NCBI GenBank assembly: GCA_018609045.1
Contig: JABAYK010000009.1
Coordinates: 57,006 to 121,005, forward strand
DNA length: 64,000 nucleotides
DNA from: Flavobacteriales bacterium
GTDB taxonomy: Bacteria; Bacteroidota; Bacteroidia; Flavobacteriales_G; Salibacteraceae
Direction of reading: 5' to 3'
How positions within the stretch are numbered: position 1 is the first letter of the stretch; each line of letters starts with the position of its first letter. The notes below the pieces were generated by a model. It saw only the letters and a program-made list of their open reading frames with translations. It made no database searches and was not told where the DNA came from. Of this stretch, positions 1-64,000 are shown in pieces. The position numbers and the translations under genes are program-made.

Positions 1-98
1 TTTTTTATTCACAATAAGACATTAAAATAATGATATACAAACACTTAAGTGGGTATTTTTATTAACCTAATTTTAACATTATCAGTAAACTTTACCCT

Positions 99-106
99 TA
101 ATTTTG
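99..106 (+). promoter_or_regulatory. candidate Bacteroidota sigma-A -7 box TAATTTTG (consensus TAnnTTTG)
   Basis: Exact TAnnTTTG match 11 nt upstream of the ATG at 117. The motif class is known from Bacteroides/Flavobacterium promoters. No TSS data. Confidence 0.35.
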
Positions 107-116
107 CAATCGATTT

Positions 117-1451
117 ATGGCTAAAAAAATTACCCTCATAATTTTAACCTCTTTTCTGTTTTCCTTTTTAGGATATAGTCAAAACAATAAAAGCAGTTTA
201 GGGGCAGAAGAATATGAAACCGCAACGGTAATTACTTACAATTTAACTTTCTACAGAGAAACTTCTTCTTTTTGCAATGGCACAAATAACGATGCCAATT
301 TAAAAGATGCTGCTCTTGCTAAAATTGTAGATTTTGCTAAGCCAGATGTAATGGTTTGCCAAGAAATTGGCTCAAACTTCACCAACCCGAATAAAATTAT
401 TGAAAATGCTTTAAATATTAATGGGGTAACTTCTTGGAAACAATGCGACTTCAGCAACAATGGATCAAACTTGGTAAATATGTTGTTTTACAACTCCGAA
501 AAATTTGATTTACACAGTCAATCTAATATATCAAAAGACTTAAGCGGAAATAATTTGGTTAGAGTTATTGATTTTTACACGTTGTATTACAAAGACCCTG
601 AACTTGTTGATGGCTCAGATACTGTTTTTATTACATTTATTGGTGCTCATTTAAAAGCTGGAAACACCAGTGTTGATGAGTCTGATAGAGCTAAAGCAAC
701 AGCTGCAGTTATGGATTACATTGAAACCAACAACCTAAAAGGCAATTTGCTTTTTATGGGTGACTTAAATGTTTACGCAGGCAGCGAAGAGTGTTTTCAA
801 AACTTAATTGACCACACAAATTCTGAATTTAACTTTTACGACCCCGTTAATGCAATTGGCAATTGGAATAGCAATTCAAGCTATAGTAGTTACCATACTC
901 AATCTACAAGAGTTGCTAGTAATGGCTGCTTATCTGGAGGAGGAATGGATGACCGGTTTGACCACATATTAATTACCGATGCAGTAAAAAGCAATACCTC
1001 AGGGGTTGAATACATCAAAAACTCTTTCAAGGTTATTGGTCAGGATGGGAATAGATACAATCAATCAATTATTTTTCCTCAAAATTTTAGTGTTCCAAAA
1101 GGAATAGATACAGCTTTGTATAACCTAAGTGACCACCTTCCTGTAAAAGTAGATTTAAAATTAAAAAAACTACCTGTTGGAATCCAATCTCAAGAAACAT
1201 CAAAAAACAAATTATCAATTTTAAACCCTGTTGGAGATAACCTTACTATTTTTGGATTAGAAAATTTTGGAAATCAGAAATTTAATTTCTCAATTATAGA
1301 TATTAAAGGAAATCTAATCTCCCAGGGAAACTTTGTTGCTCAAGGTGGAAAAACAGATTTGAAAACAATAGATTTATGCACCGGAACTTATTTGTTAGAA
1401 ATCAAATCAAATGAAGGAGAAATATTCAATTTTAAATTCATCAAACAATAA
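117..1451 (+). CDS. secreted endonuclease/exonuclease/phosphatase (EEP) family protein with T9SS C-terminal sorting domain
   Basis: 444-aa ORF with an N-terminal signal peptide (ITLIILTSFLFSFLGYSQ). EEP-type motifs GDLN, DDRFDHILI and SDHLPV. The C-terminal ~80 aa (LSILNPVGDNLTIF...YLLEIKSNEGEIFNFKFIKQ) looks like a Por/T9SS type-A tail. Confidence 0.8.
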   Translation: MAKKITLIILTSFLFSFLGYSQNNKSSLGAEEYETATVITYNLTFYRETSSFCNGTNNDANLKDAALAKIVDFAKPDVMVCQEIGSNFTNPNKIIENALNINGVTSWKQCDFSNNGSNLVNMLFYNSEKFDLHSQSNISKDLSGNNLVRVIDFYTLYYKDPELVDGSDTVFITFIGAHLKAGNTSVDESDRAKATAAVMDYIETNNLKGNLLFMGDLNVYAGSEECFQNLIDHTNSEFNFYDPVNAIGNWNSNSSYSSYHTQSTRVASNGCLSGGGMDDRFDHILITDAVKSNTSGVEYIKNSFKVIGQDGNRYNQSIIFPQNFSVPKGIDTALYNLSDHLPVKVDLKLKKLPVGIQSQETSKNKLSILNPVGDNLTIFGLENFGNQKFNFSIIDIKGNLISQGNFVAQGGKTDLKTIDLCTGTYLLEIKSNEGEIFNFKFIKQ

Positions 1452-1454
1452 ATT

Positions 1455-3617
1455 TTGAAGTTACCTATTCACAAGTGCCTAGCTTTAATAATTTCAACTT
1501 TTGTTGGATTTACATCTTTTGGGCAAGAGTCTTTTGATGAAAGGGTTACCTCAGCTTCAAACGTAAGATTAACAATTACCAATGTAGGAACTTTCGGAAA
1601 CTCTTTTAGGGGTTATAGAGATGGTACAGGCGACCAATCTTGTGAATACCCTGCAGGTTCGGGTGTTGAGCATTTGTTTGAATCTGGAGTTTGGTTTGGT
1701 GGATTAGTAAATGGACAAGAAGTAATTTCTACAACAGCTTACGATGCTCCACAAGGTTATGCTCCTGGAAGGTCTGGATTTGAGTTTACTGGCGAAATTG
1801 GATCAAAACTAACTTTAAGATCATCGTTATTTGATAACCCAAACTATCGCCCTGACGCAGTTTCACACGAAGATTTTGTTGCTGAGTTTTCCGACAAAAA
1901 CGTTCTTGTGCCTGGTACCCAAATTCCAATTCAAGGCCATACAAACCCTTTGAACGTAAAAATTATTCAAGAAACTTATAACTGGAATTATTCTTTTTCA
2001 GACTTTTTTGTGATTTTGAATTTTACTGTTATTAATGAAGGCCAAAGTACAGTTGAAAATCCATATTTTGCTTTGTGGGCAAATGCTGTAGTAAGAAATA
2101 TTAGCATTACTCCTGCTGGTTCTGGAGGAGCTGCCTTTTACAACAAAGGTGGAAATGGTTTTATGGATAGTTTAAACTTAGCCTATTGCTATGATAATTC
2201 AGGAGATGTTGGTTTTACCGAAAGCTACATAGGCCAGAAGTTTTTGGGCGCGGAAGACAAAAAAGGATTTCGACACCCGTTAGTAGATACAATGAGCAGA
2301 ACAGGTGAAGTAATTACAGATTTTGAAGCTCATTATTCGGCTTGGGAGTTTAACAATACATCTAACCCACTTTATTTTTTACCTAGCACAGATCAACAAC
2401 GTTACGCCAAAATGAAAGAAGGGCTAAACAAAAATGCCTGTTGGGCAGACCCTACAAGTCCAAGTTGTGTTAGCGGACTAGATAGAGATATTCAAGATGA
2501 ATTAAACCAAGCAGGAAATAGATCTGATTTAGTTTCGGTTGGTCCTTTTGCAGAATTTGCTCCGGGTGATACCATCAAAATTTCTTACGCTTTTGTTTTG
2601 GCTGGAAAAAATGAAGATGGAAATGCCAATTCAGACAATAACCTTAACCAAAGAAAAAACCTGATTGGCAATGCCGGTTGGGCTCAAACTGCCTTTAATG
2701 GAGAAGATTTAAATTTTAATGGCAAGCTAGATCCAAATGAAGACAATGATGACAATGGAGTAATTACCAGATTTATTTTGCCTTCGCCGCCAGATATTCC
2801 AAAAACAAAAGTTGTTGCTGACACCAATAGAATTGAAATTTTTTGGGCCGATAACGCCGAAGAATCTATAGACCCTATAACTTTACTTAAAGATTTTGAA
2901 GGTTACCGAGTTTATATTTCTAAACTTGGCTTTGATGTTAAAGGTGTTTCTAACCTTGCAGAAAGTTTGATAAAAGCCGCCGAGTATGACCTTCCTAAAA
3001 ACGGATACTTTAAAGAAACAGGGTTTGAGTCTATAAAATTAGCTACTCCTCAAGTTATTGATGGAGATACATTTCATTATAAATATACCATTAACAATAT
3101 TCAAAATGGTTGGCAATACGCAGTTGCTATTTCGGCCTTTGATAGAGGAAATCCTGAAAGTAATCTAGAACCACTTGAATCAAGTTTATTGAGCAACAAT
3201 TACAGAGTTTTTGCAGGTACTCAGGTAAATCCAGATTTGAAAAAGTTTGAGCCTTTTGTTTATCCAAATCCATATTATGCAGGAGCTTCATGGGAAGGAC
3301 AAACCCGAAGCCCTGAAGAAAGCCGAAAACTAGTTTTTGCCAATTTACCAAAGCGTTGCTATATTAGAATATTTACATCAGCAGGAGATTTTATTGATGA
3401 AATATATCACGATGAAAATTATGATGGTAGCGATAGCAAATGGTATGAGTTTTTTGGAAGTGAAGATGACTCACCAAATGTATTTTCAGGTGGAGAACAT
3501 AGTTGGGATTTACTTTCAAAAGACACACAAATAATTTCGAGAGGTCTTTTTCTATTTAGCGTAGAAGATATCGAAACAGGTAATATATATAAAGGAAAAT
3601 TTGCAGTAATAAAATAA
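1455..3617 (+). CDS. large secreted protein of unknown function
   Basis: 720-aa ORF starting 4 nt after the upstream stop, with only a TTG start available. Signal-peptide-like N-terminus (ALIISTFVGFTSFGQ). No family recognised by eye. Beta-rich C-terminal tail (GLFLFSVEDIETGNIYKGKFAVIK). Confidence 0.6.
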   Translation: MKLPIHKCLALIISTFVGFTSFGQESFDERVTSASNVRLTITNVGTFGNSFRGYRDGTGDQSCEYPAGSGVEHLFESGVWFGGLVNGQEVISTTAYDAPQGYAPGRSGFEFTGEIGSKLTLRSSLFDNPNYRPDAVSHEDFVAEFSDKNVLVPGTQIPIQGHTNPLNVKIIQETYNWNYSFSDFFVILNFTVINEGQSTVENPYFALWANAVVRNISITPAGSGGAAFYNKGGNGFMDSLNLAYCYDNSGDVGFTESYIGQKFLGAEDKKGFRHPLVDTMSRTGEVITDFEAHYSAWEFNNTSNPLYFLPSTDQQRYAKMKEGLNKNACWADPTSPSCVSGLDRDIQDELNQAGNRSDLVSVGPFAEFAPGDTIKISYAFVLAGKNEDGNANSDNNLNQRKNLIGNAGWAQTAFNGEDLNFNGKLDPNEDNDDNGVITRFILPSPPDIPKTKVVADTNRIEIFWADNAEESIDPITLLKDFEGYRVYISKLGFDVKGVSNLAESLIKAAEYDLPKNGYFKETGFESIKLATPQVIDGDTFHYKYTINNIQNGWQYAVAISAFDRGNPESNLEPLESSLLSNNYRVFAGTQVNPDLKKFEPFVYPNPYYAGASWEGQTRSPEESRKLVFANLPKRCYIRIFTSAGDFIDEIYHDENYDGSDSKWYEFFGSEDDSPNVFSGGEHSWDLLSKDTQIISRGLFLFSVEDIETGNIYKGKFAVIK

Positions 3618-3645
3618 AAACTTAAACACGTAAATCACACAAACT

Positions 3646-5850
3646 ATGAAAAAATCATTACTTATTTTAACTCTTCTAATTGGTGCTTTTATTACAAGAG
3701 CCCAAGTAGATACAGTCTCAATTTATGACATACAATATGTTTCGCCAGCTACTTTGCAAGCTTGCGAAGATTCGTCATTTTACGAAAATAAAATCGTTCA
3801 CTTTGAAGGAATTATTTCAGTTGATGGAAATTTATCTGAAGTAGTTTCAGGCTCAATTACAGGAGGAAATAGGCCTTTTCTTAATGTAGTTGATACTGCA
3901 AATGGTGGCCAAGGTGGCCCTTTTATGGGCGTTGACATGATGGGAGTTATTGATGGAACATCAGACCCTTATCCAGGTTTTGAAAACCTCTTGGCTGGAG
4001 ATAGAATTAGAGCTACTTGTTTGGTTGCTTCGTATGATGGAGAAACCCAATTGACTCCTATTTCTTCTACTGCAATTCAAATTATCAGCAGTGGCACAGC
4101 ACCCTCGCCAATAGTGGTAAGCGTTGGAGATTTAAACGACAACCAAAGAGTTAACCAATTAGAAACAGGTGAGCAATGGGAAGGAAACTATGTTGAAATT
4201 CAAAATGTTACTGTTACAGCTGTTAACTTTTTTAGCGGCGGAAGTCGTGTAAGTTTAGATGTTACAGACCAAAACGGAAATGTAATCAACATAAGCGATA
4301 GATTTTTAGCCCAAAAATTAAACTCCCACCAAACCGTAAATCCTCAATCTCCTTCTTCAACAGGAAGTTTTGTTGCTCCACCAGTAGGCACTCAATACAA
4401 TTTTATTAGAGGTATGATTATTCACTCTGAAAATGGCTGTACAGGAAACGCAGGTAGAGGCTACGAATTAAACCCAACAAGTTCTGCTGATTATGAAATT
4501 GGTGTTGCTCCTCCAAATTTTACCAACATAATGAGGGATATTGCTATTCCAACAAGTTCTGATGATGTAGTTGTTTCTGCTGATATTACAGATTTTGATG
4601 GAAGTATAGTTTCAGCAAACCTTAAATACTCTGCCAACCTTTCAGACCCATTATCAGCTTTTACAACTGTTTCAATGACCAACACATCAGGTGATTCTTA
4701 CGAGGCTACAATTCCAGCTAATGCTGATGGAACAACAGTAAGATATATTTTAGAAGCAACAGATGATAATTCAAATACTACCGTTTTTCCTTTTACACCT
4801 CAAAATGCTCCTCAACCTAATGTATATGCTTACACAGTAAGAAACAATGGGTTAACAATTGTTGACGTTCAAAAAACTTTTGGCGGCAGCGATTTATCAT
4901 CTTACATTGGAGAAGAAGTTACCGTAACAGGATTTGTAACTGCTACTGCTAAAAGCAACGATATTGGCTATGTTTATATCCAACAAGCTAACGAAACTGA
5001 ATACGCTGGGATAATTTGCTTAGGAACACCAGATTTAATTGCACTTTGTAGAGGAGAAGAAGCAACAATAACTGGAATTGTTGAAGAGGATTTTGGAATG
5101 ACAAGAATACAAGCCACATCGGTTGCAAGAACAGGAAATTACAACTTGGTAGACCCAGTAAGTATTGATCCATCTAGCACAACATTAGAAATGGAAGCAT
5201 ACGAATCAATGTTGGTTTCTGCAGAAAATCCAGGTGGCGGAAAAGTTTATATTAATGAAGCTAATATGGGTTTTGGAGATTACGGTATTGGAACTACTCA
5301 AGGAGGAACAGATAATATGAGAGTATTAGCTGGAAGACAATCTAGCTCTTCGTACTCATCTCTATACGTTTCTTTAATTACAGATTCTTTTTACATCAAT
5401 AATGATGGACAATTAGAAGTTGACCCAGTTTTAACCAACACCAACCAAACTATGGATGCCATGGTAGGTTTAGTTTATTACAGTTTCTCAAATTACAGAT
5501 TACAACCAAGAAACAATGATGATATTATTGGATTTAGTGAAACCTTAGATTCAGCAGGTTTTATCTGCAATCCAGTAATTGGCCCAGGAAGTGTAAACGA
5601 ATTAAGTATTGAGGAAAGTGTAACTATTTACCCAAATCCATCAAATGGTCAAATTACTTTTCAAAGTAACTCTAATGATGTTTACCAAGTTGAGGTTTTT
5701 GATATGATGGGAAGAAATGTGTATTCTAGAGTTTCATTAAATCCAATTCAAACTTTAAACCTTTCATTTATTGAAAGCGGTATTTATATGGTTGCCATGA
5801 AAACCAAAGATGAAAAAACCATCAAAACACAAAAAATAATTATCAAGTAA
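3646..5850 (+). CDS. secreted multi-domain protein with T9SS C-terminal sorting domain
   Basis: 734-aa ORF with a signal peptide (LLILTLLIGAFITRAQ). C-terminal T9SS tail (VTIYPNPSNGQITFQ...GIYMVAMKTKDEKTIKTQKIIIK). Repeated modules begin VSIYDIQY... and LTIVDVQKTF... Confidence 0.75.
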   Translation: MKKSLLILTLLIGAFITRAQVDTVSIYDIQYVSPATLQACEDSSFYENKIVHFEGIISVDGNLSEVVSGSITGGNRPFLNVVDTANGGQGGPFMGVDMMGVIDGTSDPYPGFENLLAGDRIRATCLVASYDGETQLTPISSTAIQIISSGTAPSPIVVSVGDLNDNQRVNQLETGEQWEGNYVEIQNVTVTAVNFFSGGSRVSLDVTDQNGNVINISDRFLAQKLNSHQTVNPQSPSSTGSFVAPPVGTQYNFIRGMIIHSENGCTGNAGRGYELNPTSSADYEIGVAPPNFTNIMRDIAIPTSSDDVVVSADITDFDGSIVSANLKYSANLSDPLSAFTTVSMTNTSGDSYEATIPANADGTTVRYILEATDDNSNTTVFPFTPQNAPQPNVYAYTVRNNGLTIVDVQKTFGGSDLSSYIGEEVTVTGFVTATAKSNDIGYVYIQQANETEYAGIICLGTPDLIALCRGEEATITGIVEEDFGMTRIQATSVARTGNYNLVDPVSIDPSSTTLEMEAYESMLVSAENPGGGKVYINEANMGFGDYGIGTTQGGTDNMRVLAGRQSSSSYSSLYVSLITDSFYINNDGQLEVDPVLTNTNQTMDAMVGLVYYSFSNYRLQPRNNDDIIGFSETLDSAGFICNPVIGPGSVNELSIEESVTIYPNPSNGQITFQSNSNDVYQVEVFDMMGRNVYSRVSLNPIQTLNLSFIESGIYMVAMKTKDEKTIKTQKIIIK

Positions 5851-5860
5851 AACTCTAATT

Positions 5861-5895
5861 CGCCATTCTTGCTTTTGCAAGAATGGCGTTTTGTT
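5861..5895 (+). terminator. intrinsic terminator / attenuator hairpin
   Basis: Perfect 12-bp stem cgccattcttgc/gcaagaatggcg (5861-5872 / 5877-5888) with a tttt loop, followed by ttttgtt. It lies directly between the stop at 5850 and the ATG at 5896. Confidence 0.55.
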
Positions 5896-7305
5896 ATGAA
5901 AAAGATAGGATTCATTTTTCTTTTAGGTGTTTTGTTAATTGGTTGTGATAAGGGCGAAAAATTTGAGAATAATCCCCCCGAAACACAATTGGCATTTGAA
6001 AGCATCAATTTAACTGGAGAAAACCGACTAAACTCCCAAGTAAGGTTAAGTTGGTTTGGTACTGATGTAGATGGTTACGTTAAAGGATATGAAATCTCTT
6101 TAAATAACCAAGATTGGAAATACGTAACCACCCAAGATAGTACCTTTGTTTTTCCACTTGAGCAAGGAAAAGATACAACCGATATCGATTTTTATGTTCG
6201 TTCAATTGATGATTTAGACCAAAAAGATGAAACCCCTGCCTACCTAAGAATCCCATTAAAAAATACTGCACCCGAAGTAAATTTTATTGCCTCTACCCTG
6301 CCAATTGACTCAAATCATTTGGTGGTTACATTTTCTTGGTTGGCTAAAGATTTAGATGGAGATGCATCTATTACAAATGCTTATTTAAAAGCTAATAATG
6401 GCGATTGGTTAGAAATTCCTTTAAATGCAAATGTTATTTCTTTAACGCCTGAAAACCCTTCAGCAAATGGAGTAACAAACGCAAAAATATACCACAATGG
6501 AAAATTTGACCCTTCTACCCTTTCTGGGTTTAACATAAATGGAGCAAATACATTGTACTTAAAAGTTGTAGATTTTGCAGGTGCTGAAAGCGAACCCGAC
6601 ACTTCAAACTCCTTTTATGTATCTGGTAAAAAAGAAAATATGTTGTTTATTTCTGGGCAAGATGAAGCAACAACAAACAAATACAAAGCCCTGCTTTCAA
6701 ACTCTAACTACGATTTTTTAGATTATAGTTTGGCCGATAAACAACCAAAATTTTGGGACCAAACATTTTCTCTTATCATCAATAATTACGAAGGATTATT
6801 TATCAACTCTGATGCAAATGTTTTTACAAATCCTTACAACCAAAGAAGTGCCTTGCTGCTAGAATTTATGGCGCCAAGTCTTCAAAAATATTTTAACAAT
6901 AACGGAAAAGCTTTTGTTACAACATCGTTTACATCTACAAGCGATATTACAAGTTTGTCTGAGGTTTTTCCTATAGACAGTATTTCAACTTCTAAAGGCC
7001 AAGCTAGGTTAGATCAAGATAGTGGTATTGTGGCTATTAACCAACCAACTTGGCCAAATGTTAACCCATCTTTTCTTATTGCGGGAGTTTCTCCCTTTCA
7101 TCCTACCCAAGATGCTGTGCCTCTTTACAAAGGCCAATTAAAAATTGGTGGAGGTTGGGTTGGCCCTAATGTAGTTGGAGCCAAAAGAAATTTAGGTGGG
7201 CAAACAAGTCAAATATTTTTCTCTGTGCAATTACATCAATTTGACAAAGACCAAACCGCTCAACAACAATTGCTAGAAAACATGTTAAACGAACTAGGCT
7301 TATGA
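5896..7305 (+). CDS. lipoprotein of unknown function
   Basis: The track ORF starts at 5869, inside the hairpin. ATG 5896 gives MKKIGFIFLLGVLLIGC, a lipobox. Two internal repeats share W-x-G-x-D-x-DG-like motifs (SWFGTDVDGYVKGYEISLNNQDW / SWLAKDLDGDASITNAYLKANNGDW). The stop overlaps the next start (ATGA). Confidence 0.65.
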   Translation: MKKIGFIFLLGVLLIGCDKGEKFENNPPETQLAFESINLTGENRLNSQVRLSWFGTDVDGYVKGYEISLNNQDWKYVTTQDSTFVFPLEQGKDTTDIDFYVRSIDDLDQKDETPAYLRIPLKNTAPEVNFIASTLPIDSNHLVVTFSWLAKDLDGDASITNAYLKANNGDWLEIPLNANVISLTPENPSANGVTNAKIYHNGKFDPSTLSGFNINGANTLYLKVVDFAGAESEPDTSNSFYVSGKKENMLFISGQDEATTNKYKALLSNSNYDFLDYSLADKQPKFWDQTFSLIINNYEGLFINSDANVFTNPYNQRSALLLEFMAPSLQKYFNNNGKAFVTTSFTSTSDITSLSEVFPIDSISTSKGQARLDQDSGIVAINQPTWPNVNPSFLIAGVSPFHPTQDAVPLYKGQLKIGGGWVGPNVVGAKRNLGGQTSQIFFSVQLHQFDKDQTAQQQLLENMLNELGL

Positions 7306-10124
7306 TGAAGAAAGCATTGCTTATTTGTTTGGCTTTAATTCAAGCAATAGTCGTTTTAGCCCAAGATGGTTCATTAAAAGGTACGGTTAGAGATAGCCAA
7401 ACCAAAGAAACCCTCATTGGAGCAACAGTTTTAATAGTTGGTACCTATAAAGGCATGGCCTGCGATATTGATGGGAATTATATCATAAAAGATATTAAGC
7501 CAGGAGACTATTCCATTAAAGTTTCTTTTTTAGGATATGCTGATCAAATATTTAATGGAATAAAAATAGAAGAAGGCAAAACCAAAACATTAGATATTGA
7601 ATTAACATCTAGAGCTCAATCTATACAAGAAGTAGTAATTGTTGGAGAAAAAAACTTGGTAAATCTTGAATCTGCTGCCTCTGAAGTAAAAATCTCTGCA
7701 GAAGAAATAAGTTCAATGAATGTTAGAAGCGTGCAAGATGTTGTAGCACTGCAGGCTGGTGTAAGTCAAACCCCTGATGGATTACAAATTAGAGGCGCTA
7801 GAGTTTACGAAACCCAATATTTGGTTGACGGTATTTCGGCTCAAGACCCACTTGCTGGAACTGGCTTTGGGGTTGAAGTTTCTTCAGGTTCAATTGGAGA
7901 TTTGCAATTAATTACCGGTGGCGCAGGCGCAGAGTTTGGCGATGGTTCATCTGGTGTAATCACCACCCAAATAAAAGAAGGAAGCAAAACTTTTGAAATA
8001 GCTGGAAACTGGCAAACAGATAATTTTATTGGGCTATACGATGGAGACTCACAATGGAAAACAGATAATGTAGAATTATCATTTGCTGGGCCCGTTCCTT
8101 TTACCAATAAAAAAGTAACCTTTTTCAACAATGTATCTATGAATTTAACCGACCAATATTTTGGTTCAACTGCAAATCAGTTGCATAGTTCATTGTTCTC
8201 TAAAAACGATTCGTTGTGGGCACCGCGTTACGATAACAAATTTTCTCACACCTTTAAATTAGCTTACCAAATAAAACCAGGAACTAAACTCACTTTAACA
8301 AATCAGCATAGTTTAGCCATAAATCAAAATACAAGATCATTACAAATTGTAGGTTTCGATGCCATTTTAGCACCCGGTTACCAGTGGGAAAGAAGTTTGA
8401 ATTTAGACAATGCCACAACTTATACTCATCACTCAAACTTAACCGCATTAAACCTCAACCACTTCATAAACAATAATTTAAACCTGAACATATCAGTTGG
8501 AAGACTCTTTACCAATTTAAGAGCAGATGCCAATGGAAGGCCATTTAGAGCAGAAACAGTTGACCAGATTTATGACGAAGAATCTATTGTTACTAACCCT
8601 GTAGAATTATTTAATCCAGGTGATTCAGTTTTGTTTGTTTTGCCAGGTCCTGGATTGGTAAATAATGGAGGTATAACAGCAACATGGCACGATCATTATG
8701 TTGAAGAGTACACCATAAAAACCAAGTTTAGTTATTATCCACAAAACAAAACGCATAAATTCTCTTTCGGCGAAGAACTAAAACTCACCGAATACCAATG
8801 GGTTGATGTAACTGCGCCATGGGTTGGGGCTCCAATTCAAATATCAGATTCAGTTTCAACTCCATCAATAAGCATAGGTTCTTCAAACGATATATGGAAA
8901 GTAAATCCTGTTTCTGGAGGATTATTTTTTCAAGATGTAATTACCTACAAAGGCATTCAAGCAACCTTGGGTTTAAGATACAACTTCTGGGCTCCAGGCA
9001 AATTTGCCGATAATGCCATTTCAGATTCAACATCTCCAGTTTTAGACCAAGTTAGAACTGATTACATGGACGAAACTTTTGGTTTTTTTGGGTCAAGGGT
9101 TAAATCTAGATTGTTACCAAAGGTTAATGTTTCTTTCCCTGTAACCGAAAATAACATCCTTTACTTTAACTACGGCCATTCTATGAGGCTGCCTCACCCA
9201 CGCTTTGTATATGCAGGTTTAGACCCAGAATACCAAGACAGATCTTTTCTTTCTTTTTTAGGAAACCCAAATTTGAATCCTGAAATAAATGTTTCTTATG
9301 AAATTGGAACAAAATCGCAAATAACAAAAGACATAGCTTTAACTGTTTCGGCCTTTAACAACAACAGGTTCGATTACATAGTTCAGAGAAGAGTATTGGT
9401 AAAAGATCAAACAGGAAGATTTGTGGCGAAAAGAATGTACATCAACCAAGATTACGCAAAAATAATGGGGCTTGAACTTGGTATTTATAACAGAATTGGA
9501 AGAATGTTCAGAACCTTTTTTAATGCAACTTATCAAGTGGCTAGAGGGAAATCTAACTCAGCAAGAGAAGCCGGATTGCAAATAGAAAACAATGGCCAGG
9601 TTGAACTTTCAACAGAACAATACCTAAGTTTTGATAGGCCTTGGGATTTAAAACTTGGGTTTACTTTTAATGCCGATTCTACCGTAAAACTAGGCCGAGT
9701 AAACTTTAAAAATATTTCGGTTTTTGCATCTGCAACCTATAAATCGGGTTTTAGATATACCCCTCAGGTTTTAGAAGGTTACAACGATTTAGGCAGGCCT
9801 CAATTTGTGTCTCTAGACGATCAATACCTTCAAGAACAAGCAACTCCATGGTTTTGGGTCGATTTAAAATTATCAAGAAACTTTTTTATTGCCAAAAACA
9901 AAGGCGTAATGTTTACCCTAGAATTTAAAAATATCACAAATCACAAAAACGCTCAAATCATAAATCCAGTAACTGGAAGAGCATACGAGGTGGGAGATGA
10001 TGTGCCAAATGGCTGGAGAGACCCAAGATACATTAGTCCTGAAGAAAATGGGGCCCCTCCTGACAATCCAGCTAGATTTTTACAACCAAGGCAAATTTTG
10101 GCCGGCTTAAGTTTTAAATTTTAA
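7302..10124 (+). CDS. TonB-dependent receptor with N-terminal carboxypeptidase-regulatory-like domain
   Basis: 940 aa with a signal peptide. CarbopepD_reg-like segment (GSLKGTVRDSQTKETLIGATVLIVGT...GDYSIKVSFLGY). Plug motifs (LQIRGARVYETQYLVDGISAQDP). Long beta-barrel region ending in a terminal aromatic residue (GLSFKF). Confidence 0.85.
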   Translation: MMKKALLICLALIQAIVVLAQDGSLKGTVRDSQTKETLIGATVLIVGTYKGMACDIDGNYIIKDIKPGDYSIKVSFLGYADQIFNGIKIEEGKTKTLDIELTSRAQSIQEVVIVGEKNLVNLESAASEVKISAEEISSMNVRSVQDVVALQAGVSQTPDGLQIRGARVYETQYLVDGISAQDPLAGTGFGVEVSSGSIGDLQLITGGAGAEFGDGSSGVITTQIKEGSKTFEIAGNWQTDNFIGLYDGDSQWKTDNVELSFAGPVPFTNKKVTFFNNVSMNLTDQYFGSTANQLHSSLFSKNDSLWAPRYDNKFSHTFKLAYQIKPGTKLTLTNQHSLAINQNTRSLQIVGFDAILAPGYQWERSLNLDNATTYTHHSNLTALNLNHFINNNLNLNISVGRLFTNLRADANGRPFRAETVDQIYDEESIVTNPVELFNPGDSVLFVLPGPGLVNNGGITATWHDHYVEEYTIKTKFSYYPQNKTHKFSFGEELKLTEYQWVDVTAPWVGAPIQISDSVSTPSISIGSSNDIWKVNPVSGGLFFQDVITYKGIQATLGLRYNFWAPGKFADNAISDSTSPVLDQVRTDYMDETFGFFGSRVKSRLLPKVNVSFPVTENNILYFNYGHSMRLPHPRFVYAGLDPEYQDRSFLSFLGNPNLNPEINVSYEIGTKSQITKDIALTVSAFNNNRFDYIVQRRVLVKDQTGRFVAKRMYINQDYAKIMGLELGIYNRIGRMFRTFFNATYQVARGKSNSAREAGLQIENNGQVELSTEQYLSFDRPWDLKLGFTFNADSTVKLGRVNFKNISVFASATYKSGFRYTPQVLEGYNDLGRPQFVSLDDQYLQEQATPWFWVDLKLSRNFFIAKNKGVMFTLEFKNITNHKNAQIINPVTGRAYEVGDDVPNGWRDPRYISPEENGAPPDNPARFLQPRQILAGLSFKF

Positions 10125-11122
10125 TGAGAAAGTTAATCCTACTCATATTGGTCCTTGGCGTTTTTGAAGTCTCAGCTCAAATCCTTCCAAATTATGGAGG
10201 ACAACGAGCCGGTTTATCAACTTTAAGTTTCCTAAAAAACGATGTTAGTCCGCGCTCTATGGCTATGTCTGGTGCAAGTGTGGCTTTAAACTTTGATGGC
10301 TACAACTTATTTTCAAATCCTGCCGCAATAACAGGAGCAGATGCTTTGGCTGTTTCTGCTTCAAATTTTGTGGTTGGCGCAGGCGTTCAACAAAGTTTTC
10401 TTTCTGGAGTTTTACCCATTCAAAAATCTCATTTTGGGCTTTCTATTAACTCTTTAAACTCAGGTGCAATGGAAGTTAGAACAGAGTTTCAACCCAATGG
10501 TACTGGAGAATTATTTTATGTTTCTAATTTGGCTACTGGACTAACCTATTCAAAAAAATTATCAGATATGTTTAGCATGGGGCTTACCATAAAATACATC
10601 TACGAGCAAATTGCCCAATACACTAATCATACTGCAACTGCAGACTTAGGATTTCTTTACAAAACTGATTTTAAAGATTTAAGATTTGCCGTTTTGGTGC
10701 AAAATTTTGGCGGCAACTCTTCTCTTTCAGGAGATTTTTTAGCAGTAGATTTTAACAGAGATTCTTCATCATTAGATTTAAACTCATATACAGTTCCTAC
10801 AGTATTTAAAATGGGGTTTTCAATGGTGCCATACAAAACAAAAACACAGTCGCTTTTAATTTCTGCCGAATTAAATCATCCTAACGACAATGCCGAAAAT
10901 TTTAGAGTTGGAGCAGAATATAATTACAGAGACTTGCTTTACGGAAGAATGGGGTATAAGTTTAGTGTTGAAGGTCAATCGTTTCCAAGCTTTGGAATCG
11001 GTTTAAGAAGTCAAATTGGGGCCCATCCTTTAAGAATAGATTATGCCATAAACCCAACAGACTTTTTTGGCATGCAACATTGCTTTGGATTGTATTTTCA
11101 ATTTAATAAAATGGAAAGATGA
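10124..11122 (+). CDS. PorV/PorQ-family-like outer-membrane beta-barrel protein
   Basis: 332 aa with a signal peptide. The N-terminal motif GLSTLSFLKNDVSPRSMAMSGASVAL...FSNPAAI resembles the PorV/PorQ family signature (recollection). Alternating beta-strand pattern. TAATG overlap with the upstream stop. Confidence 0.55.
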   Translation: MRKLILLILVLGVFEVSAQILPNYGGQRAGLSTLSFLKNDVSPRSMAMSGASVALNFDGYNLFSNPAAITGADALAVSASNFVVGAGVQQSFLSGVLPIQKSHFGLSINSLNSGAMEVRTEFQPNGTGELFYVSNLATGLTYSKKLSDMFSMGLTIKYIYEQIAQYTNHTATADLGFLYKTDFKDLRFAVLVQNFGGNSSLSGDFLAVDFNRDSSSLDLNSYTVPTVFKMGFSMVPYKTKTQSLLISAELNHPNDNAENFRVGAEYNYRDLLYGRMGYKFSVEGQSFPSFGIGLRSQIGAHPLRIDYAINPTDFFGMQHCFGLYFQFNKMER

Positions 11123-12351
11123 TGAAGTATACAAACCTAAAATACAATCTATATCCAATAAGGAGATTTAAATCGCTTTTAGGTCTTGTTTTGGCTTTAA
11201 TTTTTTCGATTTCTTTTTCGAGTTGCGAAAAATATTTTGGAAACAAAACTGATTTAGATTTTATTGAAAAGCCCGTTTTTCAAGCAAGAGATGTTGCTTA
11301 TGTTCCTATTCAGCCAATTTTAGATGGATTTGTTTACCCAACAGATGTTTTGGCAGGCTTTGATGAACTAATTTACATTGTTGATAACGGAACAGAAGAA
11401 ATTATCGCGCTAGACCAAGCCTTAACCGAACAAGGAAGATTCTCAGTACCAGGCGTAAAAAAAATAGCTCAAGACAGAAGTTTAGAATTATTGGCAATTG
11501 GCACCACAGATACAGTAGATGGTTTGGGGCAACCTTATACTTTGCAATGTATTTACCGAATAAATATGCAAAGTGGAAGTTCTTATGGAATAAAAAATGC
11601 AAAAATCATTAACAAAATTATTCACCCGTTTTATTTCAGAAATACAATTTCTAGCAACGATCCAACGGTAGAGTTTAACGATATTGCCATTCTTGCAACC
11701 AACGAATATTATGTTACCAGAAATGGCAACTCATCAAATATTGTTGGGCCCGACCAAGCTGTATTGTTGTTTAGCCCGCAAGATGTTTGGATTACACCCG
11801 TTAGTATTACATCCGGTGGAGCCACTTATAACGACTTTTTTAAAAGACCATTTGCGATTTCTAGCCGTGTTCAACCACCACAAATTTCAGTTGTAAACGA
11901 CAGAACTTTTTTGGTGACTTCAATTGATGAAAACGCAGTTTTGAAAATAAATGGCATACAAGTTCAAGAAGATGAAAACGGTATTGTGTATGTTCCTCAA
12001 GAATCTATTGTTGGAGATTACACCCAAGCTGATGATTTTTTACAAAGACCATTTCGCTTTAAAAAACCCGAAGGATTAACAATTACTGGTGATGGAACCA
12101 ATTTTATTTTCATAGTTGATGCCGAAACTGATTCATTACACCAATTTACTTCAAATGGATTAGAAGGAATAAAACCACCTCCTGGTTCAGCTGAAACCAA
12201 GTACATTAAAGCCTCTTTTGGAGGAACAGGCTCTGCTGCCAACCAATTTAACGAGCCAAAGGCAGTTGCCTATTTAAACAAGATTGTTTACGTAGCCGAT
12301 GCAGGAAACGGAAGAGTTTTGAGGTTTAAGCTTACGCTTGATTTTGATTAA
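11119..12351 (+). CDS. NHL-repeat-like beta-propeller lipoprotein
   Basis: 410 aa with a lipobox (FSISFSSC). NHL-like repeat at the C-terminus (NQFNEPKAVAYLNKIVYVADAGNGRVLRF) and similar earlier segments (DELIYIVDNGTEEI, FIFIVDAETDSLHQF). ATGA overlap with the upstream gene. Confidence 0.6.
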   Translation: MMKYTNLKYNLYPIRRFKSLLGLVLALIFSISFSSCEKYFGNKTDLDFIEKPVFQARDVAYVPIQPILDGFVYPTDVLAGFDELIYIVDNGTEEIIALDQALTEQGRFSVPGVKKIAQDRSLELLAIGTTDTVDGLGQPYTLQCIYRINMQSGSSYGIKNAKIINKIIHPFYFRNTISSNDPTVEFNDIAILATNEYYVTRNGNSSNIVGPDQAVLLFSPQDVWITPVSITSGGATYNDFFKRPFAISSRVQPPQISVVNDRTFLVTSIDENAVLKINGIQVQEDENGIVYVPQESIVGDYTQADDFLQRPFRFKKPEGLTITGDGTNFIFIVDAETDSLHQFTSNGLEGIKPPPGSAETKYIKASFGGTGSAANQFNEPKAVAYLNKIVYVADAGNGRVLRFKLTLDFD

Positions 12352-13109
12352 ACTTCTAAAAATTCAAGACTATATTTCACGAAATCTTCCAAATTTTCGG
12401 CATGTACCCAATGCCCTGCATTTGAAAGCTCTAGAACTTTTGCTTGTGGAAAATATTCATTAATTAATTCAAAATCTTCATCTTGAATATAATGAGACTT
12501 TTCGCCTTTTAAAAACAAAGTTGGTTGATCGTAAACGGAATCTGTTGTAGCTGCACCAATAATTTCAATGTTTCTTTTAATTACCGGTAGGTTAAATCTC
12601 CAAGCCAATTCTCCCTTATTTTTCCAATATAAATTTTTGAGAAGAAAGTGAACAACACTTTTTACTTTGAGCTTATCCATTAAATGGTCTTCTACTTTGC
12701 CTCTAGATTTTAACTCATTAAAATCGACACTTACCAAAGCTTCCAAAATTTCATGATGATGCACAGGATAAGATTTTGGGGCAATATCAGCTACAATTAA
12801 TTTATCAACCAATTGAGGATTGTTTTGTGCAAATTTCATGGCAGTTTTACCCCCCATTGAGTGACCAATAATATTTACATCATGCAAATGATGGGTGTAG
12901 ATAAATTCAAATAAATCATCAGCCAAAACTTGATAGTTAAACTCTTCAGATTGAGGAGATCGACCATGATTTCGCTGATCAACAAGATATACCTCAAAGT
13001 GTGGAGCAAAGTATTTAGCCGGGGTTTGCCAATTGTCAAGCATCCCCATTAAGCCATGTAAAATTATTAAGGGCTGGCCGCTACCTATTTTTTTATAATT
13101 TAATTCCAT
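12348..13109 (-). CDS. alpha/beta-fold hydrolase (esterase, YbfF-like)
   Basis: 253 aa. Contains HGLMG, nucleophile elbow GHSMGG, and a C-terminal GHWVH catalytic-His region. Confidence 0.8.
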
Positions 13110-13825
13110 GTTTCAACCCTTAGTTGAGCCTTGTACATATTTATTGTGTTTTCTAAACCAAAATAAAGAGCATCAGCAATTAAAGCATGTCCAATGGAAA
13201 CCTCATTTAAATGAGGAACGTTTTGCGCGAAATATTTTAAGTTTTCTAAACTTAAATCGTGTCCTGCATTAATACCTAAGCCTAATTTACTAGCATGTTC
13301 TGCAGCAATTGAAAAAGGTTTTACAGCAACTTCTTTTATATGGTAATTTGCAGCAAAAGGTTCTGTATAAAGTTCAATTCTATCAGTTCCAGTTTTTGAT
13401 GCCAAATCGATTAAGTTCAATTTAGTTTCCATGAAAATGGAGGTTCTTATTCCATTTTCTTTCAATTCGCTAATAACTTCCTGCAAAAAATCAAAATTAT
13501 TTTTGGTGTCCCAACCTGCATTTGAAGTTAAAGCATCTGGAGGATCAGGAACTAGAGTAACTTGATGCGGCTTTACTGCTAAAACCAAATCCATAAAAGC
13601 TTTATTAGGGTATCCTTCAATATTAAACTCTGTTGAAACAACCTTTTTTAAATCAAAAACATCTGCATATTTTATATGTCTTTCATCTGGTCTAGGATGA
13701 ACCGTAATACCTTCGGCTCCAAAATTTTCGGCATCTTGGGCAACTTTTACCACATTTGGAACGTTGCCCCCTCTTGCATTTCGAAGTGTTGCTATCTTGT
13801 TAATATTAACGCTTAACCTTGTCAT
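13100..13825 (-). CDS. pdxJ: pyridoxine 5'-phosphate synthase
   Basis: 241 aa. Typical PdxJ N-terminus [17 protein letters not shown] and [12 protein letters not shown], plus EVSIGHALI near the C-terminus. Confidence 0.9.
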
Positions 13826-13867
13826 TTACATTGATAATTGACGAGCGAAATTAGCTGTTTATTTGTT

Positions 13868-13875
13868 TACATTTG
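13868..13875 (+). promoter_or_regulatory. candidate -7 box TACATTTG (TAnnTTTG)
   Basis: Exact consensus match 9 nt upstream of the ATG at 13884, in the divergent pdxJ/CBS intergenic region. Confidence 0.35.
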
Positions 13876-13883
13876 ACTATTAA

Positions 13884-14546
13884 ATGCTAGCTGAAGAACT
13901 ACTTATAGACGAAATACCCATCTTAAACTTAGATGACTCTGTTGGTCAGGCACTTGAGTGGATGGACGAATTCAAAGTATCTCATTTACCCGTAACCAAT
14001 AACAAACAGTTTTTTGGATTGGTAAGTGAAGAAGAACTGCTTAATGCAGAATCATCAAAAGAACCATTGCTTTCTTTGCAGAGCACTTTTGTTATGGCTT
14101 TTGTATTTAGTCAGCAACATGTTTTTGAAGCCTTAAAAAGAATTTCAGAAAATAAGCTTTCAGTAATTCCAATATTAGATGCAAAAAACCAGTATTTGGG
14201 AGCTGTATCTACTAATTTTTTGATGGAGGTTATTTCTGACATGCCCGTGGTTAAGCAACCAGGTGGAATTATCGTTTTAGAAATGAGTTTAAATGACTAT
14301 TCTCTTTTTGAAATCGCAAGAATTGTAGAAGAAAATGGTGCCAAAATTTTAGGCTCTTTTATTACGAGGTTCCCTGAATCTACTAAAATGGAACTTACTT
14401 TAAAAATTAATCGAGAAGATATTACCCAAATTTTAAATTCTTTAGAAAGATTCGATTATAACATTACTGCGTCATACAACAAAGGGTTGCGAGGCGAGGA
14501 TTTGGTAGATAGATATAACCAACTTATCAAATACATGAATATTTAA
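13884..14546 (+). CDS. CBS domain-containing protein
   Basis: 220 aa. Two CBS-like modules (VSHLPVTNNKQFFGLVSEEEL; LSVIPILDAKNQYLGAVS). Conserved position between pdxJ and nadK in Flavobacteriia (recollection). Confidence 0.75.
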   Translation: MLAEELLIDEIPILNLDDSVGQALEWMDEFKVSHLPVTNNKQFFGLVSEEELLNAESSKEPLLSLQSTFVMAFVFSQQHVFEALKRISENKLSVIPILDAKNQYLGAVSTNFLMEVISDMPVVKQPGGIIVLEMSLNDYSLFEIARIVEENGAKILGSFITRFPESTKMELTLKINREDITQILNSLERFDYNITASYNKGLRGEDLVDRYNQLIKYMNI

Positions 14547-14547
14547 G

Positions 14548-15435
14548 ATGGTAAAAAACATTGCCATATTCGGTAGAGTTTTCGAAGAAGTTTACAATTC
14601 TAAAATTGAATTCTTATTGCATGATTTGGTAAAAAATGGATTTACACTTCACATTTTTGAGCCCTTTCATGATTTCTTAGCTCCAAGAATTGCCTTAAAT
14701 ACCAAGGTAGAAATTTTTGATAGAGCAAGCTGGAATCCGAAAAATATAGACTTTATGGTGTGTATTGGAGGAGATGGTACCTTTTTAGATTCTACAACTT
14801 TTATAAAAGATTCGCACATTCCAATCATTGGAATTAATACAGGAAGATTAGGTTTTTTATCTGGTGCTTCTATTAAAGAGCTAGATAAAGTTGCTACATC
14901 CATTGCCAGCGATGATTTTGAAATTTACAAAAGAGCTACCTTAAAAGTTGAATCAAACATTCCCTTATTCAATGGAAATAACTTTGCATTAAATGAACTA
15001 ACTATTCATAAAAATGACACTTCATCTATGATAAAAATTCATACTTATTTAGATGATAATTTTTTAAACAGTTATTGGTCTGATGGTTTAATTATTTCAA
15101 CCCCAACAGGATCTACAGCATACTCTCTTAGCTGCGGAGGACCAATAATTTTTCCTGGTTCAAATAACTTTGTTATAACGCCTGTTGCTCCACACAATTT
15201 GAACATGCGACCTATTGTTATACCAGACGATAAAAGAATAAAACTAAAAATAGAAGGAAGAAGTAAATACTTTATGGTAGCATTAGATTCTAGATCAGAA
15301 ACTATCGACTCAACGATAGAATTGACCGTTTCAAAGAATAGTTTCTATATAAACTTGGTAAGATTAAAGAGTCACTCTTACCTTAGCACCATTCGCACCA
15401 AATTAAATTGGGGTTTAGATAAAAGAAATATTTAA
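14548..15435 (+). CDS. nadK: NAD(+) kinase
   Basis: 295 aa. GGDGT motif (VCIGGDGTFL), NELTI, and the TPTGSTAYSLSCGGPI motif. Confidence 0.9.
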   Translation: MVKNIAIFGRVFEEVYNSKIEFLLHDLVKNGFTLHIFEPFHDFLAPRIALNTKVEIFDRASWNPKNIDFMVCIGGDGTFLDSTTFIKDSHIPIIGINTGRLGFLSGASIKELDKVATSIASDDFEIYKRATLKVESNIPLFNGNNFALNELTIHKNDTSSMIKIHTYLDDNFLNSYWSDGLIISTPTGSTAYSLSCGGPIIFPGSNNFVITPVAPHNLNMRPIVIPDDKRIKLKIEGRSKYFMVALDSRSETIDSTIELTVSKNSFYINLVRLKSHSYLSTIRTKLNWGLDKRNI

Positions 15436-15454
15436 GTATTTAATGTGCAATTTT

Positions 15455-15462
15455 TATATTTG
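15455..15462 (+). promoter_or_regulatory. candidate -7 box TATATTTG (TAnnTTTG)
   Basis: Exact consensus match 7 nt upstream of the ATG at 15469. It lies inside the GTG-extended track ORF, which argues for the ATG start. Confidence 0.4.
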
Positions 15463-15468
15463 CAGCAA

Positions 15469-16452
15469 ATGACAAAAAACTTTGCTTTCCTTTCTAAAGT
15501 TTTACTAACATTTTCACTCATCATTCTGATTGGGGGAAATGATCTATTCAGTCAAAAGTGGAAGTATTATCGCCATGAATTTTCTACCGAAGTTGGAGGA
15601 ACAAATTTTCTAGGTGAACTCGGAGGATCGGACCAATATAACCCAAAATTTTATCATTCAGATTTTGATTTTCGGGCAACTAGACCATCATTTGGGCTTG
15701 GATACGGTTATAAAATTCATGAAAAAATGAATTTAAGAGTAAATTTACTTCTTGCTAGGGTTGCGGGGAGTGATGAGTACACCGATAACATTTACAGAGA
15801 AGTTAGAAATCTTTCATTTAGATCCTCTATTTATGAAGCTTCGGTTCAATACGAGTATTATTGGCTAAAAGAAAAAACCGGAGCATCTTACAAACTAAAA
15901 GGAATTAAAAGCTCATTACTTTCGAATATTTCTGGTTACTTTTTTGCCGGTGGAGGTGGAATTTATTTCAATCCCCAAGCAGACTATAATGGGAAATGGG
16001 TTGATTTACCCCCTTTGAACACCGAAGGTCAAGGTCTTTTAGATAATAACGGGAATATTATTCCTGATTATGAGCAGTTTACTGCTATTATTTTAGCAGG
16101 GGCAGGATTTAAATTGTTTTTGAATAAACAAATGAGTATTTCTGTTGAATATGCTGGCAGATATACATTTACAGATTATATTGATGATGTTAGCACCAAT
16201 TATTATGATAATACTGCACTAAGAGCTGCATATGGAGATGCTCCTGCAGACTTAGCGGATAGAAACATTTTGATAAGCCAACCCGATTACGATGGTTCTT
16301 CAATTGAAGGAAACACACTTGTACCAAACCTCAGTTGGACGGGAAAAGATCAACAAAGAGGCTCCCCACTTTCAAAAGATTACTATATGTATGGAACAGT
16401 TGGGTTTCACTACAAATTCTTAAAAGGTAGAAGTATTAAACCTCGCTTTTAA
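15469..16452 (+). CDS. DUF6089-like outer-membrane beta-barrel protein
   Basis: The track ORF 15445..16452 uses GTG. ATG 15469 gives MTKNFAFLSKVLLTFSLIILI, a signal-like N-terminus. Shares the FTDYIDDVST motif with its downstream paralog. Conserved upstream of uppS/bamA in Flavobacteriia (recollection). Confidence 0.65.
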   Translation: MTKNFAFLSKVLLTFSLIILIGGNDLFSQKWKYYRHEFSTEVGGTNFLGELGGSDQYNPKFYHSDFDFRATRPSFGLGYGYKIHEKMNLRVNLLLARVAGSDEYTDNIYREVRNLSFRSSIYEASVQYEYYWLKEKTGASYKLKGIKSSLLSNISGYFFAGGGGIYFNPQADYNGKWVDLPPLNTEGQGLLDNNGNIIPDYEQFTAIILAGAGFKLFLNKQMSISVEYAGRYTFTDYIDDVSTNYYDNTALRAAYGDAPADLADRNILISQPDYDGSSIEGNTLVPNLSWTGKDQQRGSPLSKDYYMYGTVGFHYKFLKGRSIKPRF

Positions 16453-16470
16453 TCGTTTCCTAAAACGATA

Positions 16471-17280
16471 ATGAAAAAATATTTTTCTTTCTTACTTTTT
16501 GCTGTTGTATTTGGGCTTGCCTTAAAATCCCAACCAAATATGGAAATTGGTGTTTCTGGTGGAGCAATGTATTACATTGGGGACTTAAACCCAACTCAAC
16601 ATCTTAATCCTGAATTGATGCAATTTGCCTATGGAATTTTTCATAGAGGAAACTTTAACGGAAGATTTGGGGTAAAAACCCAATTGGCAATTGGAAAGGT
16701 AAAAGGAGACGATGCTTTATCAACCGATTTAATACAAGCCCAAAGAAATCTTTCATTTTCAACAGATATTTATGAATTAACCTCTGTAGTTGAATTCAAT
16801 TTTTTCAGTTATAGCAACTTCAATCAAAAAGAAAAAGTTTCACCTTATTTGTATGGTGGTTTAGGTTTCTTTTTGATGAATCCTCAAACCGAATACTTAA
16901 ATAATTTGTATGATTTAAGGGCGTATAACACCGAAGGCCAAGTAGAATCTTACAAATCTTTCCAAGCCTCTTTTCCATTTGGAGCGGGCGTTAAATTTAA
17001 ACCTGTAGACAGATTAAGTTTGCATTTTGACTGGGGAATGAGAAAAACCTTTACCGACTATTTAGATGATGTAAGTACATTATACCCTAACCCCAACAGT
17101 ATTTCTAGCCTTACAGCTACGCTTTCAAATCAATCTACAAACCAACTTTCTGCACTCAATAATAATTGGTTAACCCAAAGAGGTAATTCTAAAACCAACG
17201 ATTGGTATAGTTTCATCAATATTGGCTTATCATTTAGGCTAACAAACGACCCTTCAAACTGTCACTTTAACCCCTTTTAA
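16471..17280 (+). CDS. DUF6089-like outer-membrane beta-barrel protein (paralog)
   Basis: 269 aa with a signal peptide. Shares FTDYLDDVST, NTEGQ and RNLSF motifs with 15469..16452. Confidence 0.65.
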   Translation: MKKYFSFLLFAVVFGLALKSQPNMEIGVSGGAMYYIGDLNPTQHLNPELMQFAYGIFHRGNFNGRFGVKTQLAIGKVKGDDALSTDLIQAQRNLSFSTDIYELTSVVEFNFFSYSNFNQKEKVSPYLYGGLGFFLMNPQTEYLNNLYDLRAYNTEGQVESYKSFQASFPFGAGVKFKPVDRLSLHFDWGMRKTFTDYLDDVSTLYPNPNSISSLTATLSNQSTNQLSALNNNWLTQRGNSKTNDWYSFINIGLSFRLTNDPSNCHFNPF

Positions 17281-17284
17281 TTTC

Positions 17285-17292
17285 TATCTTTG
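17285..17292 (+). promoter_or_regulatory. candidate -7 box TATCTTTG (TAnnTTTG)
   Basis: Exact consensus match 25 nt upstream of the TTG start of uppS. Confidence 0.4.
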
Positions 17293-17316
17293 CAAATTGT
17301 TTAAAAAAAACAATAC

Positions 17317-17998
17317 TTGAGCAGCAAGCAAGAAATATTAAAATCTAAAATTGACCCTAAAAAAGTGCCCAATCACATTGCCATAATTATGGATGGAAAT
17401 GGTAGATGGGCAAAAAGCCAAGGGAAAGATAGAATTTTTGGTCATCAAAATGCAATTAATGCTGTCACCGAGTCTGTTGAAGGTTGTGCTGAAATTGGAG
17501 TTAAATTTTTAACCCTTTATGCTTTTTCTACAGAAAATTGGAACAGACCAAAACCAGAAGTTACTGCCTTGATGGAATTGTTAATTTCTACAATTCATCA
17601 AGAAATTGAAACACTAAATAAAAACAACATACGTTTACAAGCTATCGGAGATTTAAAAAGCATTAAGTTATAGCGCTAAGTGGGAGATTTTAGAAGCCAT
17701 AAAAAACATAATGGTTGATGGCAAAAACAACCAAGTAAAACCCGAAGATGTAAATGAGGATTTATTTAGAAACTATTTATCTACAAAGAATATTCCTGAC
17801 CCTGAATTAATGATTAGAACTTCAGGAGAATACAGAATTAGTAACTTTTTACTTTGGCAACTTGCTTATGCCGAATTAAAGTTTTTAGAAAAATTTTGGC
17901 CCGATTTCAATAGAGAAGATTTATTTAATGCAGTGATTGAGTTTCAAGGCCGCGAAAGAAGGTTCGGAAAAATTAGCGAACAATTAACCCAACAATGA
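17317..17998 (+). pseudogene. uppS: undecaprenyl-diphosphate synthase (UppS) disrupted by internal deletion plus frameshift
   Basis: The N-terminal part (17317..17673) carries [13 protein letters not shown] and [14 protein letters not shown]. The C-terminal part, in another frame and open from 17657 (track 17711..17998), carries LSYSAKWEI...IRTSGEYRISNFLLWQLAYAEL...RERRFG. Frames differ by +1. About 25 aa normally found between IGDL.. and ..LSYG appear to be missing. Confidence 0.75.
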
Positions 17999-20697
17999 TT
18001 TTTAGAAGACTCCTAATTATTATACTCATCTTTAGTGGGTTAAATGCAAATGGACAACTAAAATTATCTCAAGATAATTTAACAGATCCCGCAAATCCAA
18101 AAGATTACTCTGTTGGAGGAATAAAAGTTGAAGGATCGAATGTTTTAGACCCAAATGCCTTAGTGTTACTAAGTGGTTTAACAGTTGGCAAAACAATTAC
18201 AGTTCCCGGTGATGCAATCCCAAAAGCAATACAAAACCTGTGGGATCAAGGTTTATTCTCTGACATAAGTATTGAAGCGGAAAAAATTCAGGGTGAAAAT
18301 ATCTTTCTCATTATTAAAATTACAGAAAGACCAAGACTTTCACGGTTTAAATTCGAAGGACTTAAAAAAACTGAAGTTGATGATGTAAGAGAAGAAATCA
18401 AACTATATCGCGAAAAAATTGTAACCGACAACCTTTTAGTTTCTACTAAAAATACAATTACAAAGCTTTTTGTTGAAAAAGGATTTTTAAACTGTACAGT
18501 CGATTTACTTTTAGAAGATGATTCACTTAACAGTAATCATGTGGTTTTAACAATTAAAGTTGATAAAAATCAAAAAGTTAAAATACAAGAAATCATAATT
18601 GAAGGCAACGAGGAGTTCTCAAAAGCGAAGATTAAAAAGTCGATGAAGGAAACCAAACAAAAGTCTGTTTTTAAGCCTTTGGTTGATTTTGATGGAATGC
18701 TATTATCTTCATTTAAAGCTTTTTACAAAGAAGGAAGAAAAGAAGGGTTCACAAAAATTGGTGAATATTTCGGAGAAAATGTAAGTGTTAGAATATTTAA
18801 AACCTCAAAATATTTAAACAGTAATTTCACAGCTGATAAAGCAACTGTTATAGAAAAGTACAATAAAAAAGGCTATAGGGATGCCAAATTTGAAAAAGAC
18901 TCGGTTTACAAAAGTGGCGAGGATGAAGTTTCTATTTACATGAAAGTAAAAGAAGGCCATCAGTACTATTTTGGAGATATTAATTGGGTTGGAAATAAAA
19001 AATATGCTTCCAAAATTTTATCAAATACGCTTGGAATAAAAAAAGGTGAAATTTATGACCCCGAGAAATTAGACGCTCGGCTCTCTATGGATCCTAATAG
19101 CAAAGACATTTCGTCTTTGTACATGGATGATGGCTACTTATTTTTCCAAGTAAATCCAGTTGAAACAAGCGTACGAAATGATACAATAGATCTTGAAATT
19201 CAAATTTATGAAGGCCAACAAGCAAGAATAAATGAAATTACCGTTGGTGGAAATACAAAAACAAATGACCACGTTGTAATAAGGGAATTGAGAACTTATC
19301 CTGGTACACTTTTCAGCCGAAGTGATATTATTCGTTCACAAAGAGAATTATCTGTTTTAGGTTATTTTGATGCAGAGCAAATTGCCATAAACCCTAAACC
19401 AAATCAAGAAGATGGAACTGTAGATATTGAATATGATGTAGTTGAATCACCTTCAGACCAAATAGAATTATCTGGTGGTTTTGGTGCTGGAAGAATTGTA
19501 GGAACTTTAGGTGTAAGTTTTAATAACTTTTCTACCCGAAACTTCTTTAAAAAAGGTGCTTGGAGACCTGTTCCATCTGGCGATGGCCAAAGGCTATCTA
19601 TTAGAGCACAAAGTAATGGGTTCTTTTTCCAATCCTATAATTTAAGTTTTACCGAACCTTGGCTAGGTGGGAAAAAACCAAATTCATTTTCTTTAACTGC
19701 ATATTATTCTGCCCAATCAACTGCTCGTAAGTTTTTACAAGACTCAACAGGTGCAGATGGCAAAAGAGTTTTAAACCCAAATAGAGCTTATGTAAACATT
19801 ACAGGTTTATCTGTAGGATTAGGAAAAAGATTAAAGTGGCCTGATGATTACTTTACAATTCAATATGAATTAAGTTACCAGAAATATGATTTAAAAGATT
19901 GGAACCAATTTATTTTTACCACCGGGGTAGCCAACAACTTATTTTTCAGAACAACTTTATCAAGAAGCTCTATAGACCAAGCTATTTATCCTAGAATGGG
20001 ATCTCAGTTTAAAGTTTCGGGGCAAACCACGTTTCCATACTCATGGGTAAATGGTAAAAATTATAATAACCTTGAGCAACAAGTAATAAATGAAGCCGAG
20101 GCTAAAGATGAAATTTTAACAAACCAAGAAGTATTTAACAGAACCCAACAAGAAAGATACAGGTGGGTAGAATATTACAAATGGAAATTTACCTCTTCTA
20201 CTTTTACAACGCTTGCCGGTAACTTAGTTTTAAACACCAAAGTTGGTTTTGGATTTTTAGGACAATGGAATAAATCTGTTGGCCCAGCTCCTATTGAAAG
20301 GTTTTATTTAGGAGGTAGTGGACTTACCGGATTTGCTTTAGATGGTAGAGAAATTATTGCATTAAGAGGCTATAACGACCAATCTGTTTCTCCTTTTAAT
20401 GGAGGTACAATAATTTCAAAATATACAGCTGAATTAAGGTATCCATTTACCCTAAATCCTTCTGCTACAATTTATGGTTTAGTGTTTGCAGAAGCAGGTG
20501 ACGCTTGGAGTTCTTTTAATTCTTATAACCCATTTGATGTGAAAAAATCTGCTGGTTTTGGTATTAGAGTATTTTTACCCATGTTTGGTTTACTTGGTTT
20601 AGATTGGGGGCACAGGTTTGATGACATCCCAGGACAACCTGGAATGCCAAAATCACAAGTTCATTTTACCATAGGAGCTAACTTAGGAGATTTATAG
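17995..20697 (+). CDS. bamA: outer membrane protein assembly factor BamA
   Basis: 900 aa with a signal peptide. POTRA-like repeats (e.g. I..I.IEGN) and a C-terminal Omp85/surface-antigen barrel (RFYLGGSGLTGFALDGREIIALRGY...GFGIRVFLPMFGLLGLDWG). Confidence 0.9.
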   Translation: MIFRRLLIIILIFSGLNANGQLKLSQDNLTDPANPKDYSVGGIKVEGSNVLDPNALVLLSGLTVGKTITVPGDAIPKAIQNLWDQGLFSDISIEAEKIQGENIFLIIKITERPRLSRFKFEGLKKTEVDDVREEIKLYREKIVTDNLLVSTKNTITKLFVEKGFLNCTVDLLLEDDSLNSNHVVLTIKVDKNQKVKIQEIIIEGNEEFSKAKIKKSMKETKQKSVFKPLVDFDGMLLSSFKAFYKEGRKEGFTKIGEYFGENVSVRIFKTSKYLNSNFTADKATVIEKYNKKGYRDAKFEKDSVYKSGEDEVSIYMKVKEGHQYYFGDINWVGNKKYASKILSNTLGIKKGEIYDPEKLDARLSMDPNSKDISSLYMDDGYLFFQVNPVETSVRNDTIDLEIQIYEGQQARINEITVGGNTKTNDHVVIRELRTYPGTLFSRSDIIRSQRELSVLGYFDAEQIAINPKPNQEDGTVDIEYDVVESPSDQIELSGGFGAGRIVGTLGVSFNNFSTRNFFKKGAWRPVPSGDGQRLSIRAQSNGFFFQSYNLSFTEPWLGGKKPNSFSLTAYYSAQSTARKFLQDSTGADGKRVLNPNRAYVNITGLSVGLGKRLKWPDDYFTIQYELSYQKYDLKDWNQFIFTTGVANNLFFRTTLSRSSIDQAIYPRMGSQFKVSGQTTFPYSWVNGKNYNNLEQQVINEAEAKDEILTNQEVFNRTQQERYRWVEYYKWKFTSSTFTTLAGNLVLNTKVGFGFLGQWNKSVGPAPIERFYLGGSGLTGFALDGREIIALRGYNDQSVSPFNGGTIISKYTAELRYPFTLNPSATIYGLVFAEAGDAWSSFNSYNPFDVKKSAGFGIRVFLPMFGLLGLDWGHRFDDIPGQPGMPKSQVHFTIGANLGDL

Positions 20698-20698
20698 T

Positions 20699-21202
20699 AT
20701 GAAAAAAATAATTCTTTTCGTTTTCGCCCTGTTTTTCGGGGTTTCAATTTTTGGCCAAAGATTTGCTTACATCGATACAGATTTAATTCTGGAGAGTATG
20801 GAAGATTATCAAACAGCACAAGTTGAACTAGACGCACTTAGCGAGCAATGGCAAAAAACCATTGAAGCAAAATATGCTGAGCTTGAAGAATTAAGAAAGG
20901 CTTTTAAGGCAGAGCAAATTTTGTTAACTGACGAAATGAAAAAAAAGAAAGAGGAAGAAATTGCCAAAAAAGAAGAAGAAGCCAGAACTTACCAAAAACA
21001 AAAGTTTGGGTTAGAAGGTGAACTTTTTAAAAAAAGAAAAGAATTGGTTAAACCTATTCAAGACAAAGTTTTTGCAGAAATAAAAGAAATGGCTACCCGT
21101 AATAATTATGCAATAATTTTTGATGTAGCTGGTCAAAGTAACATACTTTACTCTGATCCTAAGTATGATAAAAGCGAAGAATTAATTAGAAAATTGAAAT
21201 AA
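20699..21202 (+). CDS. OmpH/Skp family periplasmic chaperone
   Basis: 167 aa with a signal peptide. Coiled-coil Lys/Glu-rich core. Canonical position after bamA. Confidence 0.8.
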   Translation: MKKIILFVFALFFGVSIFGQRFAYIDTDLILESMEDYQTAQVELDALSEQWQKTIEAKYAELEELRKAFKAEQILLTDEMKKKKEEEIAKKEEEARTYQKQKFGLEGELFKKRKELVKPIQDKVFAEIKEMATRNNYAIIFDVAGQSNILYSDPKYDKSEELIRKLK

Positions 21203-21242
21203 CTAGAATAAATATATTTTTGCCAACTTAATAATCAAAATC

Positions 21243-21755
21243 ATGAAGAAAAACATTTTTACCTTAATCCTAATAGCACTTACTTTATTTCCTGCCGCAA
21301 GTTTTGCGCAAACCAAACTAAAAATTGGCCATGTTAACTCAAACGATTTGTTAATTATGATGCCTGAGCGTAAAACAGCAGAAACCTCTTTGCAAACTTT
21401 TGCAAAATCTCTAGAAGAGCAATTAGGCAGTATGAGCAACGAGTACGAAAAGAAACTAACAGAGTATCAAACTAACGCTAAGGTAATGGCAGACCCTGTT
21501 AGAGAGGCTAAAGAAGAAGAATTAGCAGATCTTGAAAGAAGAATTAGAGATTTTCAAGTAAAAGCCCAACAATCTATTGCCAAAAAAGAAGAAGAATTAA
21601 TGGAGCCAATGATTGAAAAAGCCAATCAAGCCATTAACGATGTAGCCAAAGAAAACGGGTTTACCTATGTTTTTGATACTGCTTCAGGTTCTTTACTAGT
21701 TTTTCCTGATGGTGATGACATTTTACCTTTGGTAAAAACTAAATTAGGTTTATAA
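21243..21755 (+). CDS. OmpH/Skp family periplasmic chaperone
   Basis: 170 aa with a signal peptide (LTLFPAASFAQ). KIGHVNSNDLL start typical of the OmpH family. Second tandem copy. Confidence 0.8.
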   Translation: MKKNIFTLILIALTLFPAASFAQTKLKIGHVNSNDLLIMMPERKTAETSLQTFAKSLEEQLGSMSNEYEKKLTEYQTNAKVMADPVREAKEEELADLERRIRDFQVKAQQSIAKKEEELMEPMIEKANQAINDVAKENGFTYVFDTASGSLLVFPDGDDILPLVKTKLGL

Positions 21756-21765
21756 TTTTTGGGTT

Positions 21766-22572
21766 ATTAATAATACTAACCCTATAGGAATATTTGATTC
21801 AGGCATTGGCGGCTTAACAGTCGCCAATGCTATTTATAGACTATTGCCAAATGAAAACATAGTTTACTTTGGCGATACCGCTCACCTGCCTTATGGCGAT
21901 AAATCAGAATCTGCAGTTGCCCATTACTCCGAAAAAATTGCTGAGTTTCTGATTTCTAAAAAAGCAAAAACCATTGTTATTGCATGCAATACAGCTTCTT
22001 CATATGGATATGATGTTATCCAAAAAAAATTCGGAGATAAAATCCCAATCCTAAATGTTATTGACCCAATGGCAAGCTATGTTGTTAACCATAAAACATC
22101 ATCTAAAATTGGCGTTATTGGCACAAAAGGAACCATTAGAAGCGGCATTTACAAAACCAAAATTCAAAAACTAAATCAGAAACTTGAAGTAATTGAAAAA
22201 GCTACTCCCCTTTTAGCCTCATTGGTTGAAGAAAACTTTTACAATACCCAAATTAGTAAATTGATTTTGGCAGAATATTTAAATACTGCCGAATTAAAAG
22301 ATATTGACTCAATTGTTTTAGGCTGCACCCATTACCCCTTGTTAAAAAAAGACATTGTAGCAGTTTTGGGCGAATCGGTAAATATTTTTGATTCAAGTGA
22401 AGTTATTGCCGAAAAGTTGAGGTTAATTCTGCTAGAAAATAACCTTTTGGGAAACTCTCCAAACCCAAAACACCAATTCTTTTTATCTGATTACACATAT
22501 ACTTTCGAGCAAAATGCCCAAATGTTTTTTGGCAAAGAAATACACTTAGAAGAAGCCAACATTTGGGCTTAA
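21766..22572 (+). CDS. murI: glutamate racemase (start codon uncertain; ATT 21766 proposed)
   Basis: The conserved N-terminal motif PIGIFDSGIGGLTV is encoded at 21781-21822, upstream of the track TTG start (21844). The frame is open from 21748 with no ATG/GTG/TTG before the motif. Catalytic-Cys motifs ACNTAS and GCTHYP are present. Confidence 0.8.
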   Translation: MNNTNPIGIFDSGIGGLTVANAIYRLLPNENIVYFGDTAHLPYGDKSESAVAHYSEKIAEFLISKKAKTIVIACNTASSYGYDVIQKKFGDKIPILNVIDPMASYVVNHKTSSKIGVIGTKGTIRSGIYKTKIQKLNQKLEVIEKATPLLASLVEENFYNTQISKLILAEYLNTAELKDIDSIVLGCTHYPLLKKDIVAVLGESVNIFDSSEVIAEKLRLILLENNLLGNSPNPKHQFFLSDYTYTFEQNAQMFFGKEIHLEEANIWA

Positions 22573-22626
22573 ACAATTCCTTTTAAACTTATTAATGAAT
22601 AAACAGTTTTACTAAAAAGTAAAATT

Positions 22627-22794
22627 ATGTTTGGGTTATTCAAAAAGAAAACAGAAAAAGAAAAACTTCAAGAAAAGTATAAAAAGCTATTGAAAGAAAG
22701 TTACGACATAGCTAAGGTAAATAGAACCCAAAGTGATGCAAAAGCTGCTGAGGCCAATGAGGTTTTAAAGCAAATTGAGGGATTGGGGAAATAG
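22627..22794 (+). CDS. small Lacal_2735-family protein (55 aa; below the ORF-track length cutoff)
   Basis: ATG 22627 to TAG 22792-22794 encodes MFGLFKKKTEKEKLQEKYKKLLKESYDIAKVNRTQSDAKAAEANEVLKQIEGLGK. It matches my recollection of the conserved flavobacterial MFGLFKKK...KLQ.KY..L..E small-protein family. Confidence 0.6.
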   Translation: MFGLFKKKTEKEKLQEKYKKLLKESYDIAKVNRTQSDAKAAEANEVLKQIEGLGK

Positions 22795-22860
22795 TAGATG
22801 GAGCAAGGATAGAAGGACTAAAGACGATTGAAAATTTTTTGGTTCTTGGTTTTTAGTTTT

Positions 22861-23179
22861 TGGTTCCGTCACTCAGAGTCCCGCTCCTGCGGGACAAAGA
22901 GTCTCATTAATTATTTATCGTAATAAAAAGCTCATATGTCACATTGCTTTCCGCATACGCTGCACCACATTCTGGACAACGTTTTCAAATATGGTTCCGT
23001 CATTGCGAAAAACGAAACATAGTGGAGTTTTGAAGCAATCTTTTTTGAGTCATGCCATTTATTAAGATTGCTTCGCCCCCGAAATTTTTCGGGGCTCGCA
23101 ACGAGGTGTTTATTTTGGTTTAGCGGTTTTGTATAGTTCTCGATACTTCTTCTGCTGCGTTGCAGAAACCCGAAATGAC
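22861..23179. repeat. cluster of four REP-like short palindromic intergenic elements
   Basis: Four units at 22861-22906, 22992-23042, 23064-23105 (inverted) and 23138-23179 (inverted). Each has a GTCA(C/T)T..GAG-like end and an internal GC-rich hairpin (gtcccgc/gcgggac; gccccc gaaattttt cggggc; tctgc/gcaga). The direct repeat tggttccgtca occurs at 22861 and 22992. An 11-bp inverted repeat gaagcaatctt/aagattgcttc lies at 23032-23042 / 23064-23074. Confidence 0.5.
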
Positions 23180-23278
23180 TATATTTTTTTTAAATAAACA
23201 GGTTCCTCATCTTTTCCTTTAGTGGTTAATAAATGACTATTAGTTTATTCCATTTACAAACATAGAATGATGATTAAC

Positions 23279-24319
23279 TTAATACTTCACCACCTTATTC
23301 TTCCCACTCATCCAAATAGTATTACCTGAAGGCGAAAACCCAACAGCATAAAAACCACTATCTGAAATATGATTCCATGTTTTTCCTGAGTCTAAAGATT
23401 CTGAAATACCCGTTGGCCCAACAGCCATGAGTTTTGCTCCATTTCCATTTGGGTCAAATTTTACGCAAGACCTATAACCAGGGTATTTTTCATCAGCTAC
23501 CAAACTCCAAGTTTTACCGCCATCAGTTGTTATGGCTTTGTTTTTTGAAAAACTGTTTTTGTTGTTCCAATCTCCTCCAATAACAAAACCCAAATTTTCA
23601 TCATAAAAGTCGATTGAATAAATTCCTGTCATTTGTTCTCCTTGAATAATAGGAACTTCATAATTAGTCCAAGTCTCACCAAAATCTGCCGAATAAAAGA
23701 CCCTTGCTTTTTTACCCCCTGTGGCAATCCAACAATGCTTTTTGTAAACTGCAATATTTGAGTTACTGGCCGCGAAATTTGCCTCTCCTTCAGCAACAAC
23801 AATTGAACTATCACAAATTCTTTTTTTCCAAGTTTTCCCACCATCGGCTGTGGTAACAATACTCAAACAACCTTCGGTTTCATCGCCAACAGCAATTCCA
23901 TTTTTTTCATCCCAAAATTTTATACAGTTATAAAAAGCTTTTGGGTGAATCTCTTTGTAAACTGTATCCCATGAAATTCCAAAATCTGTACTTCGCAGAA
24001 ATATTGCTGGCGAGTTTATTGAACCTACAATTAATGCAGAATTTGTATAACCAATCGACCTAAAGTTAAAATCAACTTTTGGGTGAGTAATGGCATCAAC
24101 AAACCAACTTTTACCACCATTTTTTGTAATGCCAAAAACGCCATTTGAGCCGGCAAAACAAACCAAGGAGTCATCCTCAACTTCAAGTGCCCTTAAACTT
24201 GAACCCACTTCTAAGTTAGTTAAAGAATTATTAGGTTTTAGATTGCAACCAGAAATAATTACCGAAAAGAAAATGAGTAATCTGAAAGAAATACCCTTCA
24301 AGTTTATAAAAATTTTCAT
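23279..24319 (-). CDS. BNR/Asp-box (Ycf48-like) beta-propeller protein, lipoprotein
   Basis: 346 aa with a lipobox (VIISGC). Repeated Asp-box-like motifs: GGKSW, DFGISW, DGGKTW, DFGETW, DGGKTW, SGKTW. Confidence 0.7.
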   Translation of the reverse strand: MKIFINLKGISFRLLIFFSVIISGCNLKPNNSLTNLEVGSSLRALEVEDDSLVCFAGSNGVFGITKNGGKSWFVDAITHPKVDFNFRSIGYTNSALIVGSINSPAIFLRSTDFGISWDTVYKEIHPKAFYNCIKFWDEKNGIAVGDETEGCLSIVTTADGGKTWKKRICDSSIVVAEGEANFAASNSNIAVYKKHCWIATGGKKARVFYSADFGETWTNYEVPIIQGEQMTGIYSIDFYDENLGFVIGGDWNNKNSFSKNKAITTDGGKTWSLVADEKYPGYRSCVKFDPNGNGAKLMAVGPTGISESLDSGKTWNHISDSGFYAVGFSPSGNTIWMSGKNKVVKY

Positions 24320-24377
24320 CTATAAAAAATGGAAATTTACCACATATTAATTTCATTTTACCATTTGTAAAAAAAAA

Positions 24378-25889
24378 TTGAGCCTTACCACTTTAGGTTT
24401 AAATTTGATCTACACAACCCCTGAAATGATAGAACTTGTAAAACACTCCTGGAAAGAATTTTTCAGGTCTTCAGTTTGGCAAAAAAGCGCTTTTGTAAAC
24501 TTTTTAATGGGTTTACTCTTTTTGTATTTAGCCCTAAATTTTGCTTTTTTAGGTTATGTTGCTGGTGATATACTCCTAAAAATTTTCCCTGGCGAAAGTC
24601 CTATTACCAACCTAAACTATGGTTTACTCTATTACTTTTTAATAGATATTTTCCTGAGGTTTTACATGCAGCCAATTCCAGTTTTGAGTTTGATACCCTA
24701 CCTACACTTGCCTGTAAATAAAAAGAAAATGATTCATTTTACTTTGGTAAAATCTCTAGCCAATGTGTTTAATACCTCCATTTTTATTATGGCTATTCCG
24801 TTTGCCATTGGCTGGATTGCCAAATACGAAAGCTCTTCGGGGGCTTGGTTTTGGATTTTTGCCCTTTTTGCTTTTAATGGCATCAACAACTTTTTAAGCA
24901 TATACCTTAAGAGGGTATTAGCAGAAAAGCCACAAATTGTTTTAGGTTTTGGTGGATTAATTGCTTCATTAATAGCTTTAGATTATTTTGATATTGTAAA
25001 AATTGGGGAGTTTAGCAGATTGCTTTTTGATGGTGCAATTTACAATGCTGTTTGGCTTTTGGGGCCTTTGGCAATAATGGGTTTAACTTACCTTATTGTT
25101 TACAAATTCTACGCAAAAAACGCTTACCTCGAAAATTTTGAAGATTCAAAAAAGAAAAACATAAAATCAACCAATATTTCTTTCCTCAACAGGTTTGAGC
25201 AAATTGGTAAACTCATTGAAGTTGAACTAAAATTAATTTGGAGAAACAAAAGGTCAAAATCTGTTGCCATAGTTTCATTTCTTTTTGTGTTTTACGGCTT
25301 TATTCTTTACCCTACTGGTGGCCAAAATGCATTTAGCTTAATTCTATTCGGATTAATTATTACAGGCATGTTTATGCTTAATTATGGTCAGTTTTTAATT
25401 AGTTGGGAGAGTGGCTATTTTGATGGCCTTTTGGCCCGTAATGTTCAGTTATCCGATTATATTTCGGCAAAGTTTTACCTTTTTACTGCAAGCGTGGTAG
25501 CTGCGTTTATTTTCTCTTTAATATATGCTTACTTCGGTTGGAAAATAGTTCTGTTTAATGCTGCTGTTGCTGTTTTTAATATAGGTGTAACCTCTTGGAT
25601 AGTGCTTTACACAGCCACATTTAACCCAAAAAAAATAGATTTATCTAAAAGTAGTTTTATGAATTATCAGGGCACAGGTGCCCAACAATTCATTTTGATG
25701 ATTCCTGTTATGGGGTTACCAGTATTTCTTTATGGATTATTTTATTTAATTGTAGGTGAAACCGCCGGACTTATATCCTTATTTGTTGCGGGTGGTATTG
25801 GAATTTTACTAACCAAAACATTCAATAAATTACTTACCGAAAGATTAAGAGAGCAACGTTATAAAATCGCTTCAAATTTTAGAGAATAA
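24378..25889 (+). CDS. polytopic membrane protein (DUF5687-like), probable permease partner of the downstream ABC ATPase
   Basis: 503 aa with about 10-12 hydrophobic segments. TTG start at 24378, with an alternative ATG at 24426 (MIELVKHSWKEFF). The stop abuts the next gene's ATG (TAATG). Confidence 0.6.
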   Translation: MSLTTLGLNLIYTTPEMIELVKHSWKEFFRSSVWQKSAFVNFLMGLLFLYLALNFAFLGYVAGDILLKIFPGESPITNLNYGLLYYFLIDIFLRFYMQPIPVLSLIPYLHLPVNKKKMIHFTLVKSLANVFNTSIFIMAIPFAIGWIAKYESSSGAWFWIFALFAFNGINNFLSIYLKRVLAEKPQIVLGFGGLIASLIALDYFDIVKIGEFSRLLFDGAIYNAVWLLGPLAIMGLTYLIVYKFYAKNAYLENFEDSKKKNIKSTNISFLNRFEQIGKLIEVELKLIWRNKRSKSVAIVSFLFVFYGFILYPTGGQNAFSLILFGLIITGMFMLNYGQFLISWESGYFDGLLARNVQLSDYISAKFYLFTASVVAAFIFSLIYAYFGWKIVLFNAAVAVFNIGVTSWIVLYTATFNPKKIDLSKSSFMNYQGTGAQQFILMIPVMGLPVFLYGLFYLIVGETAGLISLFVAGGIGILLTKTFNKLLTERLREQRYKIASNFRE

Positions 25890-26584
25890 TGATATCAATA
25901 AATAATTTAACCAAGTTATATGGCGACTTTTCTGCGCTAGATATTGAAAGCCTTAACATTGAAAAAGGTGAAAGTTTTGGATTGGTAGGAAACAATGGCG
26001 CAGGTAAAACGACCATGTTTAGGTCAATGTTAGATTTAATTCAGCCTACTTCAGGCACAGCTACTTTTAAAGATGTTGTTACCTCAAACTCTGAAGCTTG
26101 GAAAAACTTTACAGGCTCTTATTTAGACGAAAGATTCTTAATCGATTTTTTAACTGCTGAAGAATATTTTCATTTCATAGGAAAATTACACAGTCTTTCT
26201 GCGCAACAAGTTGATGAATTTGTTGGTCAATTTGAAGGATTTTTTCATAATGAAATTTTAGGCAAAAGCAAATATTTACGTGATTTCTCAAAAGGAAACC
26301 AAAAGAAAATAGGCATTGTTGCGGCCTTAATTGGCGAACCTGAAATTCTAATTTTAGATGAGCCTTTTGCCAACCTCGACCCTTCTACCCAAATAAAACT
26401 AAAAGCCTTGCTTAAAAAGCTAAAAGAAGAGCGCGAAGTAACCATGCTTATTTCTTCTCACGATTTAAATCATGTAGCAGATGTTTGCGAACGTATTGTG
26501 GTTTTAGAGCACGGTAAAATTGTGCACGATATCAAAACCAACGAAAACACTTTGAAGGAATTAGAAACTTATTTTGCCGGGTAG
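25889..26584 (+). CDS. ABC transporter ATP-binding protein
   Basis: 231 aa. Walker A GNNGAGKTT, degenerate signature FSKGNQKK, Walker B ILILDEP, H-loop SSHD. Confidence 0.85.
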   Translation: MISINNLTKLYGDFSALDIESLNIEKGESFGLVGNNGAGKTTMFRSMLDLIQPTSGTATFKDVVTSNSEAWKNFTGSYLDERFLIDFLTAEEYFHFIGKLHSLSAQQVDEFVGQFEGFFHNEILGKSKYLRDFSKGNQKKIGIVAALIGEPEILILDEPFANLDPSTQIKLKALLKKLKEEREVTMLISSHDLNHVADVCERIVVLEHGKIVHDIKTNENTLKELETYFAG

Positions 26585-26630
26585 TTTTTCCTTATTAATG
26601 AACTCATTAACCTAATTTAAACCCGAAAAA

Positions 26631-26660
26631 AAGGGAAGCTTAAAGTCTTCCCTTTTTTAT
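26631..26660. terminator. bidirectional intrinsic terminator between convergent genes
   Basis: Stem aagggaag/cttccctt (26631-26638 / 26647-26654), preceded by an A-run and followed by ttttat. Confidence 0.55.
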
Positions 26661-26678
26661 TTAAATTCAGTTTAATTT

Positions 26679-29600
26679 TTATTTCAAAATCAACCTTTTT
26701 AAGATTTTATTTCCTTCAGTGGTTGAAATAGAAATTAAATACATTCCTTTTTCAAGCTGATTCAAATCTAAAGTTTCTCTTAATTGATTTGTTGATGTTT
26801 CAAAAACCACACTTCCTAAAACATCTGAAATTGAAATTTTTCTTAGGGTTGAATTCTCAAAAACTATATTCAATTCTCCGTTTGAAGGATTCGGAAACAT
26901 CTCAAAATTTTGTTTATTAATCTCAGGTAAACCAACAGTTGAGTTTAAGGTTACTTGCAAAGTTTCATTACAATTATTGTAATCTGTTACAGTTACCGTG
27001 TAACTACCTCCTGCTAATCCGTTAACATCTTGTGTAGTTTGGCTTGTATTGCTCCAAGCATACTTGTACGGCAATGTTCCGCCAGTTACATTAATATCAA
27101 TTGATCCATTATTTCCAGGGTCGCTTTCAGAAACAGTATTGTTTAAAGTAACCACCAAAACCAAAGGCTCTGTAATTTGAACGGTTGTTAACACCGAATC
27201 CATATTGGCATCAACAACAGTTACAGCATATGTATTTGGGCAAAGGTTTGATGCCGTTGCCCCAGTTTGATTGCCAGTATTGGCATCCCAATAATAATTG
27301 TATGGTCCAACTCCACTTATACCTTGTACAGTTGCTTCACCATCACAATCACCATTGCATGTAATATCTGTTTTATTAGTAATGGTTGCTAATAAGTTAT
27401 TGCCTATTTTAAAAGCCACAGAAGTTATGTTACTTGTGCTATCATCTGCCTCTACAACCACAATTGGAAAAGTTTCGCCTTTGGCAAACCATCTAAACTG
27501 GTAAACAGTTTCAACAGTATTTAATTGAGGAATATTTTGCCATCCAAGCAAGGAGTGCCCCCAAATACTATCCATAGAAATTTGCTGTGTTCTTTGTCTA
27601 ATTGCACTGTAATTTCCAGCAGGAATTATCATATTTCCATATCCATCAATTTTACTGATATTGGTAATAATTCTTTTAACCCTAATTGAGTCGAATATTT
27701 GAACTGTGGTATCTAATGAGCTATCTATTACAGTTGTAGAAACAAAACTTTGACCAAACGAAATAGGAAACTCTAAATCTTTTAAAGAAGGATTAAACTG
27801 AATAGCAGCTAAACCTCCTAAACCAAAAGCATCGGCAACAATTCCTTCTACAACTAAACTTGATGAGGTTTTATTTACGTACGCTGTGTCATTTTTTCTA
27901 GCAATTACCAGGTTGGCATTGGGAAATTTCACGCCATTAACTGTATTGGCAGGATTCAAAAAGCTTATGGTATCTAAAGTTCCAATTTGAAGATTGTTAA
28001 AATTCCAATTTGTATTGCCAACAGAAGAAATATCAACATTCGGAATTGTAGGGTCAAATGCCAAATAAGCAACATCACCTGGTGCGCCAAACTCATTGCT
28101 GAAATAAGTGATTCCTTGGCTTACTCCTGAAAAAGGAACAAACACACTTAAAGTTGAAGAACAATTATTGGCATCAGTTACTGTTAGTGAGTAATTTCCA
28201 GTAGTTAAACCAAAAATATCTTGCATTGTATCTCCATTACTCCAAGCATAACTATAGGGAGAAGTACCTCCTGAAACTGTTGCATCAATAGCACCATCAT
28301 TTCCTGCTGAAGTTTCTGAAGTTACAGAAACCGTATCCGCTATTAATACTGAAGGCTGAGCAATGTTTCCTGATGCAATTGCAGAATCATTTGTTGCGTC
28401 ATAAACAGTTACAAAGAAGTTTCCAAAGCAAAGTCCGTTGGCTAAAGTATCGGTTTGGCTATTGCTCCACTTGTATGTATAAGGAGTTGCTCCCCCAGCA
28501 GCTATAACTTTAGCTTCCCCATCGCAAGTATTAAAGCAACTAGCATTATTTATAACAGTAGTTGAGGCGGTTAAACTTGCCGCTGCATTTGGCACAAAAA
28601 AGCTTAAACTATCCATACAACCATTTGCATCGGTTACAGTTAATGAGTAATTTCCAGTAGCTAAACCACTAATATCTTGAGAGGTATCAAGCGTACTCCA
28701 TAAATTACTGTATGGAGTTGTTCCTCCTGTTACATTCACATCAATAGCTCCATCGTTGCCAAAAGCACTTTCAGGGGTAATTAAATTAGTATCAATATTT
28801 AATGCTGCACTTGGTTGACTTAAATTAATTAATGAAGTTGCACTATCACCAAAAACATCATAAACAGTAACGTGGTAAAGTCCTGCGCAAAGTGCAGATG
28901 CAGTGTCATTGGTTTGATTTCCAGAGTTTGAAGACCACTGATAAGTATAAGGTTGTGTTCCGCCAACTACATCAACAATAGCAAAACCATCGCAGCTATT
29001 AAAACAGTTTGGGCCTTGAAAAACAGAAATAGAAGCAGACATATTTCCACCTAATAAAAATTTTGCAGAAGTAATATTTCCACCTGCGCCTGATACTTCG
29101 GCCTCAAAAACTTGGTATTTATTTAAAGAACTATACCAAATGTATTTATGGATTGTAGAGCTAGTAGTGGCATTTAATGGCGCCAAGGCCCAGGCTCCTC
29201 CAGTGGTATGAGTATATAAAGTATCAATTTGAGTTTCTACTCGATATTGTCTTATTGAGTTAAAAGTTCCGGCCGGAGTAGTGATAAAGCCATAACCATC
29301 AATTTTAGAATTGTAAATAATAGTTCTCTTTATTCTTATTGAATCGAAATTGAATAATGGAGGAATAACAATACTTGTATCTGTTGTGGTATCAATTACC
29401 GTTGAAACTAAAAATGAATCGAGATAAGTTGCAGGAAAATTTAATAAGGTTAAATCTGGATTAAAATTAACAGCATAAATATTTCCATCACCAAACAAAT
29501 CGCCTGCTTGGCCATCAATTGCTCTAAATCCAGCATTATTATTAAAATAAGTAAGGTCATTATCATTTCCAGTAACTTCTGTGGCAACAGGAAAAATAGT

Positions 29601-29846
29601 AGAGAAACCTGTAGTCTGTGGGTTTGCAAAGTAAATTGTATCTAAAACTCCGAAACCAATCGATGAGAAATTCCAAGTTTGCTGACCAGTACTTCCAACT
29701 GAAATACTCGCTGTTGGGTTGTTATTTACGGCCAAAAAAATACTATCGCCTATTGTGCCAAAATCTGAACTATTAACAGTTATTTGAGCTGTTGATTGTA
29801 AGGCAAAGGCTAATAAAAATAAAGAGTAAATTTTTTTCATATTCAA
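26679..29846 (-). CDS. large SprB-repeat cell-surface protein with T9SS C-terminal sorting domain
   Basis: 1055 aa with a signal peptide. Several SprB-type repeats (C..CDG.A.V...GG..PY.Y.W; GNDGAIDV.V.GGT.PYS..WS...T..DI.GL..GNYSLTVTDANGC). An internal duplication of a ~250-aa N-terminal module. C-terminal tail FEMFPNPSNGELNIVF...GMYLISISTTEGNKILKRLILK. Confidence 0.8.
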   Translation of the reverse strand: MNMKKIYSLFLLAFALQSTAQITVNSSDFGTIGDSIFLAVNNNPTASISVGSTGQQTWNFSSIGFGVLDTIYFANPQTTGFSTIFPVATEVTGNDNDLTYFNNNAGFRAIDGQAGDLFGDGNIYAVNFNPDLTLLNFPATYLDSFLVSTVIDTTTDTSIVIPPLFNFDSIRIKRTIIYNSKIDGYGFITTPAGTFNSIRQYRVETQIDTLYTHTTGGAWALAPLNATTSSTIHKYIWYSSLNKYQVFEAEVSGAGGNITSAKFLLGGNMSASISVFQGPNCFNSCDGFAIVDVVGGTQPYTYQWSSNSGNQTNDTASALCAGLYHVTVYDVFGDSATSLINLSQPSAALNIDTNLITPESAFGNDGAIDVNVTGGTTPYSNLWSTLDTSQDISGLATGNYSLTVTDANGCMDSLSFFVPNAAASLTASTTVINNASCFNTCDGEAKVIAAGGATPYTYKWSNSQTDTLANGLCFGNFFVTVYDATNDSAIASGNIAQPSVLIADTVSVTSETSAGNDGAIDATVSGGTSPYSYAWSNGDTMQDIFGLTTGNYSLTVTDANNCSSTLSVFVPFSGVSQGITYFSNEFGAPGDVAYLAFDPTIPNVDISSVGNTNWNFNNLQIGTLDTISFLNPANTVNGVKFPNANLVIARKNDTAYVNKTSSSLVVEGIVADAFGLGGLAAIQFNPSLKDLEFPISFGQSFVSTTVIDSSLDTTVQIFDSIRVKRIITNISKIDGYGNMIIPAGNYSAIRQRTQQISMDSIWGHSLLGWQNIPQLNTVETVYQFRWFAKGETFPIVVVEADDSTSNITSVAFKIGNNLLATITNKTDITCNGDCDGEATVQGISGVGPYNYYWDANTGNQTGATASNLCPNTYAVTVVDANMDSVLTTVQITEPLVLVVTLNNTVSESDPGNNGSIDINVTGGTLPYKYAWSNTSQTTQDVNGLAGGSYTVTVTDYNNCNETLQVTLNSTVGLPEINKQNFEMFPNPSNGELNIVFENSTLRKISISDVLGSVVFETSTNQLRETLDLNQLEKGMYLISISTTEGNKILKRLILK

Positions 29847-29931
29847 TTAATAATTGGCCGTAAAAATAGTGATATTTTAAGTGTTTGATATTTATTCATT
29901 TAAATGCTTTTTGGTGCTTATTTTTGCACCA

Positions 29932-30267
29932 ATGGAAACACTTAGACAACAGAAGGTATCGAGGTTAATTCAAAAAGAATTGGCTGGTATTTTTTTAAAA
30001 GTAACACCCGGTTTTATACCCGGCAAAATGGTTACTGTTACACAGGTTAGAATTTCTCCCGATTTACTCGAAGTAAAAGCTTACCTGAGTGTTTTTCCTT
30101 CTAAAGATGCAGACGAGGTTCTAAAAATGATTAGAACTAAAACTCCTGAAATAAGATTAAGTCTTGGGAATATTTTAAAAAAGAACTTACGTCGAATTCC
30201 AAATTTGAGCTTTTTTATCGACGACTCTTTAGATTACGCTGAAAGAATTGACGAGCTTTTAAAGTAA
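29932..30267 (+). CDS. rbfA: ribosome-binding factor A
   Basis: The track ORF starts at GTG 29881. ATG 29932 gives METLRQQKVSRLIQKELAGIF, a typical RbfA N-terminus. A TATTTTTG box at 29919-29926 lies inside the extended ORF. Confidence 0.85.
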   Translation: METLRQQKVSRLIQKELAGIFLKVTPGFIPGKMVTVTQVRISPDLLEVKAYLSVFPSKDADEVLKMIRTKTPEIRLSLGNILKKNLRRIPNLSFFIDDSLDYAERIDELLK

Positions 30268-30274
30268 ATTTGGT

Positions 30275-31504
30275 TTGAAAAACTTCCCATTTTTTGTAGC
30301 CTTTCGTTATTTAATTGCCAAAAAAAGCAGGAATGTTATCAATATCATCACAGCCATTTCAATGGGAGGAATTGCCATTGGATCTTTGGCACTTATTGTA
30401 ATTTTATCCGCCTTTAATGGCTTAGAAAAATTAGTAGAATCACTCTACAGCTCCTTCGACCCTGATATAAAAATAACAGCAACACTAGGCAAAACCTTTA
30501 ACGAAGAAACTTTTCCAGAAGATGAAATTTTGAATCTTGAAGGCATTATTGGCGGAACCAAAGTTTTAGAAGAAACTGTGGTTTTAAAATACAACCAAAA
30601 GCAAACATTTGCCACCATAAAAGGAGTTGAAGAAAGCTTTTTACTCCATTCAGGAATTGATTCTATGATTTACGAAGGCGAGTTAATTTTAGAAAAAGAA
30701 GATTTGAACTATTCTGTTATTGGCTATGGCATTGCAGATAAAATTGGACTTTACCTTGACAATGCCCTTCAACCCATTTTCATTTATGCAGCAAAAAACA
30801 CAAAGCAGGTAAACCCGAATTTAGCAGATGCTTTTAGGGTACAGCCTATTATGCCTGCAGGTATTTTTGCCATAAACCCCGATTTTGACAACAAATATGC
30901 TTTGGTACCTTATCATTTCGCCCAAAGCTTATTGATGAAAAACGACCAAATGTCGGCTTATGAAATTTCATTAAAACCAAACATAAACCCAGAGATACTA
31001 AAAGCAGAAATCGATAAAATTTTAGGCCCAGATTATCAAGTTCAAACAAAATATCAGCTAAATGAAATAATTTACAAAACCAATAAAACAGAAAAGTGGG
31101 TAACCTTTTTAATATTGAGTTTTGTGCTTGTAGTAGCCACTTTTAATTTAATTGGCAACCTCGCCATGCTCATTATAGATAAAAGAGAAGACCTTTTTAC
31201 CTTAAGAAGTTTAGGAGCTACAGAAAATACCGTTTTCAAAATATTTTTAATTGAAGGATTATTAATAAGCTTGGTTGGTGGGGTTGGTGGAATAGGTTTT
31301 GGACTTTTGCTTACTTGGGCTCAACAAACAATTGGTATTGTGCCTTTGCAGGGAGTAATTGTAGAATATTACCCCATGGCCATTGAATTGTTTGACATAA
31401 TTGTGGTATTTACAACAGTTATTTTTATTGGGTTTGCCGCATCTTACCTTCCTGCCAAAATACTAACAAAGCGCTATTTCAATACATTAACTAGAGAGGT
31501 TTAA
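30275..31504 (+). CDS. FtsX-like ABC transporter permease (LolC/E-like)
   Basis: 409 aa. N-terminal FRYLIAKKSRNVINIIT, a large periplasmic loop, and a C-terminal FtsX 3-TM bundle (DKREDLFTLRSLGAT...). Confidence 0.8.
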   Translation: MKNFPFFVAFRYLIAKKSRNVINIITAISMGGIAIGSLALIVILSAFNGLEKLVESLYSSFDPDIKITATLGKTFNEETFPEDEILNLEGIIGGTKVLEETVVLKYNQKQTFATIKGVEESFLLHSGIDSMIYEGELILEKEDLNYSVIGYGIADKIGLYLDNALQPIFIYAAKNTKQVNPNLADAFRVQPIMPAGIFAINPDFDNKYALVPYHFAQSLLMKNDQMSAYEISLKPNINPEILKAEIDKILGPDYQVQTKYQLNEIIYKTNKTEKWVTFLILSFVLVVATFNLIGNLAMLIIDKREDLFTLRSLGATENTVFKIFLIEGLLISLVGGVGGIGFGLLLTWAQQTIGIVPLQGVIVEYYPMAIELFDIIVVFTTVIFIGFAASYLPAKILTKRYFNTLTREV

Positions 31505-31571
31505 GTTCTCAATAATTTTATCTGAACAAAAAGTAGCTTAAACCCTTATTTTAGCAACCCAATTTAAAACC

Positions 31572-34043
31572 ATGAGGAAACTATTTAGCATTGCATTTGC
31601 ATTTTTTTTAGTTGGCACTTTAGTAGCTCAGAAATCATCATCTGAAATTTTACTTGATTTAAAAAAGCTAAAAAAGCCTGGAAGTGTTTTGTATATCGCG
31701 GCTCATCCTGATGATGAAAACACAAGACTAATTGCCTATTTATCGAAAGGAGAATTAATAAGAACTGCCTATTTATCCTTAACTCGAGGTGATGGAGGTC
31801 AAAACTTAATCGGTGCAGAAAAAGGAGAATATATTGGTTTGTTAAGAACACAAGAATTGCTTGAAGCTAGAAAATTAGATGGTGGCGGCCAATTTTTTAC
31901 CCGTGCTGTAGATTTTGGATATTCAAAAAGCTCTGAAGAAACTTTAGAAAAATGGGATAAAGATGTTGTTTTAGAAGACATGGTTTGGGCCATTAGAAAA
32001 TTTAAACCCGAGGTAATGATTACGAGGTTTCCACCTAATAATTATGCAGGTCATGGCCATCATTCAGCATCAGCAATTTTGGCCGAAGAGGCTTTTGACA
32101 AAGCCGCAGACCCAAACTTTGCCGCATACCAGCTTAAATATGTAGAGGTTTGGCAGCCAAAATCGTTGTATTTTAATACATCTAGTTGGTGGGACAAAAC
32201 CATTCCCGAACAAGCCAAAAACAACGAAGACTTTATTAAGCTAGACATAGGTACTTTTAATCCAGAGTTGGGTCAATGGCATAACGAAATAGCATCTTTA
32301 GCTCGATCAAAACATAAAAGCCAAGGCTTTGGAACCACTTCGGCAAGAGGTTCTGAAACCGAATACATAAAATTTGTAAAAGGTGAAAAAAGAACCAATG
32401 GCTTATTTAATGAAAATGAAATTTCTTGGAAAGGAATTTCGAATGGCGAAAAAATTGAAAAGTCAATCAATGAAATCACAGAAAATTTTAATCCCCAAAT
32501 TCCTGCCAATAGCGTAAAGGCTCTTTTGAGTTTAAAAGCTGAAATTGGTAAAATTAATTTCCCTCAAAAAAACATCAAATTGAAGGAGGTTGACAACCTA
32601 ATTGTTTCCTGCTTAGGATTATACACAGAGGTTTTAACCGATCGAGAATTTACTTCCTCAAACCTAGACGCTAATAATTTCGAGTTAAATATTATAAATC
32701 CTAGCAACTTACCAGTTTTGGTTAAAAATGTAAAACCGAGTTACTCTCAAACTGAAATTAAAATTGAAAAAACGGCAGAAAACAACAAAGTTTTGAAAGA
32801 AAACCTAGTATTTAAAGCTATTGATGCCCAAATATCTCAACCCTATTGGCTTTTTGAGAATTTCACCAATATGTTTTATGTAGAAAATCAAGAAAATGTT
32901 GGTTTGCCACAAAACAACCCTTTTGTAAACTTTGAAATTACTTTTGAAATTGAAAACCAAACAGTAACCATTAATCAAGCGGCAGAATACAAATGGAGAG
33001 ACCGGGTAAAAGGTGAACTCAGGGTAGATTTCAAAAATTATCCCTCATTAATGGTAACTCCTTCTGTAGATAATTTAGTTTACACCCAAAATGAATGGCA
33101 AAAAATAAGTGTAGTAGTTAAATCTCTTTTGGTTGGCGAAACCATTACCATAAAAGTAAGTATGCCAGAAGGTTGGGAAATTGAAAATGGAATCTCACAA
33201 TTAGAATTTGAAGAAATAGGCGAGGAAAAAACTGTAACTTTTAATGTTAAGCCTATTGTTGAAAGTAGTGAAGGAATAATAGTTTTTTCTGCATCAGGTA
33301 AAGATGGAGAAAGCTATGGAAGAGGTATAAAAACCATAGAATATGACCACATTACCAAACAAGTTCTTTTTCCAGTTTCTCAAGTAAAAGTTTTAAAACT
33401 CGATTTGAAACAAAACTTAAAAAAGATTGGCTATTTGATGGGCGCCGGAGATGAAGTTGCTGAATTGCTTCAAAACCTAGGCATTGAGGTAGTTCAACTT
33501 TCACCAAACGAATTAAACACCGCTGATTTAAGCAGTTTCGATGTTATTATTGGAGGAATAAGACTTTACAACACCCAAGAACAAATGGCATTTTGTAAAG
33601 ATGCTTTGTTGCAATACATGCAAAATGGTGGAACTTATGTGGTACAATATAACACAGCAGGAAGCGCAACAGATGGAATTGGCCCCTACCCTTTTAAAGT
33701 TTCAAGAACAAGGGTAACCAGAGAGGAAGCTCCGGCCAAAATACTTGACCCAAAACATCCTATTTTCAATTCACCTAACAAAATAACAGACAAAGATTTT
33801 GAAAATTGGGTTCAAGAAAGAGGTTTATACTTTGCTGAAGATTGGGATGAACAATACACTACCCTTATTTCTTGGAACGATCCAGGCGAAGAGCCTGCTG
33901 AAGGCGCGTTATTAGTAACAGATTATGGCAAAGGTGCTTTTGTTTATTGTGGAATAAGCTTTTTTAGGCAATTGCCAAAAGGAGTGCCCGGAGCTTATAG
34001 ATTACTTGCCAATATATTAAGCTACAAACCAAACCAACCTTAA
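31572..34043 (+). CDS. PIG-L (LmbE-like) family deacetylase with large C-terminal extension
   Basis: 823 aa with a signal peptide. PIG-L motif VLYIAAHPDDENTRLIAY...TRGDGGQN...HGHH. The C-terminal ~200 aa is ThuA/GATase-like (KIGYLMGAGDEV...GGTYVVQYN). Confidence 0.8.
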   Translation: MRKLFSIAFAFFLVGTLVAQKSSSEILLDLKKLKKPGSVLYIAAHPDDENTRLIAYLSKGELIRTAYLSLTRGDGGQNLIGAEKGEYIGLLRTQELLEARKLDGGGQFFTRAVDFGYSKSSEETLEKWDKDVVLEDMVWAIRKFKPEVMITRFPPNNYAGHGHHSASAILAEEAFDKAADPNFAAYQLKYVEVWQPKSLYFNTSSWWDKTIPEQAKNNEDFIKLDIGTFNPELGQWHNEIASLARSKHKSQGFGTTSARGSETEYIKFVKGEKRTNGLFNENEISWKGISNGEKIEKSINEITENFNPQIPANSVKALLSLKAEIGKINFPQKNIKLKEVDNLIVSCLGLYTEVLTDREFTSSNLDANNFELNIINPSNLPVLVKNVKPSYSQTEIKIEKTAENNKVLKENLVFKAIDAQISQPYWLFENFTNMFYVENQENVGLPQNNPFVNFEITFEIENQTVTINQAAEYKWRDRVKGELRVDFKNYPSLMVTPSVDNLVYTQNEWQKISVVVKSLLVGETITIKVSMPEGWEIENGISQLEFEEIGEEKTVTFNVKPIVESSEGIIVFSASGKDGESYGRGIKTIEYDHITKQVLFPVSQVKVLKLDLKQNLKKIGYLMGAGDEVAELLQNLGIEVVQLSPNELNTADLSSFDVIIGGIRLYNTQEQMAFCKDALLQYMQNGGTYVVQYNTAGSATDGIGPYPFKVSRTRVTREEAPAKILDPKHPIFNSPNKITDKDFENWVQERGLYFAEDWDEQYTTLISWNDPGEEPAEGALLVTDYGKGAFVYCGISFFRQLPKGVPGAYRLLANILSYKPNQP

Positions 34044-34147
34044 TGAAAAAGTTTTTTAACTCATGGTTTAGGGTGTACATTTTCGTATTGGCCTTTTTTG
34101 TTGCCAATGTGATATTTTTTGTTTGGTTTTCAAATTACTTTTCATGA
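34043..34147 (+). CDS. possible 34-aa hydrophobic small protein, translationally coupled on both sides
   Basis: ATG 34043 overlaps the PIG-L TAA by 1 nt. It encodes MKKFFNSWFRVYIFVLAFFVANVIFFVWFSNYFS. Its TGA (34145-34147) overlaps the ATG (34144) of the symporter (ATGA). No homology evidence. Confidence 0.35.
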   Translation: MKKFFNSWFRVYIFVLAFFVANVIFFVWFSNYFS

Positions 34148-35829
34148 GCGTTGCTGATTGGATTGTAATGTTATCTACCCTATTTGGCATTGTGGCTTAT
34201 GGGGTTTGGAAAACCAGAAAAAGCACTGATATTCATGGTTATTTGCGTGGTGGAAATACCATGGGTTGGGCTGTAATTGGTTTATCGGTAATGGCAACTC
34301 AGGCAAGTGCAATTACGTTTATTTCTGCACCTGGGCAGGCTTACGAAAACGGAATGGCATTCGTACAAAACTATTTTGGTTTGCCATTGGCACTCATTAT
34401 TGTATCGGCTGTATTTATTCCAATTTACTACAGACTTAACGTATTTACAGCGTATGAATATCTGGAAAAAAGATTTGATTTAAACACTCGCCTTTTAGCC
34501 GCTTTCTTGTTTTTGGTGCAACGTGGTTTAGCAGCCGGAATAACAATTTATGCTCCTGCTATTATCTTATCTGCGGCATTGGGATGGAACTTAACTTTCA
34601 CCATTTTATTCGTAGGCTTTTTGGTAATTATTTACACGGTTTCTGGAGGCACCAAAGCAGTTAGCTTAACCCAAAAATGGCAAATGGGCGTTATTATGGC
34701 GGGAATGTTCATCGCGTTTTTCACCATTTTAAGCAAGTTTCCTGAGGGCGTTGGAATGACCGAGGGTTTGGAAATTGCAGGCGCTATGAACAGGCTAAAT
34801 ATTGTTGATTTCTCATTCGATTTAGATGTGCGCTATACATTTTGGAGCGGTATTACAGGAGGCTTGTTTTTAGCCCTTTCTTATTTCGGCACAGACCAAT
34901 CTCAAGTGCAACGCTATTTAGGCGGCAAATCGGTTAAAGAAAGCAGACTAGGCTTAATGTTTAACGCCTTGCTAAAAATACCTATGCAGTTTTTTATCCT
35001 GTTATGCGGAATAATGGTATTTGTGTTTTTTCAGTTTCAGCAACATCAAGTTTTGTTTGACCAAGCCTCTGTAAACCTAATTCAAAACTCAGAATATGCT
35101 GAAGAATTTCAAAAAGTAGAGGATAAACATCAGGCAAACTATGTAGAAAAGCAAAATGCTATACAAGGATATTTATCTGCAAAAGAAGGAGATAAAGAAT
35201 ACGCAAAAAGTGAATTACTCAAATATGACGATAAAGAAAAAGAAATAAGAAACGAGGCTAAGGATGTTGTTAGAAAGGCTTTTCCGGGTAACGATGCCAA
35301 AGACTCTGACTATGTATTCCTATCGTTCATATTAAACTATTTGCCAAAAGGATTGGTGGGATTGCTGTTGGCTGTGATTATTTCGGCAGCTATGTCGTCT
35401 ACTTCAGGAGAGCTTAATGCATTGGGCACCACCACCATGATTGACTTTTACAAACGGTTACTCAAGAAAAATGGCTCAGAAAGGTATTATGTAAATGCTT
35501 CTAAAATTATTACAGCAATTTGGGGTTTTATAGCAATAGGATTCGCTTTGGTGGCTAATTTATTAGAAAACCTAATAGAGGCCGTAAACATTTTAGGCTC
35601 ATTATTTTACGGAACTATTTTAGGGATATTTATTGTAGCTTTTTTCTTAAAGCGAGTTGGAGCCTTTGCAGTTTTTTACGCTGCAATTGTTGCTGAACTT
35701 TTGGTAATTGGAGTCTTTTTCTTTTACTCAGATGTTATTGCTTATTTATGGCTAAACGTAATAGGTTGTTTTTTGGTAATCCTTCTTTCTACTCTTATCA
35801 ATAATCTTAGGAGTTTTATTAGATCTTAG
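34144..35829 (+). CDS. sodium:solute symporter (SSS family)
   Basis: Track ORF 34123..35829. ATG 34144 gives MSVADWIVMLSTLFGIVAYGVWKTRKS, typical of the SSS family. About 13 TM segments and a GGTKAV-type motif (YTVSGGTKAVSLTQKWQ). Confidence 0.85.
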   Translation: MSVADWIVMLSTLFGIVAYGVWKTRKSTDIHGYLRGGNTMGWAVIGLSVMATQASAITFISAPGQAYENGMAFVQNYFGLPLALIIVSAVFIPIYYRLNVFTAYEYLEKRFDLNTRLLAAFLFLVQRGLAAGITIYAPAIILSAALGWNLTFTILFVGFLVIIYTVSGGTKAVSLTQKWQMGVIMAGMFIAFFTILSKFPEGVGMTEGLEIAGAMNRLNIVDFSFDLDVRYTFWSGITGGLFLALSYFGTDQSQVQRYLGGKSVKESRLGLMFNALLKIPMQFFILLCGIMVFVFFQFQQHQVLFDQASVNLIQNSEYAEEFQKVEDKHQANYVEKQNAIQGYLSAKEGDKEYAKSELLKYDDKEKEIRNEAKDVVRKAFPGNDAKDSDYVFLSFILNYLPKGLVGLLLAVIISAAMSSTSGELNALGTTTMIDFYKRLLKKNGSERYYVNASKIITAIWGFIAIGFALVANLLENLIEAVNILGSLFYGTILGIFIVAFFLKRVGAFAVFYAAIVAELLVIGVFFFYSDVIAYLWLNVIGCFLVILLSTLINNLRSFIRS

Positions 35830-36688
35830 TGCTCCACTCTTTCATCAAATAATCAATTTCATCTTTTACCTCATTTTGCTGAAAAGCATTTAAGTACCTA
35901 TCTTTTTGCAAAACCATTTTGGCCTTTTCCATTTCCTTAACTGCCTTATCAAAATTGTTTGATTTAGCGTAAAATTTGGCTAACCAAAAATAACCTTCCC
36001 AATTTCTTGGGTCTTGTTCAACTACTAATCTTAACCAATTTTCAGGCTCTTGGCTATCAATATTTGCTTCAATAGAATACTTTGAGGCTAAAAGGAACTT
36101 TTTGGTTTCTTTTTTATTTGCCTTACTTAAGTCTTTTACCATTTTATCATAAAAATCATCATCATTAATTCCAATGGTCAAAAAGAAGGTTTGATCACCT
36201 AAAACAAAGGTTACTGCACTGTAATTCAATCCGCCTTGATTTGGCATTACCATAAACGATTGTCCTTGAACTCTACATTCAAACTCAGGAAGCCTTTCAA
36301 GTGGGAATGAAAATACTTTTATACCTTCTTCAGCGCGCAATTCATCCTCATTTAAATCATTTGGTAAGTCTTCAGGCTCAAGAACCAAATAAACTTGATC
36401 TTCTAACATTTTGAAACCTCCTATATAATTCCCTTTTGGCAAATTCATTTCACTGAAGCTCATGTCTTTATTGGTTCTAACAATAAAATAGGTTCTTCCT
36501 CCAGGGTAATATGCTTTATCTGCTTGTAAAATTGTTTCAATCGGCTCTTCAATCGAAATAGCCTTGAAGGTAAATTCTACTTCGCCTGTGCCAACTCTTT
36601 GAAAAACCGTAAATGATGGATTTGAAGTTGGAATTTGAGCAAAAACTAAACTTGGAATTAAAGCTAAAAGAAACAATATTTTTTTCAT
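35819..36688 (-). CDS. secreted/lipoprotein-like protein, possible DUF2911-like beta domain plus C-terminal TPR; last gene of the MNIO operon
   Basis: The track ORF extends to 36709. ATG 36688 gives MKKILFLLALIPSLVFAQ, a signal peptide. C-terminal TPR-like helix pair (WEGYFWLAKFYAKSNNFDKAVKEMEKA). Same strand as the DUF2063 gene, 39 nt downstream of it. Confidence 0.55.
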   Translation of the reverse strand: MKKILFLLALIPSLVFAQIPTSNPSFTVFQRVGTGEVEFTFKAISIEEPIETILQADKAYYPGGRTYFIVRTNKDMSFSEMNLPKGNYIGGFKMLEDQVYLVLEPEDLPNDLNEDELRAEEGIKVFSFPLERLPEFECRVQGQSFMVMPNQGGLNYSAVTFVLGDQTFFLTIGINDDDFYDKMVKDLSKANKKETKKFLLASKYSIEANIDSQEPENWLRLVVEQDPRNWEGYFWLAKFYAKSNNFDKAVKEMEKAKMVLQKDRYLNAFQQNEVKDEIDYLMKEWSTKI

Positions 36689-36727
36689 AACTAATTTTTG
36701 TGCGGGCAAATCTAATGATTTGAGACT

Positions 36728-37480
36728 CTATTTGGATGCTTCAAAAAGAATTCCTTTGTGAGAAAGTTGGTTAAAAAATGTTAGAACTTGTTTTTGTAAG
36801 TTTTCAGATTGAGCCTCGTTATTTTGTTGAGTTAATATCTCCAAGAATTCACCTAAAGTTAAATTTTCAGTTTGCAGTAGAAATTGTATTACGCCTAAAC
36901 CAAATTTTGAAACAGCCATAAAATGTACTTTAAAATCAGAAACTCCTCTGTAAATTACCATTGGGTATTCAGCTTTTTGACTCAACCATTCTTCTGGTAA
37001 GAATTTATGATAGGGATAATTTAAATTGATGCTTTTTAAGTAGGGATTTAATCGTAAGCTACTTATGGCATTTCCTTGAAAAGGCATTAACCCTTCAGTA
37101 GAAGTATCTTTTTGGGTGTGAACTTCTATTTCTAACCATTCGAAGTAGAGTAATTCTGATAAATAAGATGGGTTTAAATCAACCTGATTTGAGGTTTTAA
37201 ACCAATTGCAAAACTCTAAAGGCAGTTTCCAAACTTGAGGTGTTTTACAATTATGACTATTAAAAAACTCATTCACCAAAGCTTTAAAACTTTCAATTCC
37301 TATAGCTTTTTGAGCGATAGGAAACGCCTGTTGCATTATACCCAATACAACATAAAAAACCAGTCTGCGGTATTGAAAAACATGTTGTGGGTTTGATAAA
37401 ATTAAATCTTGCTTTTCTCCAGTACGTGAATATTGGGCTAGTTTACTTTGTTGGTTTATGGTTTCTGGTTTAAGCATCAA
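36728..37480 (-). CDS. DUF2063-family RiPP maturation partner protein (HvfC/BufC/MbnC-like)
   Basis: 250 aa. N-terminal DUF2063-like pattern (FQYRRLVFYVVLGIMQQAFPIAQKAIGIESFKALVNEFF). The start overlaps the DUF692 gene end by 11 nt. Confidence 0.75.
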   Translation of the reverse strand: MMLKPETINQQSKLAQYSRTGEKQDLILSNPQHVFQYRRLVFYVVLGIMQQAFPIAQKAIGIESFKALVNEFFNSHNCKTPQVWKLPLEFCNWFKTSNQVDLNPSYLSELLYFEWLEIEVHTQKDTSTEGLMPFQGNAISSLRLNPYLKSINLNYPYHKFLPEEWLSQKAEYPMVIYRGVSDFKVHFMAVSKFGLGVIQFLLQTENLTLGEFLEILTQQNNEAQSENLQKQVLTFFNQLSHKGILFEASK

Positions 37481-38291
37481 CTTCCTCTTGGTTTGTAATT
37501 TTGTGAAGTTGTGTTAACTCTCTTTTTAACTCATTTATTTCAGGGAAATTAAAATCGCGCTCTAACAAAACAGGTGAATTATTAAGCTTTGGATAAACCC
37601 ATTTTAAAAGTTCATAAACTGGGTCAATTATAGCTTCGCCATGCGTGTCTATAATTAAATCATCAGCTACTTTTTCATGACCAGCCATGTGAATATAACT
37701 TACTTTTTCGAGTGGTAAATTATTGATAAAATCTTTGGTATTGTAACCATGATTAAAGGCATTTACATAAATATTATTTACATCTAAAAGTAAATTACAA
37801 TTTGATTTATTTACGATTTCAGAAATAAATTCATGCTCCTTCATTTCTGCTGCAACTGCAGTGTAGTAGGATACATTTTCGATTGCCAAAGGCATTTCTA
37901 AATAATCTTGCACTACTTTAATGCGCTCAGCGATATGGATAACAGCATCTTGCGTAAACGGAATTGGCAATAAATCGTATAAATGTGCATTGTCGCACTT
38001 GCTGTAAGACAAATGCTCAGAGTAAATTTTTATATCGTATTGTTTGATGAAGGCTTTGATCTTTTTTAAGAAATCAAAATCTAATTCATCTGGACTTCCA
38101 ATACTTAGAGATAAGCCATGTAACGATATAGGGTATTTTTCTGCGGCTTCATCTAGTTTGGCTCGCCAGTACCCGCCCATATCAATCCAGTTTTCAGGAG
38201 CCAATTCAATAAAATTTGGCGAAGGATTTACCATGCCAATAATTTCATCGGCAATATCTCTTCTAAATCCTATTCCAACTCCTTTTACCAT
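37470..38291 (-). CDS. DUF692 / MNIO-family (MbnB/BufB/HvfB-like) RiPP peptide maturase
   Basis: ATG 38291 gives MVKGVGIGFRRDIADEI. The track start at 38306 lies inside the upstream hairpin. DUF692 hallmarks: FIELAPENW, LHGLSLSIGS, YSEHLSY, LAIENVSYY, LLLDVNNIYVNAFNHGY, YIHMAGH. Confidence 0.85.
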   Translation of the reverse strand: MVKGVGIGFRRDIADEIIGMVNPSPNFIELAPENWIDMGGYWRAKLDEAAEKYPISLHGLSLSIGSPDELDFDFLKKIKAFIKQYDIKIYSEHLSYSKCDNAHLYDLLPIPFTQDAVIHIAERIKVVQDYLEMPLAIENVSYYTAVAAEMKEHEFISEIVNKSNCNLLLDVNNIYVNAFNHGYNTKDFINNLPLEKVSYIHMAGHEKVADDLIIDTHGEAIIDPVYELLKWVYPKLNNSPVLLERDFNFPEINELKRELTQLHKITNQEEVDA

Positions 38292-38325
38292 AAATAAAAA
38301 CGTCATTCTAAATTAAGAATGACGT
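38292..38325 (-). terminator. hairpin + U-tract (partial terminator/attenuator) between precursor and maturase genes
   Basis: 10-bp perfect stem acgtcattct/agaatgacgt (38300-38309 / 38316-38325). On the minus-strand transcript it is followed by UUUUUAUUU and then the maturase ATG. Confidence 0.5.
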
Positions 38326-38359
38326 GTAAATTTAAATTGATTTTATGTTGTTCTGTGGA

Positions 38360-38758
38360 TTAATTTCCACATTTACCTTCACCACATTTATGCTCCCCAG
38401 TTTTTCCTTCGGCTTTTGGGGTTGCTTTTTCTCCTTCTGCTTTTTTCTCTTCACCACATTTACCTTCACCACATTTGTGCTCGCCAGTTTTCTCAGCAGC
38501 TTTCGTTTCGGCTTTTTCTCCTTCTGCTTTTTTCTTTCCCTCTCCGCAAGTTCCTTCACCGCATTTCAACTCTATAGTTGCATTGATAAAAGCTGGAGAG
38601 TTTAAATTGGCTTCTAGAATATTGCTTCTTAAATCAGAACCAGTTCCTAAATCTTCGGTATTAAATAAGTTTTCAGCGTTAGCATCTACACTTAAAAGTG
38701 ATAAAGAGCTTAACATAATTGTTCCAGCAGCAAGATTTTTTAGTTTGTTGGTTTTCAT
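38360..38758 (-). CDS. HvfA-like RiPP precursor: Sec-signal peptide plus three KCGEG(K/T)CG motifs (predicted metallophore)
   Basis: 132 aa. Signal peptide MKTNKLKNLAAGTIMLSSLSLLSVDANA. C-terminal Lys/Glu/Gly-rich core has Cys only at 66, 71, 96, 101, 125 and 130, always as K-C-G or x-C-G within CGEG(T/K)CG. An 87-nt (29-codon) tandem duplication is present (38367-38405 vs 38454-38492). It lies immediately upstream of the DUF692/DUF2063 genes. Confidence 0.75.
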   Translation of the reverse strand: MKTNKLKNLAAGTIMLSSLSLLSVDANAENLFNTEDLGTGSDLRSNILEANLNSPAFINATIELKCGEGTCGEGKKKAEGEKAETKAAEKTGEHKCGEGKCGEEKKAEGEKATPKAEGKTGEHKCGEGKCGN

Positions 38759-38844
38759 GACATTTTTAGATTTTGAGTTAATTTCAATCGAATGTAAGTA
38801 ACCTTATTTCCTAATAGTGTCACAATTTATACAAATTCAACTAA

Positions 38845-40704
38845 TTAAGGCTGATACAGCTCTGCCAGCTCTAACCATCGCATCGATTTTTCATCAATTT
38901 CCTCGGTGAGTTTCCCTAATTCTTTCACCTTATTTTGAAGGTCTTCAACTGAAAGTTCACCCGACGAAATTTCTTGATTTAACTTTTCTTTTTGTTCCTC
39001 CATTTTAGGCACAAGTTTATCAAGCTCTTCAAATTCAAGTTTTTCTTTATAACTCAATTTGTTTTTTTCTTGGGCTTTTGGATTTTCTTTAGTCTCTTTT
39101 TCTTGTTTCGGAGGAGCCACACTTTTCAATTGTTTTTTTGAAGCTCTGTACTCTGTGTATTTTCCTACATAATCTTTTATGGTAGCATCACCTTCAAAAA
39201 TAAAAGTATGGTCAACCACTTTATCTAACAAATACCTATCGTGGGTAATTAGCAAAACACAACCATCAAAGTTTTTAAGGTAGTCTTCTAAAATATTTAA
39301 GGTTAAAATATCTAAATCATTAGTAGGCTCATCTAAAATTAAAAAGTTTGGATTCCCCATTAAAACAGAAACCAAATACAACCTTCTTCTCTCTCCTCCA
39401 CTTAAAGTGGATGTTTTTTTGTGCTGGTCTTTTCTAGTAAACAAAAACTTTTCTAGCAAACGGGCAGCATCAACCACTTTGCCTTCTTTCTCTTCAATTA
39501 CCTCTGCTATTTCGGTTAGAACTTCTAAAACCCTTTGGTCTTTTTTCATTTCTAAACCTTTCTGCTCGTAAACACCAATTTTTACGGTTTCGCCAATTAC
39601 TACTTTGCCTGTATCAGGTTGTAATCTTTCTAAAATTATGTTTACCAAGGTTGTTTTGCCAGCCCCGTTTTTCCCTGCAATTCCAACTTTATCGCCTTTT
39701 AAAAATTTGTAGTTAAAGTTTTTAAACAAGGTTTTGTCTTCGAAGCTTTTACCCACATTGTGTAGCTCTAAAATTTTATTACCAAGCCTATCACTTTTAA
39801 AATCAATAGCAATTTCACTTTTGTCAATTCGCTTTGATGCGTCTTTTTTTACATCGTCAAAAGCGTCAACACGGGCTTTGCTTTTTGTTGTTCTTGCTTT
39901 GGGTTGCCTTCTTATCCAATCTAACTCTTTTCGGAAAACATTTTTAGCTTTTTCTATAGATGTTTCTTCGTTAGAAATGCGTTCAGACTTTTTGGTAAGG
40001 TAATAGGTGAAATTGCCATCGTAGCTATACAATTGCTCGTTGTCAATTTCTAGAATATGCTCACAAACATTTTCTAAAAAATACCTATCATGAGTTACCA
40101 TCAAAATACTTTGGTTGGCACCAGATAAGTATTGCTCTAGCCATTCAACCATATCTAAATCGAGGTGGTTGGTAGGCTCATCAAGAATTATTAAATCGGG
40201 ATTGGCAAAAATTAATCCTGCCAAAGCAATTCTTTTTTGCTCACCTCCAGATAGTTTATCGGCTAATCTATTGACTCTAGTAAGGTTTAAAGCGCCTAAA
40301 ATTGAAGTAACTTTAGATTCGGCGTCCCAAAGTTGGTGTTGCTCCATTAAGGGCAAAAGCTTCTCTATGTTTTCATAATTATTTTCTTCAATGGCATTTT
40401 CGTACTGCATTAAAACTTGCAGTTTGGGGTCATTTGAATGAAGAATATTCTCTAAAATAGTTTTGGTTGGGTCTATAATTGGGCTTTGCTCCAAATAACC
40501 TACAGTAATGCCATTTCTAACAGTAACATTGCCAGAATCAGGCGGTTCTAAACCAGCAATAATTTTAAGCAAGCTAGATTTTCCTGTTCCATTTTTGGCA
40601 ACTAAAGCTGTTTTTTGTCCTTTGTGAATACCAAAAGAAATATCTCCAAAAAGCAAACGCTCACCGTACCTTTTGCTCACCAACTCAACCGAAAGTAAAT
40701 TCAT
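38845..40704 (-). CDS. ABC-F family ATPase (Uup-like, with C-terminal coiled coil)
   Basis: 619 aa. Two ABC cassettes (GKTALVAKNGTGKSS / LSGGEQKRIALA; GIAGKNGAGKTT / LSGGERRRLYL). No TM segments. Lys/Glu-rich C-terminal coiled coil. Confidence 0.85.
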   Translation of the reverse strand: MNLLSVELVSKRYGERLLFGDISFGIHKGQKTALVAKNGTGKSSLLKIIAGLEPPDSGNVTVRNGITVGYLEQSPIIDPTKTILENILHSNDPKLQVLMQYENAIEENNYENIEKLLPLMEQHQLWDAESKVTSILGALNLTRVNRLADKLSGGEQKRIALAGLIFANPDLIILDEPTNHLDLDMVEWLEQYLSGANQSILMVTHDRYFLENVCEHILEIDNEQLYSYDGNFTYYLTKKSERISNEETSIEKAKNVFRKELDWIRRQPKARTTKSKARVDAFDDVKKDASKRIDKSEIAIDFKSDRLGNKILELHNVGKSFEDKTLFKNFNYKFLKGDKVGIAGKNGAGKTTLVNIILERLQPDTGKVVIGETVKIGVYEQKGLEMKKDQRVLEVLTEIAEVIEEKEGKVVDAARLLEKFLFTRKDQHKKTSTLSGGERRRLYLVSVLMGNPNFLILDEPTNDLDILTLNILEDYLKNFDGCVLLITHDRYLLDKVVDHTFIFEGDATIKDYVGKYTEYRASKKQLKSVAPPKQEKETKENPKAQEKNKLSYKEKLEFEELDKLVPKMEEQKEKLNQEISSGELSVEDLQNKVKELGKLTEEIDEKSMRWLELAELYQP

Positions 40705-40750
40705 GTGGCAAAGCTAGGTTATTGATTGATGCTTGGTTTAAAATTTTTGA

Positions 40751-40789
40751 AAAACAAAAAGCCTCTCCCAACTAAGAAAGAGGCTTTTT
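40751..40789 (-). terminator. intrinsic terminator downstream of the S9 peptidase gene
   Basis: Stem aaagcctct/agaggcttt (40758-40766 / 40779-40787). On the minus transcript it is followed by UUUUGUUUUU. Confidence 0.5.
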
Positions 40790-40809
40790 CCCTTTGCAAT
40801 TTATTCTAT

Positions 40810-42744
40810 TTAGGATGGTGTTTCTGTTTTTTCTCCAATGTGAGTTTTCAAAAACTTCATCATGGCTTCGTAAAACTCAAAACGATTTTCTTCATTTCTA
40901 AAACCGTGGCCTTCGTTTTCTTTTACTAAATATTCAACCTCTACTCCACGCTCTTTCATGGCATTTACCATTTGATCGCTTTCATTAATGTTTACCCTTG
41001 GGTCTTTTGCGCCTTGGGCTACAAACAATGGAGCCACAATTTTATCGGCATTTAAAGCTGGGGAGTAAGCCGCTAGCATTGCGCTATCAGTTTCTGGGTT
41101 TCCAACCATTTCGTACATCATTTCTAAATACTGTTGCCAATATGGAGGAATGGTCTTCATAAAGCTAAATAAGTTTGAAACACCAACATAATCAACTCCA
41201 CAAGCATACATTTCTGGAGAATAAGCCAACCCTGCTAAAGTGGCATAACCGCCATAAGAGCCGCCATAAATAGCAATTCTTTCGGGATCTGCGATACCTT
41301 GATCAATTAACCATTTGGCGCCATCTGTTACATCATTTTGCATGCTTTGTCCCCATTGTTTAAACGAAGCTTCCCAAAATTCTCTTCCGTAACCAGTAGA
41401 ACCTCTAAAGTTAACTTGCAAAACCGCAAAACCTCTGTTGGCCATAAATTGAACTTCAGGGTTAAATCCCCAATTGTCTCTCGCCCAAGGACCTCCATGA
41501 ACATTCATAACAACAGGAAGATTCTTAGCTTCAACACCTTTTGGTAAAGTTAAGTAACCATTAATGGTTAAACCATCTCTTGTTTGGTATTGAATTGGTT
41601 TCATGTCAGCCATTTGGGTTTCATCAATCCAAGGACTTACATCTGCAATTTTCTCTAGTTTATCATCAGTTTTGCTATAGAAATAATAAGAACCTCTAGA
41701 TTTATCAGAGTAGGTTCTTACAATGTATTTGTCTTCTGCTTTGTTTGCTGAACCAATACCAATTTCATAACCTTCTAACTTAGCTTCTAAGCTTTCAATC
41801 ATTTTTTTGGTTTCATCATCAAAGAATTTTCTGTGGCTTTTATCAGTTGTATAACCAGCTGTAGAAATTACTTTTCTTTTGTTTGAATATCCAATGTAGC
41901 TCACATCAACTTCTGGATGCTCAAATAATAATTCGGTTTCTTTGCCTGTTTCAACATCAAAAATTACAGCTGCAGCTTTGTCTCTTCCAAGATTTGAAAC
42001 TGCATAAAAGTTTTTATTGTCGAAGGTGAAAAACTGTGGCGACATTGACTCTTTAAAGTTTGTGGTTAAAATTGATTTGAAAGCATCTTTTTCAGAATCG
42101 CGATACAATATTGAAGTGTTTACACCATCAGAAGTTGTTGCAACCCTTAATTTTCCTTCATGATCGGTCATCCAACCTGAAATATTGCCTGGGTTTTCAT
42201 AAAGCATTTCTTTTTCTCCTGTTGTGATGTTTAATCTGTATGGATCAAAAATTTGAGGATTTCTGCTATTTAAGCCAACCATAATATAATCATCTAGGCT
42301 TTCTAAATCATCAATTAGTTGGGTTTTAACACCTTCTGCTGCTGTTAAGTTTTGAGAATTTGAACCATCGATATTAATTCCATAAATACCAAAGTTTTCA
42401 TCTCCGCCATTATCTTTTAAGTAAAGAATTCTATCGTTATTGGCCCACATGTAGCCTGCAATATCTCTGTCAGTTACATCAGTTAAACGGGTAGATTCTT
42501 CAGTTCCAATTTTTTGAACGAAAACATTCATCCTGCTTTCATAAGGAGCCATAAAAGCAAAATAATCTCCATTTGGAGAAATTTGATAAGATGACTTTTC
42601 AGAGTTTTTGAAGAAGTCTTGTAGTGAAATTTCTTTTACTGCCATTTGTTCTTTTTTGGGTTCTTCGCTTTTTCCATCTCCACAACTAGTAACAAATCCT
42701 CCTAGTAAAGTTGCAAAAGCAAGCCTGTAAATTATTTTTTTCAT
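40810..42744 (-). CDS. S9 family serine peptidase (prolyl oligopeptidase/dipeptidyl-peptidase-like) lipoprotein
   Basis: The track ORF extends to 42765. ATG 42744 gives MKKIIYRLAFATLLGGFVTSC, a lipobox. N-terminal beta-propeller region. Catalytic motif GGSYGGY, plus the AQGAKDPRV and EGHGF regions. Confidence 0.85.
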   Translation of the reverse strand: MKKIIYRLAFATLLGGFVTSCGDGKSEEPKKEQMAVKEISLQDFFKNSEKSSYQISPNGDYFAFMAPYESRMNVFVQKIGTEESTRLTDVTDRDIAGYMWANNDRILYLKDNGGDENFGIYGINIDGSNSQNLTAAEGVKTQLIDDLESLDDYIMVGLNSRNPQIFDPYRLNITTGEKEMLYENPGNISGWMTDHEGKLRVATTSDGVNTSILYRDSEKDAFKSILTTNFKESMSPQFFTFDNKNFYAVSNLGRDKAAAVIFDVETGKETELLFEHPEVDVSYIGYSNKRKVISTAGYTTDKSHRKFFDDETKKMIESLEAKLEGYEIGIGSANKAEDKYIVRTYSDKSRGSYYFYSKTDDKLEKIADVSPWIDETQMADMKPIQYQTRDGLTINGYLTLPKGVEAKNLPVVMNVHGGPWARDNWGFNPEVQFMANRGFAVLQVNFRGSTGYGREFWEASFKQWGQSMQNDVTDGAKWLIDQGIADPERIAIYGGSYGGYATLAGLAYSPEMYACGVDYVGVSNLFSFMKTIPPYWQQYLEMMYEMVGNPETDSAMLAAYSPALNADKIVAPLFVAQGAKDPRVNINESDQMVNAMKERGVEVEYLVKENEGHGFRNEENRFEFYEAMMKFLKTHIGEKTETPS

Positions 42745-42890
42745 GTTTTGGTTTTTATCATGCAAAGGTATTTTTTAAGGTGTTTTAATTCAGCCTCTTA
42801 TCAGTTTATACAACCTCATATAAAATAAAAGCAAACAAATTATTCAAGCATTTGGTAATTTTCCCAAATTTGGAAACATATCCTTTTTTT

Positions 42891-44228
42891 ATGAAGATAT
42901 TTATTGTTGAAGATGATACTTGGTAAGGCGAAATTTTAGAATACCATGTTTCTTTAAATCCTGATTATGAAGTTGAAAGATTTGAAACTGGGAAAGCCGT
43001 TTTGGCCGCATTGCACAAAAAGCCCGATGTGGTAACTTTAGATTACTCGTTACCTGACCTTTCTTGCGAAAAGCTTATCAAAGAGGTTAAAAATTTCAAT
43101 CCTGAAATTCCAATAATAATTGTTTCAGGGCAAGAAGATGTTTTTACAGCGGTAAACCTGCTAAAAGAAGGAATTTATGATTAAATAGTTAAAGATGATG
43201 ACACCAAAGACCGGTTGTGGGTAAATTTAAAAAACTTTAAAGAAAAGGCTAATCTTAAGCAGGAACTAAACTCATTAAGAGAAGAAGTCCAAGGAAAATA
43301 CGATTTCTTTAATATTTTAAAAGGGAATAGCAGCCCTATGCAGAGGATATTTAAATTGATGGAAAAATCTGCAAAAACTAACATAACAGTAAGTATTACA
43401 GGCGAAACTGGCACAGGAAAAGAGTTGGTTGCTAAGGCAATTCATTACAACTCACCCCGAAAGAAAAAGCCATTGGTTGCGGTAAATATTTCGGCCATAC
43501 CAAATGAACTAATTGAAAGTGAATTATTTGGGCACGAAAAAGGCGCTTTTACAGGTGCCAATGCCAGGCGAATTGGGAAATTTGAAGAAGCCAATAATGG
43601 AACTATTTTTCTAGATGAAATAAGAGAAATGGACATCAATATGCAAGCCAAATTATTACGTGTTTTGCAAGAAAGAGAAGTTACAAGAGTTGGTGGCAAC
43701 ACAAGTGTAAAAGTAGATGTTAGGGTTATTGAAGCAACCCACCGAAACTTATCTGATGAAGTTAAAAAAGGTAATTTTAGAGAAGATTTATTTTACCGAT
43801 TACTTGGTTTTCCGATAGAGTTACCACCACTGCGCGAAAGAGATAATGATGTACTATTATTGGCAAAATTCTTTTTAGATGATTTTGCCAAAGAAAATAA
43901 ATTGGGTAAAATTTCCTTCTCTGCCGAAGCAAAAGAAAAATTAAAAAGGTACCCATTTCCCGGTAATGTAAGAGAGTTAAAAGCGGTTATGGATTTAACC
44001 GTAGTAATGAGTTCAGATGGCATAATTCAAGATGAAGATATTTCTTTTAGGGCTTCAAATGCGGTAAGTGACTTTTTAACTGAGGAAATGACTTTAAAAG
44101 AATACAACAACAGAATAATAAAAAACTTTTTAAAGCGATATGACAATAATGTTCTGAAGGTTGCAGATAAATTAGATATAGGCAAATCAACTATATACCG
44201 GATGATTCAGGAGGAAAAAGAAAAATGA
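42891..44228 (+). pseudogene. sigma-54-dependent response regulator (NtrC family) interrupted by two in-frame TAA codons
   Basis: A single reading frame from ATG 42891 to TGA 44226-44228, with TAA at 42924-42926 and 43182-43184. Receiver domain MKIFIVEDDTW*GEILEYH...VVTLDYSLPD...GIYD*IVKDDD. AAA+ domain GETGTGKE, ESELFGHEKGAFTGA, GTIFLDEI. C-terminal HTH (KSTIYRMI). No frameshifts. Confidence 0.8.
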
Positions 44229-44324
44229 TTTAAAACTCCAAAATCGGGAATATTTTTCCCATTACGGGATTTTATTTCCTACTTAATACCCTAACAATCC
44301 ATTAAATTAAAGTCCTAGAGTTTA

Positions 44325-44340
44325 TGGAATAATTTTAGCT
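44325..44340 (+). promoter_or_regulatory. weak candidate sigma-54 promoter (TGGAATAATTTTAGCT vs TGGCAC-N5-TTGCW)
   Basis: The GG and GC dinucleotides have the correct -24/-12 spacing, about 97 nt upstream of the Hpt gene ATG. Only the core dinucleotides plus 2-3 flanking positions match. Confidence 0.2.
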
Positions 44341-44436
44341 TTAATTGAATGTAATTATTTTCTATTTCGACCCTATTAAGGTAAAGTTTTTATAGAAATA
44401 ATTTCAGAACAAAATTTACAAACTTTTTTTATAGGT

Positions 44437-44775
44437 ATGAAAGCGTACGATTTATCAGGATTGAGGAAAATTACCAGAGGAAATACAGAGTTTGAAATGA
44501 AAATGTTAAACATGTTTGTTGACCAAACTCCAAGCCAGTTAGAAAAATTAGAGGAGTATTTAGAGAAAGAAGATTTTGAAAAATTCGGTTTAACAGCTCA
44601 TTCTATAAAACCCTCCATAGATTTAATTTGTAGAGAAAACCTAAAAACCCAAGTTCGCGAGTTAGAAAGAATAGGAAAAGAGGGTGATAAAGAAAACTTA
44701 TTGTTTGGTTTATTCGAAAACTTTAGAGAAAACCTTGAAGAAGTAATTGAAGATTTAAAAGCAGACCTCGTTTAA
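44437..44775 (+). CDS. Hpt (histidine phosphotransfer) domain protein
   Basis: 112 aa, all-helical. Phosphorylatable-His context LTAHSIKPS, typical of Hpt domains. Confidence 0.7.
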   Translation: MKAYDLSGLRKITRGNTEFEMKMLNMFVDQTPSQLEKLEEYLEKEDFEKFGLTAHSIKPSIDLICRENLKTQVRELERIGKEGDKENLLFGLFENFRENLEEVIEDLKADLV

Positions 44776-45617
44776 GGAATCCACTTAATATCTTTAAAAT
44801 TAGGCTTGCGTTTTTCCAAAAACGCATTTCTTCCTTCTTTGGCTTCATCTGTCATGTATGCTAGTCTTGTGGCCTCGCCGGCAAATACTTGTTGACCAAC
44901 CATGCCATCATCAGTAAGGTTAAAGGCGAATTTTAGCATTTTTATTGAGGTTGGAGATTTGGCTAAAATTTCTTGAGCCCAGTCATAAGCAGTTTGTTCT
45001 AGTTCTTCGTGAGGCACAACTGCATTTACCATTCCCATGTCAAAAGCTTCTTGGGCCGAGTAGTTTCTGCCTAAAAAGAAAATTTCACGAGCTCTTTTTT
45101 GGCCCACCATTTTCGCCAAATATGCCGAGCCATAACCACCATCAAAACTGGTAACATCTGCATCGGTTTGCTTAAATATAGCGTGTTCTTTACTTGCTAG
45201 GGTTAAATCGCAAACTACATGTAAACTATGGCCACCACCAACTGCCCAACCTGGCACAACAGCAATAACCACTTTTGGCATAAACCTAATTAAACGCTGA
45301 ACTTCTAAAATATTTAAGCGAGGCATGCCATCATCATCAACATAACCTTGGTGACCTCTTGCATTTTGATCACCGCCACTGCAAAAAGAGTAAACACCAT
45401 CTTTGGTAGAAGGACCTTCGGCAGAAAAAAGAACAACGCCAATAGTTGTGTCTTCTCTAGCGTCTAAAAAAGCTTGGTACAGCTCACCAACTGTTTTGGG
45501 TCTAAAAGCATTTCTAACATTGGGTCTATTGAATGCAATTCTTGCAACACCATCTCCACTTTTTTGGTAAGTTATGTCTTCAAATTCTTTTACGGTTTTC
45601 CAATTGGGTTTTGCCAT
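44772..45617 (-). CDS. menB: 1,4-dihydroxy-2-naphthoyl-CoA synthase
   Basis: 281 aa. Crotonase fold with MenB-typical FEDITYQKSGDGVARIAFNRPNVRNAFRP, FCSGGDQ and DDGMPRLNILEVQRLIR. Confidence 0.9.
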   Translation of the reverse strand: MAKPNWKTVKEFEDITYQKSGDGVARIAFNRPNVRNAFRPKTVGELYQAFLDAREDTTIGVVLFSAEGPSTKDGVYSFCSGGDQNARGHQGYVDDDGMPRLNILEVQRLIRFMPKVVIAVVPGWAVGGGHSLHVVCDLTLASKEHAIFKQTDADVTSFDGGYGSAYLAKMVGQKRAREIFFLGRNYSAQEAFDMGMVNAVVPHEELEQTAYDWAQEILAKSPTSIKMLKFAFNLTDDGMVGQQVFAGEATRLAYMTDEAKEGRNAFLEKRKPNFKDIKWIP

Positions 45618-45686
45618 TATTTTAAAATTTATAGTAAAAGTAAATTTTTAAGAAATTGTTTTACGCATGAAAATAAATGCTAAAAA

Positions 45687-46901
45687 TTAAGATTCTTCAG
45701 GAATATCAGGATACAAAAAATTATTGTAGGGATAAATTCTTTCGTGAATCTCTCTAACTTTATTGTACACTAAATCTTTAAATTCTGGTATGTTTTTCTT
45801 CTTTAAAGCTGAAATAAAAATAACATCAGTATTTTGATGAGCCATCCAAGTTTTTTTAAGCCTTTCTAAAGATTCAACTTGTTTGTTATTGCCTGTGTAA
45901 TCAAATTCGTTTTCATCTAAATCTCTATATTGATCTACCTTATTAAATACCATGATTATTGGAATATTAGCAGCTTCCAATTCTTTAATGGTACTTGATA
46001 CAACTTTGATATGCTCTTCGAAATTTGGATGCGAAATATCAACCACGTGCAACAACAAATCTGATTCTCGAACTTCATCTAAAGTAGATTTGAAAGACTC
46101 TACCAATAGGTGAGGTAATTTTCTGATAAACCCCACTGTATCAGAAAGTAAAAATGGTAAATTCCCTAAAACAACTTTTCTAACAGTGGTATCTAATGTT
46201 GCAAACAACTTGTTTTCTGCAAAAACATCGGCCTTGCTAATTAAATTCATCAAGGTACTTTTACCAACATTTGTATATCCCACCAAGGCTACCCTAACCA
46301 TAGCATCTCTATGTTTTCGGCGGGTGGCCATTTGCTTGTCGATGTCTTTTAACTTTTCTTGTAGAAGTGATATTTTTTTTCGAATAATTCTTCTGTCAGT
46401 TTCAATTTCTTTTTCTCCTGCTCCTCCCCTTGTTCCTGTTCCTCCACGTTGTCTTTCTAAGTGAGTCCACATGTTTGTAAGGCGGGGCAAAAGATATTGA
46501 TATCTGGCTAAGTCAACTTGTGTTTTGGCTTGAGCTGTTCTTGCTCTTTGTTGAAAAATATCTAGAATTAATAAACTTCTATCGTAAATTTTTACTTTTA
46601 AAAAATTCTCGATATTTCTAAGTTGAGAGGGAGATAAATCATCATCAAAAACTACTAAATCAACTTCGTTTTCGTCAACGTAAGTTTTTATTTCTTGTAA
46701 TTTTCCGCTTCCTACAAATCCTCTCGAATCAGGTTTATCTAATCGCTGAGTAAACTTTTTTAAAGTAACAGCTCCTAAAGTAGAGGTAAGAAAAGCCAAT
46801 TCATCAAGATATTCTTCAACTTGCTCATCGTTTTGGGTAGGCAAAATGATTCCTACTAAAACTGCAGTTTCTAATTTATTTTCGGTAGTAATTTCACCCA
46901 T
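45687..46901 (-). CDS. hflX: GTPase HflX
   Basis: 404 aa. HflX N-terminal domain (DELAFLTSTLGA...LVVFDDDLSPSQLRNIE). G-domain motifs GYTNVGKST, DTVGF and NKVD. Confidence 0.9.
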   Translation of the reverse strand: MGEITTENKLETAVLVGIILPTQNDEQVEEYLDELAFLTSTLGAVTLKKFTQRLDKPDSRGFVGSGKLQEIKTYVDENEVDLVVFDDDLSPSQLRNIENFLKVKIYDRSLLILDIFQQRARTAQAKTQVDLARYQYLLPRLTNMWTHLERQRGGTGTRGGAGEKEIETDRRIIRKKISLLQEKLKDIDKQMATRRKHRDAMVRVALVGYTNVGKSTLMNLISKADVFAENKLFATLDTTVRKVVLGNLPFLLSDTVGFIRKLPHLLVESFKSTLDEVRESDLLLHVVDISHPNFEEHIKVVSSTIKELEAANIPIIMVFNKVDQYRDLDENEFDYTGNNKQVESLERLKKTWMAHQNTDVIFISALKKKNIPEFKDLVYNKVREIHERIYPYNNFLYPDIPEES

Positions 46902-46904
46902 ATA

Positions 46905-47339
46905 TTAAAATACCCTATCCCAAGGTACTCGAGAAAAGATAAAAATGATTCCTGCAATAAAAAAATTGCGGTGTTTGGCAAATTTGGCTTTATCTGTAGT
47001 AGCCTTTTTTCCTAAAGATCTTCCAACTGTTATTAGAATTATTCCAACAATCATAATAGAAATATGCTCAACAGTCCAAAATCTCAAATTATCATCTTTC
47101 ATTGCAGCTCCAACATCGCTTAAACCTGACTTAACCACCGGGCTAATAAAATACAACACCAAGCCCAACAAGAGTTGAATATGAACTCCAATTAATGAAA
47201 ACAATGAAAGTTTGTTATCTAACTTGCTAAATGGCTTATTGCCAGCAGCTCCTAAAATAAATTTTACAACCGCTACAATTAGCAATACACTAACCAAATA
47301 AAAAATGCCTTTGTGTGCATGTAATAAACCTGTGTACAT
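46905..47339 (-). CDS. conserved 4-TM membrane protein of unknown function
   Basis: 144 aa with four hydrophobic segments. The stop lies 3 nt upstream of the hflX start on the same strand. Confidence 0.55.
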   Translation of the reverse strand: MYTGLLHAHKGIFYLVSVLLIVAVVKFILGAAGNKPFSKLDNKLSLFSLIGVHIQLLLGLVLYFISPVVKSGLSDVGAAMKDDNLRFWTVEHISIMIVGIILITVGRSLGKKATTDKAKFAKHRNFFIAGIIFIFSRVPWDRVF

Positions 47340-47427
47340 AAATTAATTTTTGGCAAAAGTAATTGAATGTAAGGTTAAATGAGTGAACGGAAAATGATAA
47401 ACCAAAGAGATTCATTACTTTTAACCT

Positions 47428-47781
47428 GTGAAAAAGTTAATTCCACTTGTTTTTGTTGTTTTATTTGGATGTCAACCTTCTTTTATTAGAAAGTGGGATT
47501 TACAATACGAAGTAATTAAACAAAGTGAAGGCCCAATATCTTACAATGTTTCTTATGTAACCGAAAATGGAGCAACCAAAAGCGAAGGCCCATTTACCGA
47601 TACCAATTGGAAAAGTGAAAAATTTGAAAATGTTGCATTAGATTTTGAGGTTTCATATAAGGTTAAAATAATTAGTGGCTCTGGTTTACTTGAGTTAAGA
47701 GTTTTAAGAGATGGAGCTACACACAAATCAGACATTTTAGAATCTCCAATTATGGAGCAAACAATAGACGCTAAGCTTTAA
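47428..47781 (+). CDS. small lipoprotein of unknown function
   Basis: 117 aa with a GTG start and a lipobox (VFVVLFGC). Confidence 0.5.
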   Translation: MKKLIPLVFVVLFGCQPSFIRKWDLQYEVIKQSEGPISYNVSYVTENGATKSEGPFTDTNWKSEKFENVALDFEVSYKVKIISGSGLLELRVLRDGATHKSDILESPIMEQTIDAKL

Positions 47782-47805
47782 ATTTCAAGTTAACTTTGCC
47801 AACCT

Positions 47806-48366
47806 ATGGCAAAAGAACTCCCAATAAAAAAACACGATTACGCTGAGAGCTATTTCCCTCCTAACATAAAGATTTTTGGCATTGCCATTGGCATTTTTGG
47901 CTTGGTTATGATTTACTTTGAACAACTTGTTGGCATAATACCCATGATATTTTGTTTGGGAATAATTGTTACCCAACATGGCCATTTTTTCGATTTTGAA
48001 AACAAAAAATATCGCCATTATATAAAAATTTTAAGCTGGGATTTTGGCAAATGGGTTGATTTAAAAAATCCTAAAGGAATTGTTATTTCAAAAGAAATAA
48101 TAAAAGAAAAATCCAACACTTCTTGGTCTGGCACTGCCATAAAAACTAGAGTAAAAATGTGGCAGGTTTCTTTTTTTAATGGTGATGAAGAATACTTTGT
48201 AACCGAAAGCGAAAACATTAAAGAAGCATGTACTTCGGTACTAATTTTTATGGCAATGTTTCAAGTAAAGCCCTATTCTAAGGTAATTAGAAAAGATAGG
48301 GTTTTAGATTATGCTGCTTTAAGAAAAGGAATTGTAAAATTTGGCGATGTGGTTTTTACCAAGTAA
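47806..48366 (+). CDS. hypothetical membrane protein
   Basis: 186 aa with two N-terminal TM segments. No recognisable motifs. Confidence 0.5.
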   Translation: MAKELPIKKHDYAESYFPPNIKIFGIAIGIFGLVMIYFEQLVGIIPMIFCLGIIVTQHGHFFDFENKKYRHYIKILSWDFGKWVDLKNPKGIVISKEIIKEKSNTSWSGTAIKTRVKMWQVSFFNGDEEYFVTESENIKEACTSVLIFMAMFQVKPYSKVIRKDRVLDYAALRKGIVKFGDVVFTK

Positions 48367-48460
48367 CTGACAAAATTTCACCAATTAATTTTGGTACAGG
48401 AATTGTTATTTTGGTGTCAATTCCAAGTAAGGGCTAAGCCCTGATATACATAAAGAAATT

Positions 48461-48487
48461 AGAGCCCAATTTGGGCTCTTTTTTTTG
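48461..48487 (+). terminator. intrinsic terminator
   Basis: Stem agagccc/gggctct (48461-48467 / 48473-48479), followed by a run of about 8 T. Confidence 0.6.
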
Positions 48488-48519
48488 AACTTAGTACATA
48501 TTAAATCGTTATAATTAAC

Positions 48520-48741
48520 ATGAAAAAAGTTGATTGGCACTTTTCGGTTTTTCTTACCACCACATTTGTTTTGGTTTACCATATGTCGCCATTTATTGGT
48601 TTTACCGATGACCTTATTATTGCCATGTTTATTACCTCACCATTGGTTGGTTTTTGGATGGGATATAAAATTTTAAAATCAAGTAATGTTCCTACCAAAA
48701 AGTTTTCGGATGGATATTTTTACGATGATTTAGAAGAATAA
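48520..48741 (+). CDS. small 2-TM membrane protein, unknown function
   Basis: 73-aa ORF with two hydrophobic segments. Located between a terminator and the SDR gene. Confidence 0.4.
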   Translation: MKKVDWHFSVFLTTTFVLVYHMSPFIGFTDDLIIAMFITSPLVGFWMGYKILKSSNVPTKKFSDGYFYDDLEE

Positions 48742-48791
48742 TAACTACTGCGAACTTCTTTTTTGTACTTTCATTTTTTAAAATATTCAAT

Positions 48792-49673
48792 ATGATTTCA
48801 GTAGAAGGCTCTCCATTCAAAAACGATTTATTAAAAGATAAAACCATTTGGGTAACAGGTGGGGGCACCGGTTTAGGAAAGTCAATGGCTACTCTTTTTT
48901 CTGGCTTAGGAGCCAAAGTGGCCATTAGTAGTCGTAAAGAAGATGTTCTAAAAAAAGCGGCAGATGAAATTTCTGTGCAAACTGGCAACGCTGTTTTTAT
49001 TGCCCCAATGGACGTAAGAGAGCCTAAATTGGTTGAAGATGCTTATGAAAAAATAAAAAGTGATTTTGGTCAACCCAATTCGCTTCTTAATAATGCTGCA
49101 GGAAATTTTATTAGCCCTACAGAAAGACTTTCTTCGCGCGCTTTTAAGGTAATAATAGATATTGTTTTATACGGCTCGGTAAATACAACACTAGTTTGCG
49201 GTAAAGATTGGCTTAAACAAGGTATTAAAGGAAACCTTCTGAATATTGTTACTACTTATGCCTGGACAGGCTCAGGTTATGTTGTGCCATCTGCCACAGC
49301 CAAAGCTGGAGTATTAGCGATGACAAGGTCTTTAGCTGTAGAGTGGGGCAAAAAAGGAATTAGAAGCAATGCCATAGCTCCTGGGCCATTTCCAACAAAA
49401 GGTGCTTGGAGTAGATTAATGCCAGGTGAAATGGCAGAAAATTTTGATTTTGGAAAAAGAGTTCCCTTAAACAGAGTTGGTGAGCACCAAGAATTAGCCA
49501 ATTTGGCAACTTTTTTAATGAGCGATCATAGTGCCTATATAAATGGTGAAGTTGTAACTATTGATGGAGGCGAATGGCTAAAAGGTGCAGGTCAATTTAA
49601 CATGCTCGAAGCTATTCCAGAAAGTATGTGGGATATGATTGAATCTCAAGTTAGAAAGACAAAGGGATCTTAA
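48792..49673 (+). CDS. SDR family oxidoreductase (2,4-dienoyl-CoA reductase-like)
   Basis: 293 aa. Rossmann motif VTGGGTGLG, NNAAGNF, active-site region SATAKAG. IRSNAIAPGPFPT is typical of DECR-like SDRs. Confidence 0.85.
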   Translation: MISVEGSPFKNDLLKDKTIWVTGGGTGLGKSMATLFSGLGAKVAISSRKEDVLKKAADEISVQTGNAVFIAPMDVREPKLVEDAYEKIKSDFGQPNSLLNNAAGNFISPTERLSSRAFKVIIDIVLYGSVNTTLVCGKDWLKQGIKGNLLNIVTTYAWTGSGYVVPSATAKAGVLAMTRSLAVEWGKKGIRSNAIAPGPFPTKGAWSRLMPGEMAENFDFGKRVPLNRVGEHQELANLATFLMSDHSAYINGEVVTIDGGEWLKGAGQFNMLEAIPESMWDMIESQVRKTKGS

Positions 49674-49722
49674 TAGGTCTTAATATTTATTGTTTCTAGA
49701 AAACTAACTTTAACAATTTCGC

Positions 49723-52560
49723 TTAAAGGTCATTCAACTCTACCAACAAACTGATATAGGCCATTCGGCCAACTCTTGGCCCACCATAAACTTGGTAAAC
49801 TTTATTATTGAGTAAGTTGCTTGCCCCAATTTTTAGGGTAGATTTTAGCTTAGTAAAGTAAACATTGGCTTGGGCATCTAGCAGTCCATAGCTGGGAATA
49901 AATCCTGTAAACTGTGGAGAACCTTCAAACACAAAACCTTCAACCCATTTGTAATTCACATTGAAGCCAACATTTTTTAAATAGAATGCAGACCAGTTTT
50001 CGTTTATTCTTTCTAGTATTTCAATTCGTTGGGTAATTTTTGTACCTGAAAAGCCAAGATTGAATTTGTGTTCAGGGGTATTAAATGCAGGAATAATTGG
50101 ATCGTTTGTATCTGCCCTACTTAATACATTCCAAGAGTAATTTCCGTAAAGCGAATAAAACTTTTTGAAAAAATAGCTTACGCCTATGGCAAAACCTTGG
50201 GTGTTTACAATGTTAGTAGAGTTGGCCGCAACCCTGTAAACTTGGTTGCTAGTTAAAAGATTTGTAGTAGAGTCAAAAGTGGCATCAGCACCTAAATTAA
50301 AGCCCAAAAAGTTTTTATACCAGCTGTAATAATAGCTTGCATCAATAAAAATATCTTTAAAAATAGTACCCTTATAACCTAACTCAAGGGTTCTTACTTG
50401 CTCAGGTTTTACAGGGGCTACACTAAAAAATTCGAGTGTATCAATATTAACTGTACTATAATAATCTTGCAGAGATTCTATGGTAATTAAATTATCAAAA
50501 CCATCAATATTGCCGACTAAGAGAGCTCTTCCCACATTATAATACAGATATTGGTCTTGTAAGGTTGGGTTTCTAATGGCAGACGAAAAAGAAAAGCGGG
50601 CAACATTATTTTCATCAATGTTATAAACTGCTGATGCAGCGGGAGAAAAAACATAATCAAAATTTCTGTTTTTGTCCATCCGCGTAGTAGCTGTTAGAAT
50701 TAAATTATCGTTTAAAATTCTTTTTTTCAAACTTAGATATGAACCAAATTCTTCGTTGGTAATTACCCTATTATTAGTATCAGAGAATATGGTTCCTTGC
50801 GAATTTGGGGTATAAATTCTATAGCTGCCACCAATTAAAATATCCATAAAGGTCGGAGTAAACTTATACTCGCCTTGTATATGCGTTAAAGATGATTTAT
50901 CATAAAACCTTGAACCTCCTTCAGCAAAAGTGTTGCGGGAGGTAATGTGATTAAAAACTGAATCGAATTTTGCAGTGCCAGGTACAAAATATGGCAGTGT
51001 GCCAGGTTTATTGGCCAATGAATCTGCAAATTGCCTAGCCTCTAAATGCCATTTTACCAAAGAGTCAGAAAATTGAGCATAAACATTTTCTGCAGCTTGA
51101 TAGGTGGAATCTCTTACATCAGGATTAAACCAAATTTGTGGATTAAATCTAGGATCAGGAAAACCTTCTAAACCCCAAACTTTGGGTCTAGCTTGTTGCA
51201 ACCAATAAGTATTGTAACTATTTGACCAACTTGTATTTGATTGAGCAGAATCTTGCATTAGTAATGCTGTAAATACAGCATCATACGAGTTCCCTGCATC
51301 TTCAGAAGTTCTATAAGCCCTAATAAAAAACTTATCTTTTTGTCTAACCTCTACTCTATGTTGTTGGAACCTAATACCTTTTAAACTATACCGGTTATCG
51401 CCTTGATAAACAGTAGTTCCTGTTCCATAATTGAAGGCATAAATGGCTTCAATATCTTTGGTGATTTTAAAATGTGCAGCAGAGCTTAATTTCAAGTTTT
51501 CAGTATCATAATCAACTAAATCTGTTTCTCTGTAACCAGATCTGTGATAAATCCCTAATCCTGGAAAGTTTCTTTTTCCATAATCGCTTGTAAAATTATT
51601 TGCTCCTGAGGAGAGGTTTTCATCCCCATAAATATTTACCGCATCAAAACCTCCTGGGTTATTTTCATCAGCAAGCGATTGCTCGGTTGCATCGTAGTTG
51701 TCAGCTTCCCAATCATCAGCCGTTAAATAAGCTACGTTTAATTTAAATCCAAAGCCTCTTCCTTTTTCATTTTCCCAACCTTTGGCATATCTCCCCATAA
51801 CTTCTCTTAGGTTTCTTTCACCTAATCGAGTTTGTACTGAAAGCCCTTGAAAATCGAATGGACTTTTGGTTTCCATATCTATAACACCATTAAAAGCGTT
51901 TGGTCCGTAAATTCCACTGCTTGCGCCAACTATTAGTTCTACCCTTTTTATATCAAGTTCTGATGCACCCAAAAAGTTACCTAACGAGAAATTTAAACCA
52001 GGAGCTTGGTTGTCTACCCCATCAATTAATTGTAATGACCTAACAGGGCTTGTGCTGTTAAAGCCGCGTGTATTGATAATTTTAAAACCTAAACTTGCAG
52101 AAGTTAAATCTACTCCTTTTAAGTTCCCTAAACCTTCATAAAAGTTGGCAGATGGTGTTTCCTTTATCATCAAAACATCCATAGATTCAACTGTTAATGC
52201 CGATTCTTTTTGTTTTTCGGTTAACCTACTTTCTACAATATCAAAAGTTTCTAGTTGAACTGCGCTTGGTTCTACAATAATATTGATTTTATCTCCGAAA
52301 TCATTTACCTGCAATTTTACTTCGTCATATCCTAAAAATTTAACAACAATAGTAAATGGAAGAGGTTGTTTGGTTTGAAAACTAAATTTCCCATCAAAAT
52401 CGGTTACACCTCCGTTAGTTGTGCCTTCGATAACAACACTTGCGCCAATAACAGTTTCACCAGTTGACTTATCAATTATTTTACCCGAAACAGTTCCTTG
52501 CCCAAAAGCTTGAACAAAAGAAAATATAGAAATTGCAAAAAGGAAGAATAGTTTTTTCAT
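49723..52560 (-). CDS. TonB-dependent receptor with carboxypeptidase-regulatory-like domain
   Basis: 945 aa with a signal peptide. GTVSGKIIDKSTGETVIGASVVIEGT... domain. Plug motifs (FKIINTRGFNSTSPVRSLQLIDGVDNQAP). Long barrel region. Confidence 0.85.
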   Translation of the reverse strand: MKKLFFLFAISIFSFVQAFGQGTVSGKIIDKSTGETVIGASVVIEGTTNGGVTDFDGKFSFQTKQPLPFTIVVKFLGYDEVKLQVNDFGDKINIIVEPSAVQLETFDIVESRLTEKQKESALTVESMDVLMIKETPSANFYEGLGNLKGVDLTSASLGFKIINTRGFNSTSPVRSLQLIDGVDNQAPGLNFSLGNFLGASELDIKRVELIVGASSGIYGPNAFNGVIDMETKSPFDFQGLSVQTRLGERNLREVMGRYAKGWENEKGRGFGFKLNVAYLTADDWEADNYDATEQSLADENNPGGFDAVNIYGDENLSSGANNFTSDYGKRNFPGLGIYHRSGYRETDLVDYDTENLKLSSAAHFKITKDIEAIYAFNYGTGTTVYQGDNRYSLKGIRFQQHRVEVRQKDKFFIRAYRTSEDAGNSYDAVFTALLMQDSAQSNTSWSNSYNTYWLQQARPKVWGLEGFPDPRFNPQIWFNPDVRDSTYQAAENVYAQFSDSLVKWHLEARQFADSLANKPGTLPYFVPGTAKFDSVFNHITSRNTFAEGGSRFYDKSSLTHIQGEYKFTPTFMDILIGGSYRIYTPNSQGTIFSDTNNRVITNEEFGSYLSLKKRILNDNLILTATTRMDKNRNFDYVFSPAASAVYNIDENNVARFSFSSAIRNPTLQDQYLYYNVGRALLVGNIDGFDNLITIESLQDYYSTVNIDTLEFFSVAPVKPEQVRTLELGYKGTIFKDIFIDASYYYSWYKNFLGFNLGADATFDSTTNLLTSNQVYRVAANSTNIVNTQGFAIGVSYFFKKFYSLYGNYSWNVLSRADTNDPIIPAFNTPEHKFNLGFSGTKITQRIEILERINENWSAFYLKNVGFNVNYKWVEGFVFEGSPQFTGFIPSYGLLDAQANVYFTKLKSTLKIGASNLLNNKVYQVYGGPRVGRMAYISLLVELNDL

Positions 52561-52565
52561 GCTTA

Positions 52566-52599
52566 GAAAAAAAAACGGCGGACTAAAATAGTCCGCCGT
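52566..52599 (-). terminator. intrinsic terminator after the esterase gene
   Basis: 10-bp perfect stem acggcggact/agtccgccgt (52575-52584 / 52590-52599). On the minus transcript it is followed by 9 U. Confidence 0.65.
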
Positions 52600-52619
52600 G
52601 AAAAAAGGTTAAAGAAATA

Positions 52620-54107
52620 TTATTTTAAAATAAGCTTCTGAATTACGGTTGTTTCACCAACTTCTGCATTGATTAAATAAAAACCACTTGGTAAATTATT
52701 TCTATCAATTACAACTCTATTTTGGTTGTTGGCTTGAACTGTTAAAACGCTTTTACCTGTAATATCAAATAATTGTACAGTTTTTAAACCTGCTTTTGAT
52801 TTTAAAACCACAAACTCATTGGCTGGGTTTGGTGCTATAGTTAGGTCAAATGATTCAGCTTCAGGAGCATCTACACTAGACGGGTTTGTATTACCTGGTA
52901 AACCTAAAACATTTACTGCTCTTGGGCAGAAATAACCCATTATTGTATCGATATACAATAAAGCCTTTGGTTTAGAAGCTACAGGATTTGCAGCAGAACC
53001 AAAACCAGTACCATTTGGTGGCTGAACAGTATTTGGATCACTTGAACTATACCAACCCCAAGGCTCAAAACCGTTTGCAGCACCAGGAAAAGGATATAAA
53101 CCATAAGCAGCTGATCTGCTTCTAGCTTCAACTGAAATAGCATCAGTTAAACTCATTTCATTCCAATCTTGGTTGCCTAATCTTGTTGCTCTTAAAGATA
53201 GGTCTAAACTTCCACTAACCTCAACAATTGGGTCTCCGGTTGAAGCAACAATTACAATAGCAGTATTGTAGGGAGTTAATGCATCCGCTACACCATGAAA
53301 AGAAATCATTGGCACTTCACCTGCTTCAATCCATGAGCTATCGCCCATTGCGCCACCCATGTTTAAAATCATTTGTGGGTCTGAGTCATAACCTGGGTGA
53401 TTATAGTAAGCAAAACCTGCTGTACCATTATCTCCATCAAAATCTCCCCAAATTGCGGTATTTACATAAGGCGCGCCATTGCCATCTAAAAATTTAAATA
53501 AATTCAATTCAGATGATTTATCCAAAGCACCTGTAGCTAAAGCAGCATAACCACCAGAATTAGAACCACCTAAAACCACTTTGTCTGGATCAATTTTGAA
53601 CATATTGGCAGTTGCTGCATCCTTTCTGAAATACCTTACAGCAGCTTTTCCATCTTGCATAGATTTATAAACTGCATTAATAATTGTGCTTGCTTTTTCC
53701 TCTTGATTTCCTAGTGGATTCCATCCTAATCTGTAGTTAATAGCAGCTGCAACATAACCTCTTTGGGCAAACTGCTTGCAAATTTCCACCAAACTTGAGT
53801 CGTTTTTGTTACCAAATGGCAAAGTATTTAAACCCTTTGGCAAGAAACTTCCTGCATGCATCATAATAATTAACGGACGCTCACCCATGGTATCATTCAA
53901 AGGTTCATAAACATCCATTTTTAAAGAATCAACTGGTAAAGGAGGGGTTCCACCCCAGCCTAATACTGTGTGATTCCAACCATAAGTTACATTTGAAGTA
54001 ACTTTAACATCTGTAAAAACTTTGTCTTTAAATCGATCTTGAGCAGAAAGAGTTGTGCTTGCGATTAATCCAAAAACAATAAGATAACTTGTAATTAATT
54101 TATTCAT
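52620..54107 (-). CDS. secreted alpha/beta hydrolase (esterase/lipase-like) with T9SS C-terminal sorting domain
   Basis: 495 aa with a signal peptide. HAGSF and GGSNSGG (GxSxG) motifs. C-terminal tail LTIAPNPANEFVVLK...GFYLINAEVGETTVIQKLILK. Confidence 0.75.
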   Translation of the reverse strand: MNKLITSYLIVFGLIASTTLSAQDRFKDKVFTDVKVTSNVTYGWNHTVLGWGGTPPLPVDSLKMDVYEPLNDTMGERPLIIMMHAGSFLPKGLNTLPFGNKNDSSLVEICKQFAQRGYVAAAINYRLGWNPLGNQEEKASTIINAVYKSMQDGKAAVRYFRKDAATANMFKIDPDKVVLGGSNSGGYAALATGALDKSSELNLFKFLDGNGAPYVNTAIWGDFDGDNGTAGFAYYNHPGYDSDPQMILNMGGAMGDSSWIEAGEVPMISFHGVADALTPYNTAIVIVASTGDPIVEVSGSLDLSLRATRLGNQDWNEMSLTDAISVEARSRSAAYGLYPFPGAANGFEPWGWYSSSDPNTVQPPNGTGFGSAANPVASKPKALLYIDTIMGYFCPRAVNVLGLPGNTNPSSVDAPEAESFDLTIAPNPANEFVVLKSKAGLKTVQLFDITGKSVLTVQANNQNRVVIDRNNLPSGFYLINAEVGETTVIQKLILK

Positions 54108-54164
54108 AAAATTTAATTTTTGTGTTGTACTCGAAAATATGTAAAATAACTATTCAAATGTAGC

Positions 54165-56309
54165 ATGTCTAATAAAATTTATTATCAGCCAAAATTTAGC
54201 ATCATTTATCTTGTAGTTTTGGCATCTTTTTTTGCCTGCAAACCTATGATTAAAGATAACACCCCCCCTGTAGCGCCTAAAATTCCTCACGAAATAACAC
54301 ATTTAGGTAAAAAATGGATTGACAATTATTTTTGGATGAGAGAGAGAGATTCAAAAGAAATTTTGGATTATTTAAATCAAGAAAATGAATACACAGCCCA
54401 GAAATTAAAGAATACTGAAGGTCTTCAAAAGGAATTATTTGAAGAAATTACAGGAAGAATTAAAAAAGATGACAATTCTGTTCCTTATTTATTAGATGGT
54501 TATTATTACTATGTAAAATTTGAAGGAGAACAAGAATACCCTTTGTATTGTCGAAAAAAAGAATCTTTAGAAGCTGACGAAGAAATAATGCTTGATGTTA
54601 ACCTATTAGCAGAAGGCAAAGATTTTTACAACGTTGCCGGATTATCTATTAGCCCAAACGGTAATTACTTGGCTTTTGGAGAAGATACCTTGAGCCGGAG
54701 AATTTATACCATAAAATTCTTGAACCTTGAAAATAACACCTTTTTTATAGATGAACTCTCTGGAGTTTCTGCCTTTGCAGCTTGGAGCGAAGATGGAAAA
54801 TATGTTTTTTACACTGCCAAAGATTTAGAAACCTTAAGAACAGATAAAATTTTTAGGCATAAAATGGGTACTTCTCAAGAAGAGGATGTGCTCATTTATG
54901 AAGAAAAAGACGAAACCTTTACCACCTATGTATCCAAATTAAAGTCGAAAAAATATTTGGTAATACATAACTCAAGCAGCATTAGTGATGAATATTTACT
55001 ATTGAACGCTAACAGCCCATTAGGGGATTTTAAAATGTTTGAATCGAGAGAAAGAGAACACGAATATGGTATTGACCACATTGGCAACTCTTTTTACATC
55101 ACCACCAATTGGAATGCAAAAAACTTTAGGTTAATGAAGTGTTCTGAAGAAAATACCGCAAAAGAAAATTGGGAAGAAGTTATTCCTCATAGAGAGGATG
55201 TTATGCTGGAAGATTTTGAATTATTCAATGACTTTTTGGTTTTAGACGAACGCAAAGATGGCTTGAGTCAATTTAGGGTTATCAATAACAAATCTGGCGC
55301 AAGTTATTATATAGATTTTGGATCTGAAACTTACTCAGCATACATAGGCTCTAATTACCAATTAGACAGTAAAGTTTTACGTTATGGATTTAACTCTTTA
55401 ACCCAACCAAACTCTGTTATTGAATTCGACTTAATTACACAACAAAAAACCATCTTAAAGCAAGAAGAAGTTGTTGGAGGCTACAACGGTGATCTATATG
55501 AAAGTAAAAGAGTTTGGGTTGAATCTCATGATGGCACAAAGGTTCCTATTTCAATAGTTTACAAAAAAGAGCTTTACAAAGAGGGCCAAAACCCATTGTT
55601 GTTATACGGATATGGCTCTTACGGATATTCAATTGATCCATACTTTTCAACAACCAGATTAAGTCTTTTAGACAGAGGTTTTGTTTATGCAATTGCCCAT
55701 GTTAGAGGTGGTGAATATTTAGGCCGGGATTGGTACGATGATGGCAAAATGTTGCAAAAGAAAAATACTTTTTTAGATTTTATTGCTTGTGGCGAAGCTA
55801 TGGTTGAAAAGAAATTTTGCGCTCCCAATAAACTTTACGCCATGGGCGGCAGTGCAGGCGGACTATTGATGGGTGCAGTAATAAACATGAAGCCAGAAAT
55901 TTGGAATGGCATTATTGCAGCAGTTCCTTTTGTAGATGTTATCAATACCATGTTAGATGAATCTATTCCGCTTACAACTGGCGAGTTTGATGAATGGGGA
56001 AACCCCAAAGAAAAGGAGTACTTTGAGTATATGTTAGGTTACTCGCCATACGATAATGTTGAAGCTAAGGCCTACCCAAATATGTTGGTTACTTCTGGTT
56101 ATCATGATTCTCAAGTACAATATTGGGAGCCAACCAAATGGGTTGCCAAATTGAGAGAGTTGAAAACAGATGATAATCTTCTGCTTTTACACACCAACAT
56201 GGCATTTGGCCACAGTGGAGCTTCCGGTAGATTTGAAAGCTACAAAGAAACAGCTATGGAGTATGCTTTTTTGTTGATGTTGGAGGAAAATAATAAAAAG
56301 CTGAATTAA
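54165..56309 (+). CDS. ptrB: S9A peptidase, oligopeptidase B (protease II)-like
   Basis: 714 aa. Catalytic region GGSAGGLLMGAVIN...VPFVDVINTMLDESIPLTTGEFDEWGNP...YSPYDNV...SGYHDSQVQYWEPTKWVAKLR...GHSG matches the protease II pattern. Confidence 0.8.
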   Translation: MSNKIYYQPKFSIIYLVVLASFFACKPMIKDNTPPVAPKIPHEITHLGKKWIDNYFWMRERDSKEILDYLNQENEYTAQKLKNTEGLQKELFEEITGRIKKDDNSVPYLLDGYYYYVKFEGEQEYPLYCRKKESLEADEEIMLDVNLLAEGKDFYNVAGLSISPNGNYLAFGEDTLSRRIYTIKFLNLENNTFFIDELSGVSAFAAWSEDGKYVFYTAKDLETLRTDKIFRHKMGTSQEEDVLIYEEKDETFTTYVSKLKSKKYLVIHNSSSISDEYLLLNANSPLGDFKMFESREREHEYGIDHIGNSFYITTNWNAKNFRLMKCSEENTAKENWEEVIPHREDVMLEDFELFNDFLVLDERKDGLSQFRVINNKSGASYYIDFGSETYSAYIGSNYQLDSKVLRYGFNSLTQPNSVIEFDLITQQKTILKQEEVVGGYNGDLYESKRVWVESHDGTKVPISIVYKKELYKEGQNPLLLYGYGSYGYSIDPYFSTTRLSLLDRGFVYAIAHVRGGEYLGRDWYDDGKMLQKKNTFLDFIACGEAMVEKKFCAPNKLYAMGGSAGGLLMGAVINMKPEIWNGIIAAVPFVDVINTMLDESIPLTTGEFDEWGNPKEKEYFEYMLGYSPYDNVEAKAYPNMLVTSGYHDSQVQYWEPTKWVAKLRELKTDDNLLLLHTNMAFGHSGASGRFESYKETAMEYAFLLMLEENNKKLN

Positions 56310-57295
56310 ACTTCGGTTAATACAAAATCTCTTTTTATTGATTCAAGAGTTTCTATTAAAACCTCTTTATCCATCTCTGTAACCAACTTTTGCCTTATTG
56401 GTTTAAAGTTTGAAATGCCCTTAAAGTAGTTGCTGTAATGTCTTCTCATTTCAACAACGCCTAAAACATCACCTTTCCATTTTAAAGACATTTCAAGGTG
56501 TTTCTTAGCAACTTCAGCTCTTTCGGCAATGGTTGGTGGTTCAAGGTGTCTTCCTGTTTTTAAGAAGTGTTTTATTTCATTAAAAATCCAAGGATAACCA
56601 ATACTTGCTCGGCCTATCATCACTCCATCAACACCGAATCTATTCTTCATTTCAAGTGCTTTCTCAGGTGTATTGATATCTCCATTTCCAAAAACCGGAA
56701 TTTTAATTCTAGGGTTGTTTTTTGTTTCTCCAATTAAAGTCCAATCTGCATCGCCCTTATACATTTGTTTACGGGTTCTGCCATGAATAGAAATGGCCTT
56801 TATACCTACATCTTGCAACCTTTCGGCAACCTCAACAATGTACTTTGAGCTTTCATCCCAACCTAATCTGGTTTTTACTGTAACAGGTAATTTGGTAGCT
56901 TTTACAATTTCAGCAGTCATTTTTACCATTTTGGGAATATCTTGTAAAATTCCCGCTCCTGCTCCTTTGCACGCAACCTTCTTTACTGGGCAACCATAAT
57001 TTATATCTATAATATCTGGATTGGTTTGCTCAGTAATTTTAGTGGCTTCAATCATGCTATCTATCTCCGAGCCAAAAATTTGAATACCCACCGGCCTTTC
57101 GTATTCGAAAATATCTAGTTTTTGAACACTTTTAACAGCATCTCTAATTAAGCCTTCAGAAGAAATAAACTCTGTATACATCAAGTCTGCACCATACTGC
57201 TTGCACAATGCACGAAAAGGAGGATCACTAACATCTTCCATTGGAGCTAATAAAAGCGGAAATTCTCCTAATTCTATGTTATCAATCTTTACCAA
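56306..57295 (-). CDS. dusB: tRNA-dihydrouridine synthase
   Basis: 329 aa. LAPMEDVSDPPFR, IDINYGCPVKKV (catalytic Cys), HGRTRKQMY, and the GNGDI...VDGVMIGRA motifs. Confidence 0.9.
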   Translation of the reverse strand: MVKIDNIELGEFPLLLAPMEDVSDPPFRALCKQYGADLMYTEFISSEGLIRDAVKSVQKLDIFEYERPVGIQIFGSEIDSMIEATKITEQTNPDIIDINYGCPVKKVACKGAGAGILQDIPKMVKMTAEIVKATKLPVTVKTRLGWDESSKYIVEVAERLQDVGIKAISIHGRTRKQMYKGDADWTLIGETKNNPRIKIPVFGNGDINTPEKALEMKNRFGVDGVMIGRASIGYPWIFNEIKHFLKTGRHLEPPTIAERAEVAKKHLEMSLKWKGDVLGVVEMRRHYSNYFKGISNFKPIRQKLVTEMDKEVLIETLESIKRDFVLTEV

Positions 57296-57324
57296 ACACT
57301 AAATTTGGCTGCAAAAGTACAATA

Positions 57325-58236
57325 TTGAGTTTTTTAAATTCCCTTCACGAAAAACCAATCTGGTTTAAAGTTTTTGTTTTTGGCTTAATCACTGTAATTA
57401 GTTTTATGGTTTTTACCCTTTTCGGGATATTGGCTTCCACCCTATTTTATGGTATCGATTTACTAAGCAGCCCTATAGCGCTTAATAATTTAGATGACCA
57501 AAACTCAGTTAATGCCTTAAGAATGATTCAACTTTTTAATGCTTTAGGCGCTTTTGTAATTCCACCAATTATTTTTTGGTGGTTAAACAAACCGGGCGAA
57601 TCGCCATTAGAGCCAAAAGAGAAGTTTAATTTTTCTACCGCAATAGTTGCTGTAATTACCATGATTGCTGCGCTACCTTTTATCAATTGGATGGCCTATT
57701 TAAATGAAAGTATCACCTTACCTGAAGCTTTTGCTTGGATGAAAACTGCTGAAGAAGATACTAAAATTCTGACTGAGGCTCTTTTGAGAATGGATAGTCC
57801 AAATATCTTTTTGTTTAACTTTTTGGTAATTGCCATTATTCCAGCCATTGGTGAAGAATTTTTTTTTAGAGGCACAATTCAACCACTTATTTATAAAGGG
57901 ACAGGAAACCAACATATTGCAATTTGGGTAACAGCTTTTTTATTTAGCGCCTTACACATGCAGTTTTTTGGCTTTTTCCCGAGAATGATATTGGGTGCTC
58001 TATTTGGCTATTTATTTGTTTGGAGTAAAAATATTTGGTATCCAATCATTGGTCATTTTACCAACAATGGATTGGCTGTAATGGCAGCATACTTTATTCA
58101 ACAAGGTAATTTAAATCCTGAGTTTGAAGAAATAGGGAAAACCCAAATTACATTTTCTTTAGGAGGTTTTCTGTTAATGGCATTTATGGTTTATCATTTT
58201 TACCAAACAACCGTGCATAAAAAAAGGAGCATTTAG
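57325..58236 (+). CDS. CPBP family intramembrane glutamic endopeptidase (CAAX protease/Abi-like)
   Basis: The track ORF from 57241 overlaps dusB by 55 nt. TTG 57325 (MSFLNSLHEKPIWFK...) removes the overlap. Motifs EEFFFRG, FSALH and HFTNN. Start uncertain. Confidence 0.75.
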   Translation: MSFLNSLHEKPIWFKVFVFGLITVISFMVFTLFGILASTLFYGIDLLSSPIALNNLDDQNSVNALRMIQLFNALGAFVIPPIIFWWLNKPGESPLEPKEKFNFSTAIVAVITMIAALPFINWMAYLNESITLPEAFAWMKTAEEDTKILTEALLRMDSPNIFLFNFLVIAIIPAIGEEFFFRGTIQPLIYKGTGNQHIAIWVTAFLFSALHMQFFGFFPRMILGALFGYLFVWSKNIWYPIIGHFTNNGLAVMAAYFIQQGNLNPEFEEIGKTQITFSLGGFLLMAFMVYHFYQTTVHKKRSI

Positions 58237-58244
58237 CTCCTTTT
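58222..58244. terminator. bidirectional hairpin between convergent CPBP and exbD genes
   Basis: Stem aaaaggagc/gctcctttt (58222-58230 / 58236-58244), flanked by A/T runs. It overlaps the CPBP stop codon. Confidence 0.5.
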
Positions 58245-58249
58245 AAAAA

Positions 58250-58717
58250 TTATTCTGATTTTAACCGCTCTCGAGTAGCGTAATTTATTTTTAGTGCTTG
58301 AACTTTTCTAAGTTCCTGTTTAACATCAGTTACAATTCCCATTTTTGTTTCTTCATCAACTTTCATTGAAGTAATCAATTTTGGAATTAAAACCTCGTCA
58401 ACTTCACTTCTTTTTTGCTCAACATAAGGACCAACATCTTGGACTTTTGCAAACTGATCGTTTAATTGAATTCGTGAACTAGTTCCAAATTTTTTGGTAT
58501 CGTAAGGTTCTCCAATGTAAATATAACTAACTAAAGATTTATTCTCAATCTTTTCGATTTCGGTAGCCTCAGGAGTTTCTAACTTAACTTTTAAATCAAC
58601 CTCACGCATAACTGTAGTTACCATGAAGAAAAATAAAAGCATAAAAACAATATCTGGTAAAGATGCGGTAGATATACCTGGCGAATCTTTCTTTTTTCCT
58701 TTATTAAACTTCGACAT
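58250..58717 (-). CDS. exbD: ExbD/TolR family biopolymer transport protein
   Basis: 155 aa. The N-terminal LPDIVFMLLFFFMV TM segment is typical of ExbD. Confidence 0.8.
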   Translation of the reverse strand: MSKFNKGKKKDSPGISTASLPDIVFMLLFFFMVTTVMREVDLKVKLETPEATEIEKIENKSLVSYIYIGEPYDTKKFGTSSRIQLNDQFAKVQDVGPYVEQKRSEVDEVLIPKLITSMKVDEETKMGIVTDVKQELRKVQALKINYATRERLKSE

Positions 58718-58718
58718 A

Positions 58719-59312
58719 TTATTGTCCTCCTACATTTTTAGGTTCAGCCTCTGAAATTCTTTGCGGATAAATATCCCTAATGGCGCTAATTTTTGGTTTG
58801 TCGTTAACCTCAACCAAATAATCATAAGTAACACCAAATTTTTCAGTTGCTAAAGAGTTTCTTAATTCAGAATATGCAGCAGCTAACTCATTTTGAACTT
58901 GAATGTACAAATCGTATGAAGTACCGTTATCATTTTGCAAGGAAATAACTTGTTTACTTACAGGGTAATCACCAAAAAACTTAACCTTGGTTGGTTTTTT
59001 CTCTGGTAAATCAGGTAAATCATTTGGGTTAGCAATAAATTCTTTAGCCTTTTCCCTTAATTGACCAATTTCTAAAATTTCACCTTCAACCAATAGTTGG
59101 TCGTTGGCATTGGCCAAAACCACAAATACATTTCTATCTTTAATTGGTGGCGGTTCAGGTTGATTAATATCTAAGGGAGGAGGAAGTCTTCTGGCTAATC
59201 CCCAATCAGAATCCATGGTTGTAGTTACAAGAAAGAATACCAACAGCAAGAAGGCTATATCAGCCATAGAGCCGGCATTTATTTCTTGTAGCGCTCTTCT
59301 TTTACTTGGCAT
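58719..59312 (-). CDS. exbD: ExbD/TolR family biopolymer transport protein
   Basis: 197 aa. EINAGSMADIAFLLLVFFLVTT TM motif. Periplasmic domain. Confidence 0.8.
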   Translation of the reverse strand: MPSKRRALQEINAGSMADIAFLLLVFFLVTTTMDSDWGLARRLPPPLDINQPEPPPIKDRNVFVVLANANDQLLVEGEILEIGQLREKAKEFIANPNDLPDLPEKKPTKVKFFGDYPVSKQVISLQNDNGTSYDLYIQVQNELAAAYSELRNSLATEKFGVTYDYLVEVNDKPKISAIRDIYPQRISEAEPKNVGGQ

Positions 59313-59314
59313 AA

Positions 59315-59740
59315 TTATTTTTTAATAATTGAATATACTGATGAAAAAACAACAGATCCAACAGCACCTGCAAATAAAAAGTATAGCATGATGATACCTG
59401 TTCCTGACCATTTTATTTCTGTAACGCTAATTGTTTCTTTGTAGTATGGCATTACTTCGTCAGAGGCTAAAAAGTAACTTACTAAAACAATTAAAAGCAT
59501 TCCGCCAACACCCACCATTGAGCTTTTAAGAGCACCAGGTTTTGATAGGGTACCTACAACAGCACCAATTAAAGCAGCTATTGCAGATAAGGCAAAAAGC
59601 AAATAAGTAAAATACAATGTAAAATCAACAGGCCAACAGCTTGAGCAGATTTTTCCATCAAAATCTAGTATGGTAAGCAATGTTAGCAAAACACCAACAC
59701 CACCTAACACAGGAATTAAAAATCGAGTTAAGTTTTGCAT
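59315..59740 (-). CDS. 4-TM membrane protein of unknown function inside the exbB-exbD operon
   Basis: 141 aa with four hydrophobic segments. Tightly packed between exbB and exbD, with 8-nt and 2-nt gaps. Confidence 0.55.
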   Translation of the reverse strand: MQNLTRFLIPVLGGVGVLLTLLTILDFDGKICSSCWPVDFTLYFTYLLFALSAIAALIGAVVGTLSKPGALKSSMVGVGGMLLIVLVSYFLASDEVMPYYKETISVTEIKWSGTGIIMLYFLFAGAVGSVVFSSVYSIIKK

Positions 59741-59748
59741 GATGTTAA

Positions 59749-60717
59749 TTATTTAGATGCTTGGTGTTTTACTAATAAATCAATTAAGGTAATTGAAGCG
59801 TCTTCCATATCGTTTACAATTGAATCAACTTTTGCTACAATGTAGTTGTAGAAAACCTGAAGAACCATGGCAACCAAAAGACCAGATACGGTTGTAATCA
59901 AAGCAACTCCAATACCTTCGGCCACAATACCTGGAGAGATGTTGTTTGCTGCAGCAATCGCATCAAACGCGTCAATCATACCAATTACAGTTCCGAAGAA
60001 ACCAAGCATAGGAGCAAGTGCGATAAACAATGAAATCCAAGACAAACCTTTTTCTAAAAGTCCCATTTGAACAGAACCATAAGAAACAACTGATTTTTCA
60101 ACCATGTCAATTCCTTCTGTAGATCTTTCTAATCCTTGGTAAAAAATACTAGCAACAGGGCCAGAAGTATTTCTACAAACTTCTTTAGCAGCCTCAACTC
60201 CACCTGAATTTAAAGCACTTTCAACTTCATCTAATAATTTTTTAGAGTTCGAAGTAGAAAGAGAAAGGTAAAGTATTCTTTCGATACAAATTGCTAATCC
60301 TAAGATTAAACAGATTAGTACGAAAGACATAAAAATAGGACCACCATCAATAAATTTTTGTTTTAAAACTTGGTGAAAAGTTTTTGCTTCTTCACCTTCA
60401 ACATCTCCTTCAGCTGAATTATCACCAACCTCAACATCTTTTTCAAGATCTTCAACCTCTTTACCTGCTTCAGTTCCTTCTTCTTCAACTGGCTCTTCCA
60501 TTACAGCCTCGTTAGCTGCAGCAGAATCTTCTTCCATAGCAGCGGCGGCATCACCTGCGGCGGCTTCGGTAGTTTCTTCACCAGTTGTTTCTTCAGATTG
60601 AGCATAAACTGCATTAACAGAACCAGCTGTTAATAATGCAAATACTGCAAAAAGGGCCAACATTCTTTTTGTTTTACCAAGGCCTAAAGCAAAAATTGAA
60701 TTCAAAGTAGATTTCAT
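59749..60717 (-). CDS. exbB: MotA/TolQ/ExbB proton-channel family protein with long acidic N-terminal extension
   Basis: 322 aa. Signal/TM segment, then a ~90-aa Glu/Ala/Asp-rich low-complexity region. ExbB core follows (LALAPMLGFFGTVIGMIDAF...GIGVALITTVSGL). Confidence 0.85.
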   Translation of the reverse strand: MKSTLNSIFALGLGKTKRMLALFAVFALLTAGSVNAVYAQSEETTGEETTEAAAGDAAAAMEEDSAAANEAVMEEPVEEEGTEAGKEVEDLEKDVEVGDNSAEGDVEGEEAKTFHQVLKQKFIDGGPIFMSFVLICLILGLAICIERILYLSLSTSNSKKLLDEVESALNSGGVEAAKEVCRNTSGPVASIFYQGLERSTEGIDMVEKSVVSYGSVQMGLLEKGLSWISLFIALAPMLGFFGTVIGMIDAFDAIAAANNISPGIVAEGIGVALITTVSGLLVAMVLQVFYNYIVAKVDSIVNDMEDASITLIDLLVKHQASK

Positions 60718-60862
60718 GATTTGTTGTGTTTATTAATCTATTTTCAGTTTTTAAAGTTTACAAATATAATTTTCTGTTAAAAGAAGAAATGATTTATATC
60801 AATTTAGTTCAATCAAGAACTTATTTTTTAATTATTAATCCTTTTCAAATAAAAATCACCTG

Positions 60863-60950
60863 CGGAGAGGGAGGGATTCGAACCCTCGATACGCTTTTGA
60901 CGTATACACGCTTTCCAAGCGTGCGCCTTCAGCCACTCGGCCACCTCTCC
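60863..60950 (-). tRNA. tRNA-Ser (anticodon GGA)
   Basis: The reverse complement folds by hand into a cloverleaf. Acceptor GGAGAGG/CCTCTCC, 3-bp D stem GCC/GGC, anticodon stem CACGC/GCGTG with loop TTGGAAA. Long variable arm ATACG/CGTAT. T arm GAGGG-TTCGAAT-CCCTC. Discriminator G. CCA is not encoded. Confidence 0.9.
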
Positions 60951-61063
60951 TCTCAATCCATTATTTCTTTCGAAACAGCCGCCAAATTAATAATTTTTTG
61001 CAACACAAAACCATTATAATTTATTGAATTAACCTAATGTTTAAATTGTATGCGGTTTTTGGT

Positions 61064-63013
61064 TTAGTTTCTTTGAAGGTTTGGCTCAATTTCAAATGCT
61101 TTTTGCAAATATTGATTTCCTAACTGAGTATTTCCTATATTATTGTAAGTCAAGCCGATATTCATTAATATTCTAGCATTATCGGGTTCAATTTCTTCAC
61201 CTTTCAGAAATATTTCAAGGGCTTTATTGGTGTTGCCTTGAATTGCAAAAACAACTCCTAATTTTTGAATAATATCGGTATTATCAGGTTTTATTTGATG
61301 AGCAGTTTGTAGATACTCTTCTGCTTTTGGCAAATTGTTAAGGTTCTTTCCGTAAATCTCTCCTACTTTTCCATAAACCCTAACCAAGTTTGGTTGATAT
61401 TTCAACAAGGTTTCGTAAGCCAAAAGTGCTACCTCAAAATTATTTTCTTTGGTGTTTACATCTCCAACATATTCTAGGTTTTGAATGGCGAATTCGTAAT
61501 CTGAATTTAGGGATAATACATTTTGATACATCAATACAGCACTTTTATAATCTTTAGCTTCTGAGTATGTGTTACCCAATAGAAGCATCGGCTGTAAATA
61601 CGTAGGGTAAATTTCCAATGACCTTTTTAAATGTCCAAAGGCTTTTCCTAAATATTGAGATTTTTTTTGAGGATTTTCTTCTTTTTTGGCCAAATCTAAA
61701 TAAGACAACCCAGCACTCATTTGAATTTTCGCACTATTTGTGGAAGTTTCCACATCTGTTAAGGCAAGTGTTTCATCGTTTTCCCAAGCGTAGTTTCTAG
61801 CTATTGTTTTTGCCGAAAAACCAAATAATAATGCAGCCAAAAATAGTTTAGCTAAAAACTCTCTTTTTGTTTTGAGTTGCTTTAAGATTATCACAGCCAA
61901 ACCAATGGCAATGCTCAGAGAGGATACATACAAGAATCGCTCATTCATAAACGTACCAATGGGAAAAACAATGTTTGAGTATAGAATAAATGACCCAAAG
62001 TAAAATATGATCAGGTAACTCCAAATTGACTTTTGTTTAAGTCCATATATGGCATACCCAATCAACAACAAGTTTATTAAGATGGAAAGCATTGGCAATG
62101 CTTCCATAGTTTCTACCAAAGGAATTTGCTTTGGATAGTAATCGTGGGTTAAAGGGTGCGGAAACACAAGTAGTTTAAAGTAAATTAAAAAAGTAAGTAG
62201 AATACTCCCATATTTTTCACTTGTGGTTGCATTAACAAATGGGTTATTCATCAACTCATTGGCTATGGGTGTTTGAAACCCTCCAACTACTTGGTTTCTT
62301 ACAAATAGATATAAAATAGCTATCACCAAAAGTGGTGTAAACCCAATTAAAAGCTTTTTAAAATTAAGTTTATCGAAAAAATAAATGGTAACGGGAATAA
62401 TGCCCAAAAAGCTAATTGATGATTCTTTGGAAAATAAACTTAAGCCTAAGCAGAAAGCAGATATGGCTAAAGCACTGAAATTATTGTTTTTGTAAAACAC
62501 CATAAATTGCCAAAATGCCAAGAAGGCAAACAAAATGCTTAAAAGCTCATCTCTACTTTTTATGTTGGCAACAACTTCGGTATGCAAAGGGTGAGCTGTA
62601 TATATTAAGGTGGCGATTATTGAAATAGAAAAAAACTCTGGTTTGGTTTCAGAAAAAATATTTTGCAACAATAGCAAAAGCACCACGGCCGTTAAGCCGT
62701 AAAGCAAGGCATTGATAAAATGACTTACGCCAGGATTGTTTCCAAAAAACTCCCATTCAATGGCATGTGTAACAAGTGCCAATGGCCTATATCGGCCACC
62801 TGAAACTAAATTCTTTTTCCGACCAAAGAAACCTACCATTGAGTCGTTAGAAACCAAATCTGAAATACCAGCTATTCCTTTTTTGGTAAACTCGTTGTTG
62901 GTAATTACAATTTTATCGTCGAGAGCATAATCAAAGGCAATGGTATTGGCGTAAAGAAAAAAGCCAAACAGAAAAACCAGCCACTTAATATTTTTTTCAA
63001 TAAACTCCATCAA
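61064..63013 (-). CDS. polytopic membrane protein with C-terminal TPR repeats (TMTC/PMT-like glycosyltransferase architecture)
   Basis: 649 aa. About 11 TM segments in the N-terminal ~400 aa, then several TPR units (e.g. YKSAVLMYQNVLSLNSDY, ALEIFLKGEEIEPDNARILMNIGLTYNNIGN). Confidence 0.7.
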   Translation of the reverse strand: MMEFIEKNIKWLVFLFGFFLYANTIAFDYALDDKIVITNNEFTKKGIAGISDLVSNDSMVGFFGRKKNLVSGGRYRPLALVTHAIEWEFFGNNPGVSHFINALLYGLTAVVLLLLLQNIFSETKPEFFSISIIATLIYTAHPLHTEVVANIKSRDELLSILFAFLAFWQFMVFYKNNNFSALAISAFCLGLSLFSKESSISFLGIIPVTIYFFDKLNFKKLLIGFTPLLVIAILYLFVRNQVVGGFQTPIANELMNNPFVNATTSEKYGSILLTFLIYFKLLVFPHPLTHDYYPKQIPLVETMEALPMLSILINLLLIGYAIYGLKQKSIWSYLIIFYFGSFILYSNIVFPIGTFMNERFLYVSSLSIAIGLAVIILKQLKTKREFLAKLFLAALLFGFSAKTIARNYAWENDETLALTDVETSTNSAKIQMSAGLSYLDLAKKEENPQKKSQYLGKAFGHLKRSLEIYPTYLQPMLLLGNTYSEAKDYKSAVLMYQNVLSLNSDYEFAIQNLEYVGDVNTKENNFEVALLAYETLLKYQPNLVRVYGKVGEIYGKNLNNLPKAEEYLQTAHQIKPDNTDIIQKLGVVFAIQGNTNKALEIFLKGEEIEPDNARILMNIGLTYNNIGNTQLGNQYLQKAFEIEPNLQRN

Positions 63014-64000
63014 AGGGTAAATTCTCCTCTTAAAGAAATTTTTAAATATTCAATAATCTCTTCTCTCGAAAAGCCACAACCTAACAAAACCATCAATTTT
63101 GTAATGGCAGCTTCAAAAGTAATATCGTTTCCACCAATTACTCCTAGCCTATTAAAGGCCGATGAAGTTTCATACAAACCTTGTTTTACAGAGCCAATTT
63201 CACATTGTGTTACATTTAAAATTATGATCCCATTTTCTATGGCTGCGTTTAACATTTCTAAAAACCAAACATCGGTTGTAGCATTGCCTGCACCGTAAGT
63301 TAATAACACGAGAGCTTTTAGATTGGTAGTTTTCAAAATTGCTTCTACCGCCTGTGGCCGAATTCCAGGATATAAATGCAAAACATGAACATTGGGGTCT
63401 AGCTCCTTGTGAACTTGGAAAGCTTTATCAGGATACTTTAAAATTTGCGATTGATTAAAATTAATACCAATACCAACTTTAGCCAAAGGGCGGTAATTTG
63501 GTGAATCGAACGCTTCAAAATATTCTGCATTTTTTTTGTGTGTTCTATTTCCTCTATAAAGGCCATCTTCAAAAAGAATACAAACTTCAGGAACTTTAGG
63601 TGTTCCATCATCATTTTTTAAAGCCGCAATTTCTACTGCTGTAATAAGGTTTTCTTTTCCATCGGTCCTTATTTGACCAATTGGTAATTGTGAGCCTGTA
63701 AACACCACAGGTTTACCCAAATTTTCGAGCATAAAGCTTAAAGCTGATGCTGAAAAAGCCATGGTATCAGAACCGTGTAAAATCACGAAACCTTCGTAAG
63801 AATAATAATTTTCTTCAATTACTGTGGCAATCTCAACCCAATGTTCTGTAGAAATATTTGAAGAATCTATAGGAACGTCAAAAGAGTAGCAATCAATTTC
63901 TAAGTTAAGCCTTTTTAGCTCTGGAATTTGATCATCAATATGGTGAAAATCAACTGGAATTAAAGCATTGGTAAGCCTATCGTAAGCCATTCCAATTGTG
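63010..64000 (-). CDS. ansA: type I L-asparaginase (5' end beyond window edge)
   Basis: HGSDTMAFSASALSFML, GSQLPIG and YGAGN motifs. The frame stays open to the window end, where the reverse complement reads ..TIGMAYD, part of the conserved GGTIGM motif, so the N-terminus is truncated by the window. Confidence 0.85.
   Translation of the reverse strand, partial: TIGMAYDRLTNALIPVDFHHIDDQIPELKRLNLEIDCYSFDVPIDSSNISTEHWVEIATVIEENYYSYEGFVILHGSDTMAFSASALSFMLENLGKPVVFTGSQLPIGQIRTDGKENLITAVEIAALKNDDGTPKVPEVCILFEDGLYRGNRTHKKNAEYFEAFDSPNYRPLAKVGIGINFNQSQILKYPDKAFQVHKELDPNVHVLHLYPGIRPQAVEAILKTTNLKALVLLTYGAGNATTDVWFLEMLNAAIENGIIILNVTQCEIGSVKQGLYETSSAFNRLGVIGGNDITFEAAITKLMVLLGCGFSREEIIEYLKISLRGEFTL

Follow-up and report, generated by a model that had tools for sequence, protein, structure and literature searches.

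We identified an open reading frame that very probably encodes an HvfA-like precursor of an oxazolin/captophorin-type RiPP metallophore of the Lys-Cys (EGKCG) group, located in a minimal three-gene hvfABC operon of a Bacteroidota genome (Table 1). The precursor would be modified by HvfBC, exported by Sec and bind Cu(I) in the periplasm. Sequence analysis directly shows which genes and motifs are present, the synteny with relatives, the conserved residues of the enzymes and the signal-peptide-like features of the precursor. By the window we mean the whole 64-kb stretch of DNA that was analysed. The system as such has already been described, and the precursor studied here is an uncharacterised Bacteroidota-type member of it; novelty is limited to clade-level variations. 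We found no experimental work on any Bacteroidota HvfA member in the literature.

Table 1. Features of the hvfABC region in window coordinates.
Feature	Position	Strand	Basis and remarks
hvfA-like precursor gene, 132 aa plus stop	38360..38758	-	ORF; NCBIfam NF050137; homologues; third-position substitutions
Residues 1-28, Sec-type signal peptide, predicted cleavage ANA|EN	38675..38758	-	Sequence features and aligned AxA; putative
Residues 29-50, conserved N-box ENLFNTEDLGTGSDLRSNILEA, candidate HvfC recognition/docking element	38609..38674	-	Alignment, AlphaFold2; putative function
Residues 51-62, spacer of variable length and sequence	38573..38608	-	Homologue alignment
Cys pair 1, KCGEGTCG (C66, C71)	38543..38566	-	
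Cys pair 2, KCGEGKCG (C96, C101)	38453..38476	-	
Cys pair 3, KCGEGKCG (C125, C130), one residue before the C-terminus	38366..38389	-	
87-nt tandem repeat, 1.9 copies; both K/E/A-rich linkers and pairs 2 and 3	38367..38535	.	Tandem Repeats Finder (TRF), codon comparison
10-bp perfect hairpin then TTTTTATTTAT (T-run), between precursor and maturase genes, terminator/attenuator-like	38290..38325	-	Terminator scan, folding; putative function
hvfB, MNIO (DUF692) peptide maturase	37470..38306	-	NF003818, PF05114; start perhaps at the second ATG, 38291
hvfC, DUF2063/PME1 partner	36728..37480	-	Pfam HvfC_N and HvfC_C; overlaps hvfB by 8-11 nt

The precursor and its reading frame

The predicted protein begins MKTNKLKNLAAGTIMLSSLSLLSVDANAENLF and ends KCGEGKCGN. 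Translation confirmed a central claim of the initial annotation, that all six cysteines (positions 66, 71, 96, 101, 125 and 130) belong to paired CGEG(K/T)CG motifs, here KCGEGTCG, KCGEGKCG and KCGEGKCG. The pattern CGxxxCG occurs three times in the six frames of the window, every time within this gene. The N-terminus has a Lys-rich n-region, a hydrophobic stretch at residues 9-24 and A-N-A at -3/-1, and inspection of it revealed neither a lipobox Cys nor twin Arg residues. An AxA site ahead of a conserved sequence box recurs among aligned homologues. The predicted signal peptide agrees with the earlier proposal that a Sec-type signal replaces a classical leader, which is a described trait of HvfA-family precursors (PMC11252979, PMC12452194).

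It is extremely improbable that the hvfA frame is spurious and that the real gene is one of three overlapping frames (38332..38559 on the minus strand, 38345..38605 or 38475..38801 on the plus strand) that the initial annotation had listed as competitors. None of the three is interrupted by a stop in the window, and an antisense frame over hvfA runs on without one for 131 codons, but in distant relatives that antisense stretch is reduced to 55-103 codons. Comparison with a sister lineage (L005, 95% amino acid identity) places 2, 2 and 20 substitutions at positions 1, 2 and 3 of the hvfA codons, a pattern (20/24 at the third position) that supports the hvfA frame, and the sole length difference is an in-frame 12-nt insertion encoding EMKK. 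In addition, the 290 protein homologues and the curated family match described below belong to this frame. The antisense frames are open because the purine-rich, GAA/AAA-rich composition of the coding strand by itself leaves the reverse complement free of stops. Judged from the sequence comparisons, the hvfA frame is the coding one.

AlphaFold2 (AF2) modeling of the precursor with 88 homologues gave a mean pLDDT of 52 and a pTM of 0.19. A helix at residues 40-52 is the only region to reach a pLDDT of 64-76, and the remainder is predicted to be disordered. A disordered core would fit the requirement of the maturation enzymes for a flexible substrate.

Family assignment and homologues

The precursor matches NCBIfam NF050137 (‘KCGExKCG_twice’, HvfA family RiPP metallophore) over residues 93-131 with 28.4 bits against a cut-off of 19.5. 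Together with the enzyme matches reported below, this upholds the initial assignment to HvfA-family RiPP precursors. The HvfA equivalog model of the Haemophilus type, NF050188, aligns with the repeat region alone (19.7 bits, cut-off 95). As this score and that of the NCBIfam HvfC model are below their cut-offs, we conclude membership at the family level rather than orthology to the characterised proteins. The precursor has no Pfam match, and the DUF2282 domain and Cys-Lys motifs are absent from it. With three KCGEGxCG pairs, it shows the repeated EGKCG that defines HvfA, Buf_EGKCG and the Lys-Cys captophorins.

Homologue searches recovered 290 proteins, and the best 120 of the 290 are 105-165 amino acids long. 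These homologues contain one to six CGxxxCG motifs each (overlaps counted) and 3-9 cysteines, including single gains and losses of five residues. The initial annotation had called for the CG motifs to be compared across homologues, and they proved strongly conserved: 602/662 cysteines in the 120 homologues lie within KCG, about 99% have Gly as the next residue, and the terminal Cys pair is invariant across the family in the alignments. Its suspicion that Cys pairs might set this peptide apart from single EGKCG repeats did not hold, as the pair is the signature of the family, both in the KCGExKCG_twice model and in HvfA of nontypeable Haemophilus (NTHi), where AEGKCGEGKCG occurs three times. 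We also found no support for a His residue as an additional metal ligand: His immediately precedes only 87 of the 261 pairs (33%) in homologues, the position being elsewhere Ala, Leu, Gly or Ser.

The tandem repeat and its age

The initial annotation had derived all three Cys pairs from an 87-nt tandem duplication with a 29-codon period. Tandem Repeats Finder did detect a repeat of period 87 at 38367-38535 (84% matches, no indels), but this corresponds to residues ~75-131; the first pair lies outside and uses different codons. Since the repeat is limited to the linkers and pairs 2 and 3, the duplication alone does not generate all three pairs. Likewise, the 29-residue spacing applies from C96 to C125, whereas C66 and C96 are 30 residues apart. 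The near-identity of the 39-nt stretches at 38367-38405 and 38454-38492 was borne out, with 36/39 identical positions and three synonymous differences.

The proposal of a recent expansion with variable copy number fared well in its second part only. Copy number does vary across the family, as the homologue counts above show, but relatives at ~58% identity already have three pairs, which argues against recency. All seven members of the cluster defined at 90% identity contain three pairs, except one sequence that ends before the third; amino acid changes among them are confined to the linkers and the N-terminus, and a 12-nt linker indel separates variants. In a synonymous comparison, the DNA of KCGEGKCG motifs is 87.4% identical within genes and 83.7% identical between unrelated family genes. 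This gap is too small for the near-identity of motif DNA to say much about the age of the duplication, and we found recent duplication or concerted evolution of the motifs to be unsupported.

A conserved box after the signal peptide

A box with the FCB-group consensus NLFxYxDLGSGAELRSxLL (in general form NLFxxxDLGxGxxLRS) follows the signal peptide at window residues 29-48 and is found in 115/120 homologues. Among 88 aligned sequences, G38 and R44 are invariant and G40 is at least 90% conserved. The short helix predicted by AF2 at residues 40-52 belongs to this box. The form of the box is clade-specific (compared across L015-L094): the consensus above characterises Bacteroidota, Ignavibacteria and Calditrichota, and NPFxxxELSSGYxLA is the form in Gammaproteobacteria. 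The box of FonA from Fontimonas thermophila, SVFQASDLGAGYMVAS, is related to that of the window, ENLFNTEDLGTGSDLRS, whereas NTHi HvfA has a Cys-Cys disulfide region in its place. We found no discussion of the box in the literature on this family.

The initial annotation had proposed residues ~29-63 as a recognition sequence, and the conservation of the box makes this plausible. We suggest the box as a candidate docking or recognition element for HvfC, and it probably helps the precursor to engage HvfBC. However, the N regions of NTHi HvfA (PMC11252979) and FonA are helpful and not strictly needed for modification, which weakens the case for a recognition role. It is conceivable, if somewhat doubtful, that the FCB-group HvfA proteins form a distinct subfamily in which the box acts as a grip for HvfC, keeping the Sec-targeted precursor cytoplasmic until every Cys residue has been modified, with NPFxxxELSSGYxLA as the gammaproteobacterial counterpart. 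How RiPP precursors bearing signal peptides avoid premature export has been posed as an open question (PMC12452194). If the idea is correct, the minimal hvfABC operon, with neither DoxX nor a dedicated regulator, would be a clean test system for the escape from premature export.

Neighbouring maturation enzymes and synteny

The hvfB gene starts ~54-68 nt downstream of hvfA on the same strand. Its product scores 387.9 bits against the HvfB equivalog model NF003818 (cut-off 360) and also matches Pfam PF05114 (MbnB_TglH_ChrH), whereas the BufB (273.1 bits, cut-off 310) and MbnB (59 against 325) models remain below their cut-offs. The hvfC product matches both Pfam domains, PF09836 (44.9 bits, threshold 27.2) and PF22106 (35.8 against 27), and scores 113.9 bits with the NCBIfam HvfC model, under the cut-off of 142. 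In comparisons with PDB sequences, HvfB is closest to 3BWW (3.6e-78) and otherwise only distantly related to 8HCI; HvfC has no match there. The window HvfB shares 45% identity with FonB and also with NTHi HvfB and, when aligned with them, retains Arg15/Arg16 (GIGFRRDI) and the Asp-Phe of LLERDFNFP. Gadgil et al. (PMC12668002) describe RR15/16 and Asp-Phe (D249/F250 in FonB) as the catalytic base and residues that fit EGKCG. The start of hvfB is ambiguous between 38306 and 38291: the first ATG, at 38306, sits in the 3' arm of the intergenic hairpin, and gene callers on related contigs take 38291 (273 aa).

The order precursor-MNIO-HvfC on one strand is kept in every genomic context checked, across phyla. 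Among 80 family loci from GTDB species genomes, an HvfB homologue occurs in 63, nearly always directly downstream of the precursor gene, and HvfC in 52. This synteny bears on the alternative that the precursor is an unmodified, secreted low-complexity protein rich in Cys, Lys and Glu that binds metal through free thiols, with the MNIO and DUF2063 proteins acting on another substrate. The remaining 17/80 loci, without an HvfB match within the DNA examined, would be compatible with such a protein, and in one public source the exact protein has no more specific name than ‘uncharacterized low-complexity protein’. Nevertheless, we consider this very unlikely given the gene order conserved across phyla, an MNIO that keeps the residues fitting EGKCG substrates, and three family members experimentally modified at exactly these cysteines.

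Pfam searches of ten small ORFs and tblastn over the whole 64 kb identified no DoxX (HvfX) gene in the window. DoxX is reported to be a variable component of EGKCG clusters (PMC12452194), and its absence is thus compatible with family membership. Genes for an ECF sigma factor or a zinc-finger anti-sigma factor are likewise absent from the whole window. A set of 94 loci, in which a few lineages are represented by repeat contigs, contains 18-20 with a sigma/anti-sigma pair and 26 with DoxX. Many FCB-group hvf clusters (L009 4012-4909, L010 4188-4981, L014 4071-4913 and ~15 more) have an ECF sigma gene upstream together with a gene for a protein of 80-92 amino acids with an HLLxCxxCRRF motif, resembling a zinc-finger anti-sigma factor. 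Sigma/anti-sigma genes have been reported for Buf1 clusters and not for EGKCG clusters (PMC12452194).

A gene for a secreted TPR-containing protein (35819-36688, minus strand) follows hvfC after 39 nt without an intervening terminator, and the two genes may be co-transcribed. We rejected the TPR protein as a conserved fourth member of the operon, as it occurs only in the same and sister lineages, other genes taking this position in distant relatives.

The intergenic hairpin and sequence composition

The hairpin between hvfA and hvfB has a minimum free energy of -15.8 kcal/mol (z -4.3). Of 66 family loci, roughly half have a hairpin of unrelated sequence at the same position; z is below -2 in 34 of them, and 27 have a T-rich tail (loci with such hairpins include L009, L010, L012, L020, L022, L073 and L089). 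The recurrence of the structure suggests partial termination that may set the ratio of precursor to enzymes, with the precursor in excess. Partial termination that yields more precursor than enzyme occurs in other RiPP operons. An Rfam scan of 35600-39200 at E values up to 1 gave no riboswitch or leader RNA match. The GC content of 32-36% has no compositional break and there is no sign of a foreign island.

Proposed pathway

The chemistry, localisation and metal binding proposed for the window precursor are based on homology to three characterised systems. The hairpin and T-run past the hvfA stop codon point to precursor synthesis in excess of the enzymes. In the cytoplasm, a complex of HvfB, a multi-iron MNIO oxidase, and its DUF2063 partner HvfC would engage the flexible peptide. 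By homology, HvfB is expected to oxidise all six paired Cys residues (three KCGEGxCG motifs) to 5-thiooxazole, each conversion lowering the mass by 4 Da. The modified peptide would then be exported by Sec and cleaved by signal peptidase I after Ala28. The resulting periplasmic product of ~104 residues, predicted to be largely disordered, may bind Cu(I) at about one ion per pair, about three in all, and would most likely buffer or sequester copper.

Even for the characterised members, both copper detoxification and copper acquisition are under discussion as the function (PMC11252979; Gadgil et al.). With the same chemistry, the product could alternatively scavenge copper as a chalkophore or bind a different metal, or a host protease could cut the Lys-rich linkers to release small units derived from KCGEGKCG. 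A chalkophore is an option that Manley et al. (PMC11252979) raised for oxazolin, and Gadgil et al. leave it open if the peptide matures as a single chain or as several shorter pieces. Consistent with scavenging, many marine metagenomes contain the organism, and copper can be in short supply in such environments; moreover, the window cluster is without the stress-type ECF sigma/anti-sigma pair of its relatives. However, in none of the genomic contexts examined does the cluster have a linked gene for a TonB-dependent receptor, an exporter or a protease, the precursor has no signal for secretion past the periplasm, and excess metal is reported to induce pathways of the 5-thiooxazole type (Gadgil et al.). 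We therefore regard these alternatives as improbable, and favour periplasmic buffering or sequestration of copper by an intact peptide.

Occurrence and significance

The exact protein occurs in 111 blocks of a metagenome collection, and one member of its cluster comes from the Global Ocean Sampling. The named relatives are MAGs of Bacteroidota and Flavobacteriales. Together with the GC content of 32-36%, this points to a host that is probably an uncultured marine Bacteroidota bacterium, and probably an abundant one. A search of genome contigs with the family gave best loci that, among the matches listed, are ~41-47% identical. Given its occurrence in many metagenome assemblies, and thus the probable abundance of the organism, the peptide is a candidate for an ecologically relevant buffer of copper in the periplasm.

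The locus reveals no new mechanism, and current NCBI family models would name all three genes. It extends the copper-binding RiPPs (oxazolin, fontiphorin and gonophorin) beyond the Pseudomonadota, on which all experiments to date have been done. The conserved N-box and minimal operon could help to test how maturases recognise their precursors.

Disrupted genes elsewhere in the window

The gene for a sigma54-dependent response regulator (42893-44228, plus strand) is interrupted by two in-frame TAA codons (DTW*GEIL, and GIYD*IVKDD at 43182-43184), each in place of a Tyr codon of the relatives. Three contigs of the same species (L001-L003) have only the first stop and L004 has both, whereas neither stop occurs in the sister lineage (L005 and L006), a distribution that suggests natural pseudogenisation in steps. 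The undecaprenyl-diphosphate synthase gene (uppS, 17317-17998, plus strand) is divided between two ORFs, 17317..17673 and 17711..17998, that are not in the same frame. Either the assembly contains an error here or this gene, which is normally essential, has undergone a frameshift.

Comparison with known systems

The closest characterised relatives belong to a class recently named captophorins by Gadgil et al. 2025 (PMC12668002), who reported copper binding, a role in copper stress and pathways often induced by excess heavy metal. The modification was first assigned as oxazolone/thioamide; two groups have since revised the assignment to 5-thiooxazole (PMC12668002 and a 2026 bioRxiv preprint), a chemistry demonstrated for NTHi HvfA, FonA and NgoA.

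NTHi HvfA (oxazolin, NTHI1441) was studied by Manley et al. 2024 (PMC11252979), who described a 24-residue Sec signal, a 20-residue N region and three AEGKCGEGKCG repeats. HvfBC modifies all six repeat cysteines, about one Cu(I) is bound per pair, and signal cleavage has been shown experimentally. The window precursor resembles it in the predicted Sec signal, short N region, three KCGEGKCG-type pairs and six paired cysteines, and in both genomes the precursor gene adjoins those of the MNIO HvfB and the DUF2063 partner HvfC. The N region of NTHi HvfA differs in its Cys38-Cys43 disulfide and the lack of an NLF..DLGxG box, and its pairs recur every ~16-17 residues instead of every 29-30. The NTHi operon includes DoxX (HvfX), which the window operon does not, and the hosts are Pseudomonadota and Bacteroidota, respectively.

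FonA (fontiphorin) shares with the window precursor a signal peptide (predicted in the latter), a related box, EGKCG pairs and a three-gene operon (fonABC) without DoxX. FonB has the same RR15/16 and D249-F250 residues as the window MNIO, and the FonA product carries 5-thiooxazoles. FonA differs in having seven cysteines, including a triple repeat, and shorter linkers. Its box ends in the gammaproteobacterial GY..A, whereas that of the window has GxELRSxLL, and FonC is only ~21% identical to the window HvfC.

The Buf_EGKCG family, or oxazolins, comprises ~2,000 proteins with Sec signal peptides, mostly from Pseudomonadota, as described by Leprevost and co-workers (Microb Genom 2025, PMC12452194). 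Like the window precursor with its predicted signal peptide, these proteins have signal peptides and two EGKCG motifs per repeat unit, and their gene clusters combine MNIO, DUF2063 and sometimes DoxX in various ways. Their repeats are 17 residues long and modelled by AF2 as a beta-helix, in contrast to the spacing of 29-30 residues, AF2-predicted disorder and FCB-group host found here.

More distantly, the bufferins Buf1 (DUF2282) and Buf2 and the methanobactin precursor MbnA share with the HvfA type the conversion of Cys into Cu-binding heterocycles by an MNIO and a partner protein. Bufferins also have Sec signal peptides and act in the periplasm, as proposed here for the window precursor, and they are set apart from the window system by the DUF2282 domain, the Cys-Lys motif and the BufB model, which the window MNIO matches only below cut-off. 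Methanobactin, with its classical leader peptide, secretion and oxazolone-thioamide groups, is unlike the window system.
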